Assembly: GCA_963977015.1 (NCBI GenBank)
Contig: CAXBMO010000003.1
Coordinates: 384,001 to 448,000 of the forward strand
DNA from: an uncultured bacterium
Lineage (GTDB): Bacteria; Verrucomicrobiota; Verrucomicrobiia; Verrucomicrobiales; DEV007
Length of the DNA stretch: 64,000 bases
Direction of reading: 5' to 3'
Both the position numbers and the translations under genes were made by a program. Below, piece by piece: positions 1-64,000 of the stretch; position 1 is the first letter of the stretch, and every line of letters starts with the position of its first letter. The notes under the pieces were generated by a model, which had not been told where the DNA came from, searched no databases, and worked only from the letters and a program-made list of their open reading frames with translations.

Positions 1-488
1 TGACCGGGAATCGCGAACATCAAATCGAGGCTGACCTTCGCAAATCCAGCGTTTTTGAGAACCCGGGCCGACTCCGACGCCTCATCCGAAGAATGATCGC
101 GCCCCAACGTCTCCAATACCGTTGCGTCAAAAGACTGGACTCCGAGACTGGCTCGCGTCACACCAGATTCCAACCACTCCTCCGCCTTTCGCTCATCAAA
201 AGTTCGGGGATTTGTTTCAATCGACCACTCTACGAGCTGAGTTCCGGCAACTTCAGCGACGCGTTTTGCCAGCTTTTTCCACACTTCGCGCGGCAGTAGA
301 GACGGCGTGCCGCCTCCGAAAAAAATCGTCTCAATTTGGGAGTATCCGTCAGGAATTCTCTTTTCCAGTTCGGTTGCCAACGCGTCGGCAAGCGAGGGCA
401 TCGAAGTTCCCCCTGGCAGATGCTTAAAAAAACCACAATAGGGGCAAATCCGATGGCAAAATGGAACGTGAAAATATACTTGTCGCAC
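1..488 (-). CDS. hemW: Radical SAM heme chaperone HemW / HemN-like protein, 5' part (runs off the left edge)
   Basis: Not in the ORF track. My translation of the minus strand from GTG at 488 gives VRQVYFHVPFCHRICPYCGFFKH (CxxxCxxC), then FFGGGTPSL and VSLDLMFAIPG, all typical of HemW. Confidence 0.85.
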   Translation of the reverse strand, partial: MRQVYFHVPFCHRICPYCGFFKHLPGGTSMPSLADALATELEKRIPDGYSQIETIFFGGGTPSLLPREVWKKLAKRVAEVAGTQLVEWSIETNPRTFDERKAEEWLESGVTRASLGVQSFDATVLETLGRDHSSDEASESARVLKNAGFAKVSLDLMFAIPG

Positions 489-597
489 CTTTATCGTTGG
501 ATGAAGATCAAACTCCAATTTCAATTACCTCAATCGGCGTCCTGATCGCCAAAATCAAGCTGGTCTCGCTTTGAGCCAAAGAAACAAACTCACCGCA

Positions 598-1641
598 ATG
601 GACTTTGAACGCACGCTTGGTGGGAAAGTGTTGCGAGATGTTTCGCGTTCTTTTTTTCTCAGCCTTCGGGTTCTTCCAAACGAGGTTCGCGGCACCTGCA
701 GTCTTGCTTATCTGCTGGCAAGAACTTCAGATACCCTCGCGGATACGGCGGTCGTCAAACTTCCGGTTCGCAAAGATTTGCTTCTCCGGTTTCGAAGTCT
801 GATCCAAGATCGTGAGCTCGATGAAGCCGAGGTAAAGAAATTCGAAACAACGGTTCACGACGAAGTACTTCCTTCGATCGACCACAAAGGGGAGAACCAG
901 TTGATGCGCCGAATTTCGGGAATGCTGGACTGGTTGAACGCGCTTTCCGAATCTTCCCGCGAATCCGTGGAACAAGTCCTCGATTCGATCACCACGGGTC
1001 AACTTGAGGATCTGCAACGGTTTGGTGAGTCCGAACCCGGGAAGATGCGCTTTCTCATGACGTCGGATGAGTTGAGCACCTATGCGGATCATGTGGCGGG
1101 AAGCGTGGGACGGTTCTGGACCGAATTGGGCAGCCAGGCCTTTCCCAACTTTTCCGATGTCTCCGTCGACTCGATGCAGGCGAGAGGTCAGGCTTATGGC
1201 CGAGGCCTGCAGTATCTCAATATCGTGCGGGATTTGGGCGATGATGTGAAGATGGGCCGTTGCTACCTTCCTAAACAGGAGCTGGAGTTTGCAGGGTGGG
1301 AAGACGGGCCATGGAACACCAACCAAGGCGCTCTGATGAACGTGGCCACAACCTGGCTCAATCACGCAGAAGAGGGCCTCCGCGAGGGCCTTGACTATTC
1401 CCAGCGTCTTCTCAATCGGCGAATGAAACTTGCCACGGTTCTGCCGGCCATGATCGGTGCGGCAACGATCCGCGCCTTGCGCAAATCGCAAAGCTCCTTC
1501 CTGACACGAAAGATCAAGGTGGACCGAACCGAGACGCGCCGAATTTCGATGCAATGCACCCAGAAGGTTCTTTTCGGACAGAAGTTGGAGCCCTATTTCA
1601 ATCAGTTGTTAAGGGGCGGAGACAGCAATCTCCCAAGTTGA
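598..1641 (+). CDS. Squalene/phytoene synthase family protein
   Basis: LRDVSRSF, AYLLARTSDTLAD, HVAGSVG and GLQYLNIVRDLGDDVKMGRCYLP are head-to-head isoprenyl synthase motifs. ATG at 598 chosen; the ORF track starts at TTG 571. Confidence 0.85.
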   Translation: MDFERTLGGKVLRDVSRSFFLSLRVLPNEVRGTCSLAYLLARTSDTLADTAVVKLPVRKDLLLRFRSLIQDRELDEAEVKKFETTVHDEVLPSIDHKGENQLMRRISGMLDWLNALSESSRESVEQVLDSITTGQLEDLQRFGESEPGKMRFLMTSDELSTYADHVAGSVGRFWTELGSQAFPNFSDVSVDSMQARGQAYGRGLQYLNIVRDLGDDVKMGRCYLPKQELEFAGWEDGPWNTNQGALMNVATTWLNHAEEGLREGLDYSQRLLNRRMKLATVLPAMIGAATIRALRKSQSSFLTRKIKVDRTETRRISMQCTQKVLFGQKLEPYFNQLLRGGDSNLPS

Positions 1642-1684
1642 CTTGGGCTCACTCTCAGGCCACTTTGCCGATTTTCCCTGACCA

Positions 1685-3226
1685 ATGTCCAAAGCAGTCA
1701 AAAACGCGGTTTCACCAGCGCGAGGTGAAGATTTTCCAGAGTGGTATCAGCAAGTGATTCGGGCTGCCGACCTTGCCGAGAATTCAGAAGTACGAGGCTG
1801 CATGGTCATCAAACCGTGGGGATACGGGCTTTGGGAACAAATGCAGCAGAAACTGGATCGGATGATCAAGGACACCGGCCATGTGAACGCCTATTTCCCG
1901 CTCTTGATCCCACTGAGCTATTTGGAGAAAGAGGCTGAACACGCCGAAGGTTTCGCGACCGAATGCGCGGTCGTCACTCATCATCGATTGGAAGCGGAGA
2001 AGCAGGACGACGGGACGACGAAGATGATTCCGACCGGAAAACTGGCTGAGCCCTATATCATTCGCCCCACCTCAGAGACCATCATTGGAGCTGCCTATGC
2101 ACGATGGGTGCAGAGCTATCGCGATCTCCCGATTTTGATCAACCAATGGGCCAACGTGATGCGTTGGGAAATGCGCCCCCGCATGTTCTTGCGCACCACC
2201 GAATTTCTTTGGCAGGAAGGCCACACCGCTCACGAAACGAAGGAAGAGGCAATCGAGGAAGCGGAGAAAATGCATGAAGTCTATGAAACCTTCATGCGGG
2301 AATATTTGGCCATCCCAGTGATTCCCGGCGAAAAATCGGAGGCAGAACGCTTTCCGGGAGCCGATCGCACGCTGACCGTTGAGGCAATGGTTCAGGATCG
2401 AAAGGCGATTCAGGCAGGGACATCTCATTTTCTTGGCCAGAATTTCGCCAAGGCCGCAGGAATCGAATTTCAAGGCCGTGACGGTAAGAAGGAACACGCC
2501 TGGACCACGAGTTGGGGAGTGACGACCCGAATGATCGGCACGGTCATCATGGCCCATGGCGATGACGACGGTGTTGTCCTGCCTCCTCGTCTGGCGCCAC
2601 AACAGATCGTAATTCTTCCCATCATTCCCAAGGAAGAACATCGCGGCGCAGTTTTGGAAGCCGCTGAGAGCTTTGCCGCGAAACTCCGGGATCAAGCGGC
2701 TTGGGGAGAAGGACTTCGCGTCCACATTGACAGTCGTGATTTGGGTGGAGGAGCCAAAAATTGGGAATGGATCAAAAAAGGCGTCCCGGTTCGGATTGAA
2801 ATCGGTCCTCGCGATCTCGAGAAAGGAACCGTGGCGATCGCGCGACGCGACAAGGGAGCCCAGGAGAAAGACTTCGTGAAGATGGAGGACGCCATCACCC
2901 AACTTCCTGAAACGCTCAAGGAGATCCAGGACGGCCTTTTGCAGCGAGCTCTCGAATACCGGGAAGAACATACCCGAAAGATCGATACTCTTGAGGAATT
3001 CCGGGCGTTTTTCACGGCTGAGAACCCCGACAAGCCCGAGATCCATGGTGGTTTTGCCCTCGCCCACTGGGGAGGAACAGCGGAGGATGAGGAGAGACTG
3101 GCCAAAGAGATGAAAGTGACCATTCGCTGCATTCCGAACTCAGACGAGTTGGGTGGTGAACCCGGGGTCTGTTTCTACACCGGAAATCCAAGTCAACGCC
3201 GACTGGTTTTCGCAAAATCCTATTGA
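1685..3226 (+). CDS. proS: Proline--tRNA ligase (archaeal/eukaryotic type)
   Basis: DFPEWYQQVI, IRPTSET, QWANVMRWE, FLRTTEFLWQEGHT, QAGTSHFLGQNF and C-terminal FAKSY. Confidence 0.97.
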   Translation: MSKAVKNAVSPARGEDFPEWYQQVIRAADLAENSEVRGCMVIKPWGYGLWEQMQQKLDRMIKDTGHVNAYFPLLIPLSYLEKEAEHAEGFATECAVVTHHRLEAEKQDDGTTKMIPTGKLAEPYIIRPTSETIIGAAYARWVQSYRDLPILINQWANVMRWEMRPRMFLRTTEFLWQEGHTAHETKEEAIEEAEKMHEVYETFMREYLAIPVIPGEKSEAERFPGADRTLTVEAMVQDRKAIQAGTSHFLGQNFAKAAGIEFQGRDGKKEHAWTTSWGVTTRMIGTVIMAHGDDDGVVLPPRLAPQQIVILPIIPKEEHRGAVLEAAESFAAKLRDQAAWGEGLRVHIDSRDLGGGAKNWEWIKKGVPVRIEIGPRDLEKGTVAIARRDKGAQEKDFVKMEDAITQLPETLKEIQDGLLQRALEYREEHTRKIDTLEEFRAFFTAENPDKPEIHGGFALAHWGGTAEDEERLAKEMKVTIRCIPNSDELGGEPGVCFYTGNPSQRRLVFAKSY

Positions 3227-3264
3227 TTTTCTGCACCAAACCAAGTCACACTTCAAGTAGGCCA

Positions 3265-3537
3265 ATGTTCGAGAATCCTGACGACCTCACCATTTATTCC
3301 AAGCCCGGCTGCCCGTGGTGTATCGCGGTAATCAGTTATCTTCAAAATGAGGGTTACGAATTTACCGAAGTCGATGTTGTCGCCAGCGATAAGCAATTCC
3401 AAAAGATGGTGGAGATCTCCGGTCAATCGCTGGTCCCTACCATCGCCTTTGGCGACCACGTGTTGCCGGATTGCGGGATTTCTGAACTGAAGAAGTTCAT
3501 CAAGAACCACAACATCCAGCTTCCGGTTTCGGCTTAG
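3265..3537 (+). CDS. Glutaredoxin family protein
   Basis: IYSKPGCPWC active site and SGQSLVPTI cis-Pro motif; about 90 aa. Confidence 0.85.
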   Translation: MFENPDDLTIYSKPGCPWCIAVISYLQNEGYEFTEVDVVASDKQFQKMVEISGQSLVPTIAFGDHVLPDCGISELKKFIKNHNIQLPVSA

Positions 3538-3563
3538 GATTAAGCGCTGCCGATTATCGTCTC

Positions 3564-3878
3564 CTAATCTTCGGCATCTGGAGGCTCCTCCAAATCTTCT
3601 TCAACGGGTGGCGGCGCACCTTCCATCAGGGCATTGATCTTTTGTTCAGTCGTCTTCAGCTTCTTCAACGCCGTCTTCGTCAGAAAACAAGACACGTTGG
3701 CATCCCGCTGCACCAATGCTTCAACGATGTGCCGGTGATGGTTCATGATTGCGATAAAGAGCGGCGATCCACCATCCGCATCGACATCTCCTCCCTCCTC
3801 GAGAGCTCTCTCAAAGTTCGTCAGGCAGCCAACTCGACAAGCGACTTCGAGTTCGCGATCTGCATTCCATTCTGACAT
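3564..3878 (-). CDS. Small ankyrin-repeat protein
   Basis: GGDVDADGGSPLFIAIMNHHRHIVEALVQRDANV matches the ankyrin consensus. Confidence 0.7.
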   Translation of the reverse strand: MSEWNADRELEVACRVGCLTNFERALEEGGDVDADGGSPLFIAIMNHHRHIVEALVQRDANVSCFLTKTALKKLKTTEQKINALMEGAPPPVEEDLEEPPDAED

Positions 3879-3910
3879 TGTTAGGTCATATTTATGGCGT
3901 TGTCAGGCGG

Positions 3911-4681
3911 TCACTCAAATACATATTTGCCGTTTTTGAGGCTGGTAAACGGCGGCTTCCCCACAATCTCAAAGTAGTCATAGCCGATTTTGAGATTCGC
4001 CCAGAAGTCGAGCAATTCTTTGCCCTCGCTCGACACCTCTAAGTCGGCAAGCGCCCGGTTCATTCTTTGATCGGTCATTCTGAAAGGAAAGATGTGAACC
4101 CGAAAGAATTCCTGCCCATTGTTCAGCGCGGAAGTCGCGAGGGTGAAGACCTCTTCAATCGAGTTGTTTCCCAGTCCAAACCCTCCGGTTCGTTTGCAGC
4201 CCCCATGCACCAACACGGGATTTCCAGACCATCGTTGCTGACGATCGTACTGGTTGGGAAAGCCGATATTGAACGAGAGATGGTATTTGCTACCAGGATC
4301 CATGTGACGAGGCGCAATCCAATAAAAACCTTCCGGTGCATCGCCATCCCGCTCCCTGCGCTTTGGGCCCAAATCGCCCAAATCACTGCAGATCAGATAG
4401 GTCTTGTAAAAGATGAAGATATTCGACCCCGTTGGCTGCACCCAGACCTCCAGTTCACGGGTTTCTTTGAAAATCCGGATAAAGATGGGTTCGCCCATTT
4501 TGAGATTGAGCCGGCTCAACTCCGCTGAGATCAAAGGTCGAACTCGTTTCGCGGCTGATTGCGAGCGCTTGGTGGGATCTCTTTCTCTTGCCAGAAAATC
4601 GACGACGTCGTGCCGGTTTGAGACAATCCATCCAGCAGCAAGGATGACCAGCAGGACCAGAAAGCGTTTTCTCATGAACAA
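3911..4681 (-). CDS. YkuD-family L,D-transpeptidase/hydrolase (YafK/DpaA-like)
   Basis: IFIRIFKETRELEVW, GPKRRERDGDAPEGFY, YHLSFNIGFPN, VHGGC and VHIFPFRMT; N-terminal membrane anchor. Confidence 0.85.
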   Translation of the reverse strand: MFMRKRFLVLLVILAAGWIVSNRHDVVDFLARERDPTKRSQSAAKRVRPLISAELSRLNLKMGEPIFIRIFKETRELEVWVQPTGSNIFIFYKTYLICSDLGDLGPKRRERDGDAPEGFYWIAPRHMDPGSKYHLSFNIGFPNQYDRQQRWSGNPVLVHGGCKRTGGFGLGNNSIEEVFTLATSALNNGQEFFRVHIFPFRMTDQRMNRALADLEVSSEGKELLDFWANLKIGYDYFEIVGKPPFTSLKNGKYVFE

Positions 4682-4750
4682 CGGTTTGGACGGTACCCGG
4701 TTCCCTTATTCGCCTTTTGATGACCAGAACCTTCGTTGCAACCTACTCTC

Positions 4751-5332
4751 CTAGTCATCAGAGGGCCAAATTAACGTTGCCAAGGCAAACCCTCCGAGAG
4801 TCCAGCCAATCAGCGTATCACCCATACTGGCAATGGTATGGCCGACGCTAAATTCGAACCACGTCCAATACGGAATGTGAGTGACCATGGCTGAGAAGAG
4901 AGCCATCAACGTGACGAACCCCACCCTGCCCAGATAGGTCCGAATCCGTGCAATCCACAGAATCACTCCCATCACCACGGCGGATAGAAAGAGGAACGTC
5001 AGGTGCAGGATCTGATTTCGCTCTGCAGAATTACCACTCGCAAGTTCGCCAGGTCGCACAAAGCCGAAAAAGAAAGGCCCTGCATTCTTTCGGATCTGAT
5101 AGGCCTCGTTTGCGGTTGAGTCCCCCGCTTCGTCATCGGTCATTCGCGGGAGCCAATACATTCCCGGTTCACTTACATTTTCCCGAATCGCGACCTCCAT
5201 TGCGGCTTCGTTCTCAAAACGATGAATCGTCGTGTTATGCCAATCGAACTTGATCCACGAAATCACCCCCCAGAAGAAGACGATCAGCGTTGCAAAAAGC
5301 GCAGCAAACGGAAGCCGGATAAGATTCCACAT
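4751..5332 (-). CDS. Hypothetical membrane protein (about 4 TM)
   Basis: ORF with several hydrophobic segments. ATG at 5332 lies 5 nt after a TTGCGG-N16-TAATTT promoter-like motif. Confidence 0.7.
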   Translation of the reverse strand: MWNLIRLPFAALFATLIVFFWGVISWIKFDWHNTTIHRFENEAAMEVAIRENVSEPGMYWLPRMTDDEAGDSTANEAYQIRKNAGPFFFGFVRPGELASGNSAERNQILHLTFLFLSAVVMGVILWIARIRTYLGRVGFVTLMALFSAMVTHIPYWTWFEFSVGHTIASMGDTLIGWTLGGFALATLIWPSDD

Positions 5333-5383
5333 TTCCAAAATTAGAGCGAATCAGTTAGGCCGCAAAGCCAAAATACCGAATAC

Positions 5384-5411
5384 AAAAAAAGCGCCCCAAA
5401 CGGGACGCTTT
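5384..5411 (-). terminator. Rho-independent terminator of rpsU
   Basis: Minus strand GCGTCCC-GTTT-GGGGCGC hairpin followed by T7. Confidence 0.8.
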
Positions 5412-5451
5412 CTTCGAAATTTTGCGATTGAACAATCGGCAACGGAAAGAC

Positions 5452-5673
5452 CTAACTTTCGGAATCGGTCTTTTTGTCTTCCAACGTAAAGCGAAACTTG
5501 AATCGAGCACGTTTTGCATTGGCACGGGCCTTGCGCTTGAGTCGAGCCGTTGGTGTTTCGAACGCACGAAGACGGCGGACTTCCTCAAGAATCCCTTCGG
5601 TCTCGAGCTTTGTTTTGAGCCGCTTCAACGCGCGATCGACGGATTCACCTTTTTTGACCTGAACTTCTGGCAT
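5452..5673 (-). CDS. rpsU: 30S ribosomal protein S21
   Basis: MPEVQVKKGESVDRALKRLK...EVRRLRAFETPT matches bS21. Confidence 0.95.
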   Translation of the reverse strand: MPEVQVKKGESVDRALKRLKTKLETEGILEEVRRLRAFETPTARLKRKARANAKRARFKFRFTLEDKKTDSES

Positions 5674-5711
5674 GCTATTGCTGGATTACTTATCTAACTT
5701 TTGGGGCGGGG

Positions 5712-5739
5712 ACACTAGAGTCTAATTGCCTCGTGTCAA
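5712..5739 (-). promoter_or_regulatory. Sigma70-like promoter of rpsU
   Basis: Minus strand TTGACA-N16-TAGTGT upstream of rpsU. Confidence 0.6.
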
Positions 5740-5758
5740 CTCGACAATTCCAAACAGA

Positions 5759-6544
5759 TCACTGACTTTCAACGTCTGATCTTTCACGATTTCGTACCGT
5801 GAGGTGGGTTCTTGCGACATCGCCCATGTAGTGATTCGAGGACGCGTTCTCCGCAGCCTCCCGAACATATTTCATCGCCTTCTCGGTTTCGCCCACGGCT
5901 TCAAAATAGAGCCCCACGTAAAGCGCTGCATAAAACTCTCCGTTGTTACCACCAAGCTTTCCCGCTTCAATCACGGATTCTGGGGTAGCATCCCCCGCAA
6001 ACAATTGGTGCACCTCTTTCATGGGAACTCTCGAATCCCCTGATATCGGAATTAGATTCTCCCGGGCCTTTGCCACGGTGCCACCGGGTACCCTGACGGC
6101 ACAAAGAAAGTGCCACACGGCGTTTTCGACATCCTCTGGATTCACGGTTTTATGAATTTCGAATTGGTCGACACCTTCCTGATACTTCCCAGCGTAATAG
6201 AGCGCGATTCCCCGCTGCCAGTGACTCGGGGCGTACTCCGGCTCTAATTCGAGTTCACGATCGAAATCGGAAACAGCCTCCTCAATGTTCCCTTCCTGAA
6301 AAGATTTCCAGCCTCGGCGATGAAGAATCGAAGCGGTGTATTGGCGGGCAATCTGGGCACTTTCATCGTCTGCAGTGTCTCGGGCCGCGATCGGGGCCAG
6401 GAGCTTGATCGCCTCATCATAATCTCCGCTCTGGAAAGCAGCCTTGGCGGCTTCAAATACGAGATCCGCGTCCTCATCCTGCGCTTGAACGGAAATCAGG
6501 AGCCCAAAGACAGCGAGGAGGAAGGAAATTTTGCGAACAATCAT
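5759..6544 (-). CDS. Secreted TPR protein (NlpI-like)
   Basis: Signal peptide; TPR-like helices; WQRGIALYYAG, NPEDVENAVWHFLC and FYAALYVGLY. Confidence 0.75.
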   Translation of the reverse strand: MIVRKISFLLAVFGLLISVQAQDEDADLVFEAAKAAFQSGDYDEAIKLLAPIAARDTADDESAQIARQYTASILHRRGWKSFQEGNIEEAVSDFDRELELEPEYAPSHWQRGIALYYAGKYQEGVDQFEIHKTVNPEDVENAVWHFLCAVRVPGGTVAKARENLIPISGDSRVPMKEVHQLFAGDATPESVIEAGKLGGNNGEFYAALYVGLYFEAVGETEKAMKYVREAAENASSNHYMGDVARTHLTVRNRERSDVESQ

Positions 6545-6628
6545 CTTTTTCTGAAACTTGGCGGAATATCGGTTGTTGAACCTTTCACTGAGTAACTCAG
6601 TTCAACCTATCTCTACAAAAAATTAATC

Positions 6629-6886
6629 ATGAAAAGAAAGCTCCTAATTACGACTCTTACGATGTTTGGATTGGCATTCGGTGGTGCCATTGCCCAAGAC
6701 GCCCCTAAAAAAGACGGCGCCAGAAAACCTCCCACACCCGCTGAACGTGCAGCCAAGCTGATGGAATCCGCGGACAAAGACAAGGATGGAAAACTCACCG
6801 TGGAAGAACTGACCGCTCACTTCGAATCCATGCCTCCACGGAAAGGCAAGCCAGACGGCGGTAAAAAGAACAAGCCTGCCAACTGA
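6629..6886 (+). CDS. Small secreted EF-hand protein
   Basis: Signal peptide ending AIA-Q and EF-hand loop DKDKDGKLTVEE. Confidence 0.75.
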   Translation: MKRKLLITTLTMFGLAFGGAIAQDAPKKDGARKPPTPAERAAKLMESADKDKDGKLTVEELTAHFESMPPRKGKPDGGKKNKPAN

Positions 6887-6923
6887 ACCTGTTGAGCTAG
6901 GCAACCTTTGTTTTGCTATTTGA

Positions 6924-6966
6924 GGGAACCCGCGAGTTGGCTTCAACTTTCGGGTTCCCCTTTTTT
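6924..6966 (+). terminator. Rho-independent terminator
   Basis: GGGAACCCG...CGGGTTCCC stem followed by a T6 tract, between convergent genes. Confidence 0.75.
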
Positions 6967-9106
6967 ATTCCTCCATTTCAAGAATTTCCGAGGTTCGATC
7001 CCGGTATTCCTGAATCAGCTCCTCTCGCTCGCGACTGAACTGGAGGGGATTTCTCATCGTCTCAAGAAGTCGAATCGCCCTCAAGAGATTCTCCAAAGCA
7101 AGTGAACGACTAGCCGGGAGCTCCAGATTGTAACAACGCCCCACAGCGGCGTAGCATTTCGCCAGGAGAACCGTGTGCTTGGAGTCTCTTGGCTCCCGCC
7201 TTTGAATCTCCTGCCTTACCAGCAGTTCTTGCCGCAAGTAGATCAGGGCCCCCACCAAGTCCCCGTCCTCCAGATGTGACAGACCCAGGGCATGGTATCC
7301 GTAGGCAACAGCGGCCTGCAAGGTGGTGCTGAATTCAAAAAGATCCATCCGGTCTCTGCCGACTTCAATCGCCTCCTCATAGTTATCCTTCGCGTCCTTG
7401 CGTTCGCCGGCGGCCAAATGCGTGTCGGCCCTGGCGTTCAGGACCTTCACCACCATCAACTGATTCGCGACTGACGCCGTTTGATTCGGCAGTTTTCTCA
7501 CGAGCGTCGCCAAACGAAGCGCCTCATCAAAGGAACGAATCGCTTGATCGTAGCGTTCGATGGTCTTCTGGATTTCTGCTTTCCGAACGAAAATTTCCGC
7601 CGTGTTGCTGAAGTAACGTTCCTCGGAAGCTCCACTCGCCGTCTCGAGATCCCGCATTTCCAGCGCCAAATCATAGTATTCTGCCGCAGTATCAAGATCC
7701 TCCTTCAGCCGATAGCAATCCCCCAATCCCACCAAAATCAGAGCGGAGCGAAAGGTCATTGCCGGATCGCCTTTTCCATTCTGGGATAACTGGTCAAGGA
7801 TATTGAAGGCTTTCTCGTAAGCCGCGATGGCGTCTTCATGAAGTCCCCTTACAATCGCCGCATCACCGCGACCTCGTAGAATATTGGCAAGAAGCTTCAA
7901 GGACTGCACCGTCCGCATATCCTTAGAGAGGTTCTCAAAATAGGTATCTGCGTTGTCCGCGATGTGCTCGAGAAGCTCCATTTTCTCCATGGGCCCCAGA
8001 TTTTGGCGCAAATCGAACATGATGAAGTTCACCAACTCCTCCGCATCCCGACGAGCTTTCTGCTCCGACTCGCTTGCCTGCCGGGCCTGATGGGACTCGT
8101 AAAACGCCAGACTCGATGCCACAATCGCAACTCCGGTAATCGCCCCGAACAGGAGCGACCAATTTCGCGAACGGACCGTCCGTTTCTCCTGCTCCGAACG
8201 GATGATCTCGTTGCGGACTTCCCGCATATCCATAAACCGGTCTTCTGGCTTCAAAGCGAGGCACTTCGTGATCACCATTTTGCGCCGGTTGTCGATTTTT
8301 GCCCCATCCGGCCAAACAATCTCGGGCTCCTCTTCAATCAACTTGGTGATTCGGCTGGCTTCCGTCGAGAGGGTATCTGCAACCGAGGCCTCCAAGGTGG
8401 TCGCCTCAATGATTGATGCTTCAAAATCCTCATCCGCCTGCCCTTCAATCAGCTTCTGCAATCGGGGCAACTTCCCGGTGATGAGCCGATAACAAAGCAC
8501 GCCAAAGCTATAAACGTCCCACCGGAACCCTTTGCCATTGGCGGTCTCGCCCGGATTCATCAGCTGCTCCGGACTCGAATAGAGAGGAGTTCCAACCGCA
8601 TCCACATGCTGAGGATTGATGCCTCGGCTTTGACCGAAGTCACAGATTTTGATCCGGGGAGGATTCTCGTCCGTCAACATCACGTTGGTTGGTTTGATGT
8701 CGCAATGGAGAATCTGATGGCGATGCAAATAGGCCAGCGCAGCTGCCATTTGGTCAATCAACCGCGCATTCTCCTTCGCGTCCCGTTTCCCGCAAATATC
8801 CATGAGGGATCGGGATCGCCACGTCCCATCCTCCTTGGCATCGGCGTGCAGGCTCATCGCATAAAACGGCGTGCTTGTGAGGAGGTCAAAGTCGTGCAGC
8901 GTGACGATGCCAGGGTGCTCGGCCATGCTCGAAAGCTTTTCCAACTCGCGGGCCATCGTCGGCAATTCCACCGTGTCAGGCTTGAACACCTTGAGAGCGC
9001 GTTCGCTGATTCCCCGATACGTCGCCCGATAAACCGTTCCGAAAGTTCCTTCACCAAGTGGCGGAAGGTGCACTTGGTAGTCTTTGATGTGGAAGTTCTG
9101 CTTCAA
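6965..9106 (-). CDS. Hanks-type Ser/Thr protein kinase with TM helix and C-terminal TPR region
   Basis: LGEGTFGTVY, ALKVF, HCDIKPTN, DFG, GTPLYSSPE and DVYSFG; TM near aa 315-335; TPR-like helices follow. Confidence 0.9.
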   Translation of the reverse strand: MKQNFHIKDYQVHLPPLGEGTFGTVYRATYRGISERALKVFKPDTVELPTMARELEKLSSMAEHPGIVTLHDFDLLTSTPFYAMSLHADAKEDGTWRSRSLMDICGKRDAKENARLIDQMAAALAYLHRHQILHCDIKPTNVMLTDENPPRIKICDFGQSRGINPQHVDAVGTPLYSSPEQLMNPGETANGKGFRWDVYSFGVLCYRLITGKLPRLQKLIEGQADEDFEASIIEATTLEASVADTLSTEASRITKLIEEEPEIVWPDGAKIDNRRKMVITKCLALKPEDRFMDMREVRNEIIRSEQEKRTVRSRNWSLLFGAITGVAIVASSLAFYESHQARQASESEQKARRDAEELVNFIMFDLRQNLGPMEKMELLEHIADNADTYFENLSKDMRTVQSLKLLANILRGRGDAAIVRGLHEDAIAAYEKAFNILDQLSQNGKGDPAMTFRSALILVGLGDCYRLKEDLDTAAEYYDLALEMRDLETASGASEERYFSNTAEIFVRKAEIQKTIERYDQAIRSFDEALRLATLVRKLPNQTASVANQLMVVKVLNARADTHLAAGERKDAKDNYEEAIEVGRDRMDLFEFSTTLQAAVAYGYHALGLSHLEDGDLVGALIYLRQELLVRQEIQRREPRDSKHTVLLAKCYAAVGRCYNLELPASRSLALENLLRAIRLLETMRNPLQFSREREELIQEYRDRTSEILEMEE

Positions 9107-9230
9107 CCTTCTTGCCTGAAATTTTGAGCGATATGCGCGTTCGCGGCATCTCGCTGATGACCATCACTTCGTCAAACCGGAAATCGTTGACCTTCGCTCC
9201 AATGGGAAAGAGTTTCGCCTCGTCAGAGCG

Positions 9231-9722
9231 CTAGGAACCTGAAGGTTTTTCTGCCATTTCTTTTTTCTCGGGTGCCGGTGCTTTGGGTGGTCCATTTTTT
9301 GCCGCTTTCGCGATCCCTTTGACGTATTTCTGATCTTCCTCTGACAGTTTTTCGAGAGGAAATTCGACAGGAGCTTTGGCCCCCGAGCGAAGAAACCTCA
9401 CATTTCCATTTTTGATCACTTCGACCGCCCCGGTTTCGCCGGGTTTCGGAGCTGAAAACGCCATCAACCTCCCCACCATCATTCGACCATCGGCAGCTTT
9501 CCACTGCCGGGCCGGGCTCACCGAGGTGTAGTAGACGATTTTGGTTTGTGGCTTCGGAGTTGGTGGTGCCACGATCACCCCGCCGCCATCGTTATTGATG
9601 CTTCCACCGCCCAGCGCCCGCCGTTGCGCTTCGATGGGATCCTCGGCAAAAAGCGGGTCATGGAACGTGAAACTCCCAAAAATGATCATCGCAACAAAAC
9701 GAAAGCGGATTCGAGAGAACAT
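9231..9722 (-). CDS. Secreted protein with SHD1-like domain
   Basis: Signal peptide; RQWKAADGRMMVGRL...FPLEKLSEEDQKYV is an SHD1-like motif common in PVC bacteria. Confidence 0.65.
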   Translation of the reverse strand: MFSRIRFRFVAMIIFGSFTFHDPLFAEDPIEAQRRALGGGSINNDGGGVIVAPPTPKPQTKIVYYTSVSPARQWKAADGRMMVGRLMAFSAPKPGETGAVEVIKNGNVRFLRSGAKAPVEFPLEKLSEEDQKYVKGIAKAAKNGPPKAPAPEKKEMAEKPSGS

Positions 9723-9801
9723 CGCGTAATCTTATCCCTTAAGGTTCCAGCGTCCAGCAATGTTGGCGTCTTGAAGGTCGAAACACCTTTGATTACCAGA
9801 A

Positions 9802-11418
9802 TCACTCGATGAGCTGGAGCAAGACCTCCCGCACTTCGAGAGTCTCCAACGGGGCTTCGCAAACAATTCGGTAGGTCGCAGCACCGGGATTTTCCAATCG
9901 GGTCACGAATTCTGCGCGTTGCCATTCCGTGCTCGGCCCCAATTCGAGACGGGTCGAATTCTCATCGCCAAAGCCCTGGAGAAGCACGCCGTGAGCTCCT
10001 TGGAACCGATACACAATCTCTCCCCGCACTCTTCCCGTCCTCGATGCTTCAATCGGCCATGACGCCGAAAATCCTGCCCGATCCCACCCCTCGATGAACC
10101 CTAAATTCGTCGAATGTGGCCATTCTGAAGGGAAAACCGCGGAACAGGGATCCAATTGAATCGGCTTTGCATCGAGCACCCACGGAATGACGGGGTAGCC
10201 AAACACCTGCGACTTGTGAAACCAGTGGGCAATGTCGCTCTTGAGCCCTGCCAAGACGAACGGGTAGGCTTCCGCGACGTTGTAATGTTGTCTCGGATCC
10301 GCTTTCAAATCATAGAGCTCCCAGCGTTCGTCATCAGCACCTATTTCATCTCTGCGCCACTTGGGATCCAGAATCGCGGCCCAACGCGTGGTTCGATAGG
10401 ACCTTCGCGCATTGGCGAGATCCCTTCCCGGAATCCAGACTGAACCCAGATTCCGATTCGGCCACCGCGCGTCGTCACCGAACAAGAGCAAGGGCGCGAT
10501 ATTGAGGCCGTTGATGGTTCGATCATCCGGAACGGGAGATCCGGCAAACCCAAGCACGGTTGGGAAGAGATCCGTGTGATGACAAATGTGATGCACAACC
10601 GCCCTCTCGGGAATCACTCCTTTCCACCTCCAGATGGACGGAACGCGCAGCCCGCCTTCATGAAGGCTCCCCTGACTTCCGTACAAACCGGAATTGAATC
10701 GGCCTTCGATGTCTTTTGGGCCGCAATCCGACAGCAAAACAATCATGGTGTGGCTCTCGAGATCGAGAATCTTCAGTTGATTGACAATGTTTCCCACCAC
10801 GCTATCCACCACCTCGATTCCGGCATAAACGGTCGCCAGTTCTGCCCCTAAACCGCGCTCCCGGTGTTTCTCGATTGCCTCCTCAGGGATGTGGTCACCA
10901 TGATCCAAAGCAGGAAGCGCAATGAACGCACAAAACGGCCATTCCGCATTCGCCTCCATGAACGCAGGGCCATCGTTTACCTCACCGACTTGCCCAAACC
11001 CCTGACTCCCGGCGTCATGAGGTGGATTTACGCCGTTTTGCCAGCGCCCAAAGTAGCCCGTTTGGTATCCATCCTCCTGAAGAACCTCCGCAAAGGTGAT
11101 CTCGTTTTGATGGAGGATATGGGTTCCCTGAGAATCCCCAATTACCCCCGTCAACAGGCAATGGCGCCCGGTTAGGAGCGATGAAGTGGTCGGCGCCGAA
11201 GCGGGACAAACGTAAAAGCGATCCAATCGTGCTCCCGATTTCGCCAACTCATCCAGATTCGGAGTCGCCACCTGCGGATTGCCATGAATCCCCAAATCTC
11301 CCCATCCCAGATCATCCGCCATCAGGATGACCAGGTTGGGCTGCGCCAGGGGAGAACGATTCGGCGCTGCGCAGACGACGACCGCGCTCAAAAGGAATCC
11401 GATAAAATGGCGAAACAT
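9802..11418 (-). CDS. Sulfatase-fold protein with degenerate active site
   Basis: PNLVILMADDLGWGD, TPNLDELA, SLLTGR, EGGLRVP and ELYDLKADP are present. The signature reads SAPTT rather than C/SxPxR. ATG 11418 chosen because it opens a signal peptide. Confidence 0.8.
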   Translation of the reverse strand: MFRHFIGFLLSAVVVCAAPNRSPLAQPNLVILMADDLGWGDLGIHGNPQVATPNLDELAKSGARLDRFYVCPASAPTTSSLLTGRHCLLTGVIGDSQGTHILHQNEITFAEVLQEDGYQTGYFGRWQNGVNPPHDAGSQGFGQVGEVNDGPAFMEANAEWPFCAFIALPALDHGDHIPEEAIEKHRERGLGAELATVYAGIEVVDSVVGNIVNQLKILDLESHTMIVLLSDCGPKDIEGRFNSGLYGSQGSLHEGGLRVPSIWRWKGVIPERAVVHHICHHTDLFPTVLGFAGSPVPDDRTINGLNIAPLLLFGDDARWPNRNLGSVWIPGRDLANARRSYRTTRWAAILDPKWRRDEIGADDERWELYDLKADPRQHYNVAEAYPFVLAGLKSDIAHWFHKSQVFGYPVIPWVLDAKPIQLDPCSAVFPSEWPHSTNLGFIEGWDRAGFSASWPIEASRTGRVRGEIVYRFQGAHGVLLQGFGDENSTRLELGPSTEWQRAEFVTRLENPGAATYRIVCEAPLETLEVREVLLQLIE

Positions 11419-11528
11419 TAAACGGAACCATCCAAGGCAAGCAGATCGGCGCAAGCTGCCTTTACTGAAGTTCTTACCGCCGGGCTTCGTTCTGGACTTC
11501 CTCATCCCGCCCGCTAGCGTGAAGGGTA

Positions 11529-14500
11529 ATGAACCCCTTCGTTTCCTGCGTCCTGTTTGTCCACGCGGTCAGCGCCGCAGAAATCCCTCAGCAAACGATC
11601 AACTTCATGGAGGAGGCGATGCTCTCCGAGATGGAGTGCCGACTTGATCCCAAGCGTTCCCAAAGCACGAATCGGGAGGAGGTATTTCAACTGCTTTCCC
11701 CCAATTTGCTCCGCGTATCCGGGAAAGGCTGGGGATATCTCCAAACGGCCAAGACCTATCAGAACTATCATCTCGTTCTCGAGTTCAAATGGGGCGAGCA
11801 CACCTGGGGACGCAGAGCCGACAAAGCTCGGGACGCTGGCGTCTTCCTGCACTGCCACGATCGCTTTGGGACCTGGCCGAAGGGTGTCGAAGCTCAGTTG
11901 ATTGAGGGAGGTTCGGGCAATCTCAACATCCTGGAGGACGGTGTGACCAAGCGCTATTGCAAGTATCGTTCCCCGCGGTGGACGGATGTGAGGGGCTTTC
12001 GTGGCGACTGGGATCTGGAGGAACTCTTTGGCCAATGGAATCGCATCGAAGTGATTTGTGACGGCAACGAACTAACGGTTCTCCTGAATGGAACGCGCGT
12101 GAACCACTTCGAAGAGCTTCCCGTCTCAGAAGGAGGAATCGCGATTCAATCGGAGGAAGCGGAATGGTTCATTCGGCGATGGGAGGTCTGGCCACTGGGA
12201 GAATTCGGGGAACCCTGGAAGCCCGCAACCCTCTCAACAAACACCGGAAGCGGCGCCGATCTCGTTGCCCGTCCGAACGCACTCTCCCCAGACGAATCCT
12301 TCGCCGCACTGGAAGTCGACGGTCCGTTTCAGATTCAGCTCGTTGCGTCCGAACCGTTGGTTTGCGATCCCGTGGACGTGGTTTGGGACGAAGCCGACCG
12401 GATGTATGTGGCAGAAATGCGCGATTATCCGCTTCCGCCAACGAACGGCCCCCTCCTTTCCCGCATCAAAATCCTCATCGACACCAATGGCGATGGCATT
12501 CCCGACGAGAGCAAGGTCTGGGCCGATCAAATGGACCACGTTCAGGGGCTCCTCCCCATCAACGGTGGGATCCTGGCAACGACCCGCCGCCAAATTCTGT
12601 TTTTTCAGGATACCGATGACGACCAGGTGGCCGACAAGCGTGAGATCTGGTTCGAAAGCAACGATCCACGCCACAATCAGCTTCAAATCTCAAGCCCTCG
12701 CCTTGGGCCCGATGGATGGATCTATCTCAACAACGGGCTGGACGGAAAACAGATCTATCCCAGCGATTCCGAGGAACCAGAGCTCAATATCGCGCGACGG
12801 AATATCCGGATTCACCCTGAGACCCGGGAAATCGAACCCGTCAGCGGCTACGGCCAATTTGGAGCGACGATCGATCCGTGGGGACGTCGTTTCGCGAGCA
12901 GCAATCGCAGTCCGGTCATGTTTGCAGCAATGCCTCTTTATGCGGTGGAGCGCAATCCGTATGCAGGTCTGTCCACGGGTCATATCGATATCGCTCCCAG
13001 TGGCGGAGATTCCCTCGTTTACCCGCTCAACATGAGCCACACCACGGCGGCAGCTCATCTTGGAACTCACACCGCGGCTTGCGGGCTTTGTTGGTATCGC
13101 GGGGACATCTTTGTCTGCGAACCCACCGGTCAACTCATCACCCGGAATCGAATCGAGCCCGAGGGCGCCATCTTGAAGGCGAGCCAGGTCCGCACCAAGC
13201 CCCAAACCGAGTTTTTGCGGAGTCACGACGAATGGTTTCGCCCAGTGAACCTCCGCAGAGGGCCGGACGGCGCACTCTACGTTTGTGACATGTATCGACG
13301 CTTCATTGATCACGCGCGATTCTTTCCCGAAGAGTTTTCCCAGGCCCATTACATGCGGGCGGGATTTGATCAGGGAAGGATCTGGCGAATCACACCGAAA
13401 CAAAAAGATAAGAATGCTGACTTCGGTCGAAGTGAGATTGCCGCAAAAGCAGTCTATGGGATGAGCCCGGCGGAACTGAGAAGACAGTTTCAAAGCGAGT
13501 CCCCTGAGGTCGTTGAGAACGCAGTCCAGGCGGCTGAAATCCATCTCGCAGACTCCCCTGAACTGCTGCCGGAGTTCATCAACCTGACTCAGCATGAGAA
13601 TGCGCGAGTCCGCTTTCTGGCCCTCGTTGCCATCGGCGGATCGACGAGCCCGGAAGTTACGCAGGCCCTCAAAACTGCGGCCCAGAGAGATTACTTCGAA
13701 CCCTGGATCCGCAAGGCCATCCTTTCCGGCGCCGAGAATCGAGCCGGAGAAATTTTCCAAGCCGTGATTGAGGCGCCAGGCTTCGCCGACTTCGCCTCGG
13801 ATCAGAAATTGGCATTTGTCCGCGAATTTTCTTCCGCGATTGGAAGACGATCCGACTCTCACGAAACCCAAATGGCGGCAGCCTCAGTTCGCAAGGTCAG
13901 CGACGACGCACTTTGGCTGCGGCTCTCTGCCTACGAAGGGCTTGGCAGAGCCGCAAAACTGAGCGCCGATGAGTTATTCGCCAGCGCTCGCATCGCGCTC
14001 GATTCTGACACCCAAATGACCGACCGGCTTGCGGCCATTCCCCTGCTGCGCCTTCTCCCGATTGACCGCAGCATCGAAATCTGGTCCGCGCTTTTGGATG
14101 TTTCCCAACCCACCGAAATCCGCCGAGCCGCGTTCTCGGTCGCGAAGTCACTCAACCGGACCAAAATCTCGGCAACGCTCTTCACGATGTGGCCGGATCT
14201 CGACACCGAGTCAAAAGCCGAGGCCATGGCGATTCTCTCCAAATCCCCCCTCCCCCTCCTTCAAAAGATGAAAGCAGGCGACATCAATCCCGCCTTGCTC
14301 GACCCGATGAGCCGTTGGGTTTACCTGCGATCGTCGAATGCCGAAATCAAAGAACTGGCTGAGGAACTTTTTGCTCGCCCCAGCGAGGATCGGGCCGCGA
14401 TTTTGACGAGCTATCTCCGTGCGGAAACGTTGAAAGGCGACGCATCCCGAGGTCACGCCCTTTTCACGACGAATTGCGCGGTGTGCCATCAGTTTCGCGG

Positions 14501-16232
14501 TGAAGGTGGCCAGATCGGTCCAGACATCACCGATGTTCGCAACAAGCCCTGGCAAGCGTTGCTTTCCGACATTCTCGATCCCAACCGCATGGTGGAGGCG
14601 CGCTGGACCGCCCATTCCCTAACCAGGAAAACGGGCCCCGCTTTGCTCGGCGTGATTGAAGCCGAAACCGCAGATTCGATCACGATCAAGGGTCTTGGAG
14701 TCCACGAAACCGTTTCACGCAGCGAGGTTGCCTCCATCAAGGATTTGGGGCAATCCCTGATGCCAGTCGGATTTGAGGGCTCGCTCGACCATCAAGCGAT
14801 GGCCGATCTGCTCGCGTTCTTGCAGGGAAAAGGTGAAACCGGCCCCAAAGAAACGGAGAAACCGAAACGCGCCGCCGCAGACAAACCCAACATCGTCCTG
14901 ATCCTCTGTGACAATCTCGGCTACGGCGACATCGAGCCTTTTTGGCCGGAAACACCGCACCGCACCCCCAATCTCAATCAGATGGCGGCGGAGGGAATGA
15001 AGCTTTCCCACTTCTATGTCTCGGCAGGCGTATGCACGCCTTCACGCGCCAGCATCATGACCGGTTGCTATGCGCAACGCGTCGGTTTGCACAAGATGGA
15101 GGTCGATCATCATGTGCTTCGTCCGGCCTCGCCGCTGGGATTGAATCCGGAGGAAGTGACCGTCGCGGAAGTCTTGAAGAGCGCCGGCTACGCGACCACC
15201 ATCATCGGAAAGTGGCATTTGGGAGACCAACCCGCCTTTTTACCGACGCAGCAGGGGTTCGATTCCTTCTTCGGAATTCCCTACAGCGACGACATGACGG
15301 CACGAGAATGGAACTCCCGCGTTTGGCCGCCTCTCCCTCTGGTTGAGGATGAAACCGTGGTTGAGGCTCCGGTCGATCGGAGCACGTTGACCAAACGTTA
15401 CACCGAACGCGCCCTCCAATTCATTCGAGCACAGAAAGAAAGCCCCTTTTTCCTGTTCCTGAGTCACGCGATGCCGGGAAGCACGAAGACTCCCTATTCG
15501 AGTGAACGGTTTCAGGGAAAAAGCCAAAACGGGGCCTGGGGTGACTCCGTTGAAGAAATTGATTGGTCGACCGGCGAGATCCTGGACGAACTCAACAAGC
15601 TCGGCATTGCCGAAAACACCCTGGTGATCTGGACCTCGGACAACGGCGCGCCCCACAATCCCGGAGACATCAAACGGGGAACCAACCAGCCGCTGTCCGG
15701 ACGGGGATACACGACCAGCGAGGGTGGAATGCGCGTTCCGACGATCGCTTGGTGGCCCGGAAGGATTCCGCCAAACACGGAATCCACCGATTTGGCAACG
15801 ACGATGGATCTCCTGCCCACCTTCGCCCGCCTCGCACACCAGTCTTTGGATGTGGAGAAAACCATCGATGGGAAAGACATCAGCCCGATTTTATTGGGCA
15901 CACCCAACGCCGAGTCACCGCATGAAGCGTTTTTCTATTACCAGCTGGATCAGCTCCAAGCCGTGCGAAGTGGACCATGGAAGTTGGTCCTCCAGTTGGA
16001 GAATCCCATCCGCCACGGACGCTTTCGGCAGGGACCAACCGACGAACTCTTGTTCAACCTGGTCACCGATATCGCCTGCGAATCGAATGTCGCAGCTTCT
16101 CACCCGGATATCGTGGCCAGACTCCGAGAACTCGCAAATCAGGCCCGTAAGGAACTTGGTGACACGAATCAGCCGGGAGAAGGGCAACGGGCAGCCGGCA
16201 GAGTTCCAAATCCTGTTGCTTTGGTGAAGTGA
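11529..16232 (+). CDS. Multidomain fusion: DUF1080 + PVC-type membrane-bound dehydrogenase + HEAT repeats + cytochrome c + arylsulfatase
   Basis: NYHLVLEFKWG...GQWNRIEV...IAIQSE (DUF1080); LVASEPLVCDPV...MYVAEMRDYP and WFRPVNL.GPDGALYVCDMYR (PVC dehydrogenase); CAVCH...IGPDIT...ILDPN (heme c); KPNIVLILCDNLGYGD, CTPSRASIMTG and GKWHLG (sulfatase). Confidence 0.85.
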   Translation: MNPFVSCVLFVHAVSAAEIPQQTINFMEEAMLSEMECRLDPKRSQSTNREEVFQLLSPNLLRVSGKGWGYLQTAKTYQNYHLVLEFKWGEHTWGRRADKARDAGVFLHCHDRFGTWPKGVEAQLIEGGSGNLNILEDGVTKRYCKYRSPRWTDVRGFRGDWDLEELFGQWNRIEVICDGNELTVLLNGTRVNHFEELPVSEGGIAIQSEEAEWFIRRWEVWPLGEFGEPWKPATLSTNTGSGADLVARPNALSPDESFAALEVDGPFQIQLVASEPLVCDPVDVVWDEADRMYVAEMRDYPLPPTNGPLLSRIKILIDTNGDGIPDESKVWADQMDHVQGLLPINGGILATTRRQILFFQDTDDDQVADKREIWFESNDPRHNQLQISSPRLGPDGWIYLNNGLDGKQIYPSDSEEPELNIARRNIRIHPETREIEPVSGYGQFGATIDPWGRRFASSNRSPVMFAAMPLYAVERNPYAGLSTGHIDIAPSGGDSLVYPLNMSHTTAAAHLGTHTAACGLCWYRGDIFVCEPTGQLITRNRIEPEGAILKASQVRTKPQTEFLRSHDEWFRPVNLRRGPDGALYVCDMYRRFIDHARFFPEEFSQAHYMRAGFDQGRIWRITPKQKDKNADFGRSEIAAKAVYGMSPAELRRQFQSESPEVVENAVQAAEIHLADSPELLPEFINLTQHENARVRFLALVAIGGSTSPEVTQALKTAAQRDYFEPWIRKAILSGAENRAGEIFQAVIEAPGFADFASDQKLAFVREFSSAIGRRSDSHETQMAAASVRKVSDDALWLRLSAYEGLGRAAKLSADELFASARIALDSDTQMTDRLAAIPLLRLLPIDRSIEIWSALLDVSQPTEIRRAAFSVAKSLNRTKISATLFTMWPDLDTESKAEAMAILSKSPLPLLQKMKAGDINPALLDPMSRWVYLRSSNAEIKELAEELFARPSEDRAAILTSYLRAETLKGDASRGHALFTTNCAVCHQFRGEGGQIGPDITDVRNKPWQALLSDILDPNRMVEARWTAHSLTRKTGPALLGVIEAETADSITIKGLGVHETVSRSEVASIKDLGQSLMPVGFEGSLDHQAMADLLAFLQGKGETGPKETEKPKRAAADKPNIVLILCDNLGYGDIEPFWPETPHRTPNLNQMAAEGMKLSHFYVSAGVCTPSRASIMTGCYAQRVGLHKMEVDHHVLRPASPLGLNPEEVTVAEVLKSAGYATTIIGKWHLGDQPAFLPTQQGFDSFFGIPYSDDMTAREWNSRVWPPLPLVEDETVVEAPVDRSTLTKRYTERALQFIRAQKESPFFLFLSHAMPGSTKTPYSSERFQGKSQNGAWGDSVEEIDWSTGEILDELNKLGIAENTLVIWTSDNGAPHNPGDIKRGTNQPLSGRGYTTSEGGMRVPTIAWWPGRIPPNTESTDLATTMDLLPTFARLAHQSLDVEKTIDGKDISPILLGTPNAESPHEAFFYYQLDQLQAVRSGPWKLVLQLENPIRHGRFRQGPTDELLFNLVTDIACESNVAASHPDIVARLRELANQARKELGDTNQPGEGQRAAGRVPNPVALVK

Positions 16233-16278
16233 TTCGAAGGTTGCTTCAGTTCCAAATCGTGGTAACAGCTTTCCCGAT

Positions 16279-16563
16279 ATGATGCTGCGTAACATTTCGC
16301 GATTTTTCCTGAGCCTCGGCTGCGGGGCTTTCCTCGTTTTCTTCGTTGGTTGTGAGCGTCACGTGTGGAGTGGAGGAACCGACCAGCTCTACAAACCTCA
16401 TCACGGGGCCGACAGCCATTCCGACGACCATTCCAAAGAGGAACACGGTGATCATCCCAAAGAGGGCGAACATCACGACGAGAAAGACGCGGGACACTCA
16501 AACGTCACCAAGCCGCACGCGACAGAACCAGCTCCAGCCGCTCGGAAGATCTTCCCAAGATAA
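16279..16563 (+). CDS. Small histidine-rich lipoprotein
   Basis: Lipobox FVGC followed by HHGADSHSDDHSKEEHGDHPKEGEHHDEK. Confidence 0.65.
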   Translation: MMLRNISRFFLSLGCGAFLVFFVGCERHVWSGGTDQLYKPHHGADSHSDDHSKEEHGDHPKEGEHHDEKDAGHSNVTKPHATEPAPAARKIFPR

Positions 16564-16587
16564 TTCCGATCCTTCGAGTTCGGGACG

Positions 16588-17646
16588 ATGCTTGAGCATG
16601 TTCAGCGATTCTCCCATCCCGGGGGAATCTACGAGTTAGACTTTCCTGACGAATGGATCGTCGTCATTGAGGACGATGGGTTGAATTGTGGGTTTGGCTG
16701 GGAAGATAGCGACGATGTCGGTCTCTGGATCTCGGTGCTCCCCTTCTCGATTGAAGCGGAACCTCTCTTGGAAGGGTTGCTGGATTCCTTCCGTGAGGCT
16801 GCGGGAGATTCCTTCGGGCAATTTCAACAAGACGTCCGCTTGGCCCATCCCGCGTTCAAAGCGAGGTCGCAGGATCCGGCCTCTCCGGGTCTCGCCTGGA
16901 TGGTAACCAACGGGAACGCCGTTCTATTTGCCTCCGCTCATACTCCCATTGCCGAGTTGGCGGATTTTGAGCCCGTCTTTGACCAGCTCATGCAAAGCCT
17001 CCGGATTTGCGCCCCTGAAGAAGAGGAACCAGAGGAGTTGGAGGACGAACCCGAGGTTCTCGATGAAACTCCCGAGGAAATGGAGGAGGAGGAAGCCGAG
17101 TCGTTGGAATCCGTCACCAATCAGATTTTGCCGTTTTTGCGACCTGACGGCTATTTTTCCAGCGCCCCGGAAAGGCAGTCCCTCGCGCGCTTGGAGTTTC
17201 TGGGCGATGTCTGGATTACGTATGCGATTCAGCGCGTTGGTAAACGCACATTCGTCCGAGAGTGGGACCTGGAGCAATGGGGAATCTCCGTCGATGAGCT
17301 TCACGATATCGCGATGGCCAATCTCGACGAAATCGACTGGCCCAAACTGCTGAAGCGGAAGCGGAACAAGCCGAAACGCAGCGGCCGCCTCATCGTGATC
17401 GAGAATTCCGGAGACCCTGTCGGAGCGTCGAAAGTCCTCGATTTACGGCTTCACGACATCTTTGCCAACCATTTGGGAACTCCGTTCTGCATCGCAACTC
17501 CGGATTGTGAATCGCTCGTTCTGTTTCGCGAAAGCGATCTTGAACGCGGCACAGAGGAAGTGGCGGAGAAATTCAAAAAGGCGAAAAACCCGCTTTCACC
17601 ACAGATTCTGGTCCTCAGTCCGGAGGGAGTTTCGCTGGCCGAATAG
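16588..17646 (+). CDS. Hypothetical two-domain protein with acidic linker; C-terminal domain DUF1444-like
   Basis: C-terminal ILPFLR...ITYAI...DLEQWGISVDELHDIAMANL resembles DUF1444/YtpQ; Glu-rich linker. Confidence 0.55.
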   Translation: MLEHVQRFSHPGGIYELDFPDEWIVVIEDDGLNCGFGWEDSDDVGLWISVLPFSIEAEPLLEGLLDSFREAAGDSFGQFQQDVRLAHPAFKARSQDPASPGLAWMVTNGNAVLFASAHTPIAELADFEPVFDQLMQSLRICAPEEEEPEELEDEPEVLDETPEEMEEEEAESLESVTNQILPFLRPDGYFSSAPERQSLARLEFLGDVWITYAIQRVGKRTFVREWDLEQWGISVDELHDIAMANLDEIDWPKLLKRKRNKPKRSGRLIVIENSGDPVGASKVLDLRLHDIFANHLGTPFCIATPDCESLVLFRESDLERGTEEVAEKFKKAKNPLSPQILVLSPEGVSLAE

Positions 17647-17648
17647 GT

Positions 17649-18851
17649 TTACCGCATCGCCCAATCCAACTCAGATGCCTCGATGGGAGCGGGTTCCGGG
17701 TATTCGAAGGTCTTGCCCTCGAAATTGCGGATGATCACACGCTCTTCGTTGCGCTGAATCACGGTTTCCGGGTTCATCGGCACTTTTCCACCGCCGCCAG
17801 GCGCATCGATTACGTATTGCGGAACGGCATAACCCGTGGTGTGCCCACGAAGTCCGCTGATGATCTCAAGTCCCTTGGAAACGGGCACGCTGAGGTGCGA
17901 AGAGCCTTTAATCAGGTCCAATTGGTAGAGATAATAAGGCCGGACCCGGCAGCGAAGCAGCTTGTGAACCAACGTCTTCATGACCTCCAACCGATCGTTC
18001 ACCCCGCGCAAGAGGACACTTTGATTTCCAAGAGGAATTCCGCTGTTGGCAAGCCGCTCCAACGCCTCCTTCACTTCCAACGTCAACTCCCGGGGATGAT
18101 TGACGTGAACGCTGATGAACAATGGGTGATGCTGCTTCAGCATCTCGCACAATTCGGGCGTGATCCGTTGAGGAAGAAAAACCGGAACGCGCGAGCCGAT
18201 GCGGACAAATTCGATGTGCTCAATGCTTCTGAGCCGCCGGAGAATTTTCTCCAATTTCGAGTCACTCAGCAAAAGTGGATCGCCCCCTGAAAGTAGAACG
18301 TCGCGAACTTCAGTGTGTTCTTCGAGGTAACGGAAAGCCGCTTCAAATTGGGTGTCGAGATGCTGTTCCCCGGCACCACTGACGACCCGGCTTCGGGTGC
18401 AATAGCGGCAGTAGCTGGCACAACGATCGGTCACCAGAAAATTGACACGATCCGGATAGCGATGCACCAACCCCGCAACCGGCATGTCTCCATCCTCGCC
18501 ACAGGGATCCTCCATTTCATAGTCGGCTTCCCAGGTTTCTTCGATTCGGGGAATGACTTGGCGGCGAATCGGACAATTGGGATTGTCCTTATCGATCAAA
18601 TTCATGAAGTGGGGCGTAATGGCCATCGCCAGCTTGTTCCCACTCAGGATCACCCCGCTCCGCTCTTCATCGGTGAGATTCAGATGTTCTTCGAGGGCGC
18701 CCAGCGATGTAACACGGTTTTTTTGCTGCCAAATCCAGGAATTCCAATCTTCTTCGGCGACTTTCCGGTCAGCCCAATAGCCCGGAGCGTAAGATGTGAA
18801 GTCCCTTTCGGGAACCGTTGCGTCAAAGGTCATAGATGCGGTCAGATTCAA
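17649..18851 (-). CDS. KamA family radical SAM aminomutase (lysine 2,3-aminomutase-like)
   Basis: GLVHRYPDRV, CASYCRYCTR, VRDVLLSGGDPL, NQSVLLRGVND, PYYLYQ and PLP-lysine motif DAPGGGGKVP. The start may be ATG 18833. Confidence 0.92.
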   Translation of the reverse strand: MNLTASMTFDATVPERDFTSYAPGYWADRKVAEEDWNSWIWQQKNRVTSLGALEEHLNLTDEERSGVILSGNKLAMAITPHFMNLIDKDNPNCPIRRQVIPRIEETWEADYEMEDPCGEDGDMPVAGLVHRYPDRVNFLVTDRCASYCRYCTRSRVVSGAGEQHLDTQFEAAFRYLEEHTEVRDVLLSGGDPLLLSDSKLEKILRRLRSIEHIEFVRIGSRVPVFLPQRITPELCEMLKQHHPLFISVHVNHPRELTLEVKEALERLANSGIPLGNQSVLLRGVNDRLEVMKTLVHKLLRCRVRPYYLYQLDLIKGSSHLSVPVSKGLEIISGLRGHTTGYAVPQYVIDAPGGGGKVPMNPETVIQRNEERVIIRNFEGKTFEYPEPAPIEASELDWAMR

Positions 18852-18878
18852 TTCGGACTCTGAACAAGAAAAAAGCTT

Positions 18879-18906
18879 ACGGTAGGAGGTACCATTGGGG
18901 TGTCAA
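18879..18906 (-). promoter_or_regulatory. Sigma70-like promoter of the kamA-family gene
   Basis: Minus strand TTGACA(18906-18901)-N16-TACCGT(18884-18879). Confidence 0.6.
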
Positions 18907-18944
18907 CCATCACCTCAACACTTGCCGTATGACAAAAGTACCAG

Positions 18945-18972
18945 TTGCAGCCCGCCCGGTGATGCCTAAGAT
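18945..18972 (+). promoter_or_regulatory. Sigma70-like promoter of the structured RNA and small protein
   Basis: TTGCAG-N16-TAAGAT, with the same spacing as other promoters here. Predicted +1 is about 18979-18981, at the start of the RNA's closing stem. Confidence 0.6.
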
Positions 18973-18980
18973 CCCTCCTA

Positions 18981-19172
18981 GCATCAGGAGTGGTGCTGCG
19001 GTGAGTGATAAGCAAACTGCGGCATCCGGCAACCTGGCATGGAGAAGCCAAGGTGCCTTGGAAGCTGAAGGGAACTTCAGTCTCCGATGTGCGGAACTGA
19101 TTTGCCGGATTTCGGCACGTCAGCCGAACAGCAATTCTCCGCCGGAAGAATCTCCGGACATGTTCCTGATGC
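18981..19172 (+). ncRNA. Candidate structured cis-regulatory RNA / riboswitch (unrecognised family)
   Basis: Closing helix GCATCAGGAG (18981-90) / TTCCTGATGC (19163-72) encloses six hairpins with several G-U pairs and a GGAA tetraloop. No credible ORF covers it. Confidence 0.65.
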
Positions 19173-19213
19173 GGTGAACGAATGAAACTTCAACCGACAT
19201 CGCATCAACTATC

Positions 19214-19456
19214 ATGAATCAGACAGTCATTGAGTCCGATCAGGGAAGACCGGCTCTTCCAACACCCAAACTCAGCGTGAGGGTGAATTCCGAGAACGAG
19301 AATCACCACCTTTGGAACAACCGGGGAACCTGGTGGTGCCATTTCACCGTCCACAAAGCCGATTATACCACGGAACGCATTCGCTTGAGCCTCAAGACCC
19401 GCAGTTTGGAGGAAGCCCGGAACCGGCGGGATCGCGTTTTTGCCGGCTTGGGCTAG
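19214..19456 (+). CDS. Small basic protein resembling an integrase arm-type / DUF6538-like nucleic-acid-binding domain
   Basis: HHLWNNRGTWWCHFTV...ERIRLSLKTRSLEEARNRRD gives a beta-beta-beta-alpha pattern like integrase N-terminal domains; no catalytic domain follows. Confidence 0.65.
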   Translation: MNQTVIESDQGRPALPTPKLSVRVNSENENHHLWNNRGTWWCHFTVHKADYTTERIRLSLKTRSLEEARNRRDRVFAGLG

Positions 19457-19551
19457 CACCATTGCTGCCGGCGCGATCGCGTTTCCGCTTGAAATGTGAT
19501 CAATTCTGAGTTGGTAAGTCTGCCGCGGAAAGCACCCCGCGCAGAAATATC

Positions 19552-20142
19552 ATGGCTGAAGTGAATTCGACGTTTGAACTCAGGCGGGGCGCCATTGCGC
19601 CGGACTTCGAGCTTCCCGAAGGCGGAGCAAAGAAAAAGCATTCCCTTGAAGATCTTGCCGAGGGAAAATCGGCAATCGTCATTCTGTTTGCCTGCAACCA
19701 CTGTCCGTATGTGGTCCACCTGGCCGATTATGTGGGAGAGTTCGCCGATGAATACGCGAAGAAGGGTGTTCAGTTCGTCGCCATCAATTCCAACGATGCC
19801 AAAAAGTATCCGGATGATGCTCCCGAGAAGATGAAGGAGTTTTCCAAGGCGCACGACTGGAACTTCCCCTACCTATTCGATGAGGACCAGAATGTGGCCA
19901 AGTCCTACTCCGCAGCCTGCACGCCGGATTTCTATGTCTTCAACCAGAATCTGGAATTGACCTACACTGGACAGTTCGACAATTCGCGGCCCGGCAATTC
20001 AGCGCCCATCACTGGTGCCGATCTGAGAACGGCTCTTGAGTCCACCCTTCGAAACGGAAAAGCAGACTCCGTGCGCATGCGCCCAAGCAGCGGATGCAAC
20101 ATCAAATGGAAAAAGGGCAACGAACCCGCCTATTTCGGCTAA
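19552..20142 (+). CDS. Thioredoxin-family protein (AhpC/TSA, peroxiredoxin-like)
   Basis: APDFELP, CNHCPYV, AINSND...YPDD, ACTPDF and GCNIKW. Confidence 0.9.
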   Translation: MAEVNSTFELRRGAIAPDFELPEGGAKKKHSLEDLAEGKSAIVILFACNHCPYVVHLADYVGEFADEYAKKGVQFVAINSNDAKKYPDDAPEKMKEFSKAHDWNFPYLFDEDQNVAKSYSAACTPDFYVFNQNLELTYTGQFDNSRPGNSAPITGADLRTALESTLRNGKADSVRMRPSSGCNIKWKKGNEPAYFG

Positions 20143-20253
20143 AATGGAGCGGCCAAATCGCATCGTGACTCACTAAATTCTCAAATTTGGAAACTCTGCG
20201 TGCGAAGTCCGCTCTGACGAATTATATTCGGGCCTTCTCCGTCCTAAACCTAC

Positions 20254-21231
20254 ATGGCGCACCAGCTTCCACAACGCCGTCCTAGCGGTAACGGTCAAAT
20301 GTTTGACTCCTTGCGTTACAGCGACAACGGAACCGCATCGGCACCCTCTCGTGCTCCCACATCGACGCCTGCTCCCGCCATGGTCCCAGACGACATGACC
20401 GGACTCGTTGTCGAGTTGCCGGAATCTTTCGAACGGCCCTCAAATCCTGTCGTTCCTCCTGACTCGATGGTCCCGTCCCTCGAACCTGTTCAGCAGGTCG
20501 TGCAGGTGAAACGCGGATTTTCCGGTTTCGGCGTTTTTTGCATGGCAATTTTCGCGCAAATTCTCCTTATCGGTGGTTTGGGAGTCGCGGCCTATTTTTA
20601 TCCAAAAGAGGCGTCTGCAATTCTCGATAAGGCAGCTCAGTATCTGGACGCGGAAGGTGAAGAAGCCACTCCTCAGGTTGTTCACTGGACCCCTCCAGAA
20701 CCCGAGAGCACTCTCGGCGCCCGAATCCAAATTCTTGAATTGGAGGATCGAGCCATCGTCCGGGGAGATCGCACCGCTTTTTCTGAATTGCAACGTCAGG
20801 CCAAGCTTCTGGAGTCAGACAGCGCCAATCCGATTTATGACGCCGTCCACGCGAGCTTGGTACGGGTCCGTCAGCTCTACCATGTCTCGGCTCAGAACAC
20901 TCCTCCAAGATTGGACGCTCAGGCGATTTTCCCGGGCGCAGAGGCGGAACCCGATCTTCCGACCGCCTCGGTCATTCAGGTGTTGCGCGATCGCCGTCAC
21001 GCAGCCGAGTCGCGCGAGCGAGCCGCTTATTTGTTGGCCGAAGTGAATACACCGCCTGCCCAGAAAGCGCTCTTCAACACGATTCAGGATGACCCCAACC
21101 TTCAGGTTGTCGTCCAAGCGTTTTCGTCGTTCTGCAAATCCACCGGCTATCCCGGGCACGATTGCTTTGACTCCGAAGCGGTCGAGTCGTGGTGGTATCA
21201 GAACGCGCCAAAGATCCTCGGTCAAAACTAA
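20254..21231 (+). CDS. Hypothetical membrane-anchored protein with C-terminal HEAT-like repeat
   Basis: Pro-rich N-terminus, one TM (GFGVFCMAIF...AAYFY), helical C-terminus RERAAYLLAE. Confidence 0.6.
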   Translation: MAHQLPQRRPSGNGQMFDSLRYSDNGTASAPSRAPTSTPAPAMVPDDMTGLVVELPESFERPSNPVVPPDSMVPSLEPVQQVVQVKRGFSGFGVFCMAIFAQILLIGGLGVAAYFYPKEASAILDKAAQYLDAEGEEATPQVVHWTPPEPESTLGARIQILELEDRAIVRGDRTAFSELQRQAKLLESDSANPIYDAVHASLVRVRQLYHVSAQNTPPRLDAQAIFPGAEAEPDLPTASVIQVLRDRRHAAESRERAAYLLAEVNTPPAQKALFNTIQDDPNLQVVVQAFSSFCKSTGYPGHDCFDSEAVESWWYQNAPKILGQN

Positions 21232-21267
21232 GTTGCTCTAAGCGGATCGAGCGTGAGATCATGCAAT

Positions 21268-22752
21268 ATGATCCTCGCCCTTGATCAAGGCACGACCAGT
21301 TCCCGCGCGATTCTTTTCGACCACTCCGCTGGGATTGTCTCCATCGCCCAAAAGGAGTTCGGCCAGATTTTCCCCAAACCCGGTTGGGTTGAACATGATC
21401 CAATTGAGATCTGGGAATCACAGTTGGAGGTCGCTCGAAGTGCGATAGCTTCCGCTGAATTCTCAGCCCAGGAGATCAGGGCCATCGGAATCACCAATCA
21501 ACGGGAGACAACCCTGATCTGGGACCGAGCTTCCGGTAAGCCAATCCACAATGCGCTGGTTTGGCAGGATCGGAGAACCTCTGGAATTTGCGACGAGATT
21601 CGTAAGGCTGGACATGCCGAACGAATCAAGGCCAAAACGGGTCTCCCGGTCGACGCCTACTTTTCCGCGACCAAGCTGAAATGGCTCCTCGATCACGTTG
21701 AGGGAGCGCGAGACCGGGCGGAGAAGGGCGAACTCGCCTTCGGGACGGTGGATTCATGGCTCATCTGGAACCTCACAAATGGCAAACTTCACATCACGGA
21801 TGTCACCAATGCCAGCCGGACCATGCTATTCAATCTCAAATCACTGGATTGGGATTCGGATCTCCTCGACCAATTTGACATTCCACGTTCGCTCCTTCCG
21901 GAGATCCGATCCAGCAGCGAAGTGTACGGAGAAACCGCTCCCGGCACCTTCCCGGTCCAGATTCCAATTGCCGGGATCGCGGGCGATCAACAGGCGGCCT
22001 TGTTCGGTCAAGCCTGCCATCAACCCGGCCAGGGGAAGAATACCTATGGAACGGGATGTTTTCTGCTGATGAATACCGGGACGAAACCAGTACAATCCCG
22101 AAATCAGCTTCTAACCACGGTGGCATGGAAGATCGGGGAGACGGTTCACTACGCGCTTGAGGGAAGCATCTTCGTGGCCGGCGCCGCAATCCAATGGCTC
22201 CGCGACGAACTGGGAATCCTTAGCAGTGCGGAAGAGATCGAACAACTCGCCAGAGCCGTGCCCGATAGCGGAGGCGTCGTATTCGTCCCGGCCTTCACAG
22301 GACTTGGGGCACCACACTGGGACTCCTATGCTCGTGGCACAATCGTGGGACTGACCCGCGGCTCCTCCAAGGGGCATCTTGCCCGAGCGGCCCTCGAATC
22401 CATTGCGCTCCAGAGCCTCGATCTCCTGTCGGCAATGGAACGCGATTCCGGCATTCGAATGAGCGAATTGCGCGTCGATGGAGGCGCCTCCGTCAACGAT
22501 CTCCTCATGCAGATTCAGGCCGATTTCGCCCAACGCCCCGTGGTTCGCCCCCAAGTTACGGAGACGACCGCTCTAGGTGCTGCCTATCTTGCGGGATTGG
22601 CGGTGGGATTCTGGGATGACCTTGAGGAAATCCACGAAAACTGGCAAATGGACCGGACGTTTCAACCAAACCGCCCTCAACAGGAACTTGCTCCCCACCT
22701 CGAGAATTGGGCCCGCGCTGTGGAATGTGCCAAGGGCTGGGCGAAAGAATGA
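21268..22752 (+). CDS. glpK: Glycerol kinase
   Basis: [46 protein letters not shown] and [10 protein letters not shown]. Confidence 0.97.
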
Positions 22753-25100
22753 AAGCTGGAATCTCGCAAAACGGTGTTCTCTCTATGATCAAACAGTTCA
22801 CTTTCGTTCTAGCGTTCGGGATTGGCTCCGTTTTCGCAGGCAATCTCTCGCCATCGGATCAAATCGATAAACTGGTTGGCACTCAACTTCAAAAGCAGGG
22901 TCTCGCGCCAAATGCGGAAATCAGTGACGCGGTCTTCCTGCGCAGGGCATACCTCAATATTGGCGGGCGAATCCCGACCATCGAAGAAGCTGAGGCATTT
23001 CATACGAGCGAATACCCCAACAAGCGGGAGAGATTGATCGAAGACCTGCTCAACAGCCCTGCCTATGTCTCCAATTACTATCACTTCTGGGCGGATCTGC
23101 TCCGAGTGAATGGTGAATTGCGAGGAGCAACGAAGTCCGCCTACGAGCTTTGGGTGAAGGAAGCGCTTCAAACCAACAAGCCCTACGACCAAATGGTTCG
23201 TGAGATGGTCAGCGCTGAGGGGATGATTTGGGACAATGGTGCAACCGGCTATTACTTCCGAGATCGTGGCATGCCTCTCGACAACATGTCGAACACCGTC
23301 CGGATCTTCTTGGGAACTCGATTGGAATGTGCCCAGTGCCACAACCATCCCTTCGATAAATGGACACAAATGGACTATTTCAAGATGGCTGCATTCAGCT
23401 ATGGAATGTCGACGAGAAACTACGATTTCCCGAACCGGGATTTGGTGACCAAGCACTATTCCAAGGCTTCCGTCGATGCCTACCAGGACGCGGTTCAAAA
23501 GGCAGGGGCGAAAGAGGGCTTTCCCCATGTTCGCAACGAACAATCCATCGATCGATATCTGTTGGGCAGGAAGAACAGGCCCAGCTGGATTGAGCAACAC
23601 GGATACAGCGAGCAACAGTTTCGAGCCATTGTTGCCAAGGGAATCGCCGCCTTGGAAGCATCCAAGAAAGAACAGAACTCCCTTCGTCAGACGCTCAGCC
23701 AGCTCTACAACCCGCTGCAATACACTTCGGTTCGGGAGGACGAAAAGGATCCAAAGTTGCCTCACGACTACCAATACACGGATGCCGATCCCCATGCTCA
23801 GGTTTCACCAGCTGTGATGTTTGGCACGGAGATCGACCTTGATCAGGAAGACAGTCGAATTGCGGCCTACTCCAAATGGATGACGAGCCCGGAAAACCCC
23901 ACCTTTACCAAGGTCATCGTGAACCGACTTTGGAAGGAAGTCTTCGGTCTCGGGATTTTCGAGCCCGTCGATGAAATCACCGATCACACCGAAGTTTCAA
24001 ACCCTGAGCTGCTGAGCTACCTCGAGAATTTGATGCGGGAATTGGACTACGACATCAAGGGCCTGCTCCAAATCCTTTACAACACCGAGACCTATCAGCG
24101 CGCCGCCAATACCGGTGAAATCATGTTGGGAGCTCCCTACTATTTCCAGGGCCCCATTCTTCGCCGCATGAGCGCGGAGCAGATTTGGGACTCCATTGTC
24201 GCCCTTTCCCTGCCCGAGGCGGATCAATATCGCCCGCGCCTGAAGGGCCAACTTTCCTCCATCGAAAATCAACGCCGGATTTATACGAGCCTGGAAGAAC
24301 GCCCCTTTGAAGAATTCCTCGCCATGGTTCAAGAGTTGGCTCCGCTCGTCAAGAATCGCTATGTTATTGAGGCGGAATACCGGGACAAGTTGACCGAAGC
24401 AAGGGCCGCGGAAGACACTGAACTCTTTAATCAGCTTCGGAGAGAACTGCGGGAGGTTGGGAGAGAAGTTCAGGAGAAAATTTCCCAGATCGGCTACATT
24501 CATCTTCGAGAGGAAGTGGATGCGGGGGACTTGCTCGCTGCGATTGGGATGAACGAAGTCGCTGCTGAGATGATGGCCGATATGGAAGAGGGCTCGGAAG
24601 ACGCAGTTGTGACCAAGCTGCCAAAAATCAGCTTGCCCAATCCGCCTGAGGACCTCGAAAGAAATCAAAAGAAGGCCTGGGCCAACGCCCAAAAAGCGGA
24701 CTATTCCGTCTATAAAAATCTCATCTCCGGTATGGCGCGAGCTTCTGAATTGGAGTCACCCGCCCGCCGGGGACATTTTCTCCGTGATTTTGGTCAGTCA
24801 GACCGCGAGGTCATCGAAAACGCAGCTGACCACGCTTCCGTCCCGCAGGCCTTGAACCTTCTGAACGGCCCGATCGTTCAGGCATTGACCAATCGCTTCG
24901 CCGTCTTTGGAAACCGGGTGCATGCGGCAGGAACCCCTGAGGACAAGACCCGTATGATTTTCCAAGCCATGCTCACTCGCGAACCGACCGATTCGGAGCT
25001 GGCGATGGTCAGCGAGGAAGTTGGGAAATACGGAGACGAAGCCTATGAAGGAGTCGTTTGGGCCCTCCTCAACACCCAGCAATTCCTGTTCGTTCAGTAA
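22749..25100 (+). CDS. DUF1549/DUF1553 (PSCyt2/PSD1) domain protein
   Basis: [50 protein letters not shown] and [13 protein letters not shown] overlap with the glpK stop. Confidence 0.9.
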
Positions 25101-25112
25101 AATCCCCTAGAG

Positions 25113-25754
25113 CTAAGATGCGGCTAAATTGGCCTCGAGGACTTCGTCGAGGCTTTCCACAATCAAGCTGGACCAGGATTCCAGGCGATCGAGTCGCTGA
25201 ATCAGTTCTTCACGGCTAAGGAACTCCAATTCCGTAATGTCCGCTTCGTTCGCTTCGACAGCGGCGATCTCGAGATCAAAGAGATGGACAATTCCGAGGT
25301 GAACCTGACCCACCTCGTTGGTATCATCGTTGATCAACCCGATGATTTGCTGGGTATGCCCGCTTTCGATCCGCAATTCTTCATTCGTTTCGCGCTCGAC
25401 CCCCGCCAGATACAGTTCCCGTCCCATGGAACCGCTGGCGTGATAGTCGTCCTCGTTGACATGACCACCAATGCCAATCGAGCCTTTGGCGGCCAAACGC
25501 TTCTCACCGCCGCCGCCACCACGGACATAGTGGAGATAGCGATCCTCGTGCCGGAAAATCGCATAGGGAATGATCTGCTTAAAACCTGGATCATCCTCAG
25601 CGAGATTTCGGTCCAAAAACTGGTTGTTCTCCGGACTCAGAATGGTCGGCAGGTAATCGCCCGCCCGGGGACAGAATCCATGAAACGCACCCAATTGATC
25701 AAACAATTCGCGCGGAATTACAAAAACGTTTTCGTCGTAGCGTTTGGTGGCCAT
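25113..25754 (-). CDS. Predicted NUDIX-family phosphoesterase (COG4112-like)
   Basis: AEDDPGFKQIIPY, EKRLAAKGSIGIGGHVN, RETNEEL and INDDTNEVGQVHLG. Confidence 0.85.
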   Translation of the reverse strand: MATKRYDENVFVIPRELFDQLGAFHGFCPRAGDYLPTILSPENNQFLDRNLAEDDPGFKQIIPYAIFRHEDRYLHYVRGGGGGEKRLAAKGSIGIGGHVNEDDYHASGSMGRELYLAGVERETNEELRIESGHTQQIIGLINDDTNEVGQVHLGIVHLFDLEIAAVEANEADITELEFLSREELIQRLDRLESWSSLIVESLDEVLEANLAAS

Positions 25755-25892
25755 GTCAGGACCGGTAGCCGCTTGGGATAGGGTTGCAAGCCCAACTTCC
25801 GCCGCATTCCAGAACTCCCCAACCGAAAACCAACCCTAGCAAATCACCCAAAACTCACTTGACCTTCCCGTAGGTCCTTTCCAAAGTGCGCC

Positions 25893-26939
25893 GTGGCCTC
25901 AGGACTCAATCTCAGAGAGCAATTGCGGCAAATTTTGCCGGATATTCTCCCCAAAAACCCAGCGGAAGCAATCAAAGGCACCGAGCTGATTCAGTTGGTG
26001 AAGTTCCAGCTGCAGCAGCCTTACTCTGATGCGACGCTGCGCTATCACTTTTCGATCATGTCGTGCGATCCCTCCTCGCCGATCGCAAAAGTGGAGCACG
26101 GACAGGGTTACTATCAACGATCTACCACGCTTCATTCGCTCGAAAGCGCCCGAAACTTCATTCCGGTCAATCAGGAGGGTTTCTTGTTTGGCGGCGAGGA
26201 TCGCGCAACGGGTGAACAACTCGCCTTATCTCGCGCCAATCGATTTCGCGCCGTTTTCAATCGCTTCTGCGAGTTCAACAATCGCTTCCCGTTCGCGTTC
26301 GAAGGGGCCTTGTCGCACGGAGCTGGTGAACAGTTTCTGTGGCGCCTTCCCGATGTTGCCACGGTGGAATGGCTGATTGGTGAGGTCGATGAGGAGAGCG
26401 GAAGCCTCGTTCTCGACCAGAAAAGCCTCCAAACCCGTCAAATGATGGGCGGCGCTCCGTTCAAGGTCACCGCCCTGAAGCTGAAACTGGATACGAATTA
26501 TGCTACGGCACGAGCCGACTTTTTCCGAACTCTCAGTTCCGGACTTTGGGCGAACTACTCCGAATTGGTAATCGCGGCTGAACTCAGCGACGAACAGCTG
26601 GTTGCCGATCTGCGCGAGCTTTCCGACCAATTTGGGGTTGGTGTGACCAGTCTTGGTTTGACCCTTGATGTGATTGACGATCTGCCCGAACCGGCGGCCA
26701 TTGAGAACATGCGGCTGCGCGAATTCGAGGCCCTCCTGAATCTTTTTACCCCACGGAGAATCGCGCTGCCCCGGGACACGGGCCGGTTGGATTGGCAAAG
26801 CATCAACCAATTTCGCGACAACGAGGATTTTGAGACGTTTTATCAGTGGACTGCCAAGTGTCTTGAGGACGGCAGAGCCTACACGGCTGAGCAATTCACT
26901 GAGTCGAAAGGCGGCGATGTGAAGATCGAAGCGGCCTGA
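25893..26939 (+). CDS. HrgA/COG2958-like protein (N-terminal winged-helix-like domain plus PD-(D/E)xK-like domain)
   Basis: WRLPDVATV...ALKLK...RADFFRTLSSGLWANYSELV...LSDQFGVGV parallels the family pattern PD...FExK...FFQAVSNSSWAN...FGIG as I recall it. Confidence 0.55.
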   Translation: MASGLNLREQLRQILPDILPKNPAEAIKGTELIQLVKFQLQQPYSDATLRYHFSIMSCDPSSPIAKVEHGQGYYQRSTTLHSLESARNFIPVNQEGFLFGGEDRATGEQLALSRANRFRAVFNRFCEFNNRFPFAFEGALSHGAGEQFLWRLPDVATVEWLIGEVDEESGSLVLDQKSLQTRQMMGGAPFKVTALKLKLDTNYATARADFFRTLSSGLWANYSELVIAAELSDEQLVADLRELSDQFGVGVTSLGLTLDVIDDLPEPAAIENMRLREFEALLNLFTPRRIALPRDTGRLDWQSINQFRDNEDFETFYQWTAKCLEDGRAYTAEQFTESKGGDVKIEAA

Positions 26940-26984
26940 CGTTTTCGGTTGCCGGGGTGAAGAGCCTCCGTCAGAATTCGAACC

Positions 26985-28397
26985 ATGAAGCCCCTCCTTC
27001 TGGTTCTGGCGGTTGCGTTTGCCATGGTCGCGGCAATCAGCGCTTCCGAGAAGCCCAATTTCCTGATCATCGTCGCGGATGATTGCACCTACAACGATCT
27101 TCCACTGTACGGAGGACAAAATGCCAAGACTCCCCATATCGACGCATTGGCGGCGAGAGGCCTGACCTTTAATCGAGCGTTTTTGGCCGAGGCGATGTGC
27201 CAGCCCTGCCGTGCAGAACTCTACACCGGCCAATATCCGATGCGGAACGGCTGTGCCTGGAATCATTCTGCCAGTAAACCCGGCACCAAAAGCCTCCCAC
27301 ACTACCTCAAGCCCTTGGGATATCGTGTCGGTTTGGCGGGGAAAGGCCACGTGAAACCGGCTGCCGTATTTCCCTTCGAGAACATTGAAGGATTTGACCC
27401 AAGCTGCGTTCGTGAACCAACCCAGGCCCATGATGTTGCGGGAATCGCCGAATTCATGGAGCGGGAATCCTCCCCGTTTTGCCTCGTGGTTGCGCTGGTC
27501 GAGCCCCACGTTCCGTGGGTCATGGGGGATGCGACCCGGTATCCTCCTGCCTCGCTGAACCTGCCGCCCAATTTGGCTGACACGCCGGCCACCCGGGAGC
27601 ACTTCGCGAATTACCTCGCCGAAATTACCTACATGGACGGGCAGGTCGGCGAAATTCTTGAAACGCTGAAAGATTCGGGGCGAGAGGAAGAGACGGTCGT
27701 CATTTTCACCTCGGAACAAGGTTCGCAATTTCCCGGCTGCAAGTGGACCAACTGGAATACCGGGTTGCACACCGCGTTTGTGGCCTCTCTCCCCGGCCAA
27801 ATCGAGGAAGGGAAACGAACAGACGCCTTGATTCAGTATGCGGATCTTGCTCCGACGTTGATTGAGTTGGCCGGCGGCGAGATCTCAGGTTCCATGAAGT
27901 TCGACGGATCCAGTTTCGCGTCAGTCCTAAAGGGAGCGTCCGAGACGCACCGCGAGTTCGCCTATGGAATGCACAACAATCTTCCCGAAGGCCCTGCCTA
28001 TCCGATCCGGACCATCACCAACGGGAAATTTCGCTATATCCGGAACCTGGCACCCGATGAACTCTACATTGAGAAGCACCTGATGGGCGGAGGGAGGCTG
28101 AACAACCCGTATTGGGCAACCTGGGTTGGCGCGGATCCCATGAAACCGGAGTCCGGAGCCTACCCGTTGATCAAACGTTACATGTCTCGTCCCGCTGAAG
28201 AGCTTTATCTCACGGTCGAGGATCCCTACGAGTTGGAAAACCTGGCTGGAAACCCCGAATACGTGGCGATGAAGGCGAAGCTCAGCGATGAGTTGGAGAT
28301 CTGGATGAATGCTCAAAACGATCCCGGTAAGGCGGTTGACACCCCTGCCGCGTTAAAAGCGGCCCGCAAAGGTGCCCACCTCTACGGAGTGGATTAG
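26985..28397 (+). CDS. Sulfatase (N-sulfoglucosamine sulfohydrolase-like)
   Basis: Signal peptide, KPNFLIIVADD, intact CQPCRAELYTG, GKGHV and EELY...DPYELENLA. Confidence 0.9.
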   Translation: MKPLLLVLAVAFAMVAAISASEKPNFLIIVADDCTYNDLPLYGGQNAKTPHIDALAARGLTFNRAFLAEAMCQPCRAELYTGQYPMRNGCAWNHSASKPGTKSLPHYLKPLGYRVGLAGKGHVKPAAVFPFENIEGFDPSCVREPTQAHDVAGIAEFMERESSPFCLVVALVEPHVPWVMGDATRYPPASLNLPPNLADTPATREHFANYLAEITYMDGQVGEILETLKDSGREEETVVIFTSEQGSQFPGCKWTNWNTGLHTAFVASLPGQIEEGKRTDALIQYADLAPTLIELAGGEISGSMKFDGSSFASVLKGASETHREFAYGMHNNLPEGPAYPIRTITNGKFRYIRNLAPDELYIEKHLMGGGRLNNPYWATWVGADPMKPESGAYPLIKRYMSRPAEELYLTVEDPYELENLAGNPEYVAMKAKLSDELEIWMNAQNDPGKAVDTPAALKAARKGAHLYGVD

Positions 28398-28519
28398 CAG
28401 TTCGAGACCTGACGAAATCTGCCAGTTGACCGGGCAGATTCGATGAAATGGCTTTGCGCTTGCAGCGTCAAATTATGAGACCACGTTTCACACGATCCTA
28501 ACAAGGACACCAACCAGTC

Positions 28520-30436
28520 ATGCTCAAGAAATTTCTCAAACGCGGCGCGATCTTCTTCGGGGGATTGATTCTTCTCCTCGCGATCATCCTTTTCCTCTCC
28601 CGCGACTACCTGTCTGCCACCCTAACGAAGAAAATCGACTCCACCTTGGCTGAGCAGGGAGTCCATCTCACCTACACCACCACCGATTTCGATATTTTCA
28701 CCGGACTGGGCCTCGAAGACCTCACGCTCTACGAATCCGCAGCACGAGAGACGCCCGTCATCGCGCTCTCCAACATCGCGGTGGGATACAAGCTGGCGGA
28801 TTTGGTCTTTTCGCCGACAAAGCGATCGGCAGTTCTCCAGGTGGAGGATTCCACGCTGACGGCTTATCACGAAGGAGAGGCCTACCGACTCGAGAAGCTC
28901 AATGGGTCTGTGAGTGTCTCGCAAACTGAAGTCGATATCGCAGACCTCACCGCACAACTGTTTGGCCTGGATTTGGATGTGGCAGGCAACATCAAGATGG
29001 CGAGTTCGAAAGCGGCGAGCACGTCCAAACCAGATGTTTCGTCCGAAGATGATGACAAGACTCCCTACGAGGGCCTGGACCTCAGTCCCATTGCCGCATT
29101 GGCTGACGCCATGAAATTGAAGGCTGAAGGCGAAGCGCCCAAGCTAACCGCCCGCTTCACCGTCAACGAAGACCAAACGGTCGAAGCGAAAACCACCTTT
29201 TCCGGGAAGAAGTTTTCCTGGGACGGCGTCCCGATCGACTCGCTGACCGCAGAAGTCGAAGTTGAGAACGGCGCGAACGCTCCAATCCTGACCATCAAAC
29301 GTCTCGAACTCCAGTATGCGGGACGGCCACTCAAAGCGGAAGGGTCCTTTGATCTCGATACGGAAGTCTTCGCGCTTAAGAGTCTCGATTCCAAAATTGA
29401 CCTGATGAAACTTGCTTCGCACTTCGAAGAGAGTGGCGATACCAGCATGCTGCGATTCCTGGAGCCTCCGAATCTGGTCGCAAGCGGAACGATTCCGATT
29501 GCCGAGATTGATAAGGCGGTGATTACCGGCAGCGCAAATTGCCCTCAAGGAGTCGAAATCGCCTTCAAGGAGGATCAGAAATTGGTCATCAGTAATGTCA
29601 CAACCACGTTTTCCCTTTCCGAAGGCCTCCTCAAACTCCCAGACCTTTCTTCCAACGTCCTGGGCGGCGCCACCAAGATTAACATGAGTCTCAAGCCGTT
29701 CTCCAAAGTTCCCTACATGGACGGCACGTTCGCCTTGGAGAAGCTTTCGTTGGCCGAAATTGCGAAGTTTGCGGGTCAGGCGAATGACAAGGTTGGAACC
29801 CTCAGCGCTTCATTCACCGGCGCAGGTGAACCCGATCTCAAGAAATTGAACGGCACCGGTAACCTCGAGATTTCTGAAGCACATTTCGTTTCGATCCCAA
29901 TTTTCCGGAAAATTTTGCCGGTCCTCTCCGCCTTTGCGTTGAAGCCCTTCAACGGCAATAGCAAAGGAACTTCCGTGACGGCAACTTTTGCGCTGAAGGA
30001 CGCGCAACTCACGACCAGTGATGTTCAGCTCCTTTCCGGAATCTATGGGGTCGATGGAACGGCTGATGTGAATTTCGCCACGGAAACCCTGGCCGCGACG
30101 GCGAGCGTGAAGCCCAATGGTCCCATGAAAGTGATTTCAAAGCTCTCTGAACGGACGATCGACATTGAGGCATCCGGAACCTTCGACAACTATGATTGGC
30201 GGGTGAAAAATATTCCAGGAGTTGACCGGGTCAGCACACTTGCCGGGGTGCCTCAGGAGAAACTGGGAGATATGCTCCAGAAATTGGGGATCGAGGAGGG
30301 TTCCGCGTCTAAAACAGCTCAGGACATCATCAAGGCAACGGAGAGCATCCCATTCCTGAAGGGGCTTAACAAGAAACTGAACCTCAATCCGACAGCAGAG
30401 GAAGAGGCTCCACCGAAGGCCACAAAACCGGAATAA
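28520..30436 (+). CDS. AsmA-like envelope protein
   Basis: N-terminal anchor, long beta-rich body, C-terminal LNGTGNLEI...ATFALKD...GTADVNF typical of AsmA C-termini. Confidence 0.65.
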   Translation: MLKKFLKRGAIFFGGLILLLAIILFLSRDYLSATLTKKIDSTLAEQGVHLTYTTTDFDIFTGLGLEDLTLYESAARETPVIALSNIAVGYKLADLVFSPTKRSAVLQVEDSTLTAYHEGEAYRLEKLNGSVSVSQTEVDIADLTAQLFGLDLDVAGNIKMASSKAASTSKPDVSSEDDDKTPYEGLDLSPIAALADAMKLKAEGEAPKLTARFTVNEDQTVEAKTTFSGKKFSWDGVPIDSLTAEVEVENGANAPILTIKRLELQYAGRPLKAEGSFDLDTEVFALKSLDSKIDLMKLASHFEESGDTSMLRFLEPPNLVASGTIPIAEIDKAVITGSANCPQGVEIAFKEDQKLVISNVTTTFSLSEGLLKLPDLSSNVLGGATKINMSLKPFSKVPYMDGTFALEKLSLAEIAKFAGQANDKVGTLSASFTGAGEPDLKKLNGTGNLEISEAHFVSIPIFRKILPVLSAFALKPFNGNSKGTSVTATFALKDAQLTTSDVQLLSGIYGVDGTADVNFATETLAATASVKPNGPMKVISKLSERTIDIEASGTFDNYDWRVKNIPGVDRVSTLAGVPQEKLGDMLQKLGIEEGSASKTAQDIIKATESIPFLKGLNKKLNLNPTAEEEAPPKATKPE

Positions 30437-30442
30437 CCGCCG

Positions 30443-31036
30443 CTATCGACGGACAACGCGAGTTCCGCTCAAATGATCATGGAGGGTGCGGCGTTGACCA
30501 TCGAACAGCGCCGTCAGGTAGCCAAGGCCCAGGATCAGAACCGTCAGGGACTCGGACCAGGAACGCCCAAATGCCTTCCCAAAGTTGAGGGAATCCCCTT
30601 TATCGTCCACGACGCGGGAGCCCATGAGCCACTTGCCCCAGGTGTTGGCGCGCAGAAACGTATTGTAGTTGAACCAGGTGAACCAAACTCCGATAAATCC
30701 GAACACCCCTACTGCGATGGCGGGTGCCCACTGCGGGCCTTCAGGAAGTTTGGCGATCAGCCCAATCGATGCCGCGTAAAACACGACGGAACAAATCAGG
30801 AGGTCAATCCCTTTGGCGACAAACCGTCGTCCTCTTCCCGCCAGCATCATGCCAGGAACCTGGACCATCGGCACATTGACCACGTTCTCGTGAATCGGGT
30901 TTACCAACTCCATTTGATCGGGAATCGCCTCAGCCTGCGCCCCAAGTTCAAACAAGGGCCGATCCTCCCCTCCGGAGCCTAACTCAAAGAGTGGCCGTTC
31001 CTCGGTTTCACCGTAATCTGGATTTGAATCGTTCAT
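30443..31036 (-). CDS. RDD family protein
   Basis: RRFVAKGIDLL, TWGKWLMGSRVV and RRTLHDHLSGTRVV. Confidence 0.9.
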   Translation of the reverse strand: MNDSNPDYGETEERPLFELGSGGEDRPLFELGAQAEAIPDQMELVNPIHENVVNVPMVQVPGMMLAGRGRRFVAKGIDLLICSVVFYAASIGLIAKLPEGPQWAPAIAVGVFGFIGVWFTWFNYNTFLRANTWGKWLMGSRVVDDKGDSLNFGKAFGRSWSESLTVLILGLGYLTALFDGQRRTLHDHLSGTRVVRR

Positions 31037-31288
31037 CTATCCACCCTGGACCGGGGGCATGATCGCGATCTCCTGACCATCTCGAAGTTCAGTTTCGCGA
31101 TCCACATAATCCATATCGGCAGCCACCAGCAAATTTGTGTCCCAATCGCGAAGTTTCGGATAATCGGCGTAAAGGCGTTCCAAAAGGCCTCCCACGGTCC
31201 ACGATTTTTTCGCCGGCAATTCCAACTGGAATTGCTCGCGACCAACGACGTCACGCAAAATGGAGAAAAACAGGACCTGAAGTTTCAT
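31037..31288 (-). CDS. moaD: Molybdopterin synthase sulfur carrier subunit (MoaD/ThiS)
   Basis: MKLQVLFFSILRD...LRDGQEIAIMPPVQGG with C-terminal GG; start trimmed to ATG 31288. Confidence 0.88.
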   Translation of the reverse strand: MKLQVLFFSILRDVVGREQFQLELPAKKSWTVGGLLERLYADYPKLRDWDTNLLVAADMDYVDRETELRDGQEIAIMPPVQGG

Positions 31289-31484
31289 GGGTTCTTGGCG
31301 GGAACTCCACTTTACGCAGGATCCGGATCGGGGCAACTCTCCCCCTCCTCCCTTCAAGCTCCACTGACACGATGCACCAAGCTGAAGAGACCGGGCAAGT
31401 GGGCTTGATATCGATTGGAGCATCCCCATTTTCGACGCCCCGTAGCTGGGAATCATTCGCGAAAGGAAGGGGCTTCCGGGTATC

Positions 31485-31523
31485 AAAAAACCGCTCCCCA
31501 ATTGAGATCAGAGAGCGGTTTTT
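31485..31523 (-). terminator. Rho-independent terminator (possibly bidirectional)
   Basis: AAAAAACCGCTC...GAGCGGTTTTT inverted repeat with T tracts on both strands. Confidence 0.75.
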
Positions 31524-31562
31524 GGTTCTGAAATTTTGCGGGGTGAGCCTCGCGCTCCCGAT

Positions 31563-32063
31563 CTACTTGAGTCCGCTCTTGATCATTTCTGCGAACGGCT
31601 CCCGGGCTTCATCTGCGACAGCGGCAGGAGCAGTCATTTTCACAAATACCAAACGCCCATCATCGGTCGGCAGGATGGCGCCAAGCATCCGATAGTTCTC
31701 TTTGGGCTTTTTGGAAGTGGCTGGGGCCATTGGCGGTCCGTCGAGGTAGACCCCGCTGAGGATGACAATCACGCCACCACCTTCCAACTTCTCACGTTCC
31801 TCTTCCGGTGGAGCCGCGAACTGCCCCTTCCAACGGGCAATATTTTGCTCAAGCGTACCACCGAAGACAAAAAACGCAGCCGAGGGATCATCATCGCCTT
31901 CGGCATCGAAGAGCAATTCCGCGGACCGCATGGGGCTGCTCGGTTGTTGGGAGGTCCATTTTTCGCCAAGATCAAACGTGTATTGAGAGACTTCGATCGT
32001 GTCGGCGTTGGAAAGCAACGCAGTGGAAGCAAGAAGTAAGGGGATTATGAAAAGTGACTTCAT
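31563..32063 (-). CDS. Hypothetical secreted protein
   Basis: Signal peptide; PSSPMR, GGTLEQNIARWKGQF and FVKMTAP resemble a PVC hypothetical family. Confidence 0.65.
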   Translation of the reverse strand: MKSLFIIPLLLASTALLSNADTIEVSQYTFDLGEKWTSQQPSSPMRSAELLFDAEGDDDPSAAFFVFGGTLEQNIARWKGQFAAPPEEEREKLEGGGVIVILSGVYLDGPPMAPATSKKPKENYRMLGAILPTDDGRLVFVKMTAPAAVADEAREPFAEMIKSGLK

Positions 32064-32128
32064 GAGGATGGATTTAGTGCTGTCAGGGCCGGAATTCCAG
32101 CTTTTTCGGCATTGAATCGACCGGTGCG

Positions 32129-34351
32129 CTAGGCTCGGTCGACCACGATTCGGTCACCGTAAACCGCACCGACCTTGATCGCGCTCCCTTCTTCGATGAA
32201 TTCAGAATCGCTGGTCACATCGAGCAACTTCCCGTCGATGACTGCCTTTCCCGAGGGACGGAGATCGGTTTTTGCGACACCCGCTTTGCCGAGAAGCGGA
32301 CTCTTGCCTGTCGCTTGGTCGATTTCATGGTCACCGATGGCGGTTCCGCTAGCTAACGATTCCTGAAGCACAAGCCGGGTGGCGGGCGTCAGATGAGGCA
32401 GGAATTTCATCAATACGCCGATTAGAACCGCGGCCAGGAAAATGGAGATCATCATCGTGAAAATCGGCACCCTGGCAATCGATCCAAGTGTCGGGGCAGC
32501 TTCCCCTCCTTCCATGAAATCCCCAAGATCGACCCGGTCAACGAGCGCAAAACCAAGCGACCCGACCATGAGCAGCGCTCCCACCACGCCTATGATGACC
32601 GTGCTCCCTCCCAATATGAGAAGTTCGAGAGCGAGTAGCGCCAAGCCGAGGATGAAGAAGAAGGCCGTCTCATAACCCGCCATGTTTCCAGCAACATTGT
32701 TGCCAAAAAAGAACAGGGTGAAGGATAGCACGGAAACGATACCTGGAATTCCGAACCCCGGGGAATTCAATTCGAGATAGGCTCCGCCAACACCAAAAGC
32801 AATGAGCAGAAACGAGAAGGCCTGCGTCCACTGGGCAAAGGCCTCAAGCGGCGTTGCTTTAACGTCGAGCACCTCGCCTTCGAGCCCCTCCTGCTCGATA
32901 ATCTCATCGATCGAATTCACGATCCCCTTCGCCAGAAGAGGCTCTCCATTGTAGACCTCGACAGCTTCAAGTGCATTGAGATCAAGAACCTCCCCTTTCG
33001 CGCAGATCGTGACACCATCGCGAATCACTTCGGTTTCCGTGGTGATGAATGCGACGCAGAGATCGGGATCGTGACCTTTGGCAATCGCGACGTTGCGAAC
33101 CGTGGATTCCATATCGGCCTGAACTTTCGCCATCATCGTTTCCGGAATATCTCCACCCGTGCTCATGACCGGAAGCGCCGCGCCAATGGTGCTGGTGGGC
33201 TTCATATAGATGTGATCGGTCGCAATGGCGAGAAGTGCGCCCGCCGACTTGGCTTTCGTATTGACGAAGGTGAAGGTTGGGAAGTCCACCTCCTGCAAGG
33301 CCCCCATCATCACATCCGTAGTGTACCAGCCAACGCCTCCCGGAGTGTGCATATCGAAAATGAGCGCGGCGGCCCGATCATCCCGCGCTTTAACGACGAT
33401 CCGCTCCATGAACTTGAAACGGGCCTCCGTCGACAAATCCCGAAGACCTACTTTCACAATTAGAATTTTCCCGGCATAGCTCGCTTCTGACGCTTTCCCG
33501 AAGAGGAACGGCTCCTCTTCGACCTTTTCAGGCCCATCGCCGGGCTTTTTCTTGGACTTCGATGCTGACAACTTGTCGCGAAAGCCGCTTCGCTGCCATT
33601 CCATCACGCTGATCTCGATCAACTCGCCCTTCAGCCCTTCCTTCTTCACGATCTCCGCACTGGTCTCCACAATCCCCTTGCTGAAATTCAAGGCGACCGC
33701 TTCCTCAGCCGCCAACGTCAACACTTCCCCCTTCTTGGAAATGCGATCATCCTCCGGACCGAGTTCGAAATCCGGGTCGATCATCGCTTCCGCCAAATCG
33801 GCCTGATGCCCTTTCGCCTTGGCCAAACTGCGAGCCTGAGCCTTCAAAACAGAAACTTTCTGGCGATCCTGCGAGGACATCTCCTGATCTTTGCCCGTGA
33901 TCTGAGCAACATCCGGAGTGGCGCCACCGATCACCGAGACCGGACTCATATAGATCCCGTTGCTTCCCAAAGCCAGCAACGCTCCCATCCCCAGAGCCGA
34001 GGATTTTGCGTAGGTGTAGATCGGAACGCTGACTTTGGGCAGGTCACGCAAGAGAAAGTTCGCCAGTTCCGCCGAATATCCGGCCTCGATGTCGACCTCC
34101 AGAATGACGGCCGAGACCTCTTCGCGATCGGCTTCCTGGAGAAGTTTCCGAAGGGAACGGAGGCGTTCCCCGTTTCTCATGTCCGGCGTGGTCACTCGCA
34201 CGACGAGAACGTTGTTTTCCAAGCCCTCCTTCTCCTCAGACGTGGGTAAGGTGAGGTCGGGTTCCGCCTCTTTTAGACCCAATCCCGCAAAACCGAAGGT
34301 CATTAATACGAGATAGACCCAAATTCGCATTGCTCTAGGTGTTCCTGACAT
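32129..34351 (-). CDS. NfeD family membrane-bound ClpP-class protease with duplicated N-terminal domain
   Basis: Two ClpP-like domains (second: DMHTPGG, AKSAGALLAIA, STIGAA), TM region ELNSPGFGIPG, C-terminal OB fold TDLRPSGKA. Confidence 0.85.
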   Translation of the reverse strand: MSGTPRAMRIWVYLVLMTFGFAGLGLKEAEPDLTLPTSEEKEGLENNVLVVRVTTPDMRNGERLRSLRKLLQEADREEVSAVILEVDIEAGYSAELANFLLRDLPKVSVPIYTYAKSSALGMGALLALGSNGIYMSPVSVIGGATPDVAQITGKDQEMSSQDRQKVSVLKAQARSLAKAKGHQADLAEAMIDPDFELGPEDDRISKKGEVLTLAAEEAVALNFSKGIVETSAEIVKKEGLKGELIEISVMEWQRSGFRDKLSASKSKKKPGDGPEKVEEEPFLFGKASEASYAGKILIVKVGLRDLSTEARFKFMERIVVKARDDRAAALIFDMHTPGGVGWYTTDVMMGALQEVDFPTFTFVNTKAKSAGALLAIATDHIYMKPTSTIGAALPVMSTGGDIPETMMAKVQADMESTVRNVAIAKGHDPDLCVAFITTETEVIRDGVTICAKGEVLDLNALEAVEVYNGEPLLAKGIVNSIDEIIEQEGLEGEVLDVKATPLEAFAQWTQAFSFLLIAFGVGGAYLELNSPGFGIPGIVSVLSFTLFFFGNNVAGNMAGYETAFFFILGLALLALELLILGGSTVIIGVVGALLMVGSLGFALVDRVDLGDFMEGGEAAPTLGSIARVPIFTMMISIFLAAVLIGVLMKFLPHLTPATRLVLQESLASGTAIGDHEIDQATGKSPLLGKAGVAKTDLRPSGKAVIDGKLLDVTSDSEFIEEGSAIKVGAVYGDRIVVDRA

Positions 34352-34555
34352 GGCTACAAATTCGTTGATTCTTGTGGTTGCCTGAACAATCGGTCAGGTA
34401 GTTCCAGCTTAGGCTGGTCAGTCGAAAATTCCAAATTCGAAGCATAAAAATCCGGATTCCAGCTTCCATCGGCGCCCTTCTCTGGTTTTGTCTCGTTCGA
34501 GCGTGAAATTCGTCGAATTTGACGGCTCCAGACCAGGAATTCATCGCATTCACCC

Positions 34556-36355
34556 GTGTACTCAGAAGAATTCATCCAGAGAGTGGCCGACGCCAACGAC
34601 ATCGTTGATGTCATTGGCGAATACACGGATTTGAAGCGGGCGGGGTCTGAGTTCAAGGGGCTAAGTCCTTTTACGAATGAAAAGACCCCTTCGTTTGCCG
34701 TGAATCCGGGAAAACAGGTCTGGCACTGCTGGTCCTCGGACCGCAAGGGCAACCTGTTCAAGTTCATCATGGAGGCGGATGGGCTCAATTTTCCGGAATC
34801 CGTCAAGAAGATGGCGCAAAGGGCGAATATTCCGCTCGAAGAAGAGGCGGAGTCCCCGGAAGTCACCGCGCAACGCAAATCCCGGGACCGCCTCAAAGAA
34901 GCTCACCGTCAGGCGGCGGAATGGTTTCATGACTTGCTGATGAAAAGCCGCGACCCAGGCCCTCAGATGGCCCGCGACTATTTGAAACAACGAGGCGTGA
35001 GCGGTGACGTGGCGAGGCGATGGAAACTCGGTTACGCGCCCAAATTTGGTAATGCGATGGTGCAATGGGCCAAGAAGCATGGCTTGCGGGAGAACGATTT
35101 GGCTGAGGGCGGGCTTCTCGGGCGCGGCGATCGCGGATTTTACGGTTTCTTTCGGCACCGGCTCATGTTCCCGATTCTGGACCAGTACGGCAACGTGATC
35201 GCCTTCAGCGGACGGGAGCTGGAAAAGAGCAGCGACGGCCGGAAATACGTCAATTCGCCAGCCACCCCCATTTTTGACAAGTCCTCGACCTTCTTCGGCT
35301 TGTTTCAGGCCAAGCGTTCGATCTTGAATTCCCAATACGTCATCATCTGTGAGGGACAACTCGATGTGATCGCGGCTTCCGAAGCGGGCGTGGAGAATAT
35401 CGTGGCTCCGCTTGGCACCGCGTTTAATGAGGCACACGCCCAGGTTCTCCGGAAGGACGTTCGTGAAGCGGTGCTTTGTCTGGACTCGGACCGCGCCGGG
35501 ATCAAAGCGACCGACCGCGTGTTTGAGCAATTGGCGAAGACTGGAATTTTCGCAAAAGTCGCGCGGATGCCGGAAGGCGAAGACCCGGATTCATTGATCA
35601 AGAGCGCCGGAGCCGACGCGTTCCGGGACGTGATTCACAACGCGATCGATTACTTTGATTTTCAGCTCCAAATCGGCCTCCCCGACCCTCAGGCGGCCTC
35701 GCCGCATGACCGATGGACGCTGATGAACAAGATTGCCGAAAAATTGCTTCATGTCGGTGATGAAGTGCAGCGTCGAATCGTGACCGAACGCGTGTCGCGC
35801 CTTCTGGGGGTCGCGACCGACGATATCGAAGGCGCCACCAGCCAGATGCGGCAACGCGAGCAAATGCGGGCAACCCGACAGGCTTCCCGCCAGAAAACGG
35901 TGGAGGCGGCTCCCGACATTCTGCCTCCCTCGAACGTTCTTCGGATGCTTGCCCGGTTGATGGCGAACCATAGCGAAGCCCGGGAATGGATCTTCGAGAA
36001 CGCCGACCGTTCGGTCCTGGATTTTCTGCCGGGATCTCAACTCCTGGCACTCTTGTGGGACGGCGACTTCGACCCGGAGGATCCGCAATCCCAGCATCAG
36101 TTTCTGGAAACCCTCCCCGATGAAGCGAAACGCGCCCTCAATTGGCTCAACGATGAAAAGGCGCCCCCGCCATCCGTCGAACTGGCGGAAGATTGCTGGG
36201 TTTCGATTCAACGTGAGGTTCTTGGCCGGCAACTCCGTGAAGCGAAAGCTCGGCTCAAGGAGCCAGGGCTTCAGTCCGATCAGTTAATTCAGGCTTTGGA
36301 ACGCGTGAAGCAGGTAGAGTCCGAACTCAAATCCCTGCCACGGCCGCGCGTTTAG
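34556..36355 (+). CDS. dnaG: DNA primase
   Basis: DIVDVIG, EKTPSF, FRHRLMFPI, AFSGR, KYVNSP, EGQLDVI, LDSDRAG and DPD (TOPRIM). Confidence 0.96.
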   Translation: MYSEEFIQRVADANDIVDVIGEYTDLKRAGSEFKGLSPFTNEKTPSFAVNPGKQVWHCWSSDRKGNLFKFIMEADGLNFPESVKKMAQRANIPLEEEAESPEVTAQRKSRDRLKEAHRQAAEWFHDLLMKSRDPGPQMARDYLKQRGVSGDVARRWKLGYAPKFGNAMVQWAKKHGLRENDLAEGGLLGRGDRGFYGFFRHRLMFPILDQYGNVIAFSGRELEKSSDGRKYVNSPATPIFDKSSTFFGLFQAKRSILNSQYVIICEGQLDVIAASEAGVENIVAPLGTAFNEAHAQVLRKDVREAVLCLDSDRAGIKATDRVFEQLAKTGIFAKVARMPEGEDPDSLIKSAGADAFRDVIHNAIDYFDFQLQIGLPDPQAASPHDRWTLMNKIAEKLLHVGDEVQRRIVTERVSRLLGVATDDIEGATSQMRQREQMRATRQASRQKTVEAAPDILPPSNVLRMLARLMANHSEAREWIFENADRSVLDFLPGSQLLALLWDGDFDPEDPQSQHQFLETLPDEAKRALNWLNDEKAPPPSVELAEDCWVSIQREVLGRQLREAKARLKEPGLQSDQLIQALERVKQVESELKSLPRPRV

Positions 36356-37458
36356 AGCTCATCCAAAGCGCGGCGGAGTTTGGACTCCCGCGCTTCAATG
36401 CTCTCACAAAGCCGCATTTGGACGCGGGCCCGATCAAGGTTTTGTTGATCGTGTTTCACTTTGAAATACACGTCTCCCGCCAGGTAATCGGTGTAAAAGC
36501 GCAACCCCAGCTCAAAGGTGATCAACCGGATCGAATCAAACAGGTATTTGCGGTCAGCCTCAGTCAAAAATGGTCCGGCCTCGCGCAAATAGCCGCGAAC
36601 GAGCGCGCCAAAAAGATCCAGATCCAGAAAAACTTCGTCAAGATCGGTCGTCTCTTCACCACCGGGATTGCAGGCGCTTCGCACCGCGTCCCCAAAATCG
36701 TAGTGGATCAATCCGGGTTTCACCGTATCCAAATCGACAATCGCCGTTCCTTTTCCCGAGAAGTCATCAATCATGATGTTGGAGATTTTCGGATCCCCGT
36801 GAATCGGGCGCAGTTGGAGTTCCCCTTTCTGACAGGCATCCTCCAACACGGGCGCGAAATCCCGACGCTCTTGCACAAATTTCACCAAGCGCCGGGCTTC
36901 GCTTGAAGCTTCCGCCCGCAACTGACCTTCCTCGGTCGCCAAGACGCGGTCGAACTGCTTCAGATAGCCGGGAGTGATGTGAAACCCGGGAAGGGTATCT
37001 TCCAGTTCATTGACGGGGAAATCGGCAATCAATCGCTGAAAGTGACCGAGCACCTGGCCGGCTTCCACGGCGTGCTCCACGGAATGAACCCGCTCATAGG
37101 ACTTGGCGGAGGCAATCAACGAAAGACCTCGCCAAACATCTCCCTTGTCATCCCGCACAAAATCGCGCCCCCCACTTGCGGGAATGACCTTGGGGAGTTG
37201 CCAGATTCGATCGGCCGAGTCGGCCTCACTTCGAATCTTGCCGTGCGCATGCCTCGTAATCGCCGAGATGTTCGCCATCACATTTTCCGGAGACGGGAAG
37301 ACCGCTTGATTGATCTTCTGCAGAATGAACTGTTGCTCGTCGAAGGTCGTCCGAAAAATTGCACGATAGGTATCGTTCACGTTTCCGGAATGCAGCGCCT
37401 CCACCGTGACCAGCTGTCCCTCCATTTCAAATTGTTTGGCAATCTCCGCGGGGTTCAT
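36352..37458 (-). CDS. Aminoglycoside-phosphotransferase-fold kinase (N-acetylhexosamine 1-kinase-like)
   Basis: SGNVNDTY, ILQKIN, TLPGFHIT, IHGDPKISN, VDLDTVKPG and DYLAGDVYFK. Confidence 0.8.
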   Translation of the reverse strand: MNPAEIAKQFEMEGQLVTVEALHSGNVNDTYRAIFRTTFDEQQFILQKINQAVFPSPENVMANISAITRHAHGKIRSEADSADRIWQLPKVIPASGGRDFVRDDKGDVWRGLSLIASAKSYERVHSVEHAVEAGQVLGHFQRLIADFPVNELEDTLPGFHITPGYLKQFDRVLATEEGQLRAEASSEARRLVKFVQERRDFAPVLEDACQKGELQLRPIHGDPKISNIMIDDFSGKGTAIVDLDTVKPGLIHYDFGDAVRSACNPGGEETTDLDEVFLDLDLFGALVRGYLREAGPFLTEADRKYLFDSIRLITFELGLRFYTDYLAGDVYFKVKHDQQNLDRARVQMRLCESIEARESKLRRALDEL

Positions 37459-37626
37459 AATCTTCGCAATCCGGCTTCATACTTGCCTCAACCGGCTTGG
37501 GCAACTAGGAACTCGAATCTGGTGAAAGGTCCGGCCCCCGAATAGTCTAACAAACTGTTGGTCAAATTGGTGGCCAGTCCCGTAGATGCCATGATACGTT
37601 TACGTCTAAGTTTTCCGAAGTTCTCG

Positions 37627-38796
37627 ATGATGATGATTTCCTTCCCGAATCTCGCCCGGTGCTCGATCCTGATCGCACCGGTTTGCTTTTTGTGCGGATG
37701 CTTTCCCGGCGATGCAAACCAGGATCAACTGGACCGCCTTTCGAAGCGGCTTCTCGACATGGAAGAGGAAATGGACGCGCTGAGAGCGACGGCCGCGGCA
37801 CCAGCGGACGGAGACCGCCTCTCCGGGCTGCAGCAGCGCATCCTTGAGGTGGAGAAATCGCAGGGGCAAACTCGCGAAGCGATTATTCAGGAGCTTCGTA
37901 TCCAGAACGAGAAACTGCAGCGCACCTTTCGCGGGTTCAACCAGATGCAGGACGTCATCCAAACCGGGCAGACCTGGGCCGCCTTTGGGCTGGACTACCA
38001 GGGGCACGCCGTTGCGCGAACCAAGCACGGCTCATTCCTGATCGAGTTGGAGGAACAGGAGGCGACCGAGAACGGCTATCGCCTCACGCTTCGAATCGGG
38101 AATCCCAGCGGGCTCCTCATTCACCAATTCCGACTTTACGGCGATTACGGCTCTCCCCCGCCGAGCAACACCGATATCACGGATTACGAGACCTATATCC
38201 GCAATTTTGACCAGTGGGAAGGCTCGCTGAAGAAGTTTGAAGCCAATTTTGTGACGCCGCTCGCCACCAATGATTGGACACTGATTGGTTTGGTGATTCC
38301 CGCAGAACGCCTTGCGGAACTGCGATTCATCCGCTTCAAAATGGAAGTTGACCGGGCCAGCTTGGAAAACAACGTGGCCAAGGAAGAGGCGTTTGCTCAA
38401 ATGAGCATTTCGCAGAAAGGAGCCACAATGTTGGAAACTCCCTATGGAAGCTTCCCGGTGTCGATCGCCGGACATACTAAAACCCTTTCCGGTCATGAAC
38501 TCGAACTGCTGATCGGGAACCCTCTGGGAATGACGGTAACTTCCGCTCGACTGATCGGACGCCTCGGTCCCAAACCTCCGAAGCTCAAAGAGCAGCAGGA
38601 TTATGAATCGTTCACTTCAGAACTGGCAAAGTGGGATCGGGAATTGACCCCGTTCGAGGCCAGGCTCCCGACGTCACTAACACCTTTCCACTGGAATCGG
38701 GTCAAAATCCGCGTGCCAGCCGTGGAAGAATCCGACCTCGAACACATTCGCGCCCAATTGGAGGTTCTGAATGTGAGCCTTCGAAACAAGGATTGA
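37627..38796 (+). CDS. Lipoprotein with coiled coil and two tandem DUF3251-like domains
   Basis: Lipobox LCGC; repeated unit T.HGSF...LRIGNPSG...WE / TPYGSF...LLIGNPLG...WD. Confidence 0.6.
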   Translation: MMMISFPNLARCSILIAPVCFLCGCFPGDANQDQLDRLSKRLLDMEEEMDALRATAAAPADGDRLSGLQQRILEVEKSQGQTREAIIQELRIQNEKLQRTFRGFNQMQDVIQTGQTWAAFGLDYQGHAVARTKHGSFLIELEEQEATENGYRLTLRIGNPSGLLIHQFRLYGDYGSPPPSNTDITDYETYIRNFDQWEGSLKKFEANFVTPLATNDWTLIGLVIPAERLAELRFIRFKMEVDRASLENNVAKEEAFAQMSISQKGATMLETPYGSFPVSIAGHTKTLSGHELELLIGNPLGMTVTSARLIGRLGPKPPKLKEQQDYESFTSELAKWDRELTPFEARLPTSLTPFHWNRVKIRVPAVEESDLEHIRAQLEVLNVSLRNKD

Positions 38797-38814
38797 GGCC
38801 GATCTGAAGGTCTG

Positions 38815-38930
38815 GGGAAAAGAAGAGAGGGAGCCGATCAGCAATGCTACCTCCCCAGAAGCATTAACTCATAGACTCCCTCTCATTGGCCGAGGCCAAA
38901 AACTCAGGCGCGTTGCCGCGTCCTTGAATC
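38815..38930 (-). ncRNA. Candidate small RNA
   Basis: Three hairpins in an intergenic region, a GCAA tetraloop and G-U pairs on the minus strand, a U-rich end, and an upstream TTGACG element. Confidence 0.45.
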
Positions 38931-39129
38931 TACGAGTGTTAAAAAGCGTCGCTCAACCGTCAAGGTGAAAAGTCTTAGATTACAAAAAGATTGTCACAAA
39001 ACATCAGGCCTTGAGCTCTCCCGTTCTTCTAAACGTTGGATTTGTGGTTATTTTCGCTCTTTGAACTGATTATCAGCTCCGGCCCGATCTTGCACGCAAC
39101 CAATTTGTGGCGGAGGGGTTTCTTCTCCA

Positions 39130-39852
39130 ATGACGAGATTTGTTCGACATTCTCTTTTCGCCGTCTCACTGCTGATGGGACTTTCAGGTGCGCCTGGCTA
39201 TGGCCAGGATAATCGCGAAGAACCCCGTTTCCCCAAAGAAAAGGACAAGCCGACGTCCGAACTAAAACTTTCTTCCGAGGACAGGGAGCGCATTCGAGCG
39301 GTATTGGCCGAAGCGTGGAAACGCCCGGAGGTCATTGCCGCCAGGGATGAAGTCCACTCCGCGACCGAAAACTATAAAAAGGCCCTTGAAAAGGCCGTGT
39401 CCGAGATTGATCCAGATGCCGAGGGCTTGATGAAGCGGCTCCATAACGAGAGCAAGATGGAGGCCATGAGGCATCGGCTTCCTCCTCACCCTCGCGGCAC
39501 GGGAAGAGGTATGGGTCCGAAAATACCCAAAGAAGTCGTTGAGCGAATCGCATCGTCAGAACCCGCCTTTCGCGAGATGGATTTTGAGGAGCGAAGACGT
39601 TTTCTGGATATCGCGGAAAAGACCTTCCTAAGTGGCGCGCTGGATGAAGCTTTCGAACAGCTAAAATCCGCTGCAACCCCTGAGGAGAATGGTCGAGCCC
39701 GGAACCAAATTCGCGAAAAACTCATCCGAGAGATGGGAGATCGAGATTCCTGGGCCAAGGAAAAAATCGAGGCAGCACCACCACCTCCCTTTGATGGCGG
39801 AAGGCCTCCTCATCCTTCCCGAAAGGACGAGAAGCGTAAGAATATCGACTAG
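39130..39852 (+). CDS. Hypothetical secreted helical protein
   Basis: Signal peptide; charged helical 240-aa ORF. Confidence 0.6.
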   Translation: MTRFVRHSLFAVSLLMGLSGAPGYGQDNREEPRFPKEKDKPTSELKLSSEDRERIRAVLAEAWKRPEVIAARDEVHSATENYKKALEKAVSEIDPDAEGLMKRLHNESKMEAMRHRLPPHPRGTGRGMGPKIPKEVVERIASSEPAFREMDFEERRRFLDIAEKTFLSGALDEAFEQLKSAATPEENGRARNQIREKLIREMGDRDSWAKEKIEAAPPPPFDGGRPPHPSRKDEKRKNID

Positions 39853-39882
39853 AACCGGGTTCGGCGAACCGCCCGGGATTTT

Positions 39883-40560
39883 CTAGCGCGTTCGACGCTC
39901 GCCGGGCGGATGCTTCTTCGCCAACTCGGCGAGAAAGGCGATCAGATCGACTTCTGACCGCTTCCCGATCGATTTGGCCATTTCGCGCATTTTTGCCCCG
40001 TCAACATCCAGCTCGTGCCCACCACGCTGCCCGGATCGAAACTTATCGAACTGCGCCTGAAGGTACCAATTACTCAGTCCCGTAAGCGGCGGGCTTCGGA
40101 ACACCTTTTCACCATAGCCATTGTAGCGATGGCAAGCGGCGCAATTCTCCATGTAAATGCGTTCACCACTAACCACATCTCCCTCATCATCAATCGGTTC
40201 GATCGGCTTTGCAGGTAGCGCATTGATATAGCGAGCGACCGCCGAGATCTGCGGTTCTTTCAGCGCCAAAGCCATGGCGCGCATTTGAATTCCAAAAGGA
40301 TCGGCCGGATCAACCCCGCGTTTTCCTTCGCGAAACTTTTGCAATTGAATCTCGACATACCAATACGGGAGATGGGCGATCGATGGCGCCATCTTGCTCT
40401 GGTCTCCATGCCCCTCAGGACCATGACAGATGGCGCAGGTGGTCTGGAAGAGAACTTTGGCGTCCGGGTCTTCAGCGTGGATCGTTTCCGCAAGAAAGGT
40501 GAGCAGACTAAGAAGTAGACGCCACGATCTCACGGGGTTCAGACTTTTCGGCAGCCGCAT
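39883..40560 (-). CDS. Diheme cytochrome c (c4/c553-like)
   Basis: CAICH and CAACH heme motifs, APSIA...YVEIQLQKF and Met ligands. Start uncertain; the ORF track extends to 40815. Confidence 0.85.
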   Translation of the reverse strand: MRLPKSLNPVRSWRLLLSLLTFLAETIHAEDPDAKVLFQTTCAICHGPEGHGDQSKMAPSIAHLPYWYVEIQLQKFREGKRGVDPADPFGIQMRAMALALKEPQISAVARYINALPAKPIEPIDDEGDVVSGERIYMENCAACHRYNGYGEKVFRSPPLTGLSNWYLQAQFDKFRSGQRGGHELDVDGAKMREMAKSIGKRSEVDLIAFLAELAKKHPPGERRTR

Positions 40561-42415
40561 TGTCATTCGAAACTGGAGCGTCAACAGCAGTCCCAGTCTC
40601 CGCACTTCTTGCGGTATCCTTGGCAACAGCTGGGAGTGTAAACCCGAACGTGGATCCATTGTTGACCGAAGAGTCAACCCAGATTGATCCATCATGACGT
40701 GCCACAATTCTTTTACAGACGGACAATCCGATCCCGGTTCCCGGAAAAGCCTCCCGCGAATGAAGGCGCTGAAAAATGAGAAAGATTCGTTCCTGATGTT
40801 TGGGGTCGATCCCAATTCCGTTGTCCCTTACCGCAAAACGCCATTTCCCATCGTGTTCCTTCACACCGACGTGAATGGTCAGGGGATCCTCACTTCGAAA
40901 TTTCACGGAGTTGGAAATCAAGTTCTGAAACAACTGGGTGATCTGAACGGGGTCTCCATTCACCAAGGGAAGATCATCGTAGGTAATCTCCGCGCCACCA
41001 CTCTCTTCAATCGCCACTTCCAGGTTCTTCATCGCATTCAGCAGCGCCTCCTTGGTATCAACCGGCTCAAACTTCTTATCCCGAGTACCGACCCTCGCGT
41101 AAAGCAGCAACCCACGAATCAGCGACCTCATCCGCTCGGAACCTTCAATGATGAAGCCAATGTATTCATCCGCCTCATCGCTCACCTTACCTTGGAACCT
41201 TCGAGAGAATAGCTGAACGTAGCTGCTAACGGTTCGAATCGGCTCCTGCAAATCGTGGGAAGCAATGTAGGCAAACTGTTCCAACTCCTCGTTGGAACGA
41301 AGCAGCTCTTCCTCCGCCTTTTTCCGGTTGGTGATATCCGTAATTGAACCCGCCATACGGGTCGGGTTCCCATTTTCGTCCCTGACGGCCAACCCACGCC
41401 CCCGAAACCATTTAAAGGTGCCATCTGCGCAGCGCAATCGGTACTCAACATCATAAGCCTGGCCGGTTTCCAAATGGTTTCTCAACGCTTCCAGGGTAGC
41501 GGCCTTATCCTGGGGATGAATTCGCCCCTGCCAGTTCTCCCAGTCATTGGCCAGTTCATCCGGTTGAAATCCCAGCAATTCCTTAAATCGGGGCGTAAAA
41601 TAGGCCTGGTTGGTTTCGACATCCAAATCCCAAATTCCCTCGTTACTTCCCGCCACAGCCAAGGCAAAACGTTCCTCACTTTCGGCCAACGCAGCATGAG
41701 CGGCACGACTTTCAGCAATTTGAGCTTCCAAATCCCGTGTTCGCTCATCGGAGGTCTGAATTAAAATCGGCCATCGCGCGAGAATGAGAGAAACGAGCAC
41801 AGCGAACGCCAACGCAGCTGCGGGTGCAATCAGTGCCATTTTGCCCAATCGATTGGCTTCGGCAAAAGCCTCTTCCTGATCAAGTCTGACCAGGATCGCC
41901 AAATTCCCCTTCGGAACATACCGGGTCGCAGCCAGCACCCTTTCTCCCGACGGCCCAATCGCTTCCACCGCATTGGTCGGCGAATCATGAACCGCCAAAT
42001 ACATCAGGTCACGATCCAATCCGTCATGAATGGCGATGGCTTGGTCGCTCGCCCCGGCCGGCATCAAATATTGCAGGCCTCCATCCTTCGTTTTCTGCGC
42101 AATAATGGTTTCACCGGTCGTTCCCAGCGCACTGTCACTACGGGTCAGGTGCGCCCATTCTTCTTCCTTGAACTCCAGAACCCGAACCATTTTCTCATCG
42201 CCGAAATTCGTCACCAGCTTCTGTTCCCTCGACTTCTGAGTCAGCAAGTCCTCGACCCGCTGCGCCTGGATATCCGCAAATGCGTTCATTTGCCGATCGA
42301 TCCGCTCACGATGCCCACCGAAAACCAGCGGGTAAAGAAGCACGCAAAAAACCGTTACCGGGATAAACCCCGTCAAAAGCAAGGCGATGATGACCTTGGT
42401 TCGCGGTCTAGACAT
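40508..42415 (-). CDS. Membrane PAS-domain sensor histidine kinase
   Basis: Two TMs, PAS/PAC (GIWD...IHPQD...EYRL), H-box FAYIASHDLQEP, NLISNSVKF, DNGIG and GTGIGL. Confidence 0.92.
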   Translation of the reverse strand: MSRPRTKVIIALLLTGFIPVTVFCVLLYPLVFGGHRERIDRQMNAFADIQAQRVEDLLTQKSREQKLVTNFGDEKMVRVLEFKEEEWAHLTRSDSALGTTGETIIAQKTKDGGLQYLMPAGASDQAIAIHDGLDRDLMYLAVHDSPTNAVEAIGPSGERVLAATRYVPKGNLAILVRLDQEEAFAEANRLGKMALIAPAAALAFAVLVSLILARWPILIQTSDERTRDLEAQIAESRAAHAALAESEERFALAVAGSNEGIWDLDVETNQAYFTPRFKELLGFQPDELANDWENWQGRIHPQDKAATLEALRNHLETGQAYDVEYRLRCADGTFKWFRGRGLAVRDENGNPTRMAGSITDITNRKKAEEELLRSNEELEQFAYIASHDLQEPIRTVSSYVQLFSRRFQGKVSDEADEYIGFIIEGSERMRSLIRGLLLYARVGTRDKKFEPVDTKEALLNAMKNLEVAIEESGGAEITYDDLPLVNGDPVQITQLFQNLISNSVKFRSEDPLTIHVGVKEHDGKWRFAVRDNGIGIDPKHQERIFLIFQRLHSREAFPGTGIGLSVCKRIVARHDGSIWVDSSVNNGSTFGFTLPAVAKDTARSAETGTAVDAPVSNDNAAAEKSEPREIVASTS

Positions 42416-42546
42416 GAAAGTAATTTTAGAACGATCTCGAATCAGAATGATCGAATGATGTGCAACTCGTCGAGCTTAAAGGCCTTATTCCGTAGTTTCC
42501 AGAACAAACGAAGGGGCAGGAACCGAAAAGAATGCCCGGCAGGGCA

Positions 42547-43116
42547 TCATCGCAGCATTTCGTAGAGGGTCCGGTTCGAATCCGTAAGCCATCGAGCATG
42601 TAGATCGAGCAAGGTTTCGTAGCCTTCCAAAGATACGATCGGGTCACCGGCAGCCCAAGTCGGCCCCGAATCCCCTCTCAACAGCGCCCGCACATTCTTA
42701 TCGAGAACAAATTGAAGATAGTCACGAACCAGAGGTTCGACGAGAATTCCCTGCTCGATCCCGCAGGCGATCCCATCGAAAAAGTTCAAAACCGTGACGA
42801 CATGAAATCGATCTGGTGGATCCAGAAGCGAGTAGTCGGTTCCCTGGACCGTCTTGTTGTAAATATGCTTGATGGATTCTCTGAGCTGCGGGTCCGTTTC
42901 ATAACGGCGAACCGCATCAATCGTGGTCTGCCGGACCCGGGCATCTTGAGCGTCACTCAAATGGGCAACCGCTTTCTTCATGTTCTTGGCTAATCCCCCG
43001 AGACTCGAACCGGTTACGATCGCGAGGATCAAAATCGCAACGGCCAGGATACACGTGGCGAGCGCACTGATCCCATCGGGAGTCTGGAGCAGTTCAGAAA
43101 AGTTCATCCCCGCCAT
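42547..43116 (-). CDS. DUF4760-like membrane-anchored protein
   Basis: N-terminal TM; VLNFFDGIACGIEQGIL. Confidence 0.55.
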   Translation of the reverse strand: MAGMNFSELLQTPDGISALATCILAVAILILAIVTGSSLGGLAKNMKKAVAHLSDAQDARVRQTTIDAVRRYETDPQLRESIKHIYNKTVQGTDYSLLDPPDRFHVVTVLNFFDGIACGIEQGILVEPLVRDYLQFVLDKNVRALLRGDSGPTWAAGDPIVSLEGYETLLDLHARWLTDSNRTLYEMLR

Positions 43117-43206
43117 TTCAAGCTACGTGATGGGCGGTTGCAATGAGAATCAGAACTCAATCCACCAACTCAGCCCAAACTTTGGATTGGCAAAAGTCCT
43201 CAATGG

Positions 43207-43560
43207 CTACCAGGGCGTGGCGGGCAATGTCGACGCCATGTAGGCAGACAAGGCACCGAGTGCGACCACGACGATCCAGCCGACCGGTCCTTTGAGAAGC
43301 CCTTTTTTGGCCACAACGACCATGGCCCCCATCGCCAGCCAAATCAGAAGCTTGGTAATAATGGCTCCGTTGAACGGGATCCCCCCTTTGGCAAGAAGGC
43401 CAAAACCACTCACCAAAATCAAGAGCAACCCAATTCCATGAAACATGAGGGCCTGCTTTTTTCCCTGCCCGTTCTTCCCCATCAGAAAGAGTGCACCAAG
43501 GCCGGTAAAAAGGCTCATGATACCGATCAGGTGGAGAAGCTTGTAGAATTGTGGGTCCAT
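43207..43560 (-). CDS. Small 4-TM membrane protein (SirB2-like)
   Basis: YKLLHLIG, HGIGLLLILVSGFGLL and KLLIW. Confidence 0.65.
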   Translation of the reverse strand: MDPQFYKLLHLIGIMSLFTGLGALFLMGKNGQGKKQALMFHGIGLLLILVSGFGLLAKGGIPFNGAIITKLLIWLAMGAMVVVAKKGLLKGPVGWIVVVALGALSAYMASTLPATPW

Positions 43561-43594
43561 TTCGCTGGCAGCTTGGATGCGAACCTCGGGGACG

Positions 43595-44170
43595 TCAACT
43601 TCCCGCCAACTTCTTTGCTTGAGCCTGACTCTCCTCCGATAGCTGGACCAGTTTTACCCGCATCGACTTCCCATCTTCCCGCATCAAGTCGATGCTGGTT
43701 CCATAAAGCCCGACGAATCTTGCTTTAATCACGCTGCCGGCTGCACTCTTCCATTCCAACAGCGGGCGTTCGGCCAAAGGAATGGAGCTCATTGGCTTTG
43801 GCGGATAAATCGCGGCGCCCTCCAGCAACCATTGTCTCACCTTCTCGATCTCCCCTTCGGTCAATCGATCGCCTTTTCCGGGAGGCGGCATCGTGTCGTC
43901 GCTGTTCGGATCTGAAACATGGTCGAGCAAGACACTTTCATCCGGATCCCCAGGTCGCATGGTCGTGTATTTCCCAACATACGTTTCTTCCATGTCCTTC
44001 AAATTGTTAAGGGCGAGACCACCCTTCGCATCCTTGCCGTCTTCGTCCGTATGGCATTTGTTGCACTTTTCCGCGAAAATCGGGAGGATGTCGGTCTGGT
44101 AGTCGAGTGCCGCCAAGTTCGATGCAGCGACTCCCAAAATCGAGAGGGTGAGAAGGGTTTTGGGGATCAT
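43595..44170 (-). CDS. Planctomycete cytochrome c domain protein with C-terminal SHD1-like domain
   Basis: DILPIFAEKCNKCH, KGGLAL, PGDPDES, MPP and WLLEGA, then EWKSAAGSVIKARF...LSEESQ. Start trimmed to ATG 44170. Confidence 0.8.
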   Translation of the reverse strand: MIPKTLLTLSILGVAASNLAALDYQTDILPIFAEKCNKCHTDEDGKDAKGGLALNNLKDMEETYVGKYTTMRPGDPDESVLLDHVSDPNSDDTMPPPGKGDRLTEGEIEKVRQWLLEGAAIYPPKPMSSIPLAERPLLEWKSAAGSVIKARFVGLYGTSIDLMREDGKSMRVKLVQLSEESQAQAKKLAGS

Positions 44171-44210
44171 GAGCGAAAAATGCCCCATCCTGTTGCCTTT
44201 GCAAGTCGAC

Positions 44211-44906
44211 TCACCAGTCCTTCTCCACCGGTTTATACTTCGAGGCTTTCCCTTTTTCGCGGAGTGCTGAATTCTCCACTTCGTGCTGAAGAATATCCTC
44301 CGGCTCCACCATCGGCGGGGGGATGTCCTGGGCATCCAGGTCGATGGAGTTGGACTCGCCACTTTGGGCGGATGGTTCGTTCGCCCCTTCTTCATCGGAC
44401 TCCTCGTATTCCCCCTCCCCTTCGTCTTCGCTCGCTTCACTCTCTCCCTCTTCTCCCGATTCCTCGGAATTCTGTTCTTCGGACTCCTCTCCTTCCTGAT
44501 TCATCTCGTCCTCAATTTGCCGCGAAATTTGATCCAGCCGCACCAGGGTCAGTTCCAAGTTCCAACCAGCATCCCGAAAACCCGGGAACATCTCAAGACA
44601 GGCCCGATAAGCCTTCACCGCCTGCCGGTAATAGGTCAGCGAAGATTGAGGATCGAGCGGCTCATCCGCTTTCGCCTGCAGAAACGATGCATTGGCGGCG
44701 TTGTAGATCGTCATACAACGATGCTCGGACGTCTCCAGCGATTCGGAAGCGCCCATAAACGAAGCAATCGCCATCGCGTAGTTCTTCGCTTCCAATTGTT
44801 CATGTCCACGCTGAAACGCTTTGAAGGGAGATTCAGCTTCGGCGCCGAGGCTTCCCAACAGCCAAAGGCAAACCGACAACACGACTCTGCTGGAAACATC
44901 CGTCAT
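44211..44906 (-). CDS. BatC-like TPR protein with acidic tail
   Basis: YNAANA, DAGWNLEL, Glu-rich linker and C-terminal VEKDW. Confidence 0.75.
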   Translation of the reverse strand: MTDVSSRVVLSVCLWLLGSLGAEAESPFKAFQRGHEQLEAKNYAMAIASFMGASESLETSEHRCMTIYNAANASFLQAKADEPLDPQSSLTYYRQAVKAYRACLEMFPGFRDAGWNLELTLVRLDQISRQIEDEMNQEGEESEEQNSEESGEEGESEASEDEGEGEYEESDEEGANEPSAQSGESNSIDLDAQDIPPPMVEPEDILQHEVENSALREKGKASKYKPVEKDW

Positions 44907-45982
44907 GACCGTGGCTTCAAGAGATTGAACCGGCGCCCGTACTTGGCAAATCGAAGAATCGGCGGGGCAAGCAGCAACAACGCCGCGGCGAGAAATGCGG
45001 GAAAAGTATCTTCCGGACGCATCATCACTTCAGTCTGTCCGGTTCCTGTGGTGCGGAAATGGCGAACCGAGTTTTGATAGATCTCGCCAAGTTGGAGGGC
45101 CTGTGTTCCGGCATGGAGAAACACCCCATGACGGCATGCATCCGACAACTCCTTCAAACTGGCCGCCTCCAGCTTCGTCCAGATTTCCCGATCCTCATGC
45201 ACCACAAAACCGGTGAGGTCACCAGCCTCATCGTATTCCGGAATTCTGGCGCCCTGACGATCATCGCCGACTCCGGCTACGATGAAATAGACACCCAAGT
45301 TTTCGAGCCGCTTCACCGCCTTGGTCGGCTGACTTTCCTGGTCACCGCCATCGCTCACCAGAATGAGATCCTGCATTCCACGCCGGTTGGTGGTGAGCAA
45401 CTTGTCACACGTCTTGTGAATCGCGTCACCAATTCGCGTTCCGCCGATTCTGACCTCACCCAGAGCGACCGTGTAAGGACCGGCCTCCTCCAGCTTGTCG
45501 AAAAAATAGGTGTAATCGGTCGTTAGCGGACAAAGAATCGAGGCGGCCCCCGAAAACACGACGAGCGCAACGCGATCTCCATTGAGGCTCTCGACGCAAT
45601 CTCGAATCGCGATTTTCGCGGCGCCAAGCCGATCCGGAGCGAGGTCCTGAGCCAACATGCTTCGAGAGACATCGAGGAGAAAAACCACATCCCGCCCTTC
45701 GCTGAGAACTTCGACGGGAACCTGTCGCCAGGCAGGGCGCGCCAATGACAGAATAATCAATCCTGCCGCCATCAACACACAGGCAAACTCAAGACGCCGA
45801 TCAAAGATCAGGCCTTGGGATTCACCACGACTCCCGGCAAACTGTGCCAACGCTTCCCGTCGCTTTTTCTCCGCATGAACGAAGAGAAAGCCCGCGGCAG
45901 GCAAGAGCGGAAGCAACAAAAGAGCCACCGGGTTTTGAAACCGCTTGGTGGGTGTAACTCGTTTTCTGGATCGCCAACGCAT
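44903..45982 (-). CDS. BatB-like VWA domain membrane protein
   Basis: LARPAW, LDVSRSMLAQD (MIDAS), GDRVALVVFSG, CPLTTDY and SDGGD. Confidence 0.85.
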   Translation of the reverse strand: MRWRSRKRVTPTKRFQNPVALLLLPLLPAAGFLFVHAEKKRREALAQFAGSRGESQGLIFDRRLEFACVLMAAGLIILSLARPAWRQVPVEVLSEGRDVVFLLDVSRSMLAQDLAPDRLGAAKIAIRDCVESLNGDRVALVVFSGAASILCPLTTDYTYFFDKLEEAGPYTVALGEVRIGGTRIGDAIHKTCDKLLTTNRRGMQDLILVSDGGDQESQPTKAVKRLENLGVYFIVAGVGDDRQGARIPEYDEAGDLTGFVVHEDREIWTKLEAASLKELSDACRHGVFLHAGTQALQLGEIYQNSVRHFRTTGTGQTEVMMRPEDTFPAFLAAALLLLAPPILRFAKYGRRFNLLKPRS

Positions 45983-45988
45983 CGTGCC

Positions 45989-47896
45989 TTAGGTGCCAAC
46001 TCCCAGTTTGGCGAGAATCGATTCCACATCGTAAACACATCCGCCCCAACTTCCACCGCTCGCATTTTGAAGCGCCCCCCACAGCCGGGTGTCGTCAGGG
46101 ACGGCTGGATTGATCTTGAACACCGGATTTCGACTTCGCGACTCCAAGGAATCCTCTCCCACAAAGTTCAATTCTCCCTTGAGGTTGCGGGTATCAATTC
46201 GGATGCGAATCGGATCCCCGTCGCGGAGCTTCCCAATCGGGCCGTCGGCAAGGGCTTCCGGGCTGACGTGGCCAATGCAGGCACCGGTGGACACCCCCGA
46301 GAAACGCGCATCCGTGAGCAAGGCGACATGTTTACCGAACGGCAGATATTTCAGAGCCATGGTCAGTTGGGCGGTTTCCGGCATTCCCGCCCCCACGGGA
46401 CCGATTCCCGCCAACACCAGAACATCGCCCGCTTTGATCTGGTCCGATTTGATCGCAGCGATGGCTTCGGGCTCATTCCCAAACACTTTGGCCGGCCCTT
46501 CGTGAAGAAAAATGCCATTCTCGCCAATCACCGTGGGATCAATCGCCGTGCTTTTGATCAACGCGCCATCGGTTGCCAAATTGCCAGTGAGAAAGGTCGT
46601 CGTGCTCGTCAACCCAGCCTTCTTCGCAGCGGTTGGTGACATGATTACCTCATCCGGATCTATCCCATCCAATTCGTGAAGTTTTTCGCGCAATCGCGTG
46701 CGACGTTCCGAATTTTCCCACCAATCGAGATTCTCTTCCAGGGACTGGGATGCTGCCGTTTTCGCATTGAGCCGGAGAAGCCCCGCGGCCCTCAGGTGCA
46801 ACATGACTTCAGGAACGCCTCCCGCCAAAAAGACCTGAACCGTGGCAAAATGCTGCGGTCCATTCGGCAAAGCGTCAACCAAACGGGGAATTTCCTGATT
46901 CACCTTGGCCCAGTCCTGAACCGTCGGGCGAGGTAATCCCGCCGCGTGAGCGATCGCGGGAAGGTGCATAATCAAATTGGTCGAACCTCCAAACGCAGCA
47001 TGGAGAACCATGGCATTGTGGATCGAGTCTTCCGTCAACACATCTCCCATCGTGGTCCCACTCTTCCGCATGGCCAGCAAAGCCTGGGCGCTGCGAACGG
47101 CCATGTCTTTCCAGATTTCAGCGCCACTTGGGCATAGCGCCGAATGCGGCAAGCTCATCCCGAGAGCCTCGCCGATCACCTGACTTGATGCGGCGGTTCC
47201 CAAAAATTGACATCCGCCACCGGGGGACGAGCACGCTTTGCAACCTTGCTCAGCCGCATGCTCCAGAGTCACGTCGCCATGGGCATAGCGCGAACCGATC
47301 GTCTGCACTTTTGCCAAGTCCTCCGCATCTTCGCTGACGAGGGAAACTCCACCCGGCACCAAAATTCCGGGTAACTTTGAGCTTCCGGCCAACGCCATCA
47401 TCATGGCCGGCAGCCCCTTGTCACAAGTTGCAACCCCCATGACCCCTTTTGCAGTGGGCAGAGACCGAATCTGGCGCCGGAAAATCATCGCCGCATCATT
47501 GCGATACGGGAGCGAATCAAACATTCCGGTCGTTCCCTGGCTGCGCCCGTCACAAGGGTCGCTGCAAAACGCCGCAAACGGTATCCCGCCATGGGTCGCC
47601 AGTTCTCGCGCCGCTTCCGCCATGAGAATCCCAACTTCCCAATGGCCGGTGTGATACCCCAATGCGACAGCTGATCCGTCTTCGCGACGAATTCCGCCCT
47701 GCGTACTCAAGATGACGTAGTCTTCACCCGTCAATTTCCGCGGATCCCATCCCATCCCGACGTTTTGAGTCCACCCAAAGAGGTCACCACTCGGTGCTTT
47801 GGCCAGGAATTCGTCCTTGAAAGGGAGAGAACCGGATGGACCTGGAGCGGAGGTCCGAATGGAGAAAATCTCTTCGTTGGAGGAATCTAAAATCAT
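45989..47896 (-). CDS. YjhG/YagF family sugar-acid (D-xylonate-type) dehydratase, IlvD/Edd superfamily
   Basis: PSGDLFGWTQNVGMGW, ALGYHTGHWE, SDPCDGR, TCDKG, GGGCQFLGTA and TDARFSGVSTG. Confidence 0.9.
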   Translation of the reverse strand: MILDSSNEEIFSIRTSAPGPSGSLPFKDEFLAKAPSGDLFGWTQNVGMGWDPRKLTGEDYVILSTQGGIRREDGSAVALGYHTGHWEVGILMAEAARELATHGGIPFAAFCSDPCDGRSQGTTGMFDSLPYRNDAAMIFRRQIRSLPTAKGVMGVATCDKGLPAMMMALAGSSKLPGILVPGGVSLVSEDAEDLAKVQTIGSRYAHGDVTLEHAAEQGCKACSSPGGGCQFLGTAASSQVIGEALGMSLPHSALCPSGAEIWKDMAVRSAQALLAMRKSGTTMGDVLTEDSIHNAMVLHAAFGGSTNLIMHLPAIAHAAGLPRPTVQDWAKVNQEIPRLVDALPNGPQHFATVQVFLAGGVPEVMLHLRAAGLLRLNAKTAASQSLEENLDWWENSERRTRLREKLHELDGIDPDEVIMSPTAAKKAGLTSTTTFLTGNLATDGALIKSTAIDPTVIGENGIFLHEGPAKVFGNEPEAIAAIKSDQIKAGDVLVLAGIGPVGAGMPETAQLTMALKYLPFGKHVALLTDARFSGVSTGACIGHVSPEALADGPIGKLRDGDPIRIRIDTRNLKGELNFVGEDSLESRSRNPVFKINPAVPDDTRLWGALQNASGGSWGGCVYDVESILAKLGVGT

Positions 47897-47953
47897 GGGG
47901 GCTTCGATGACGAATCGAAGCCTAGCTTTGTCGATCTTCGTTCGCAAGGACGC

Positions 47954-49192
47954 TTAGGCCCCAGCATTCGCGGACATCTGCGTCGAAACAACCTGCTCTC
48001 CGGTTTCATAGATGTCATTTGCGGACCCGACAACAAGAGGATCCATGTCATCCAACAAGGCATGATCCTTGCCGTCATAGGGAATATCCTTGAGCATGAA
48101 CTTGATCGCATTGAGGCGAGCTCGTTTCTTGTCATCGGAACGGACAATCGTCCAAGGAGCATCGGCGGTGTCAGAGTAAAAAAGCATCGACTCTTTCGCC
48201 TGAGTGTAGTCGTCCCACCGGCCGAGGGATTCGACATCCATCGGACTCAGCTTCCATTGCTTCAACGGATCCTTCGCACGGCCCATAAACCGCCGCAGTT
48301 GCTCTTCGCGGCTCACCGAAAACCAGAATTTGAACAATCGAATCCCGCTTCGAGCCAGCATTCGCTCGAATTCGGGAGCCTGGCGCATGAACTCCAAATA
48401 CTCGTTCGGCTTGCAAAATCCCATCACACGTTCAACACCGGCACGGTTGTACCAGGAACGATCAAAAAAGACCATTTCGCCGCTGGTTGGCATCTTTTGA
48501 ACATACCGTTGGAAATACCACTGTCCTTTTTCACTGTCAGAAGGCTTTGCCAGAGCTACCACACGAGCCCCCCGAGGGTTCAAATTCTCCACGAACCGCT
48601 TGATCGTCCCGCCCTTTCCGGCCGCGTCACGACCTTCAAACACAGCGACAATCCGTTCCCCCGACTTCCCAACCCACGCCTGCATTTTCACCAACTCAAT
48701 TTGGAGCAACTCGATCTGACGTTCGTATTCAGCCGACTTCATCACCTTCTTATAGGGATAAGCATCGCTGATGATCGTTGACTTCTTCTTTGTACTTTTG
48801 ACCCGCTCGGTAAGTTCTGGAGGGATGCATTTCTGGACCTTTTCCTCGATCACCGCAACCATTGGAAACGCAGCCATCAACGGGTCAGGACTGGCGGGAG
48901 CCGTTTCCGGAGGAGCGGGAGCTGGCTCGGGAGGACTCGCCACCGCTTCGGGTTCTGGCACAGCCGACTCGGGCATTTCCACCTCGGGCATCATCGCCTC
49001 GTCGCCCTCAACTTCCGGCACGTCAGCTTTGGCAACAACGGGTTCTTCAACAACGATTGGTGCTTCCTCTTGAATCTCGAGCGGCTCGGAGTCTGGCGCT
49101 TCGACCAACGGTTCTGGAGAATCTGCAGGAATCTCGCCCTTCATTGGATCGACGGGAGGTTCAATGACCTTAGGTTTGAAAAAATGGCTCAT
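47954..49192 (-). CDS. ppk2: Polyphosphate kinase 2 with Pro/Glu-rich N-terminal extension
   Basis: LQIELVKMQ, FEGRDAAGKGG, QWYFQRY, FDRSWYNRAGVE and WKLSPMD. Confidence 0.93.
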   Translation of the reverse strand: MSHFFKPKVIEPPVDPMKGEIPADSPEPLVEAPDSEPLEIQEEAPIVVEEPVVAKADVPEVEGDEAMMPEVEMPESAVPEPEAVASPPEPAPAPPETAPASPDPLMAAFPMVAVIEEKVQKCIPPELTERVKSTKKKSTIISDAYPYKKVMKSAEYERQIELLQIELVKMQAWVGKSGERIVAVFEGRDAAGKGGTIKRFVENLNPRGARVVALAKPSDSEKGQWYFQRYVQKMPTSGEMVFFDRSWYNRAGVERVMGFCKPNEYLEFMRQAPEFERMLARSGIRLFKFWFSVSREEQLRRFMGRAKDPLKQWKLSPMDVESLGRWDDYTQAKESMLFYSDTADAPWTIVRSDDKKRARLNAIKFMLKDIPYDGKDHALLDDMDPLVVGSANDIYETGEQVVSTQMSANAGA

Positions 49193-49312
49193 GGGATATG
49201 CGTTAAGACTTGGAGGGAGCGGCTACTGCCTCCCTATCTTCAACACAGCAGGCAACATGCCACTCCGCTGATCATTTGCGTTATTCCAGTCCAGCGTTTC
49301 CCAAAAGGGACC

Positions 49313-50533
49313 TCAACGGATCCCGAAATGCCGGTTCAGCGGTTCCTGATAACTGTCAATTGTGCCATTCTCGACCTCAGCCACCTTAACCTGACACTTC
49401 GCTTTGTCAGACTCCACCACCGCAAACGCACAGGCGAGATCCTTCAATCCTTCCTCTCCACTCGTTTCCGGGTTGCCTCCCTGACGAATCGCCTCAAGCC
49501 AATCGTATTGAGCCAAGGCGAAGTCATCGGTTAGCCCAAGAGGCGTTTCAGGATGATGGGCAGACTCGAGGGACTGCATTTTCCCGTCATCCAAACTCAT
49601 TGCGTCGCCCGTTAAACGACCACGGCTTCCATAAAAAACGGCTCCTTCTCCCGCCATCGTTGGCCCACCATGACCGGCCCAACTCCCATAGATCGTTCCT
49701 CTGGCTCCGGCGTGCGTTTCAAAGTTGGCAAAGAAGGTATCGTCCGCGTCGCAGTTGATTTGCTCAAGCACGGCCCCGCTCAAATCTCGCGTGTAACGAA
49801 TCGGCTCAATCACAGAGGTCTGGGCAGAGACGCTTTTTACCTCACCTCCCACGTAGCGAACCATGTCAAACCAGTGAGGCCCCATGTCGAGAGCGATACC
49901 ACCGGCTTCTTGCAACCGATGACGCCATGCCGTTTCTGCCACAATTTGATCTGGAGCCCACCACGCACCTGCACAGCCGAAAAGCGCCATTTGAAGATCA
50001 CCAAGCGGCCCTTCCGGACCGAATGCCCACTTCGTTCGCCGGATTCCCAACATGTACCGAAGATTCTCAAACACTCCGAACGTGACCCCAGCGGCTTCTG
50101 CTCGTTCGCACATCTGACGTGCCGCGCGAACCGTCACCGCCAAAGGCTTTTGAGACATCAAATGTTTCCCATTGGCGAAGGAAACATCGGCAACCTGATG
50201 ATGAAGACTGTGAATCGTGAAGTCGTTGACTGCATCGATCGAGCCATTTTTGATCATCTCGCGATAATCCTCAAAAACCTCCACCTTCACTCCTGGCTGA
50301 AAGTCGGACAAATACTCATCGTCAATCGCCAACGGATCTCCCTCCATCGTCGAAACCGCCTTTCGCTGGGCCGGCCCCTCCCCGCGCTGAATGTAGCTGC
50401 GAGCGTCCGCTTCTTTTCGGGCGCAAAGAGCGGTGATCTGAAAGTCATCCACGCCAGCTTCCCGCAAAATCCGATATCCGCGAAGATGAGCCGCGAGGAT
50501 GCGGCCGCAGCCGACGATGCCAATTCTGATCAT
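49313..50533 (-). CDS. Gfo/Idh/MocA family oxidoreductase
   Basis: IGIVGCGRI, QKPLA and GGIALDMGPH. Confidence 0.88.
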   Translation of the reverse strand: MIRIGIVGCGRILAAHLRGYRILREAGVDDFQITALCARKEADARSYIQRGEGPAQRKAVSTMEGDPLAIDDEYLSDFQPGVKVEVFEDYREMIKNGSIDAVNDFTIHSLHHQVADVSFANGKHLMSQKPLAVTVRAARQMCERAEAAGVTFGVFENLRYMLGIRRTKWAFGPEGPLGDLQMALFGCAGAWWAPDQIVAETAWRHRLQEAGGIALDMGPHWFDMVRYVGGEVKSVSAQTSVIEPIRYTRDLSGAVLEQINCDADDTFFANFETHAGARGTIYGSWAGHGGPTMAGEGAVFYGSRGRLTGDAMSLDDGKMQSLESAHHPETPLGLTDDFALAQYDWLEAIRQGGNPETSGEEGLKDLACAFAVVESDKAKCQVKVAEVENGTIDSYQEPLNRHFGIR

Positions 50534-50578
50534 GATTCGAAATCTGCCGAGCGCCCGCCTGGCCGCAACGGGAAGTTT

Positions 50579-51040
50579 TTACGAGTCGGATGCGTCCTCG
50601 CCCTCAAGGAGTTGCTTCATCTCCACCCACCCCGCAGGTAGGTAGTAAACCTCGCTGATCCCGAGATCCCGCAAATCCTCCGCCACCACTCGGCTCCTCC
50701 AGCAACTCAGACTATCGCAGTAGACGATAATCGCCTTCTCGGTGGAAGTGAGTGTCTCGAAGTGTTCGAGCAGGAGATCGTTCCAATTCTCTTTGTTCAG
50801 AAGCAGGGCTCCGGGCTGGTGGCCCGCCTCAAATTTCTCCGTGGTTCGCGAATCGAGCCATAGAACGTCGTTGTTCCAGCGCGTCGCGACATCTTCCAAG
50901 GTAACCTTCCATGGGTCGAACTTTGCCGCTCGCTTCATTTGCCAATCCGGGGCCTTCGGATGGACGCACATCGTCATCACCCCGGCGACCAAGGTGAGTC
51001 CAATGAGAATCGAAATCTGCCGTAGGAGATCCGTCGTCAC
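50579..51040 (-). CDS. Rhodanese-like domain protein
   Basis: WLDSR...FEAGHQPGA, IIVYCD...S and VYYLPAGW. Confidence 0.85.
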   Translation of the reverse strand: MTTDLLRQISILIGLTLVAGVMTMCVHPKAPDWQMKRAAKFDPWKVTLEDVATRWNNDVLWLDSRTTEKFEAGHQPGALLLNKENWNDLLLEHFETLTSTEKAIIVYCDSLSCWRSRVVAEDLRDLGISEVYYLPAGWVEMKQLLEGEDASDS

Positions 51041-51046
51041 TGGATA

Positions 51047-51709
51047 TCAATCCTCTTTGGCGATTCGAAAGAACGTCATTTGACGCTGCTGCTCCGGAAT
51101 TTCGCAATCCGTCTCAATTCTCACCACACCGAGCATCGTGGAATCGGTGTCCTTTGGCGTCAGTTCAATCTCATAGAGCCTGCCTTCCTCGATGACATGG
51201 AGCTCAGCCGTTACATTCTTTCGCGATGGAACCACCTCCAAAACACGGATCGGTTCAGGCCGCAGCACCTTAAAGACCACCTTCTTGGGGCCGGGGCTTT
51301 CGTTGAGATCCCACATCGCCATTTTCGGCTCAATGGAAAGAATCTCTGGGATCGACACTCTGACGGCCAACCGCGTGGCGGTTCGACCATCGCCCTTGGA
51401 ATGAACCGTGATCGCTTTTTCCACGATTCCGGTCAGACCTTTGACAAAAAATTCCGCCTCGACGATCCCCGCCTCTCCTGGCTTATACACCTTTTTATCG
51501 CTCGTCGCCTTGAGGCACCCACAAGTGGAATCGATCAACCCGATTTCCACTGGCGTTTTCCCCTCGTTGGTGAATTTGAATTCAGCGAGGACTGACGCAT
51601 CACCAATCTTCGCGTCCCGTTCCAGGATTTCGGCTTCGAAGTTAAGCTTTGCATGGGCCACCGCCCCCAAAAATAGGCTCCAGATGGTGCACGCAATCAG
51701 GGTTTTCAT
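51047..51709 (-). CDS. DUF1573 domain secreted protein
   Basis: FKFTNEG...STCGC...YKPGEAG. Confidence 0.8.
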   Translation of the reverse strand: MKTLIACTIWSLFLGAVAHAKLNFEAEILERDAKIGDASVLAEFKFTNEGKTPVEIGLIDSTCGCLKATSDKKVYKPGEAGIVEAEFFVKGLTGIVEKAITVHSKGDGRTATRLAVRVSIPEILSIEPKMAMWDLNESPGPKKVVFKVLRPEPIRVLEVVPSRKNVTAELHVIEEGRLYEIELTPKDTDSTMLGVVRIETDCEIPEQQRQMTFFRIAKED

Positions 51710-51747
51710 GAGGCTAAACTAGTCCGGTAACCGGTGCATGCAAAGCG

Positions 51748-51779
51748 AAAGAGGAGCGCCCAAAACGGACACTCCTCTT
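51748..51779 (-). terminator. Rho-independent terminator of mscL
   Basis: Minus strand GAGGAGTGTCC-GTTTT-GGGCGCTCCTC followed by TTT. Confidence 0.65.
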
Positions 51780-51807
51780 CGTAAATTCGCAATCTTTTCA
51801 GTGCCTG

Positions 51808-52236
51808 TCAGCCTTTCTTCGCCAGCAAATCCCGAATCTCCGTGAGAAGCACTTCCTCTCTGCCGGGTTCGGGCGCCTTTTCAGGTTCCTCTTCCTTTTT
51901 CTTCTCAAACTTGGCCTTCGCCTCGTTGTAGAACTTCACCATCAGGAAGATACAGAAACCGATGATAACCAACGAAATGATGTCATTGATGAAGGTTCCG
52001 TAATTGATGGCAACCGCTTCCACCGCAGCGGCGTCACCTTCCGCAGGCTTGGCGTCTTGAAGCGTGATCTTCAAATTGCTGAAGTCGATTCCCCCTAAAA
52101 CCAGACCAATCGGAGGCATGATCACGTTGTTGACGAGCGATTTGATCACGGTGCCGAAGGCGGCGCCAATGATGATTCCAACTGCCATGTCGAGCATGTT
52201 GCCTTTAAGGATGAAATCTCTAAATTCTTTGAGCAT
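51808..52236 (-). CDS. mscL: Large-conductance mechanosensitive channel
   Basis: MLKEFRDFILKGNMLDMAVGIIIGAAF...LLTEIRDLL. Confidence 0.97.
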   Translation of the reverse strand: MLKEFRDFILKGNMLDMAVGIIIGAAFGTVIKSLVNNVIMPPIGLVLGGIDFSNLKITLQDAKPAEGDAAAVEAVAINYGTFINDIISLVIIGFCIFLMVKFYNEAKAKFEKKKEEEPEKAPEPGREEVLLTEIRDLLAKKG

Positions 52237-52302
52237 AGCGATATTCTGATAAGGTTAGGGATCTAATTCGACATGAAAGTTTACTTAGGGTCAATGTTAA
52301 AG

Positions 52303-52887
52303 TCACGACTTTGGACCGGGCATGTCTTCGCGAGTGTTCACATTGACGAAGTATCGGCGATCCTCCTCGGACAAAACACGTTCCCTGACGAAGCCCTTTT
52401 GGGCCGCCTCTTTCACCAATCCCTGCAGCGATAAATCGTCGCTGCGGAGGCGCTCATTGGCAATTTCGCGCACTCCACTTGTTGGATACACTGCGACCAA
52501 GGGTTCCCAAAACCCATCCTCCCAACGAGTTACGACGCCACAATCCGGAGTCGATTCGCCTATTAACCCCGCGAGGAATTCGATTGGCATTTGCGGCAAA
52601 TCCACGGCCAGAATAACCAACAGTGGATCCTTCGCCTGATTCAAACAGGCACTGACTCCCCCCAACGGACCTCGCTCTTCCAGCGCGTCGTGAACGCGGA
52701 GAAAAGTATGTTCTGCGGGAAAATGTTGATCCTTCCGGCAGGAAACGAGGAGTTCCGACGGACTCAAGGCCTCAAGTTTGGCCAGTTGAGAGCGCCAGAG
52801 AGGTTTGCCTTCCCATACTGCAAACGCCTTGTCACTGCCAAAGCGCTTCGAGCGGCCTCCGGCAATCAATGCGGCGGAAAAGCTCAC
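52303..52887 (-). CDS. mobA: Molybdenum cofactor guanylyltransferase
   Basis: IAGGRSKRFGSDKA, GPLGG, VDLP, EPLVAVY and NVNTRED. Confidence 0.9.
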   Translation of the reverse strand: MSFSAALIAGGRSKRFGSDKAFAVWEGKPLWRSQLAKLEALSPSELLVSCRKDQHFPAEHTFLRVHDALEERGPLGGVSACLNQAKDPLLVILAVDLPQMPIEFLAGLIGESTPDCGVVTRWEDGFWEPLVAVYPTSGVREIANERLRSDDLSLQGLVKEAAQKGFVRERVLSEEDRRYFVNVNTREDMPGPKS

Positions 52888-53342
52888 GATCCACTCCGTA
52901 GAACCCCATCGCTGAGAATCCGAGCCCGAAGGCCACCATGTCCCTTCAGAGCTTCATGAGCTCCGTCGGCAAAGGCCTGATCCATCCAGTAACAAGGCCT
53001 GCACTCCTCCGTGCCATGAAACCGAATGCCTTGAATTTCAAAGTCCTCACCGATCAGGGTATTCAAATCGACATCATCCACGATCACATTGCGGCGGAAG
53101 GCTTTTGGGGACTTGTCAGCAACCTGAAACTGATCACAAAGCCGATCGTAGACCGACTTCGCAAAGAACGTGATTTGCCCTTTGTAATCCGGCTTGTGGT
53201 CTAAAAACCGGTCACCTTTGATTCCGCGGTTGGCGATGCACTCCACTTCGTCCACCTCGACCATCGGATCGGTGCCCGGCTCCTTGCCGTGGTGTCCGAA
53301 ATAGGTGTGTGCGTCAGAAATGTAAAGGTGGAGGATCTTCAC
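52884..53342 (-). CDS. MOSC domain protein
   Basis: GIKGDRF, FRRNVIV, CRPC and GGLRARIL. Confidence 0.88.
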   Translation of the reverse strand: MKILHLYISDAHTYFGHHGKEPGTDPMVEVDEVECIANRGIKGDRFLDHKPDYKGQITFFAKSVYDRLCDQFQVADKSPKAFRRNVIVDDVDLNTLIGEDFEIQGIRFHGTEECRPCYWMDQAFADGAHEALKGHGGLRARILSDGVLRSGS

Positions 53343-54322
53343 TCAAAAATCCGGATATTCGCATCGCGTCGCAACCGAGCCAACCAGGCGTCCACCTTGC
53401 TTTGCCGTTTGTTTTGCAGCACCCGACGATGAACCTCGTCTTCCACTTCGTCCAACGGGGTGATTTTCCCCAACTCGCGAGCTTCCACGTAAACCAAGGT
53501 ATAAAAGCTGCCGAGATCGATGATCTCACTGACCGACTGTGGTGCAATGGTGAAGGCTGCTTCGGCCAACTGGGAATTCAGGTCTGCCTTGGAGAAGGTT
53601 CCACGCTCACCGCCATTTGGCGCGCCACTATCAACGCTATGGGTTCTTGCCATGGTCGCAAAGTCCGCTCCGGAGCGAAGCTTCGACAGAATTTCTTCGA
53701 CCAATGCCTTTTGCGAAGCGCCGGAATTGGGATCCCCCTCCGCCGTCTTCGGAATTGTAATTGTCCGAATTTTGACGAATCCATCCGAGCTGAACAGCGA
53801 AGGATTCTCTTTCCAGAATTTCTCTCGCTCAACAGGAGTGACAATCACGTCATCAACCCCGGCATTTCGACTCCGCATCGCCTGAACGATGATCGTTTCA
53901 CGCTGCAACTCCCGAAATTGTTTAATGGTTAGACCGCTGCCTGATAGTTCCTTGTAAAACTGGTTCCGGTCTCCCCCAAATCGCTCTCGGACGAACCGAT
54001 CCACCGCTTGGTCAACGTGTTGATCTCGGATCTCAGCGCCGAGTTCCTTAAACTGGCTGAGGATCAGCTCACGATCGATCAAATCCCGCAGGGCATTTCG
54101 CTCAATTTCGCGAACCCGCGCTTCCAAGGCACTCGCACTCAACCGGCGTCCCTCTTGCAACACCAACAGGTGAACCTGGGTTTGAGCCGTATTACGAACT
54201 TCCGACTTGGTAATAACCTGGTTATTGACGACGGCAGCGATGCCATTTACTTCCGTTGCAGCATGTGCTTGTAGGATCGCAGCAGCCAATGCTCCTGTGA
54301 GGAAGAGAATTCTTTTTTTCAT
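53339..54322 (-). CDS. SurA-like peptidyl-prolyl isomerase / chaperone
   Basis: IAAVVNNQVITKSEV, parvulin domain GADFATMARTHS...GGERG and WLARLRRDANI. Confidence 0.85.
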   Translation of the reverse strand: MKKRILFLTGALAAAILQAHAATEVNGIAAVVNNQVITKSEVRNTAQTQVHLLVLQEGRRLSASALEARVREIERNALRDLIDRELILSQFKELGAEIRDQHVDQAVDRFVRERFGGDRNQFYKELSGSGLTIKQFRELQRETIIVQAMRSRNAGVDDVIVTPVEREKFWKENPSLFSSDGFVKIRTITIPKTAEGDPNSGASQKALVEEILSKLRSGADFATMARTHSVDSGAPNGGERGTFSKADLNSQLAEAAFTIAPQSVSEIIDLGSFYTLVYVEARELGKITPLDEVEDEVHRRVLQNKRQSKVDAWLARLRRDANIRIFE

Positions 54323-54530
54323 GTGAGGAGGATCTTTATCCGATAAGAAGATGGGGAGCGATAGAGGCAACGATCCAGCGCCAATTTCCGCATTGTATCG
54401 GATAGCTTGGTGCCGTCAATGCGGTATTTCATAAAACCTAACATTTTCCGAAGCGTCCCAGAATTTCAGCGCTTTGACGGAAAGGCTAGATCTCTTCTTC
54501 AGCCGGAATCATGACCTTTTCCTTTCACGG

Positions 54531-55316
54531 CTACTCTAATTGAGCAACTGCTGTCTGCGGAATTTGGATCAGAATGGGACTCGCTGAGGAATCCAGCCAC
54601 GAAAGAAGCTCAGTCAGATCCTCCCTGCTCATTGCCGTGCAACCTGCGGTGGGATGGTCAGGACTTCTCCAAACATGCAGAAAAATCGCACTACCAGCTC
54701 CTGGTTTCGACGGATCCATATTGTGCCGGATCACCACTCCGAACTCATAGAGGTGATCGTCTCGTCGCATCCGCTCAAATGATCCCCATCGGTCTTCAGG
54801 CTTCGCTTCGAAGTTTTTTTCCTTGGTTCCGTTCCATTGAACCCAGCGGTTGTAGTCAGGAGATTCAGGGTTATCCACGAACAAGTCGATCCCGGTGGAT
54901 TGCCGATACCGCAGTTTTGGGTTTCCAGAGAACTCAGGCGCATAGCCAAAGCCTGTTCCCAGTTCAAAAATTCCAGCAGGAGCCCGCCCGTCGCCTTCCC
55001 GCTTGCCTTGTTCCTTTTCGGTTGGCTCAGGGTGAAGTCCTCGTCCCCAACCAAGCCCCGCCCGCCCGACGACTACCGGGACCGATGCTTCTACCCTTTT
55101 CCAGTTTCCTTCAGCCTCCTTCACGTAGCGCTGCAGCGTCCCCTTGGTCGCAGTCCAGTGACGAGTCGTCACCAACAAGACCTGTTCGCAAGCATCAGGA
55201 AGATGCTTTTCGAATCGTTTGGGAGATGGGTCGGTCATTCCCTTGGGCATAGCCAGTTGAGCAAGAACCACGCTCATGAGCGCTTGAGCAAGGAAACGGT
55301 GATTTCGCGGCAACAA
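54531..55316 (-). CDS. YkuD-family L,D-transpeptidase-like protein (COG3786-type)
   Basis: KREGDGRAPAG and GSAIFLHVW...TAGC. Confidence 0.85.
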   Translation of the reverse strand: MLPRNHRFLAQALMSVVLAQLAMPKGMTDPSPKRFEKHLPDACEQVLLVTTRHWTATKGTLQRYVKEAEGNWKRVEASVPVVVGRAGLGWGRGLHPEPTEKEQGKREGDGRAPAGIFELGTGFGYAPEFSGNPKLRYRQSTGIDLFVDNPESPDYNRWVQWNGTKEKNFEAKPEDRWGSFERMRRDDHLYEFGVVIRHNMDPSKPGAGSAIFLHVWRSPDHPTAGCTAMSREDLTELLSWLDSSASPILIQIPQTAVAQLE

Positions 55317-55334
55317 ACTGATACCTGGAGAAGA

Positions 55335-56408
55335 TTAGGAAAGTAACGGCAGCGCCCGCTTCTCGATGGCGCTCTGGTAGGCCGTATCGACGATTTGTTG
55401 ACCAATGCGGCTGACTTCAACGGAAAGGGGGCCTTCAACCGGAAGATCGCGCTCCAAGCGATCTATCAAATATTGGATCGGATTTTGAAATGGAGCCTCA
55501 ATTGAGGGAACGGGAATCGGATACCCGGCCGGCTGTTCCCGGGTTTGCACCCAGAGTTCCTGGGTGTAATCCGGAATCCCGATGGTCCCCTCCGTTCCGA
55601 CCAGCACGAAACCGCATTTGGGTTGTGGTTGGTGGGTCCAGGGATCCGTGAAGGTTCCCCAACGCGTTTCGAATTTGGAAAGACCGGACTCGTAGCGGGC
55701 AATGGCGATGGCGTGCTCATCAACCTCCAAGGCGTTGGGATCATCCGTCAGGCACATGACCTCGATCGGTTTCCGATTATCCAGATACCACGTCCCCAAG
55801 GTCGCACCGTAACCCATGTAATCCAGCAGGCTTCCCCCACCCTCGGCTTTGCGGTAGAACCAACTCGCGGCCTTTTCTTCCGCCGACGGCTCCTTTTCGG
55901 TCTTGTCTGCTCCGTGATACAGTGGACCCCGGTTTCCTCCGTAGGTATGAACCTCTCGGATGGTACCGATCAGCCCTTCCTGAACTTTTTGATACGCATG
56001 ATGATGGGCATCCATCCAGCGGAGTGGCCAGTTGATCGCGAGTTGCTTTCCCGTCGGGGCCATGGCTTCGATCATTCGGTCCGCTTCAGCCACCGAAGCG
56101 GCAAAAGGCTTCTCCATGAGGATGTGAACCCCGTAGCCGGCCACTTTTTCGGTCCATTCCGCGTGCCGAGCAGCAGCAGGGCAAAGCACCACAATGTCAG
56201 GCTCGGTCGCTTCCAGGCACTGTGCGAAATCGGTGAAGACTCGATCCTCTGGAATCGCAAACTTCACCATCGCTTCTTCCATTCGCGACCGATCTTCATC
56301 GCTGATCCCCACCAACTCCGCACTGGGATGCTCATGAACCATCCTCAGCAGATCGCCCATGTGGAAATGGTCGAAATTGATCCCAGCAATTTTCCAAATC
56401 TTGCTCAT
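55335..56408 (-). CDS. Gfo/Idh/MocA family oxidoreductase
   Basis: PDIVVLC, EKPFA and GGGSLLDY. Confidence 0.88.
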
Positions 56409-57739
56409 TCGGTCGCCAATTTATCTTCGTTCTTGGAATTCGGGTTACGGAATACCACGACGAAAATGACCAAAATGATCAACGCAAAGATGGCTGGTTT
56501 CATCCAGAGCGGCTTCCATTCCAAGGCCGCCAGTTCCTCATGCCGCGCTTCATCCCGCTGCGCAATCAACTGCTCCGCCGCATCGCCCTCCGCCTCCGCG
56601 ATTTGATCATTCAAACCGGCCACTTTGGCGGCCAGTTCGATTGCCGCAGGCGGCGTATGACTGGCTTCAATTTTCGCGGCGACCTGCGCTCCGACAAACA
56701 TCCCCAATCCAAGTGTAAACAAGACCAGCATTCCCTGAGCCTGCCCCCGGATTTTTTGAGGAGCGACTTTGTCCGTATAAATCTGCCCGGTGACGAAGAA
56801 GAAGTCATAGCAGATTCCGTGGAGAACGATTCCACCAACAATCATCCAGACAATCTCGGATGGGGCGCCAATTGCGAAGAGATAGTAACGCACCACCCAT
56901 GCCAGCATTCCGACCGCCAACATCCATTTGACGCCCAGCTTCCGGAAAAACAGTGGCATCACGACCATGAAGAGAATCTCCGACATCTGACCATACGTCA
57001 TGGTTCGGCCGATGGGTTCACCAACCAATTCCACAACCCGGCTGGTAATCTGATAGTAGAACGCGAGAGGGATGCAGATCAGAGTCGACGCCACGATGAA
57101 GACCAAATAGGAGGGATTCTTCAACAGGACGAGCGCATCCAATCCGAGAATCTCCCGAAGCGTCACCTTCGTTCCCTTGTCTGCCGGCGTATCGGGAAGC
57201 AAAAAACTGAAAATCCCCAGAATAATGGCTGCGCAAGCCGTGAGATGAAACATGGAGACCGTTTTTTCCCACCCGACCTGCGTGAGAACAAGACCAGCGG
57301 CAATCCAGCCGATCGTTCCCCAAACCCGAATTTTGGGAAATTCCTTCTCCGGGTCGGTCATGTTGCGCATCGCCAAGGTATTGGTGAGGGCGAGCGTTGG
57401 GAAGTAGGTCAACATGTATCCAAAAAACAGCAGGTTGATGTGATTTGGAACGGGTGAGTCTACCACCATGAGCCTGGTGGCCCCAAACATGATGAGACCG
57501 CCCAGAATGTGCATCACGCCCAAAACGCGCTGAGCGGCAAAAAACCGATCTGCGATCATCCCGACAAAGAAGGGCGAGATCATCCCTGCGATGGGCCCAA
57601 CCGAGTAGGTCCAGCCGAAGTCCTCGGCTTGGAATCCGATTCCGCTGAGATAGTTGGGTGCGGTCACATACCAGGATCCCCAGATAAAGAACTGGAAGAA
57701 CATCATGACCGAAAGGCGTATTAGGATATTGGCGCTCAT
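56405..57739 (-). CDS. MFS nucleoside:H+ symporter family permease (NupG/YegT-like)
   Basis: [34 protein letters not shown] and [16 protein letters not shown]. Confidence 0.88.
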
Positions 57740-57801
57740 GGGATTTCGTGCGTGGTGGCCTAGAGTGGAGCCCATCTCGCCCCATTTGTGAACCGAAAAA
57801 G

Positions 57802-58644
57802 TTATCGGCTCAAGGTCCACCGCTCCCCACACCGCAAAACCCGGCACGGTTGGCGAAATCGCTCACAACTTTCCCGGAAAAGTTCGGGAGTCTCCGTATT
57901 GAATTCAAACATCTCGAAATGGTGGGGAATCGCAATTCCCGCGCCACAACCTCTGGCGACCGCCGCAGCCTCAAGACCATCCAGATTTCCAGCAACGCGC
58001 CGCGACTCCCGAAAGCCGTTGATCGGCACCAACGCGACGTCCGGCTGGAACGGAGCGATCTGCCTGACCAAGCCCTCATGCCACATGGTGTCGCCGCTGT
58101 GATAGACACAGAACTCCCCAAAACGAACCACGAAGCCCAAATACCGGCACTGGCCAAGCTCGTCACGATCAACCTCGTTGTGAGCGGCTGCGATCCCGGT
58201 GAACTGAAATGGCCCAACCTCCAGGGTTACTCCATCGTTCAGGCCAATCATTTCGATCACCGACGTTCCCAATCGGCCTTCGGCAAACCCGATGTTTGCC
58301 TTGGGCAGGACCAACCGTGCGCCTGGATTGGCCCTCGCCAACGCCAACAGCGTATCCTTGTCCAAATGGTCGGTGTGATTGTGGCTCGAGGTGATGACGT
58401 CCAAACCTCCGATCTGCGATGGGTCGACGACCAACTCCGTCATCCGAACATGTGGTTTGTCAGTTTCCGCATATTTCAGCGAGAGCGAATCCGAAAGATA
58501 CGGGTCGAACAAGAGTCTTCGAGCCCCCCATTTGATCAGAAAGCCGCTCTGCCCTAACCACCAGACATGGAGGCATTTCTGGTCTTCGCGACTGGTTTCA
58601 ATGTCCTCCAACAGCTCATCGTTTTTCTGAAAAGGCCGAATCAT
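57802..58644 (-). CDS. MBL-fold metallo-hydrolase (UlaG-like)
   Basis: [31 protein letters not shown] and IPHHF. Confidence 0.85.
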
Positions 58645-58716
58645 GTTCTGCAAGGCTAAAAATTGTCTAGTAGTGCGTCTTGAATCCCAAAACTTTTCGT
58701 GTTCTGTCAGTCCCAA

Positions 58717-59727
58717 ATGGAGACGTTTACAATCGATCGGCCAAATCCCGTCCGCGTTAGTGACTTATTTCGTCGCTTTGACCGGGTTGCATCTGAAATT
58801 GAACCCGCTAACCTGAAAAAGAAGTTGGAGAACGGGTTACTGTTTGCTCAGGGAGGCCGATTCCGGGAAATCGACGCCGAAGTGACCTGCAAGGGCAAGA
58901 AACACCCGCTCAAGATTACCTTCGGAGAAGCGCGAATCGATGTCGAAGTGCCTGCCGCGCTCCTGAAAATCGCTTTGAAAGCCGAAGAAAAAGCCGCAGC
59001 GGAGGAAGCGGCCCGGGCAGCGGAAGCCGATGCGAACGAGCCCAAAATCGCCAAATTCGAGAACGATTGTCCAGCCGCATTTGAACTGGCCTTTCAGGAT
59101 GACTGGAAAGTCGAAGTTGGAAACTCGGTCATGAACTTCGAGAATATCCGGTTGGGCGACTTCAATACGGGTTGCGCGCAATTGATCGCCAGCGGACCAA
59201 AGACCTACAACGATCAGCCTCCTTTTGCTTACAATTTCCCGGTAGGCAGTGCTGACGTCGAACTGGCGATCGCCGATTTGTTGACCGAACAGCGGGTCGC
59301 CTACGCCCGGCTCAAATTCTCCAGCGCCAAGCCAATTCGCTGGGAATACGCTCGCGTCGAAAAAGAGCGGGTTCCCACCGACACGAAACTTGGGAAAGGC
59401 TTCGTCTATGGCGGCACCTGTTGCTTCATCAGCACCAAGTTGGCAATGCTGCTCGGCAAGGACAACACGCTGCGAAAGAAGATCGACGCCTCTCAGAAGG
59501 AGTTCATGAATGACACCATGACCGAAACCTGGGGCTGGGCTCTAACTGAGCACGAAGGAGAATCCTACGTGATGTTCAGCAACGGAAGTAGTGGCGAAGG
59601 CGACTCCTACAACCCCGATGGCGCATTCCGCAGCTACGTGGGCTACGATGGCGATGGCCAGATTTGTCGCCTCCTGACCGATTTCGAGGTCCTCCCATTC
59701 GAGGACTCGCAAACGATCAAATCCTGA
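58717..59727 (+). CDS. Hypothetical protein with C-terminal DUF4241-like domain
   Basis: RVAYARLKFS...W and DGAFRSYVGYDGDGQICRLLTDF. Confidence 0.6.
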   Translation: METFTIDRPNPVRVSDLFRRFDRVASEIEPANLKKKLENGLLFAQGGRFREIDAEVTCKGKKHPLKITFGEARIDVEVPAALLKIALKAEEKAAAEEAARAAEADANEPKIAKFENDCPAAFELAFQDDWKVEVGNSVMNFENIRLGDFNTGCAQLIASGPKTYNDQPPFAYNFPVGSADVELAIADLLTEQRVAYARLKFSSAKPIRWEYARVEKERVPTDTKLGKGFVYGGTCCFISTKLAMLLGKDNTLRKKIDASQKEFMNDTMTETWGWALTEHEGESYVMFSNGSSGEGDSYNPDGAFRSYVGYDGDGQICRLLTDFEVLPFEDSQTIKS

Positions 59728-59731
59728 CGGC

Positions 59732-61192
59732 TCAGGGCTGGGGCCACCCCGGCGCACCCAACAGCTTCATCACTTCGTCTGAGCTTGGATCCAATCCGGT
59801 CCCGAAGGACGCATCGTTCACATCGGCAAGGTCGACTTGGCCATGCCTGATGGTGAACGCCGAAAAGTCTCGTTCTTTTTGGGAATGATAGAGTCCGGAA
59901 GACGTGGTGTTCACCGTTTCCTGAATCGAAACAGGAAACGCGGAGAGCCCCTTGAAGTAGTGATGGCCATTGCGTTCGACGTGAGAAATTCCCAGTGCAG
60001 CCATCACAGCCAGGTCTTGTAGCAAGGTCACCGGGCCAACTGTCGCAAGGTCTTCGCCGCTCATAAGAAACTGGCAATCCGGTGCTTGGCGTCTCAAGTG
60101 AGCCAACAGACAAGCGTTCGCGATTCCCTTGATCACGCCTTTGCAGCTCTTGTAGCTGGTGCCGGAATAGCCAAGTTCTAGCGCTCGCCGCAAACTGCCC
60201 AACTCGCCATCAGATTCATCAATCACCATTGGAGGAGCGTTCCTCCAAGATTTGAGGACTTCCGCTACCGGCGCCTCCAACGCTGCATCGCGATGGAGCG
60301 GTTGCTCAACAAAAATCAGATGCTTTGAGCTCAGAAATGTCTGCAGCTGCGGGTCTTCCTGAAATGCCTCCCATGCCGCTCGAAACGCACCGAGGTCTCG
60401 ATACTGCTCGTTGCCATCGAGGGTGTAACGAAAATCCGGAGAAGTCCTTTTCAGAAGGTCCGCCAATCGAAAAAGTCGCTCCCGGTCAACTTCGAGATTC
60501 CCGCTCAACTTGATCTTGAAGTAGCGAAGATGGTATTCGCGAATGCAATCCTCCAGCGCTTGCGGCAATCCATCCGCTGCCAAATCTTCCGGCGGAATTT
60601 CCGAAGCAATCAAAGCATCCCCGAGTCCAACGGTGTGTCGGATGTTCACCTTTTGGAGCGGCTCAGCCGGAAGAAAATCTGCCGGGACCGCGTTTGGCAG
60701 TTCCGGATGGATCTCTCCGAGGTTGATCCCAAAATCGTTGTGATGAAGCGCCGCCCAAAAGGGCTTCCCAATGGAACGGCAAAACGCGTCCATCATTCCC
60801 CGCTCAATCAGACTTACTCCCAGATTCGCCAATAACGGGGGGATTCCCGACTCTGCTGCCCATTTGGTTTGACTCTCGTAAAGCCAGTTCCAAAGATCGT
60901 AAATCGACTTCGCGGATGAAATGGATTGGGCCTCCGCAGCAGCTTGCTGAATCACTCCGACCAAGTCCGGAAGATCTTCTTCGAACGTCGTGTCCGGATT
61001 TTTGGTGAACCACTTGGGCGGCAATCCCTCCGAGCAGATTCCCTGCGTTTCCTTACCATCAACGCTCAAGGTGACTCGCAGGAACAGGTGAGGCAGCCGC
61101 GTCATGCTCGCAATGCCATAGCGAAATGGAAAACGTGTTTCCATCCATCGTGTGAATGGCTCAACGTCGACGACTCGGAGTTCGTGGCTCAT
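59732..61192 (-). CDS. Enolase-superfamily (mandelate racemase-like) protein
   Basis: YFKIKL, TLDGNE, FVEQP, IDESD and HVERNGHH. Confidence 0.8.
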   Translation of the reverse strand: MSHELRVVDVEPFTRWMETRFPFRYGIASMTRLPHLFLRVTLSVDGKETQGICSEGLPPKWFTKNPDTTFEEDLPDLVGVIQQAAAEAQSISSAKSIYDLWNWLYESQTKWAAESGIPPLLANLGVSLIERGMMDAFCRSIGKPFWAALHHNDFGINLGEIHPELPNAVPADFLPAEPLQKVNIRHTVGLGDALIASEIPPEDLAADGLPQALEDCIREYHLRYFKIKLSGNLEVDRERLFRLADLLKRTSPDFRYTLDGNEQYRDLGAFRAAWEAFQEDPQLQTFLSSKHLIFVEQPLHRDAALEAPVAEVLKSWRNAPPMVIDESDGELGSLRRALELGYSGTSYKSCKGVIKGIANACLLAHLRRQAPDCQFLMSGEDLATVGPVTLLQDLAVMAALGISHVERNGHHYFKGLSAFPVSIQETVNTTSSGLYHSQKERDFSAFTIRHGQVDLADVNDASFGTGLDPSSDEVMKLLGAPGWPQP

Positions 61193-61193
61193 T

Positions 61194-62216
61194 TCAGAGT
61201 CCGAGATAACGATCACGCCCCTGGGCCAACGCCTCAATCTTTCGGTCGGCAATCGAACGTTTGAGCATCCAAAACCCGCAATCCGGATGAACAAATTTCA
61301 CCCGACCCTCACCCAGTTTTGCCTCGGCTTTCTCAATCGAAGCGGCAATTTCATCAGCCGTCTCAATCTGATTCACTTTGATATCAACCACACCGAGCCC
61401 AACGCCGATTTTGGGATCCAACTCTGCCAAGGCATCCAAATCGCCTTCTGGTCGATGGGCCAATTCCAACACGAGATGGTCGGCGTGAAGACGGTTGAGA
61501 AAATCGATCAACGCTTTCCATTCGCCGGACTGGATGGTCTGGCCTCCATAATTTCCAAAGCAAAAGTGAACGGCACCAGGCCCTTCAAACGCATCAAGGA
61601 CCCGGTTGATCGCCTCCGCGGCAAGCGGGCCATCAGCCGGATTGCCCGGAATGTTCGCTTCATCGACCTGAAGACAACTTGTCGGCAATCCGCGAACCTG
61701 ATCCGCGAGAAGATCAGCAATTGCCAACGTCAGCTCTTCCAGATTGGGGTAATGATTGTCCAAGAGCGTTCGAGCCAACATGTAAGGACTCGTAACCGTG
61801 AACTTGAAGGCGCCGCCGGCGAGCTCGGCTGCCCTGGCGCAGTCTTCGAACAAATTCAGCGATCCCTCGGACAACGCCTCCTGAACCACTGCAGCCGGTT
61901 TCGCGCGAAATCCCATTTCGGATTTGGCCCGATACTTCTCTGAATCGCTGCGACCGATTTCGGAAGTGGCACCGCCAAACTTCTTCACGAAGTAATCAAT
62001 CATTCCATTGGTGTCCGGATGATTGATATCGAACCGATAAAGTTCTCCATCCGTTGGCAAATCGATTCCGGCCTGCCGCTGGGTATCGAAAATCACTCGG
62101 GTCGCGTCCATCACCGCCTGCTCGCTCGGCAATGCCGATAGCCAATCTGGAACCGGGTAGGAACCGACTGTTGTGGTGAGAATTCTAGGTGAAGTGGGGA
62201 TTTTTGATAGTGTCAT
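61194..62216 (-). CDS. Cobalamin-independent methionine synthase II family protein (single-domain MetE-like)
   Basis: TTTVGSYP, TDGE, QVDEA, VHFCFGN (HxC zinc ligands) and PDCG. Confidence 0.85.
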   Translation of the reverse strand: MTLSKIPTSPRILTTTVGSYPVPDWLSALPSEQAVMDATRVIFDTQRQAGIDLPTDGELYRFDINHPDTNGMIDYFVKKFGGATSEIGRSDSEKYRAKSEMGFRAKPAAVVQEALSEGSLNLFEDCARAAELAGGAFKFTVTSPYMLARTLLDNHYPNLEELTLAIADLLADQVRGLPTSCLQVDEANIPGNPADGPLAAEAINRVLDAFEGPGAVHFCFGNYGGQTIQSGEWKALIDFLNRLHADHLVLELAHRPEGDLDALAELDPKIGVGLGVVDIKVNQIETADEIAASIEKAEAKLGEGRVKFVHPDCGFWMLKRSIADRKIEALAQGRDRYLGL

Positions 62217-62243
62217 GACCTAGCTTTCCTTCACACCTCCCCT

Positions 62244-63548
62244 TTACGGCGAGGCGGAAATCTCTGCGGTTGGCGAAGGTGCCGGCAAACTCTGTTTCGC
62301 AGTTGCCAAGCTATGGGCAACCGACCAGGCAACGATTGCACTCGCAATTAAAAGCCCGACACCACCAACCGACCAGCCAATCTGTTTGGGGCGATCATTT
62401 TGTTCAAAGGCATTTCTCATTCCACCAAAGGCAAAGACCCCTCCAGCCCCCAGAGCCGCCACCGGCAGGGCGATTCCAAGCCAGGTCAGCGCCCCCATCC
62501 ACTCCGGTCCGGAACCAGGGAGAAAATAAAGGAGCCCAAAGGCCAAAACAATCACCAACCCAACCACGGACCATTGCAAAACGGTGGTGGCATCGCGACA
62601 AAAATTCCGGATTCGAAGCAGCGTTTCCGCCAGATTCCGCTTGGCATGACAGATTCCGTTTTGCTTCGGAAACGGGTGTTCAAAGGCCCGGATCGCTTCA
62701 ATGCAGAACGGATCCAATGGTTTACTCTCAAAGATGAGCTGTGTGTTGCGGTAAGCCTCGACCACCGTTTGGCTAATGGGCAGCTTTCCAATCACATTGA
62801 GAACACTCTTTCGGCCCACCCGGTCGCGTTCCGAGTCGAGAACCCGATTGTAAATCACACTGACTCCGCCGACATCCCGTCCAACGGCCTGGGCCAGTGA
62901 ATGGAGGGATTGCACAAAACTGAGATCCTGTTTTCCGGCGACTTCCCCCGGCTCGGTAACGATGACCACCGAATCCGCCACTACCGCTGCGACCGAGGCC
63001 CGCGTATCAGCGCCCCCACGGCTATCGATCAGGATGAAATCGTATTCCCGCTTAAACCGATCCATGAGCTCCTCGTAGTAGGGCAAAAGATTCCGGTCGA
63101 TAAAGTCTTCGCCTTCCGGATCCGGCTCGATCTCCGGCATTTCATCCTCATTTTGGGAGGCCAGCGGAGTTTTCCACCACGCGAGGTTATTCAAGAGAAC
63201 GGCAACCTCGAATTCGCCGACCGCGGGAGCCTCAAACATGAGTCGAAGGGGAGCCACATCTGCCGAAGGAATTTTTTGAGAATAGCAATCGTAGAAACAG
63301 GTCTGCGGATGAATCAAACCGGCTTCGGCCCCGCTCTTCAGCCGTTCACCTCCCGCGAGCAAGTAGGAGGCACCACCCGTCGCGTAGTCGTTATCGATCA
63401 CTAGGACACGATTTTTCCAATCCTTCCCTTCCGGTGATGCGAGATGACGCGCGCTGGCTAACTCCACGGCAAAGTTAGCGGTCAGGGTCGTCTTGCCTGT
63501 TCCGCCCTTGCCGCTAACAAAGGCTACTACAAAGCAGTCGTCACTCAT
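62244..63548 (-). CDS. MinD/ParA-family ATPase with C-terminal transmembrane helices
   Basis: SGKGGTGKTT deviant Walker A, VLVIDND and YDFILIDS; three hydrophobic segments at the C-terminus. Confidence 0.8.
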   Translation of the reverse strand: MSDDCFVVAFVSGKGGTGKTTLTANFAVELASARHLASPEGKDWKNRVLVIDNDYATGGASYLLAGGERLKSGAEAGLIHPQTCFYDCYSQKIPSADVAPLRLMFEAPAVGEFEVAVLLNNLAWWKTPLASQNEDEMPEIEPDPEGEDFIDRNLLPYYEELMDRFKREYDFILIDSRGGADTRASVAAVVADSVVIVTEPGEVAGKQDLSFVQSLHSLAQAVGRDVGGVSVIYNRVLDSERDRVGRKSVLNVIGKLPISQTVVEAYRNTQLIFESKPLDPFCIEAIRAFEHPFPKQNGICHAKRNLAETLLRIRNFCRDATTVLQWSVVGLVIVLAFGLLYFLPGSGPEWMGALTWLGIALPVAALGAGGVFAFGGMRNAFEQNDRPKQIGWSVGGVGLLIASAIVAWSVAHSLATAKQSLPAPSPTAEISASP

Positions 63549-63659
63549 GGTGTGTAAATCGGGTGCGCGTAATTGGATCGGTGGTTGCGTTAGAATAGGA
63601 GGGCGCACCGTTCCACTAGCAAGTGGAAAATCTGCCTCGAACCACCTTTTGCAGTTCCC

Positions 63660-64000
63660 CTAAATCTGGCGGAGCAGCCAGTTCAGGAACATCAAAACCA
63701 AAAAATACGTGATCCCAACCACGCTGGCATTTTTGATCCCCACCCGGAAGAAAAAGTGAGTGATTCCCGCCGTGGCTCCAATCATCACCAGCCACCCGAC
63801 ATAGGTGACCACGTGCTTCAGAGCCATGGACGAAGAATTGAAGAAGACCTGCTCCGTAATTTCGGCAATTCCAAGGCTGATGCCGAACACCAGGATTCCC
63901 GTGACGACCGTCTTCCAAAACGCATAGTCCTGCTCCTTGCGGGCGGACATGATGAGGGTTCCGGTCAACGCAACTGCCGCCAGGATGTAAATGAGGTAAA
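63660..64000 (-). CDS. Hypothetical membrane protein, 3' part (probably runs off the right edge)
   Basis: Hydrophobic open frame continuing to the window end. Confidence 0.55.
   Translation of the reverse strand, partial: YLIYILAAVALTGTLIMSARKEQDYAFWKTVVTGILVFGISLGIAEITEQVFFNSSSMALKHVVTYVGWLVMIGATAGITHFFFRVGIKNASVVGITYFLVLMFLNWLLRQI

Follow-up and report, generated by a model that had tools for sequence, protein, structure and literature searches.

A divergent SAM-I/IV-type aptamer and its probable role as a translational switch in front of a conserved mini-protein gene

A structured leader at the head of a small gene

The plus strand of the window (the whole stretch of 64,000 nucleotides that was analysed) carries a structured RNA between a promoter-like sequence and the gene of an 80-aa protein. 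The features of this element and its surroundings are collected in Table 1. The 80-aa protein gene is the only one that is clearly controlled by the leader. The Redoxin/AhpC-TSA gene that follows it is possibly co-transcribed, and a simple scan found no terminator-like site between the 80-aa gene and position 19800. Elsewhere, this neighbour was seen only at a locus of the same genus (L003/L025).

Table 1. Features of the leader and its surroundings, in window coordinates
Feature	Position	Strand	Basis or remark
ATGACA box (TATGACA 18928-34)	18929-18934	+	10 nt upstream of the -35 element
Promoter-like TTGCAG-N16-TAAGAT	18945-18972	+	read in the sequence; position conserved
SAM-I/IV-type aptamer, whole domain	18978-19144	+	RF01725 32.3 bits; model R1 116.2 bits; covariation
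P1 5' strand GCAUC	18981-18985	+	pairs with 19086-90 GAUGU; cmscan alignment
J1/2 AGGAGU	18986-18991	+	
P2, straight hairpin without kink-turn internal loop	18992-19026	+	MFE fold, 11 continuous pairs
P3, conserved internal loop GGCAACC / AAGGUGCC	19028-19057	+	
L3 GGAGAA, PK-2 5' strand	19041-19046	+	
P4 hairpin in four-way junction, GGAA loop	19060-19085	+	
P1 3' strand GAUGU	19086-19090	+	
P5 hairpin 3' of P1	19092-19126	+	MFE fold, relatives
Linker AACAGCAA after P5	19127-19134	+	
PK-2 3' strand UUCUCC	19135-19140	+	complementary to L3 19041-46
Small hairpin CCGGA/UCCGG between aptamer and switching sequence	19142-19157	+	MFE fold
Putative anti-P1 switching sequence UUCCUGAUGC	19163-19172	+	pairs with 18981-90
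Putative sequestor hairpin, 19167-76 UGAUGCGGUG with 19198-207 CAUCGCAUCA	19167-19207	+	-16.7 kcal/mol; ends 6 nt before AUG
Controlled gene, 80-aa protein	19214-19456	+	19 invariant columns among 17 sequences
Redoxin/AhpC-TSA family gene, 96 nt downstream of the 80-aa gene	19552-20142	+	Pfam Redoxin E 3.2e-21

An initial annotation had read the region 18981-19172 as a multi-stem RNA held together by a closing helix. The minimum free energy (MFE) fold contains this helix, in which 18981-90 (GCAUCAGGAG) pairs with 19163-72 through nine Watson-Crick pairs and one G-U pair. It also reproduces the hairpins drawn at 18992-19026 (11 bp, three of them G-U), at 19028-57 with the loop AUGGAGAA, at 19058-87 with its GGAA loop, and at 19142-57. 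In place of the two further hairpins at 19091-105 and 19111-28, both the fold and the relatives indicate a single extended one (19092-19126). The plus strand folds far better than chance: its MFE is -92.3 kcal/mol, compared with -63.8 +/- 4.45 kcal/mol for 200 dinucleotide-shuffled controls, none of which was as good (z -6.40). The minus strand folds at -81.5 kcal/mol (z -4.70). As explained below, the proposal that the 19214-19456 gene is preceded on the plus strand by a riboswitch-type leader acting in cis stands, although the interpretation of this leader as a possibly undescribed RNA does not.

The promoter noted at the same time, TTGCAG at 18945-50 and TAAGAT at 18967-72 with 16 nucleotides between them, is present in the sequence, but it was not called by a simple consensus scan, which returned no promoter site in 18500-19800. 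Its position is conserved: a sequence of the form TTGnnn-N16-18-nAnnnT ends 6-9 nt before the first base of P1 in 28 of the 31 related loci, and in 18 of these 28 the -10 element reads TAnnnT. This conservation of position makes a transcription start at about 18979-81 plausible, and the leader would thus begin about where the promoter is predicted to start transcription. A search for sequencing runs that contain 18800-19600 listed five DNA runs with the stretch or part of it, three of them with at least half of the sampled words, and no RNA run.

Relatives, covariation and class of the RNA

No family was reported at its gathering score when the whole 64-kb window was subjected to a default Rfam scan. 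A permissive scan of 18700-19500 yielded a match of 18976-19110 to the SAM-I/IV family RF01725 that covers the model completely, from position 1 to 99 of 99, with 32.3 bits and E 0.0036; beside it, two more matches of the same clan were suppressed. The default scan is blank because the window copy, with 32.3 bits, stays below the RF01725 gathering cut-off of 41.1 bits, which is an operational criterion and not a structural one. The window copy is the single RF01725 match in the whole 6.9-Mb genome, and no RF00162 match was found in that genome at E <=1. In the RF01725 alignment the core motifs GCAUC, AGGAG, CCGGCAACCUGGC, GCCAAGGUGCC and GAUGU are intact, and long insertions occupy P2, the stretch from P3 to the P1 3' strand and the part following P1. 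The low score is thus due to the long P2, P4 and P5 insertions and not to changes in the core.

Relatives were collected in several ways. A DNA search produced matches in 20 of 61 genomes (the genome of the window and 60 relatives), centred on window positions 19019-19097. When 20 related loci were scanned with Rfam, 17 matched RF01725, seven of these 17 with scores that reach the cut-off (41.5-47.5 bits); one (L013) scored best against RF00162 with 28.3 bits, and two gave no match. We also built a covariance model, R1, with 138 positions and 26 pairs from 19 sequences, the structure being specified by us. It detects the window copy with 116.2 bits over 18978-19144. Among 80 loci fetched via the downstream protein it found the aptamer in 16, four of which duplicate loci already collected, and one further copy cut by a contig end; among 151 genomes sampled across the phylum, the genome of the window included, seven carry it. 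In total there are 37 distinct copies (the window copy and 36 others), all of them with an R1 E-value <=3e-9, and it is by R1 that the orthologues above the RF01725 cut-off are joined to the window copy. The initial annotation had seen no match to SAM riboswitches and had considered the RNA possibly undescribed. Both statements have to be withdrawn in view of the full-length RF01725 match, the seven of 17 relatives above the cut-off and an architecture equal to that published for SAM-I/IV RNAs. The Rfam search suggested at that time as a check on novelty is blank only at the default setting; the SAM-I/IV match together with the orthologues above the cut-off removes the novelty of the RNA.

Conservation with covariation, a sign of function that had been called for, is present in the homologous loci. 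In the alignment of the 37 sequences, which was fitted to our own model and so favours the structure, 97.3% of cells are standard pairs, and changes on both sides occur in 16 of the 26 pairs (113 cells). The observed values for pairing and compensation were reached by none of 500 shuffles, a count that is not to be read as a probability since the sequences are related. Sliding the 3' partners by one to three columns brought pairing down to 21-48%. The covariation is carried by P2, P4, P5 and three pairs of P3. Compensatory changes are found at all six modelled pairs of P2 and at all three modelled basal pairs of P5; the basal pairs of P4 covary as well, with 85.6% of cells paired, and the P3 column pairs 55-85 and 62-80 switch in six distant copies. 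P1 and most of P3 hardly vary and thus contribute little covariation of their own: 99.5% of P1 cells are paired, and its outer pair is G-U in 34 copies and A-U, G-C and U-A in one copy each. Despite unrelated sequences, the P2, P4 and P5 segments form hairpins with the expected ends in 31/31 copies. For the pseudoknot PK-2, a Watson-Crick complement of at least 5 nt exists between L3 and the tail in 36 of the 37 copies, and at these two places no fewer than nine different combinations of complementary sequences are used.

The core of the SAM clan is likewise present, with A-U and U-A pairs in P1, a J1/2 with GAG and a P3 internal loop GGCAACC/AAGGUGC. Its motifs are mostly invariant among the 19 sequences and the remainder is conserved in at least 90% of them, and the core pairs are kept in 37/37 copies. 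Among the ligand contacts that a structural account of the env87 riboswitch names are P1 U4, J1/2 G8 and P3 A25 (PMC8525861), which correspond to U18984, G18988 and A19031 here. By this equivalence of positions, the three nucleotides are candidate ligand contacts. In the 19-sequence alignment A19031 is invariant and G18988 is conserved in at least 90%, and U18984 is paired as U-A in all 37 copies.

The arrangement of helices agrees with SAM-I/IV. The construct of the env87 aptamer crystal structure 4L81, as printed in PMC5393176, runs from P1 through J1/2, P2, P3, P4, P1', P5 and an A-rich linker to the PK-2 strand. The element in the window has the same order, with a J1/2 ending in GAG and a straight P2, as well as the same core nucleotides, and its orthologues pass the family cut-off. 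In the comparison drawn in the SAM-IV paper (PMC6890682), SAM-I/IV RNAs are distinguished from SAM-IV by an unsplit P2, the lack of PK-1, a P4 helix and a PK-2 that is joined with the stem-loop P5; the variants between SAM-I and SAM-IV described by Weinberg et al. 2010 (PMC2864571) have no P2 internal loop and are mostly metagenomic. In the window, P2 consists of 11 continuous pairs and is a plain hairpin in 31/31 copies, P4 (19060-85) is also present in 31/31 copies, P5 lies at 19092-126, and PK-2 joins 19041-46 with 19135-40; PK-1 was judged absent by inspection only.

The two parent classes fit less well. SAM-I (the S-box, RF00162) shares the four-way junction P1-P4 and the ligand-pocket motifs, but its P2 contains a kink-turn, and its P2 loop forms a pseudoknot with J3-4. 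The element here has neither, and possesses P5 and PK-2; with its straight P2 and no RF00162 match in the genome at E <=1, it is not a member. A P5 hairpin 3' of P1 and a PK-2 that joins the P3 loop to the 3' tail are common to the element and SAM-IV (RF00634). However, SAM-IV as described in PMC6890682, which reports its cryo-EM structure, has PK-1, a split P2 and no P4, whereas P4 is present and conserved here and P2 is unsplit, which places the element outside this class too. Differences from other SAM-I/IV RNAs are the far greater lengths of P2 (35 nt), P4 (26 nt) and P5 (35 nt), the unknown mini-protein as cargo, and an expression platform that appears to use the P1 5' strand and its copy at the start codon. 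The RNA at 18978-19144 is therefore one of an already known class and in itself ordinary; what deserves attention is its unstudied cargo and the ATGACA box. Still, a verrucomicrobial branch of SAM-I/IV is missed as a whole by default Rfam annotation because long insertions in P2, P4 and P5 lower the score. The RF01725 seed alignment could be extended by the 37 collected sequences.

The controlled mini-protein and its neighbourhood

A relative of the 19214-19456 protein is encoded by the next gene in 35 of the 37 aptamer copies; twelve of the 37 were found via the protein itself, and of the 24 that a DNA or RNA search alone had detected, 22 are followed by its gene. The two exceptions are L109 and L016, which has a gene for a MoxR-like AAA protein in this place. 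At one locus of the same genus (L004) the mini-protein frame is present and contains no in-frame ATG. The genome of the window has one copy of the mini-protein gene, and it is the only riboswitch cargo there. A literature search on SAM riboswitches in Verrucomicrobia, Opitutus or Akkermansia and on DUF6538 returned no description of this pairing, the supplements of Weinberg et al. 2010 aside, which may already list verrucomicrobial examples.

The protein has a core of the form HHLWNNRGTWWCHFTVH...RIRLSLKTR...EARNRRD. Over 55 residues, 19 positions are invariant among 17 sequences, and the mini-protein is thus under clear constraint. The genome collection contains at least 585 loci with such a gene, and nearly all of the best 80 carry Verrucomicrobiota taxon names. 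In a library of 1.84 billion proteins there are 1011 clusters; the best 150 of these 1011 are all 68-141 aa long, and every named match is a 'hypothetical protein'. The cargo of this riboswitch is a free-standing, highly conserved mini-protein without annotated function that is found across Verrucomicrobia.

The window protein matches DUF6538 (PF20172), a domain found at the N-terminus of integrases, with 16.9 bits (E 0.0049). A weak match of this kind is obtained for 17/17 members at E <=0.1, the best at 2.2e-5, all of them below the Pfam cut-off of 27 bits, and the mini-protein may at most be a remote DUF6538 relative. PF20172 has no match in the genome of the window. The 17 members matched none of the PHROGs families, NCBIfam gave nothing meaningful for the mini-protein, and a search for longer relatives found only four, none with an integrase domain. 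In the AlphaFold prediction, a disordered N-terminus precedes three strands (33-36, 39-47 and 53-59) and a helix (65-79), and the mean pLDDT is 76.7. Searching the PDB with Foldseek found no structure at E <=0.001, and the best hit of a wide VIA-align search (Z 4.3) is not above noise. The predicted three beta strands and one helix match the N-terminal arm-binding domain of lambda integrase (1z1b_A) weakly, with Z 4.2 and an rmsd of 3.2 over 47 residues, which is no higher than the values for unrelated PH domains; unlike that domain, the mini-protein is free-standing. The scores for a second lambda integrase N-domain match, 2wcc (Z 3.5), and the AP2 domain 2gcc (Z 3.6) do not exceed those of unrelated folds either.

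For the genomic neighbourhood, only Pfam-checked clusters were used, the ORF clusters being noisy from spurious long ORFs. Of the 80 fetched loci, 63 have the mini-protein gene without the aptamer. Directly upstream of it on the same strand, 36 of the 63 carry a gene for a PLP enzyme of Cys/Met metabolism, and in ten of the 63 a tRNA with the anticodon CAU follows the mini-protein gene. At one aptamer-bearing locus (L014), the gene that follows is metK. When 20 riboswitch-less mini-protein loci were scanned for other known riboswitches, none was found, only tRNAs and one SRP RNA. These links tie the mini-protein to methionine/SAM biology without revealing its activity. A riboswitch reveals which metabolite is relevant to its cargo. 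The mini-protein is connected with SAM and methionine by genomic associations of three independent kinds, which provides a concrete handle on its function.

Alternative pairings, competing readings and the ATGACA box

The helix between 18981-90 and 19163-72 had initially been taken as the closing stem of one static structure. It and the aptamer helix P1, formed by 18981-85 and 19086-90, both need 18981-85; they exclude each other, and the former is best read as the anti-P1 helix of the ligand-free state. The anti-P1 duplex amounts to -16.9 kcal/mol, against -5.5 kcal/mol for P1 alone. When 18978-19235 was folded with anti-P1 enforced, -99.8 kcal/mol was calculated; with P1 enforced and the pseudoknot strands left free, the value was -96.4 kcal/mol, before the contribution of PK-2 (-8.8 kcal/mol) or the ligand. 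According to these calculations the ON-like and OFF-like folds are nearly isoenergetic, a balance such as a switch needs.

The pairings suggest the following mechanism. With SAM absent, 18981-90, which comprises the 5' strand of P1 and J1/2, would pair with 19163-72; the region before the AUG would then be single-stranded and the protein would be made. With SAM bound, P1 and PK-2 would lock the aptamer and set free 19163-76, of which 19167-76 could pair with 19198-207, a mimic of the P1 strand lying 6 nt before the AUG at 19214; ribosome loading would thereby be blocked. In this tidy design CCUGAUGC would choose between the P1 5' strand and its copy at the start codon. No Shine-Dalgarno sequence precedes the AUG at 19214, and the sequestering of the ribosome-binding region is thus an assumption.

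The elements required by such a switch recur in the relatives: the start codon is closely preceded by a GCAUCA-like copy of the P1 strand, and the CCUGAUG motif of the anti-P1 strand occurs as well. Of the 37 copies examined, 28 could be scored for a duplex between the anti-motif and the start region; it reaches -10 kcal/mol or better in 23 of them, and the mean over the 28 is -12.6 kcal/mol, compared with -6.9 +/- 2.7 kcal/mol for shuffled start regions. The outer anti-P1 pair is changed on both sides in L017 (U:A) and L038 (A:U), in each case together with the P1 partner, and these two events, both at one pair, are the only compensatory ones in the anti-P1 helix. Many relatives have an intrinsic terminator containing a second CCUGAUG copy at the place of the 19142-57 hairpin of the window. 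The window copy and its genus are without this module, and a simple scan of 18500-19800 returned no terminator. We infer that SAM represses translation here and that transcriptional control has been added in other lineages. Taken together, it is very likely that 18978-19144 is a divergent SAM-I/IV riboswitch aptamer that, driven by the promoter at 18945-72, forms the 5' end of the mRNA of the 80-aa protein and most likely acts as a translational OFF switch. SAM as the ligand and the direction of regulation are the parts of this reading that are deduced, from the class and from the pairings.

Three other explanations have to be weighed. A new riboswitch or structured non-coding RNA, with 18981-90/19163-72 as the closing stem of a single static fold, would agree with the lack of any Rfam family at gathering score in the window and with the presence of this helix in the 192-nt MFE fold (z -6.4). 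It is scarcely credible in view of the full-length SAM-I/IV match, the orthologues above the RF01725 cut-off and the conserved pseudoknot and junction of the SAM-I/IV architecture; moreover, the helix and the conserved P1 exclude each other, and for the 3' strand of the helix there is another conserved partner at the start codon. It is also improbable, if to a lesser degree, that a SAM-I/IV riboswitch acts mainly on transcription, through Rho-dependent termination or RNA decay, or that it is a decaying relic, with the sequestor being incidental. Such a view could draw on the intrinsic terminators around the CCUGAUG motif in many relatives, on the loss of the terminator from the window copy and on the mini-protein frame without an in-frame ATG in the same genus. 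However, the sequestor pairing with the GCAUCA mimic is conserved from the genus to distant families of the phylum and is strong in the window (-16.7 kcal/mol), and the mini-protein is under clear constraint.

A changed ligand is the third possibility, and a slim one: a SAM-I/IV-derived aptamer might recognise SAH, a SAM-related metabolite or a compound unrelated to sulfur metabolism. Variant subclasses with new specificity have arisen in other riboswitch classes. Typical cargo of SAM riboswitches are methionine/SAM genes, and a cargo that is none of these, namely an uncharacterised mini-protein in 35/37 copies, leaves room for such a change. The metK gene of the same genome has no riboswitch and thus no leader of this kind; it adjoins a gene for a regulator with an ArsR-HTH and a methyltransferase domain. 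The window copy and most of the family also score below the RF01725 cut-off. Against this, no core motif of the SAM clan has been lost, the low score comes from the P2, P4 and P5 insertions while the core is unchanged, and the cargo family is itself linked to methionine/SAM by metK in L014 and by the PLP enzyme in 36/63 loci.

Starting from a SAM-sensing translational switch, a two-tier circuit can be imagined, which we consider unlikely. The riboswitch would sense SAM, and the 80-aa output, made only at low SAM and with its predicted strands and helix resembling an integrase arm-binding domain, would be a nucleic-acid-binding regulator that acts on the ATGACA box upstream of its own promoter (autoregulation) or on methionine-linked targets. 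Such a circuit is compatible with the mini-protein being the sole riboswitch cargo of this genome, with the place of riboswitch-less relatives between a Cys/Met PLP enzyme gene and a tRNA(CAU) gene, with metK following in one relative, and with an ATGACA box confined to loci that have both riboswitch and mini-protein. If this were true, a domesticated integrase-arm domain would take part in SAM/methionine homeostasis across Verrucomicrobiota.

In 30 of 31 loci the ATGACA box precedes the aptamer, at a distance of either 48-50 or 58-61 nt. These two distance classes differ by one turn of the helix, the -35 element being fixed. It is also present in four of five distant loci that have the mini-protein, and is missing at the two aptamer loci with other cargo (L016 and L109). 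At the 63 riboswitch-less mini-protein loci the box was not found, ten of them having ATGACA elsewhere. It is thus a conserved upstream element that accompanies only the pairing of riboswitch and mini-protein. We considered whether ATGACA could be the start of a leader ORF running through the aptamer; this was rejected, as its distance to the aptamer varies (48, 49, 50, 58, 59 and 61 nt) and no frame is kept. A general promoter element was rejected as well, with TATGACA occurring 197 times in the genome as against about 557 expected. The composite of ATGACA and -35 element has only six occurrences in the 6.9 Mb of the genome, and neither metK, metH nor the Cys/Met PLP gene of this genome has an ATGACA box upstream. 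In Akkermansia-type loci, ATGACA lies 54 nt before the HHLW codon, at the place where the start codon falls (checked in L075).

Sequence elements flanking the riboswitch

The box upstream of the riboswitch promoter (see the table) is kept, as ATGACA, in 30 of the 31 aptamer loci, where it lies either 48-50 or 58-61 nt ahead of the aptamer. It was found neither at mini-protein genes without a riboswitch nor at the two riboswitch copies of the same type that carry other cargo. Downstream of these copies lie a gene for a MoxR-like AAA protein (L016) and one for an unknown 144-aa protein (L109), respectively.

On the other side of the aptamer, a conserved GCGGAGC-like stretch follows UUCUCCA directly past the PK-2 3' strand (L005, L007-L012, L043 and others). 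Local pairing between this stretch and the PK-2 strand may be feasible and would give a possible anti-pseudoknot hairpin. In the window, its place is taken by the hairpin at 19142-57.

Coordinates of features in the window and its own genome
Feature	Sequence	Position	Strand	Remark
TATGACA box	window	18928-18934		10 nt 5' of the -35 element
Lysine 2,3-aminomutase-like radical SAM gene	window	17649-18851	minus	LAM_C, E 2.2e-23
metK locus (L112)	G000, contig C47	2968-5070

Gene neighbourhoods of the mini-protein

The radical SAM gene is divergent to the riboswitch promoter in the window, and such a neighbour is also present in the same-genus locus L025. In L004, another locus from the window's genus, the mini-protein frame (oriented positions about 450-710) has no in-frame ATG; an ATG at the conserved position is out of frame. 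The cause is a frameshift or, alternatively, a mistake in the assembly. Two riboswitch and mini-protein units (L019 and L023) were observed in a single genome, G051; their mini-proteins differ in their C-terminal extensions (109 and 153 aa).

A second conserved small reading frame, with the motif P.NF..WP..M..R(Y/F), lies 17-141 nt past the mini-protein stop in 21 of the 34 riboswitch-type loci, duplicates included (among them L005, L006, L008-L011, L013, L015, L038, L043, L053, L056, L060, L067, L070, L080, L086, L098 and L102). Of the 64 loci classed as lacking the riboswitch, L095 alone has this frame, and L095 carries a truncated aptamer. The frame was not found anywhere in the genome of the window.

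The riboswitch-less loci (L027-L097), which have the mini-protein gene around locus position 3000, account for 63 of the best 80 mini-protein loci out of at least 585. In 36 of these 63, a gene for a 489-aa Cys/Met PLP enzyme lies directly 5' of the mini-protein gene, an order seen in Luteolibacter, Haloferula and Roseibacillus-type genomes, and in 10 of the 63 a tRNA with the anticodon CAU lies directly 3'. Akkermansia-type loci have, upstream, a gene from one particular cluster; its member in L075, the one checked, matches ribosomal protein L28.

metK and metH in the genome of the window

The metK gene of this genome is without a riboswitch. Its divergent partner encodes a 314-aa protein that combines an ArsR-type HTH with a SAM-methyltransferase domain, an architecture known from SahR-type regulators. 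AT-rich palindromes are found 5' of both metK and metH.

Follow-up and report, generated by a model that had tools for sequence, protein, structure and literature searches.

The leader at positions 18981-19216 is probably a diverged SAM-I/IV-type riboswitch with a purely translational SAM-OFF expression platform, in which control would be achieved by the exchange of RNA strands. It lies in a 64-kb window (the whole stretch of 64,000 nucleotides that was analysed) and precedes a gene for an 80-aa protein starting with the ATG at 19214-16. This ATG was the first start codon after a stop, and no other Met codon precedes the conserved portion of the protein. A promoter search near the leader yielded no consensus promoter, the transcript being expected to begin just upstream of 18981, and no GGAGG-like Shine-Dalgarno sequence was found in the 16 nt preceding the ATG. 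An earlier sequence-only reading of this DNA had described a riboswitch-like expression platform, with TGATGCGGTG at 19167-76 pairing over 10 bp with CATCGCATCA at 19198-207, 7-16 nt before the ATG, and had deduced from the missing Shine-Dalgarno sequence that accessibility would be the mechanism. Letters and coordinates proved to be exact and all 10 positions pair, one of them as G.U. The idea of such a platform, with accessibility as its predicted mechanism, was supported.

The proposed exchange would involve four strands: strand 1 (GCAUCAGGAG, 18981-90), strand 2 (GAUGU, 19086-90), strand 3 (UUCCUGAUGCGGUG, 19163-76) and strand 4 (CAUCGCAUCA, 19198-207). Strand 2 resembles strand 3, and strand 1 resembles strand 4. 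The repetition of the segment at the 5' end of the RNA (CGCATCA/GCATCA), by which two segments compete for one partner, had been noticed before, and both pairings were found to exist. The features of the leader and of the neighbouring genes are listed below in window coordinates.

17649-18851, divergent: KamA-like gene (TIGR00238 KamA family)
18981-18985, + strand: P1 5' strand GCAUC, which doubles as the initial half of the anti-sequestor 5' strand (RF01725 alignment; in 31 leaders the P1 columns are paired at 98.1%, and in one pair both partners have changed)
18986-18989, + strand: J1/2 junction AGGA, single-stranded in the folded aptamer but base-paired in the anti-sequestor (AGGAG in 30 of 31 leaders, AAGAG in L016)
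18990-19027, + strand: P2, a long undivided hairpin with a lineage-specific extension (five of six base-of-stem pairs changed on both sides; 96.8% of cells paired; fold continuous)
19028-19057, + strand: P3 (GGCAACCUGGC ... GCCAAGGUGCC), its loop carrying the pseudoknot strand GGAGAA 19041-46 (sequence almost invariant in relatives; 98.6% paired)
19060-19085, + strand: internal hairpin located after P3 and before the P1 3' strand, of variable length and absent in L017 (folds; an insertion compared to the RF01725 model)
19086-19090, + strand: P1 3' strand GAUGU (RF01725 alignment, folds, pairing in leaders)
19092-19126, + strand: external hairpin 3' of P1 (constrained fold; the RF01725 model has a hairpin at that position)
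19135-19140, + strand: pseudoknot 3' strand UUCUCC, partner of 19041-46 (92.8% paired; two of six pairs changed on both sides)
19142-19157, + strand: small spacer hairpin CCGGA ... UCCGG (folds)
19163-19172, + strand: anti-sequestor 3' strand UUCCUGAUGC, in competitor pairing with 18981-90 (10 bp, -15.3 kcal/mol; CUGAUG at least 90% conserved; 87.1% of cells paired, no covariation)
19167-19176, + strand: sequestor 5' arm UGAUGCGGUG, with a 6-nt overlap with the anti-sequestor strand (coordinates, folds, alignment, register count)
19198-19207, + strand: sequestor 3' arm CAUCGCAUCA, located 7-16 nt before the start codon (coordinates, alignment, register count, ensembles)
19214-19456, + strand: regulated gene, 80-aa protein with the invariant motif HHLW-N-G-WW (open reading frame, protein alignment)

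Using the Rfam gathering thresholds, no match was found in the whole window. In an Rfam scan by E-value, positions 18976-19110 matched the SAM-I/IV family (RF01725) with 32.3 bits (E 0.004), below the gathering cut-off of this family at 41.1 bits, and the match was unique in the 6.9-Mb genome. The low score of the window was caused by insertions and not by mismatches in the core: compared to RF01725 the window carries a 21-nt extension of P2, the internal hairpin 19060-85 and a long external hairpin. In the RF01725 alignment the conserved core nucleotides CAUC, GAG, CCGGCAACCUGGC, GCCAAGGUGCC and GAUG were present, and the sole core difference was AGGAG in the window versus the consensus AAGAG, which gives a J1/2 of AGGA instead of AAGA. 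The P2 stem was continuous and undivided in the folds of the window, and a pseudoknot (19041-46/19135-40) connects the P3 loop with the 3' tail after the post-P1 hairpin. An undivided P2, lacking an internal loop, a kink-turn and a P2-loop pseudoknot, and a pseudoknot of the P3 loop are traits of the SAM-I/IV class in the available parts of PMC2864571 and PMC6890682, and the architecture described in these parts, with its core nucleotides in P1, J1/2, P2 and P3, a hairpin following P1 and the P3-loop/3'-tail pseudoknot, is shared by the window aptamer with the known family (RF01725, clan CL00012).

Searching the genome of the window with covariance models for further SAM aptamers, with 150 first-look candidates scored for each model, RF00162 gave no match at E <= 1, and the best scores for RF00521 (16.7 bits) and RF00634 (20.5 bits) were both far below the cut-offs. 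These searches revealed no additional SAM-I, SAM-II or SAM-IV aptamer in the genome. Using blastn, relatives of 18940-19240 were detected in 20 of 61 genomes, all within a group corresponding to the Verrucomicrobiales, with 88-95% identity of the core 19019-19066 across genera. Scanning these 20 loci, 17 matched SAM-I/IV, seven of them at the cut-off of 41.1 bits, so that homologs of the window aptamer do reach the Rfam threshold; one of the remaining three matched SAM-I best and two matched nothing. In an order-wide sample a match to RF01725 was found in 36 of 151 genomes, almost always exactly one per genome, with 10 matches over the cut-off.

A total of 31 distinct leaders were gathered and aligned, and P1, P2, P3 and the pseudoknot were tested as a common structure. 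These helices were 96.8% paired, compared to 28-53% in slid registers. In eight aptamer pairs both partners had changed, and the observed value was not attained by a single one of 500 shuffles in any of five measures. On these sequence grounds positions 18976-19140 are a diverged SAM-I/IV-type aptamer, and its homology makes SAM the likely ligand. SAM had been among the ligands listed in the sequence-only reading and stands; lysine and beta-lysine had been listed there because of the KamA-like neighbour, which was found syntenic only within the genus. A different ligand acting by the same mechanism, for example SAH or another SAM-related compound, was considered quite unlikely. The argument for an altered ligand is the junction with AGGAG for AAGAG, with a G at the conserved consensus A of RF01725 in 30 of 31 leaders, and such a ligand would match the unusual gene association, as the regulated gene lies outside SAM and methionine metabolism. 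Nevertheless, every other consensus core nucleotide matches. Furthermore, the top-scoring RF01725 aptamer of the order (L108, 53 bits) has the canonical AAGAG and lies in front of a gene of the same protein family, and so do the aptamers scoring near the cut-off, which argues for one ligand throughout the family.

The second element of the leader is the hairpin formed by 19167-76 and 19198-207, termed sequestor here. It was part of the minimum-free-energy fold of 18960-19240 (z = -4.75 compared to 200 shuffles) and also of the minimum-free-energy fold of 18979-19230. In the unconstrained ensemble the sequestor pairs had probabilities of 0.59-0.77 and the anti-sequestor pairs (see below) of 0.16-0.37; both folds were populated. 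Shuffling the 3' region under a fixed 5' arm gave 10 of 10 pairs once in 500 trials, and when both arms were left free in wider windows, 3 of 100 shuffled sequences folded no worse than the original. Taken singly, the hairpin of the window is only modestly beyond chance, and its conservation across relatives is the stronger evidence compared to single-sequence statistics.

For this comparison RNAduplex with wide free windows separated real leaders from shuffles poorly and was replaced by counts in a fixed register and on alignments. Using a fixed ungapped register, at least 8 of 10 sequestor pairs were found in 27 of the 31 leaders and all 10 in eight of them, and the end of the 3' arm fell in the interval from -7 to +8 relative to the AUG. 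When the 80 nt preceding the start codon were folded locally, a CUGAUG box formed the 5' arm of the hairpin in most leaders, and the 3' arm abutted or included the AUG in most leaders; in L010 no stem of at least 5 stacked pairs was found in this region. On the MAFFT alignment A2, 86.0% of 258 sequestor cells were paired (23-54% in slid registers), which is an underestimate because for about 10 divergent leaders the 3' arms are wrongly placed in A2. In two sequestor pairs both partners had changed on A2. Neither the observed percentage of paired cells nor the covariation score was attained by any of 500 shuffles. The number of pairs changed on both sides was not above that of the shuffles on this alignment (445 of 500), and likewise the number of further pair types (214 of 500). 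Compensatory changes keep the helix in divergent leaders, as seen for L018 (UGGUGCGUUC/GAACGCAUCA) and L017 (UGAUGUGA/UCACAUCA). The initiation region had a median pairing of 0.58 in the 31 aptamer-bearing leaders versus 0.46 in 64 leaders of aptamer-less paralogs; these are related sequences, and the nominal p-value overstates the difference.

The third element is the long-range pairing of GCAUCAGGAG (18981-90) with UUCCUGAUGC (19163-72), a 10-bp duplex of -15.3 kcal/mol. None of about 290 control segments in the window bound 18981-90 equally well. The 9-mer TCCTGATGC occurred three times on both strands of the 64-kb window, with 0.73 occurrences expected and at least three in 5 of 100 shuffles; two of the three occurrences represent the inverted pair 18981-90/19163-72. 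The 3' strand of this helix shares six nucleotides with the sequestor 5' arm, and the helix over the initiation region is by this overlap mutually exclusive with a helix that uses a strand of the aptamer. The long-range helix also cannot coexist with the folded aptamer, because it consumes AGGA 18986-89 and G18990, the first nucleotide of P2.

In the alignment of 31 leaders the CUGAUG box was at least 90% conserved, and the spacer around it was otherwise variable. The first copy of the box was paired to strand 1 in 87.1% of 279 cells, compared to 26-63% in slid registers. As both sides of the anti-sequestor are nearly invariant, no covariation was observed and the shuffles were uninformative (500 of 500 equalled the observed values). 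The anti-sequestor is supported by conserved complementarity, and on these sequence data the box could be kept simply as an arm of the hairpin. In L017 and L038 the first base of P1 differs and the corresponding downstream base fits. The earlier expectation of two competing helices held in homologs with respect to conservation (86.0% and 87.1% paired), and with respect to covariation for the sequestor only.

The possible role of the box as a hairpin arm leads to an unlikely explanation, in which the hairpin is a constitutive leader element (acting in mRNA stability, fixed damping or as a small-protein site) without any strand exchange. It would account for the missing covariation of the anti-sequestor and for the dominance of the hairpin in the unconstrained ensemble (0.59-0.77), and in several terminator-bearing leaders the sequestor copy of the box indeed pairs poorly with strand 1 (6-7 of 10). 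However, a hairpin kept for its fold only should drift, yet in 23 of 31 leaders the sequestor 5' arm is complementary to the aptamer 5' strand at no fewer than 8 of 10 positions. The sequestor copy of the box shows 33 substitutions in all; 18 of these are A>G or C>U transitions, by which wobble pairing with strand 1 is preserved, and the disruptive ones fall in leaders equipped with a terminator copy as well. Moreover, the separate terminator copies repeat the same box, and the energies of the two folds differ by no more than about 3 kcal/mol. These observations argue against a purely constitutive element.

The two folds are near-equal in energy. The state with the anti-sequestor had -102.1 kcal/mol and the state with P1, computed with the junction and pseudoknot strands held free, had -99.4 kcal/mol, energies of pseudoknot and ligand not being counted. 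Forcing P1, the 3' arm 19198-207 was paired with a probability of 0.98, compared to 0.48 when the anti-sequestor was forced. For the region from -18 to +3 the corresponding values were 0.69 and 0.44. Even with the anti-sequestor forced, 44% pairing persisted in the initiation region.

The direction of the switch was addressed by means of the relatives. A stable hairpin followed by a T-run between aptamer and sequestor was flagged in 17 of 31 leaders, the one in L003 being judged spurious, and in 14 of 31 leaders the CUGAUG box was located inside such a terminator-like hairpin. In these relatives, for example in leaders of the L007 type, the box appears in tandem, once in the terminator and once in the translational hairpin. 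No credible terminator was found in the window or in its same-genus relatives L003 and L004, and neither a terminator search of 18800-19600 nor the scan applied to the relatives showed a GC-rich hairpin with T-run between the aptamer and the start codon of the window. With the box in the terminator hairpin, capture of the aptamer 5' strand by P1 would free the terminator, which makes the ligand an OFF signal. The translational hairpin has the same geometry as the terminator copies, pointing to OFF polarity there too. Another OFF design was seen in L108, where GGAGG is located inside a hairpin adjoining P1. Consequently, SAM probably favors the sequestor and turns expression off.

The sequence-only reading had arrived at the opposite direction. 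There, 18981-90/19163-72 represented P1, stabilised by a ligand, which would free 19198-207 and switch translation on. The long-range helix of this proposal is real and strong (-15.3 kcal/mol), its complementarity is conserved, and the 6-nt overlap makes it exclude the hairpin. However, the family model and the 31 aligned leaders place the closure of P1 elsewhere, since RF01725 pairs 18981-85 with 19086-90 (98.1% paired in the leaders), and AGGA 18986-89 (J1/2) and G18990 are used otherwise in the aptamer fold. In addition, the same helix would be an anti-terminator in 14 of 31 relatives, resulting in a SAM-ON switch. To our knowledge, no SAM-ON switch is known for the SAM clan. Ligand-stabilised P1 formation by these strands is very unlikely, and the ON switch was abandoned, as the long-range helix excludes the aptamer fold and the terminator copies of the relatives indicate OFF. 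The helix 18981-90/19163-72 is best read as an anti-sequestor and not as a ligand-stabilised P1.

Taken together, the SAM-OFF platform is proposed to work as follows. With SAM bound, strand 1 would be kept in the aptamer, where P1 is formed with strand 2, AGGA stays unpaired and G18990 begins P2, and the pseudoknot 19041-46/19135-40 would form. Strand 3 would then be free to pair with strand 4, giving a 10-bp hairpin that ends 7 nt before the AUG. This hairpin would block loading of the 30S subunit on an mRNA without Shine-Dalgarno sequence and turn translation off. At low SAM the weak 5-bp P1 would be displaced, and strands 1 and 3 would form the 10-bp long-range helix, which encloses and unfolds the aptamer. 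Strand 4 would be released and translation turned on.

The SAM-I (S-box) riboswitches of Firmicutes are ligand-OFF systems of terminator and anti-terminator, in which the formation of P1 decides the downstream fold. Their switching strand is the P1 3' strand, which pairs with the 5' arm of the terminator. The predicted platform shares with them the ligand-OFF direction and the decision between two downstream folds by P1, and in roughly half of the relatives an intrinsic terminator is employed. In contrast, the switching strand here would be the P1 5' strand together with J1/2; a downstream segment resembling the P1 3' strand would capture it, forming a helix around the entire aptamer. The SAM/SAH riboswitch is translational, with a sequestered initiation region, as described in the available part of PMC10516623. 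Ligand-dependent occlusion of the ribosome landing site is a common trait, predicted in our case. Compared to the system in that part of PMC10516623, the leader has no Shine-Dalgarno sequence, its predicted occluding hairpin lies outside the aptamer, and relatives stack the hairpin behind a terminator using a second copy of the box. In a literature search neither a SAM-I/IV switch of Verrucomicrobia nor the 80-aa protein was found to be described, with the supplements of PMC2864571 (possible gene contexts) and the SAM-I/IV structure paper PMC4020084 lying outside the search.

Different from the known SAM-I/IV family, the switch of the window would govern a tiny uncharacterised protein and not a methionine or SAM gene. 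Analyzing the 80-aa product by Pfam, NCBIfam and the ESM Atlas, no evident link to SAM or methionine metabolism was found. The protein carries the motif HHLWNNRGTWW, with H31, H32, L33, W34, N36, G38, W40, W41, T45, H47, R55 and R57 among the invariant residues of the protein alignment A1. Four histidines (H31, H32, H43 and H47) are fully or almost invariant there. The gene is single-copy in the genome of the window. Pfam gave a weak match to DUF6538 (16.9 bits versus a cut-off of 27) and NCBIfam no match. The ESM Atlas returned hypothetical proteins of Verrucomicrobiota and a DUF6538 cluster at 0.89; DUF6538 was found in 0 papers of the literature search. AlphaFold predicted three strands and a helix (pLDDT 76.6), a composition reminiscent of integrase arm-type and AP2-like domains. 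Foldseek against the PDB found nothing at E <= 0.001. VIA-align reached a best Z of 4.3, with the arm-binding N-terminal domain of lambda integrase at Z 4.1 and AP2/GCC-box domains at Z 3.5-3.7, tied with unrelated folds. The matches to these domains and to DUF6538 were all below trusted thresholds and tied with unrelated folds, and a nucleic-acid-binding role is therefore a lead, not a result. Different from integrases, the protein stands alone without a recombinase domain.

The association of aptamer and protein was found to be strong in one direction. The protein follows the aptamer at 27 of 30 order-wide RF01725 loci, and it was present in 70 of 151 genomes overall and in 33 of the 36 aptamer-bearing genomes. 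Conversely, the aptamer was found at only 16 of 80 loci selected by the protein. A group of paralogs from Akkermansia, Luteolibacter, Haloferula and Roseibacillus has no aptamer, and upstream of these aptamer-less paralogs no riboswitch was detected at gathering scores at 20 loci, where only tRNAs and one 6S RNA were found. The gene neighbourhood was conserved only within the genus, and clustering of open reading frames found no gene common to more than 9 of the 31 leader loci. The KamA-like gene was rejected as a functional partner, since together with the downstream redoxin it was syntenic only in a same-genus genome, the blast matches L003 and L025 representing one contig. At five related loci only, an N-terminal MetH-like fragment was observed 2.4-3 kb upstream.

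The clan and the logic of the sequestor are known, and the mechanism as such is not surprising. Standard annotation, however, overlooks the aptamer, whose score is below the Rfam cut-off, although the searches of this 6.9-Mb genome turned up no second aptamer of the SAM clan. As it follows 27 of 30 aptamers and occurs in 33 of 36 aptamer genomes, the 80-aa protein is a strong candidate for an unrecognised SAM-responsive factor. Genes without known function that are guarded by riboswitches have repeatedly been a source of new biology. In the predicted platform the aptamer 5' strand would change partners, pairing either with the P1 3' strand or with similar boxes further downstream. Going beyond the single leader, we tentatively suggest that in many Verrucomicrobiales the only SAM-clan riboswitch of the genome may control a stand-alone integrase-arm/AP2-like protein of 80 aa that is made only at low SAM. 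This would constitute a two-tier cascade, in which an RNA sensor acts on a small trans-acting nucleic-acid-binding regulator of a SAM- or methylation-linked regulon. The switch itself would be of an unusual design, with the aptamer 5' strand being caught by downstream decoys that copy the P1 3' strand. If true, the decoy design would let a terminator gate and a translational gate stack on one aptamer.

Within the Verrucomicrobiales sample, the top match to the SAM-I/IV riboswitch model RF01725 was locus L108 (G083:C110:189138-189476), which scored 53 bits and carried the canonical AAGAG junction. The gene downstream of its aptamer belongs to the same small-protein family as that of the window. 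The expression platform of L108 was unlike the others, with GGAGG inside a hairpin immediately after P1 and GCAUCA located 3' of the AUG.

Upstream of P1 in the window, a further UGAUGC was found at 18960-18965, which can pair with GCAUCA 18981-18986 when the fold is begun at 18960, and is followed by a TAAGAT hexamer (window 18960-18973). As TAnnnT-like hexamers were present 7-12 nt ahead of AGCAUC in most leaders, this sequence pattern suggests a transcription start just ahead of P1. A consensus scan of the window's leader region did not find a sigma-70 promoter.

The riboswitch of the window is transcribed divergently from the following gene:

17649-18851, minus strand, KamA-family radical SAM aminomutase (TIGR00238, 365 bits)

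This gene scored under the equivalog cut-offs of lysine, glutamate and arginine 2,3-aminomutase, and its synteny with the riboswitch was observed within the genus only. At five related loci (L053, L060, L080, L086, L098) an ORF fragment was located on the opposite strand approximately 2.4-3 kb upstream of the riboswitch module, with one large gene in between. The fragment was read as the N-terminus of a putative methionine synthase, and its proximity may reflect synteny of the lineage, not a functional link.

The small protein itself was found four times, on four contigs, in a genome of the window's family (G007), and the RF01725 search of this genome gave no match. At the related locus L004 (genome G001) the ATG downstream of the sequestor and the conserved HHLW region of the small ORF were in different reading frames, owing to a frameshift or to an error in the assembly of G001. 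A group of paralogs without aptamer (loci L027-L104, e.g., L027 3001-3189) was characterized by MKRKPKLALRVN at the N-terminus and EHYEIAA at the C-terminus, and occurred in Akkermansia, Luteolibacter, Haloferula and Roseibacillus. A tRNA gene was located approximately 100-400 nt downstream of the paralog in 6 of the 20 loci scanned, an arrangement reminiscent of the adjacency of integrases and tRNA genes.

Three aptamer matches (L016/L109, L112 and L113) preceded a different gene, which for L016 was a long ORF with the Walker-A-like motif GPHGTAKS. Despite the different gene, all three retained a terminator, and the conserved CUGAUG box was again present in a hairpin close to the start codon.
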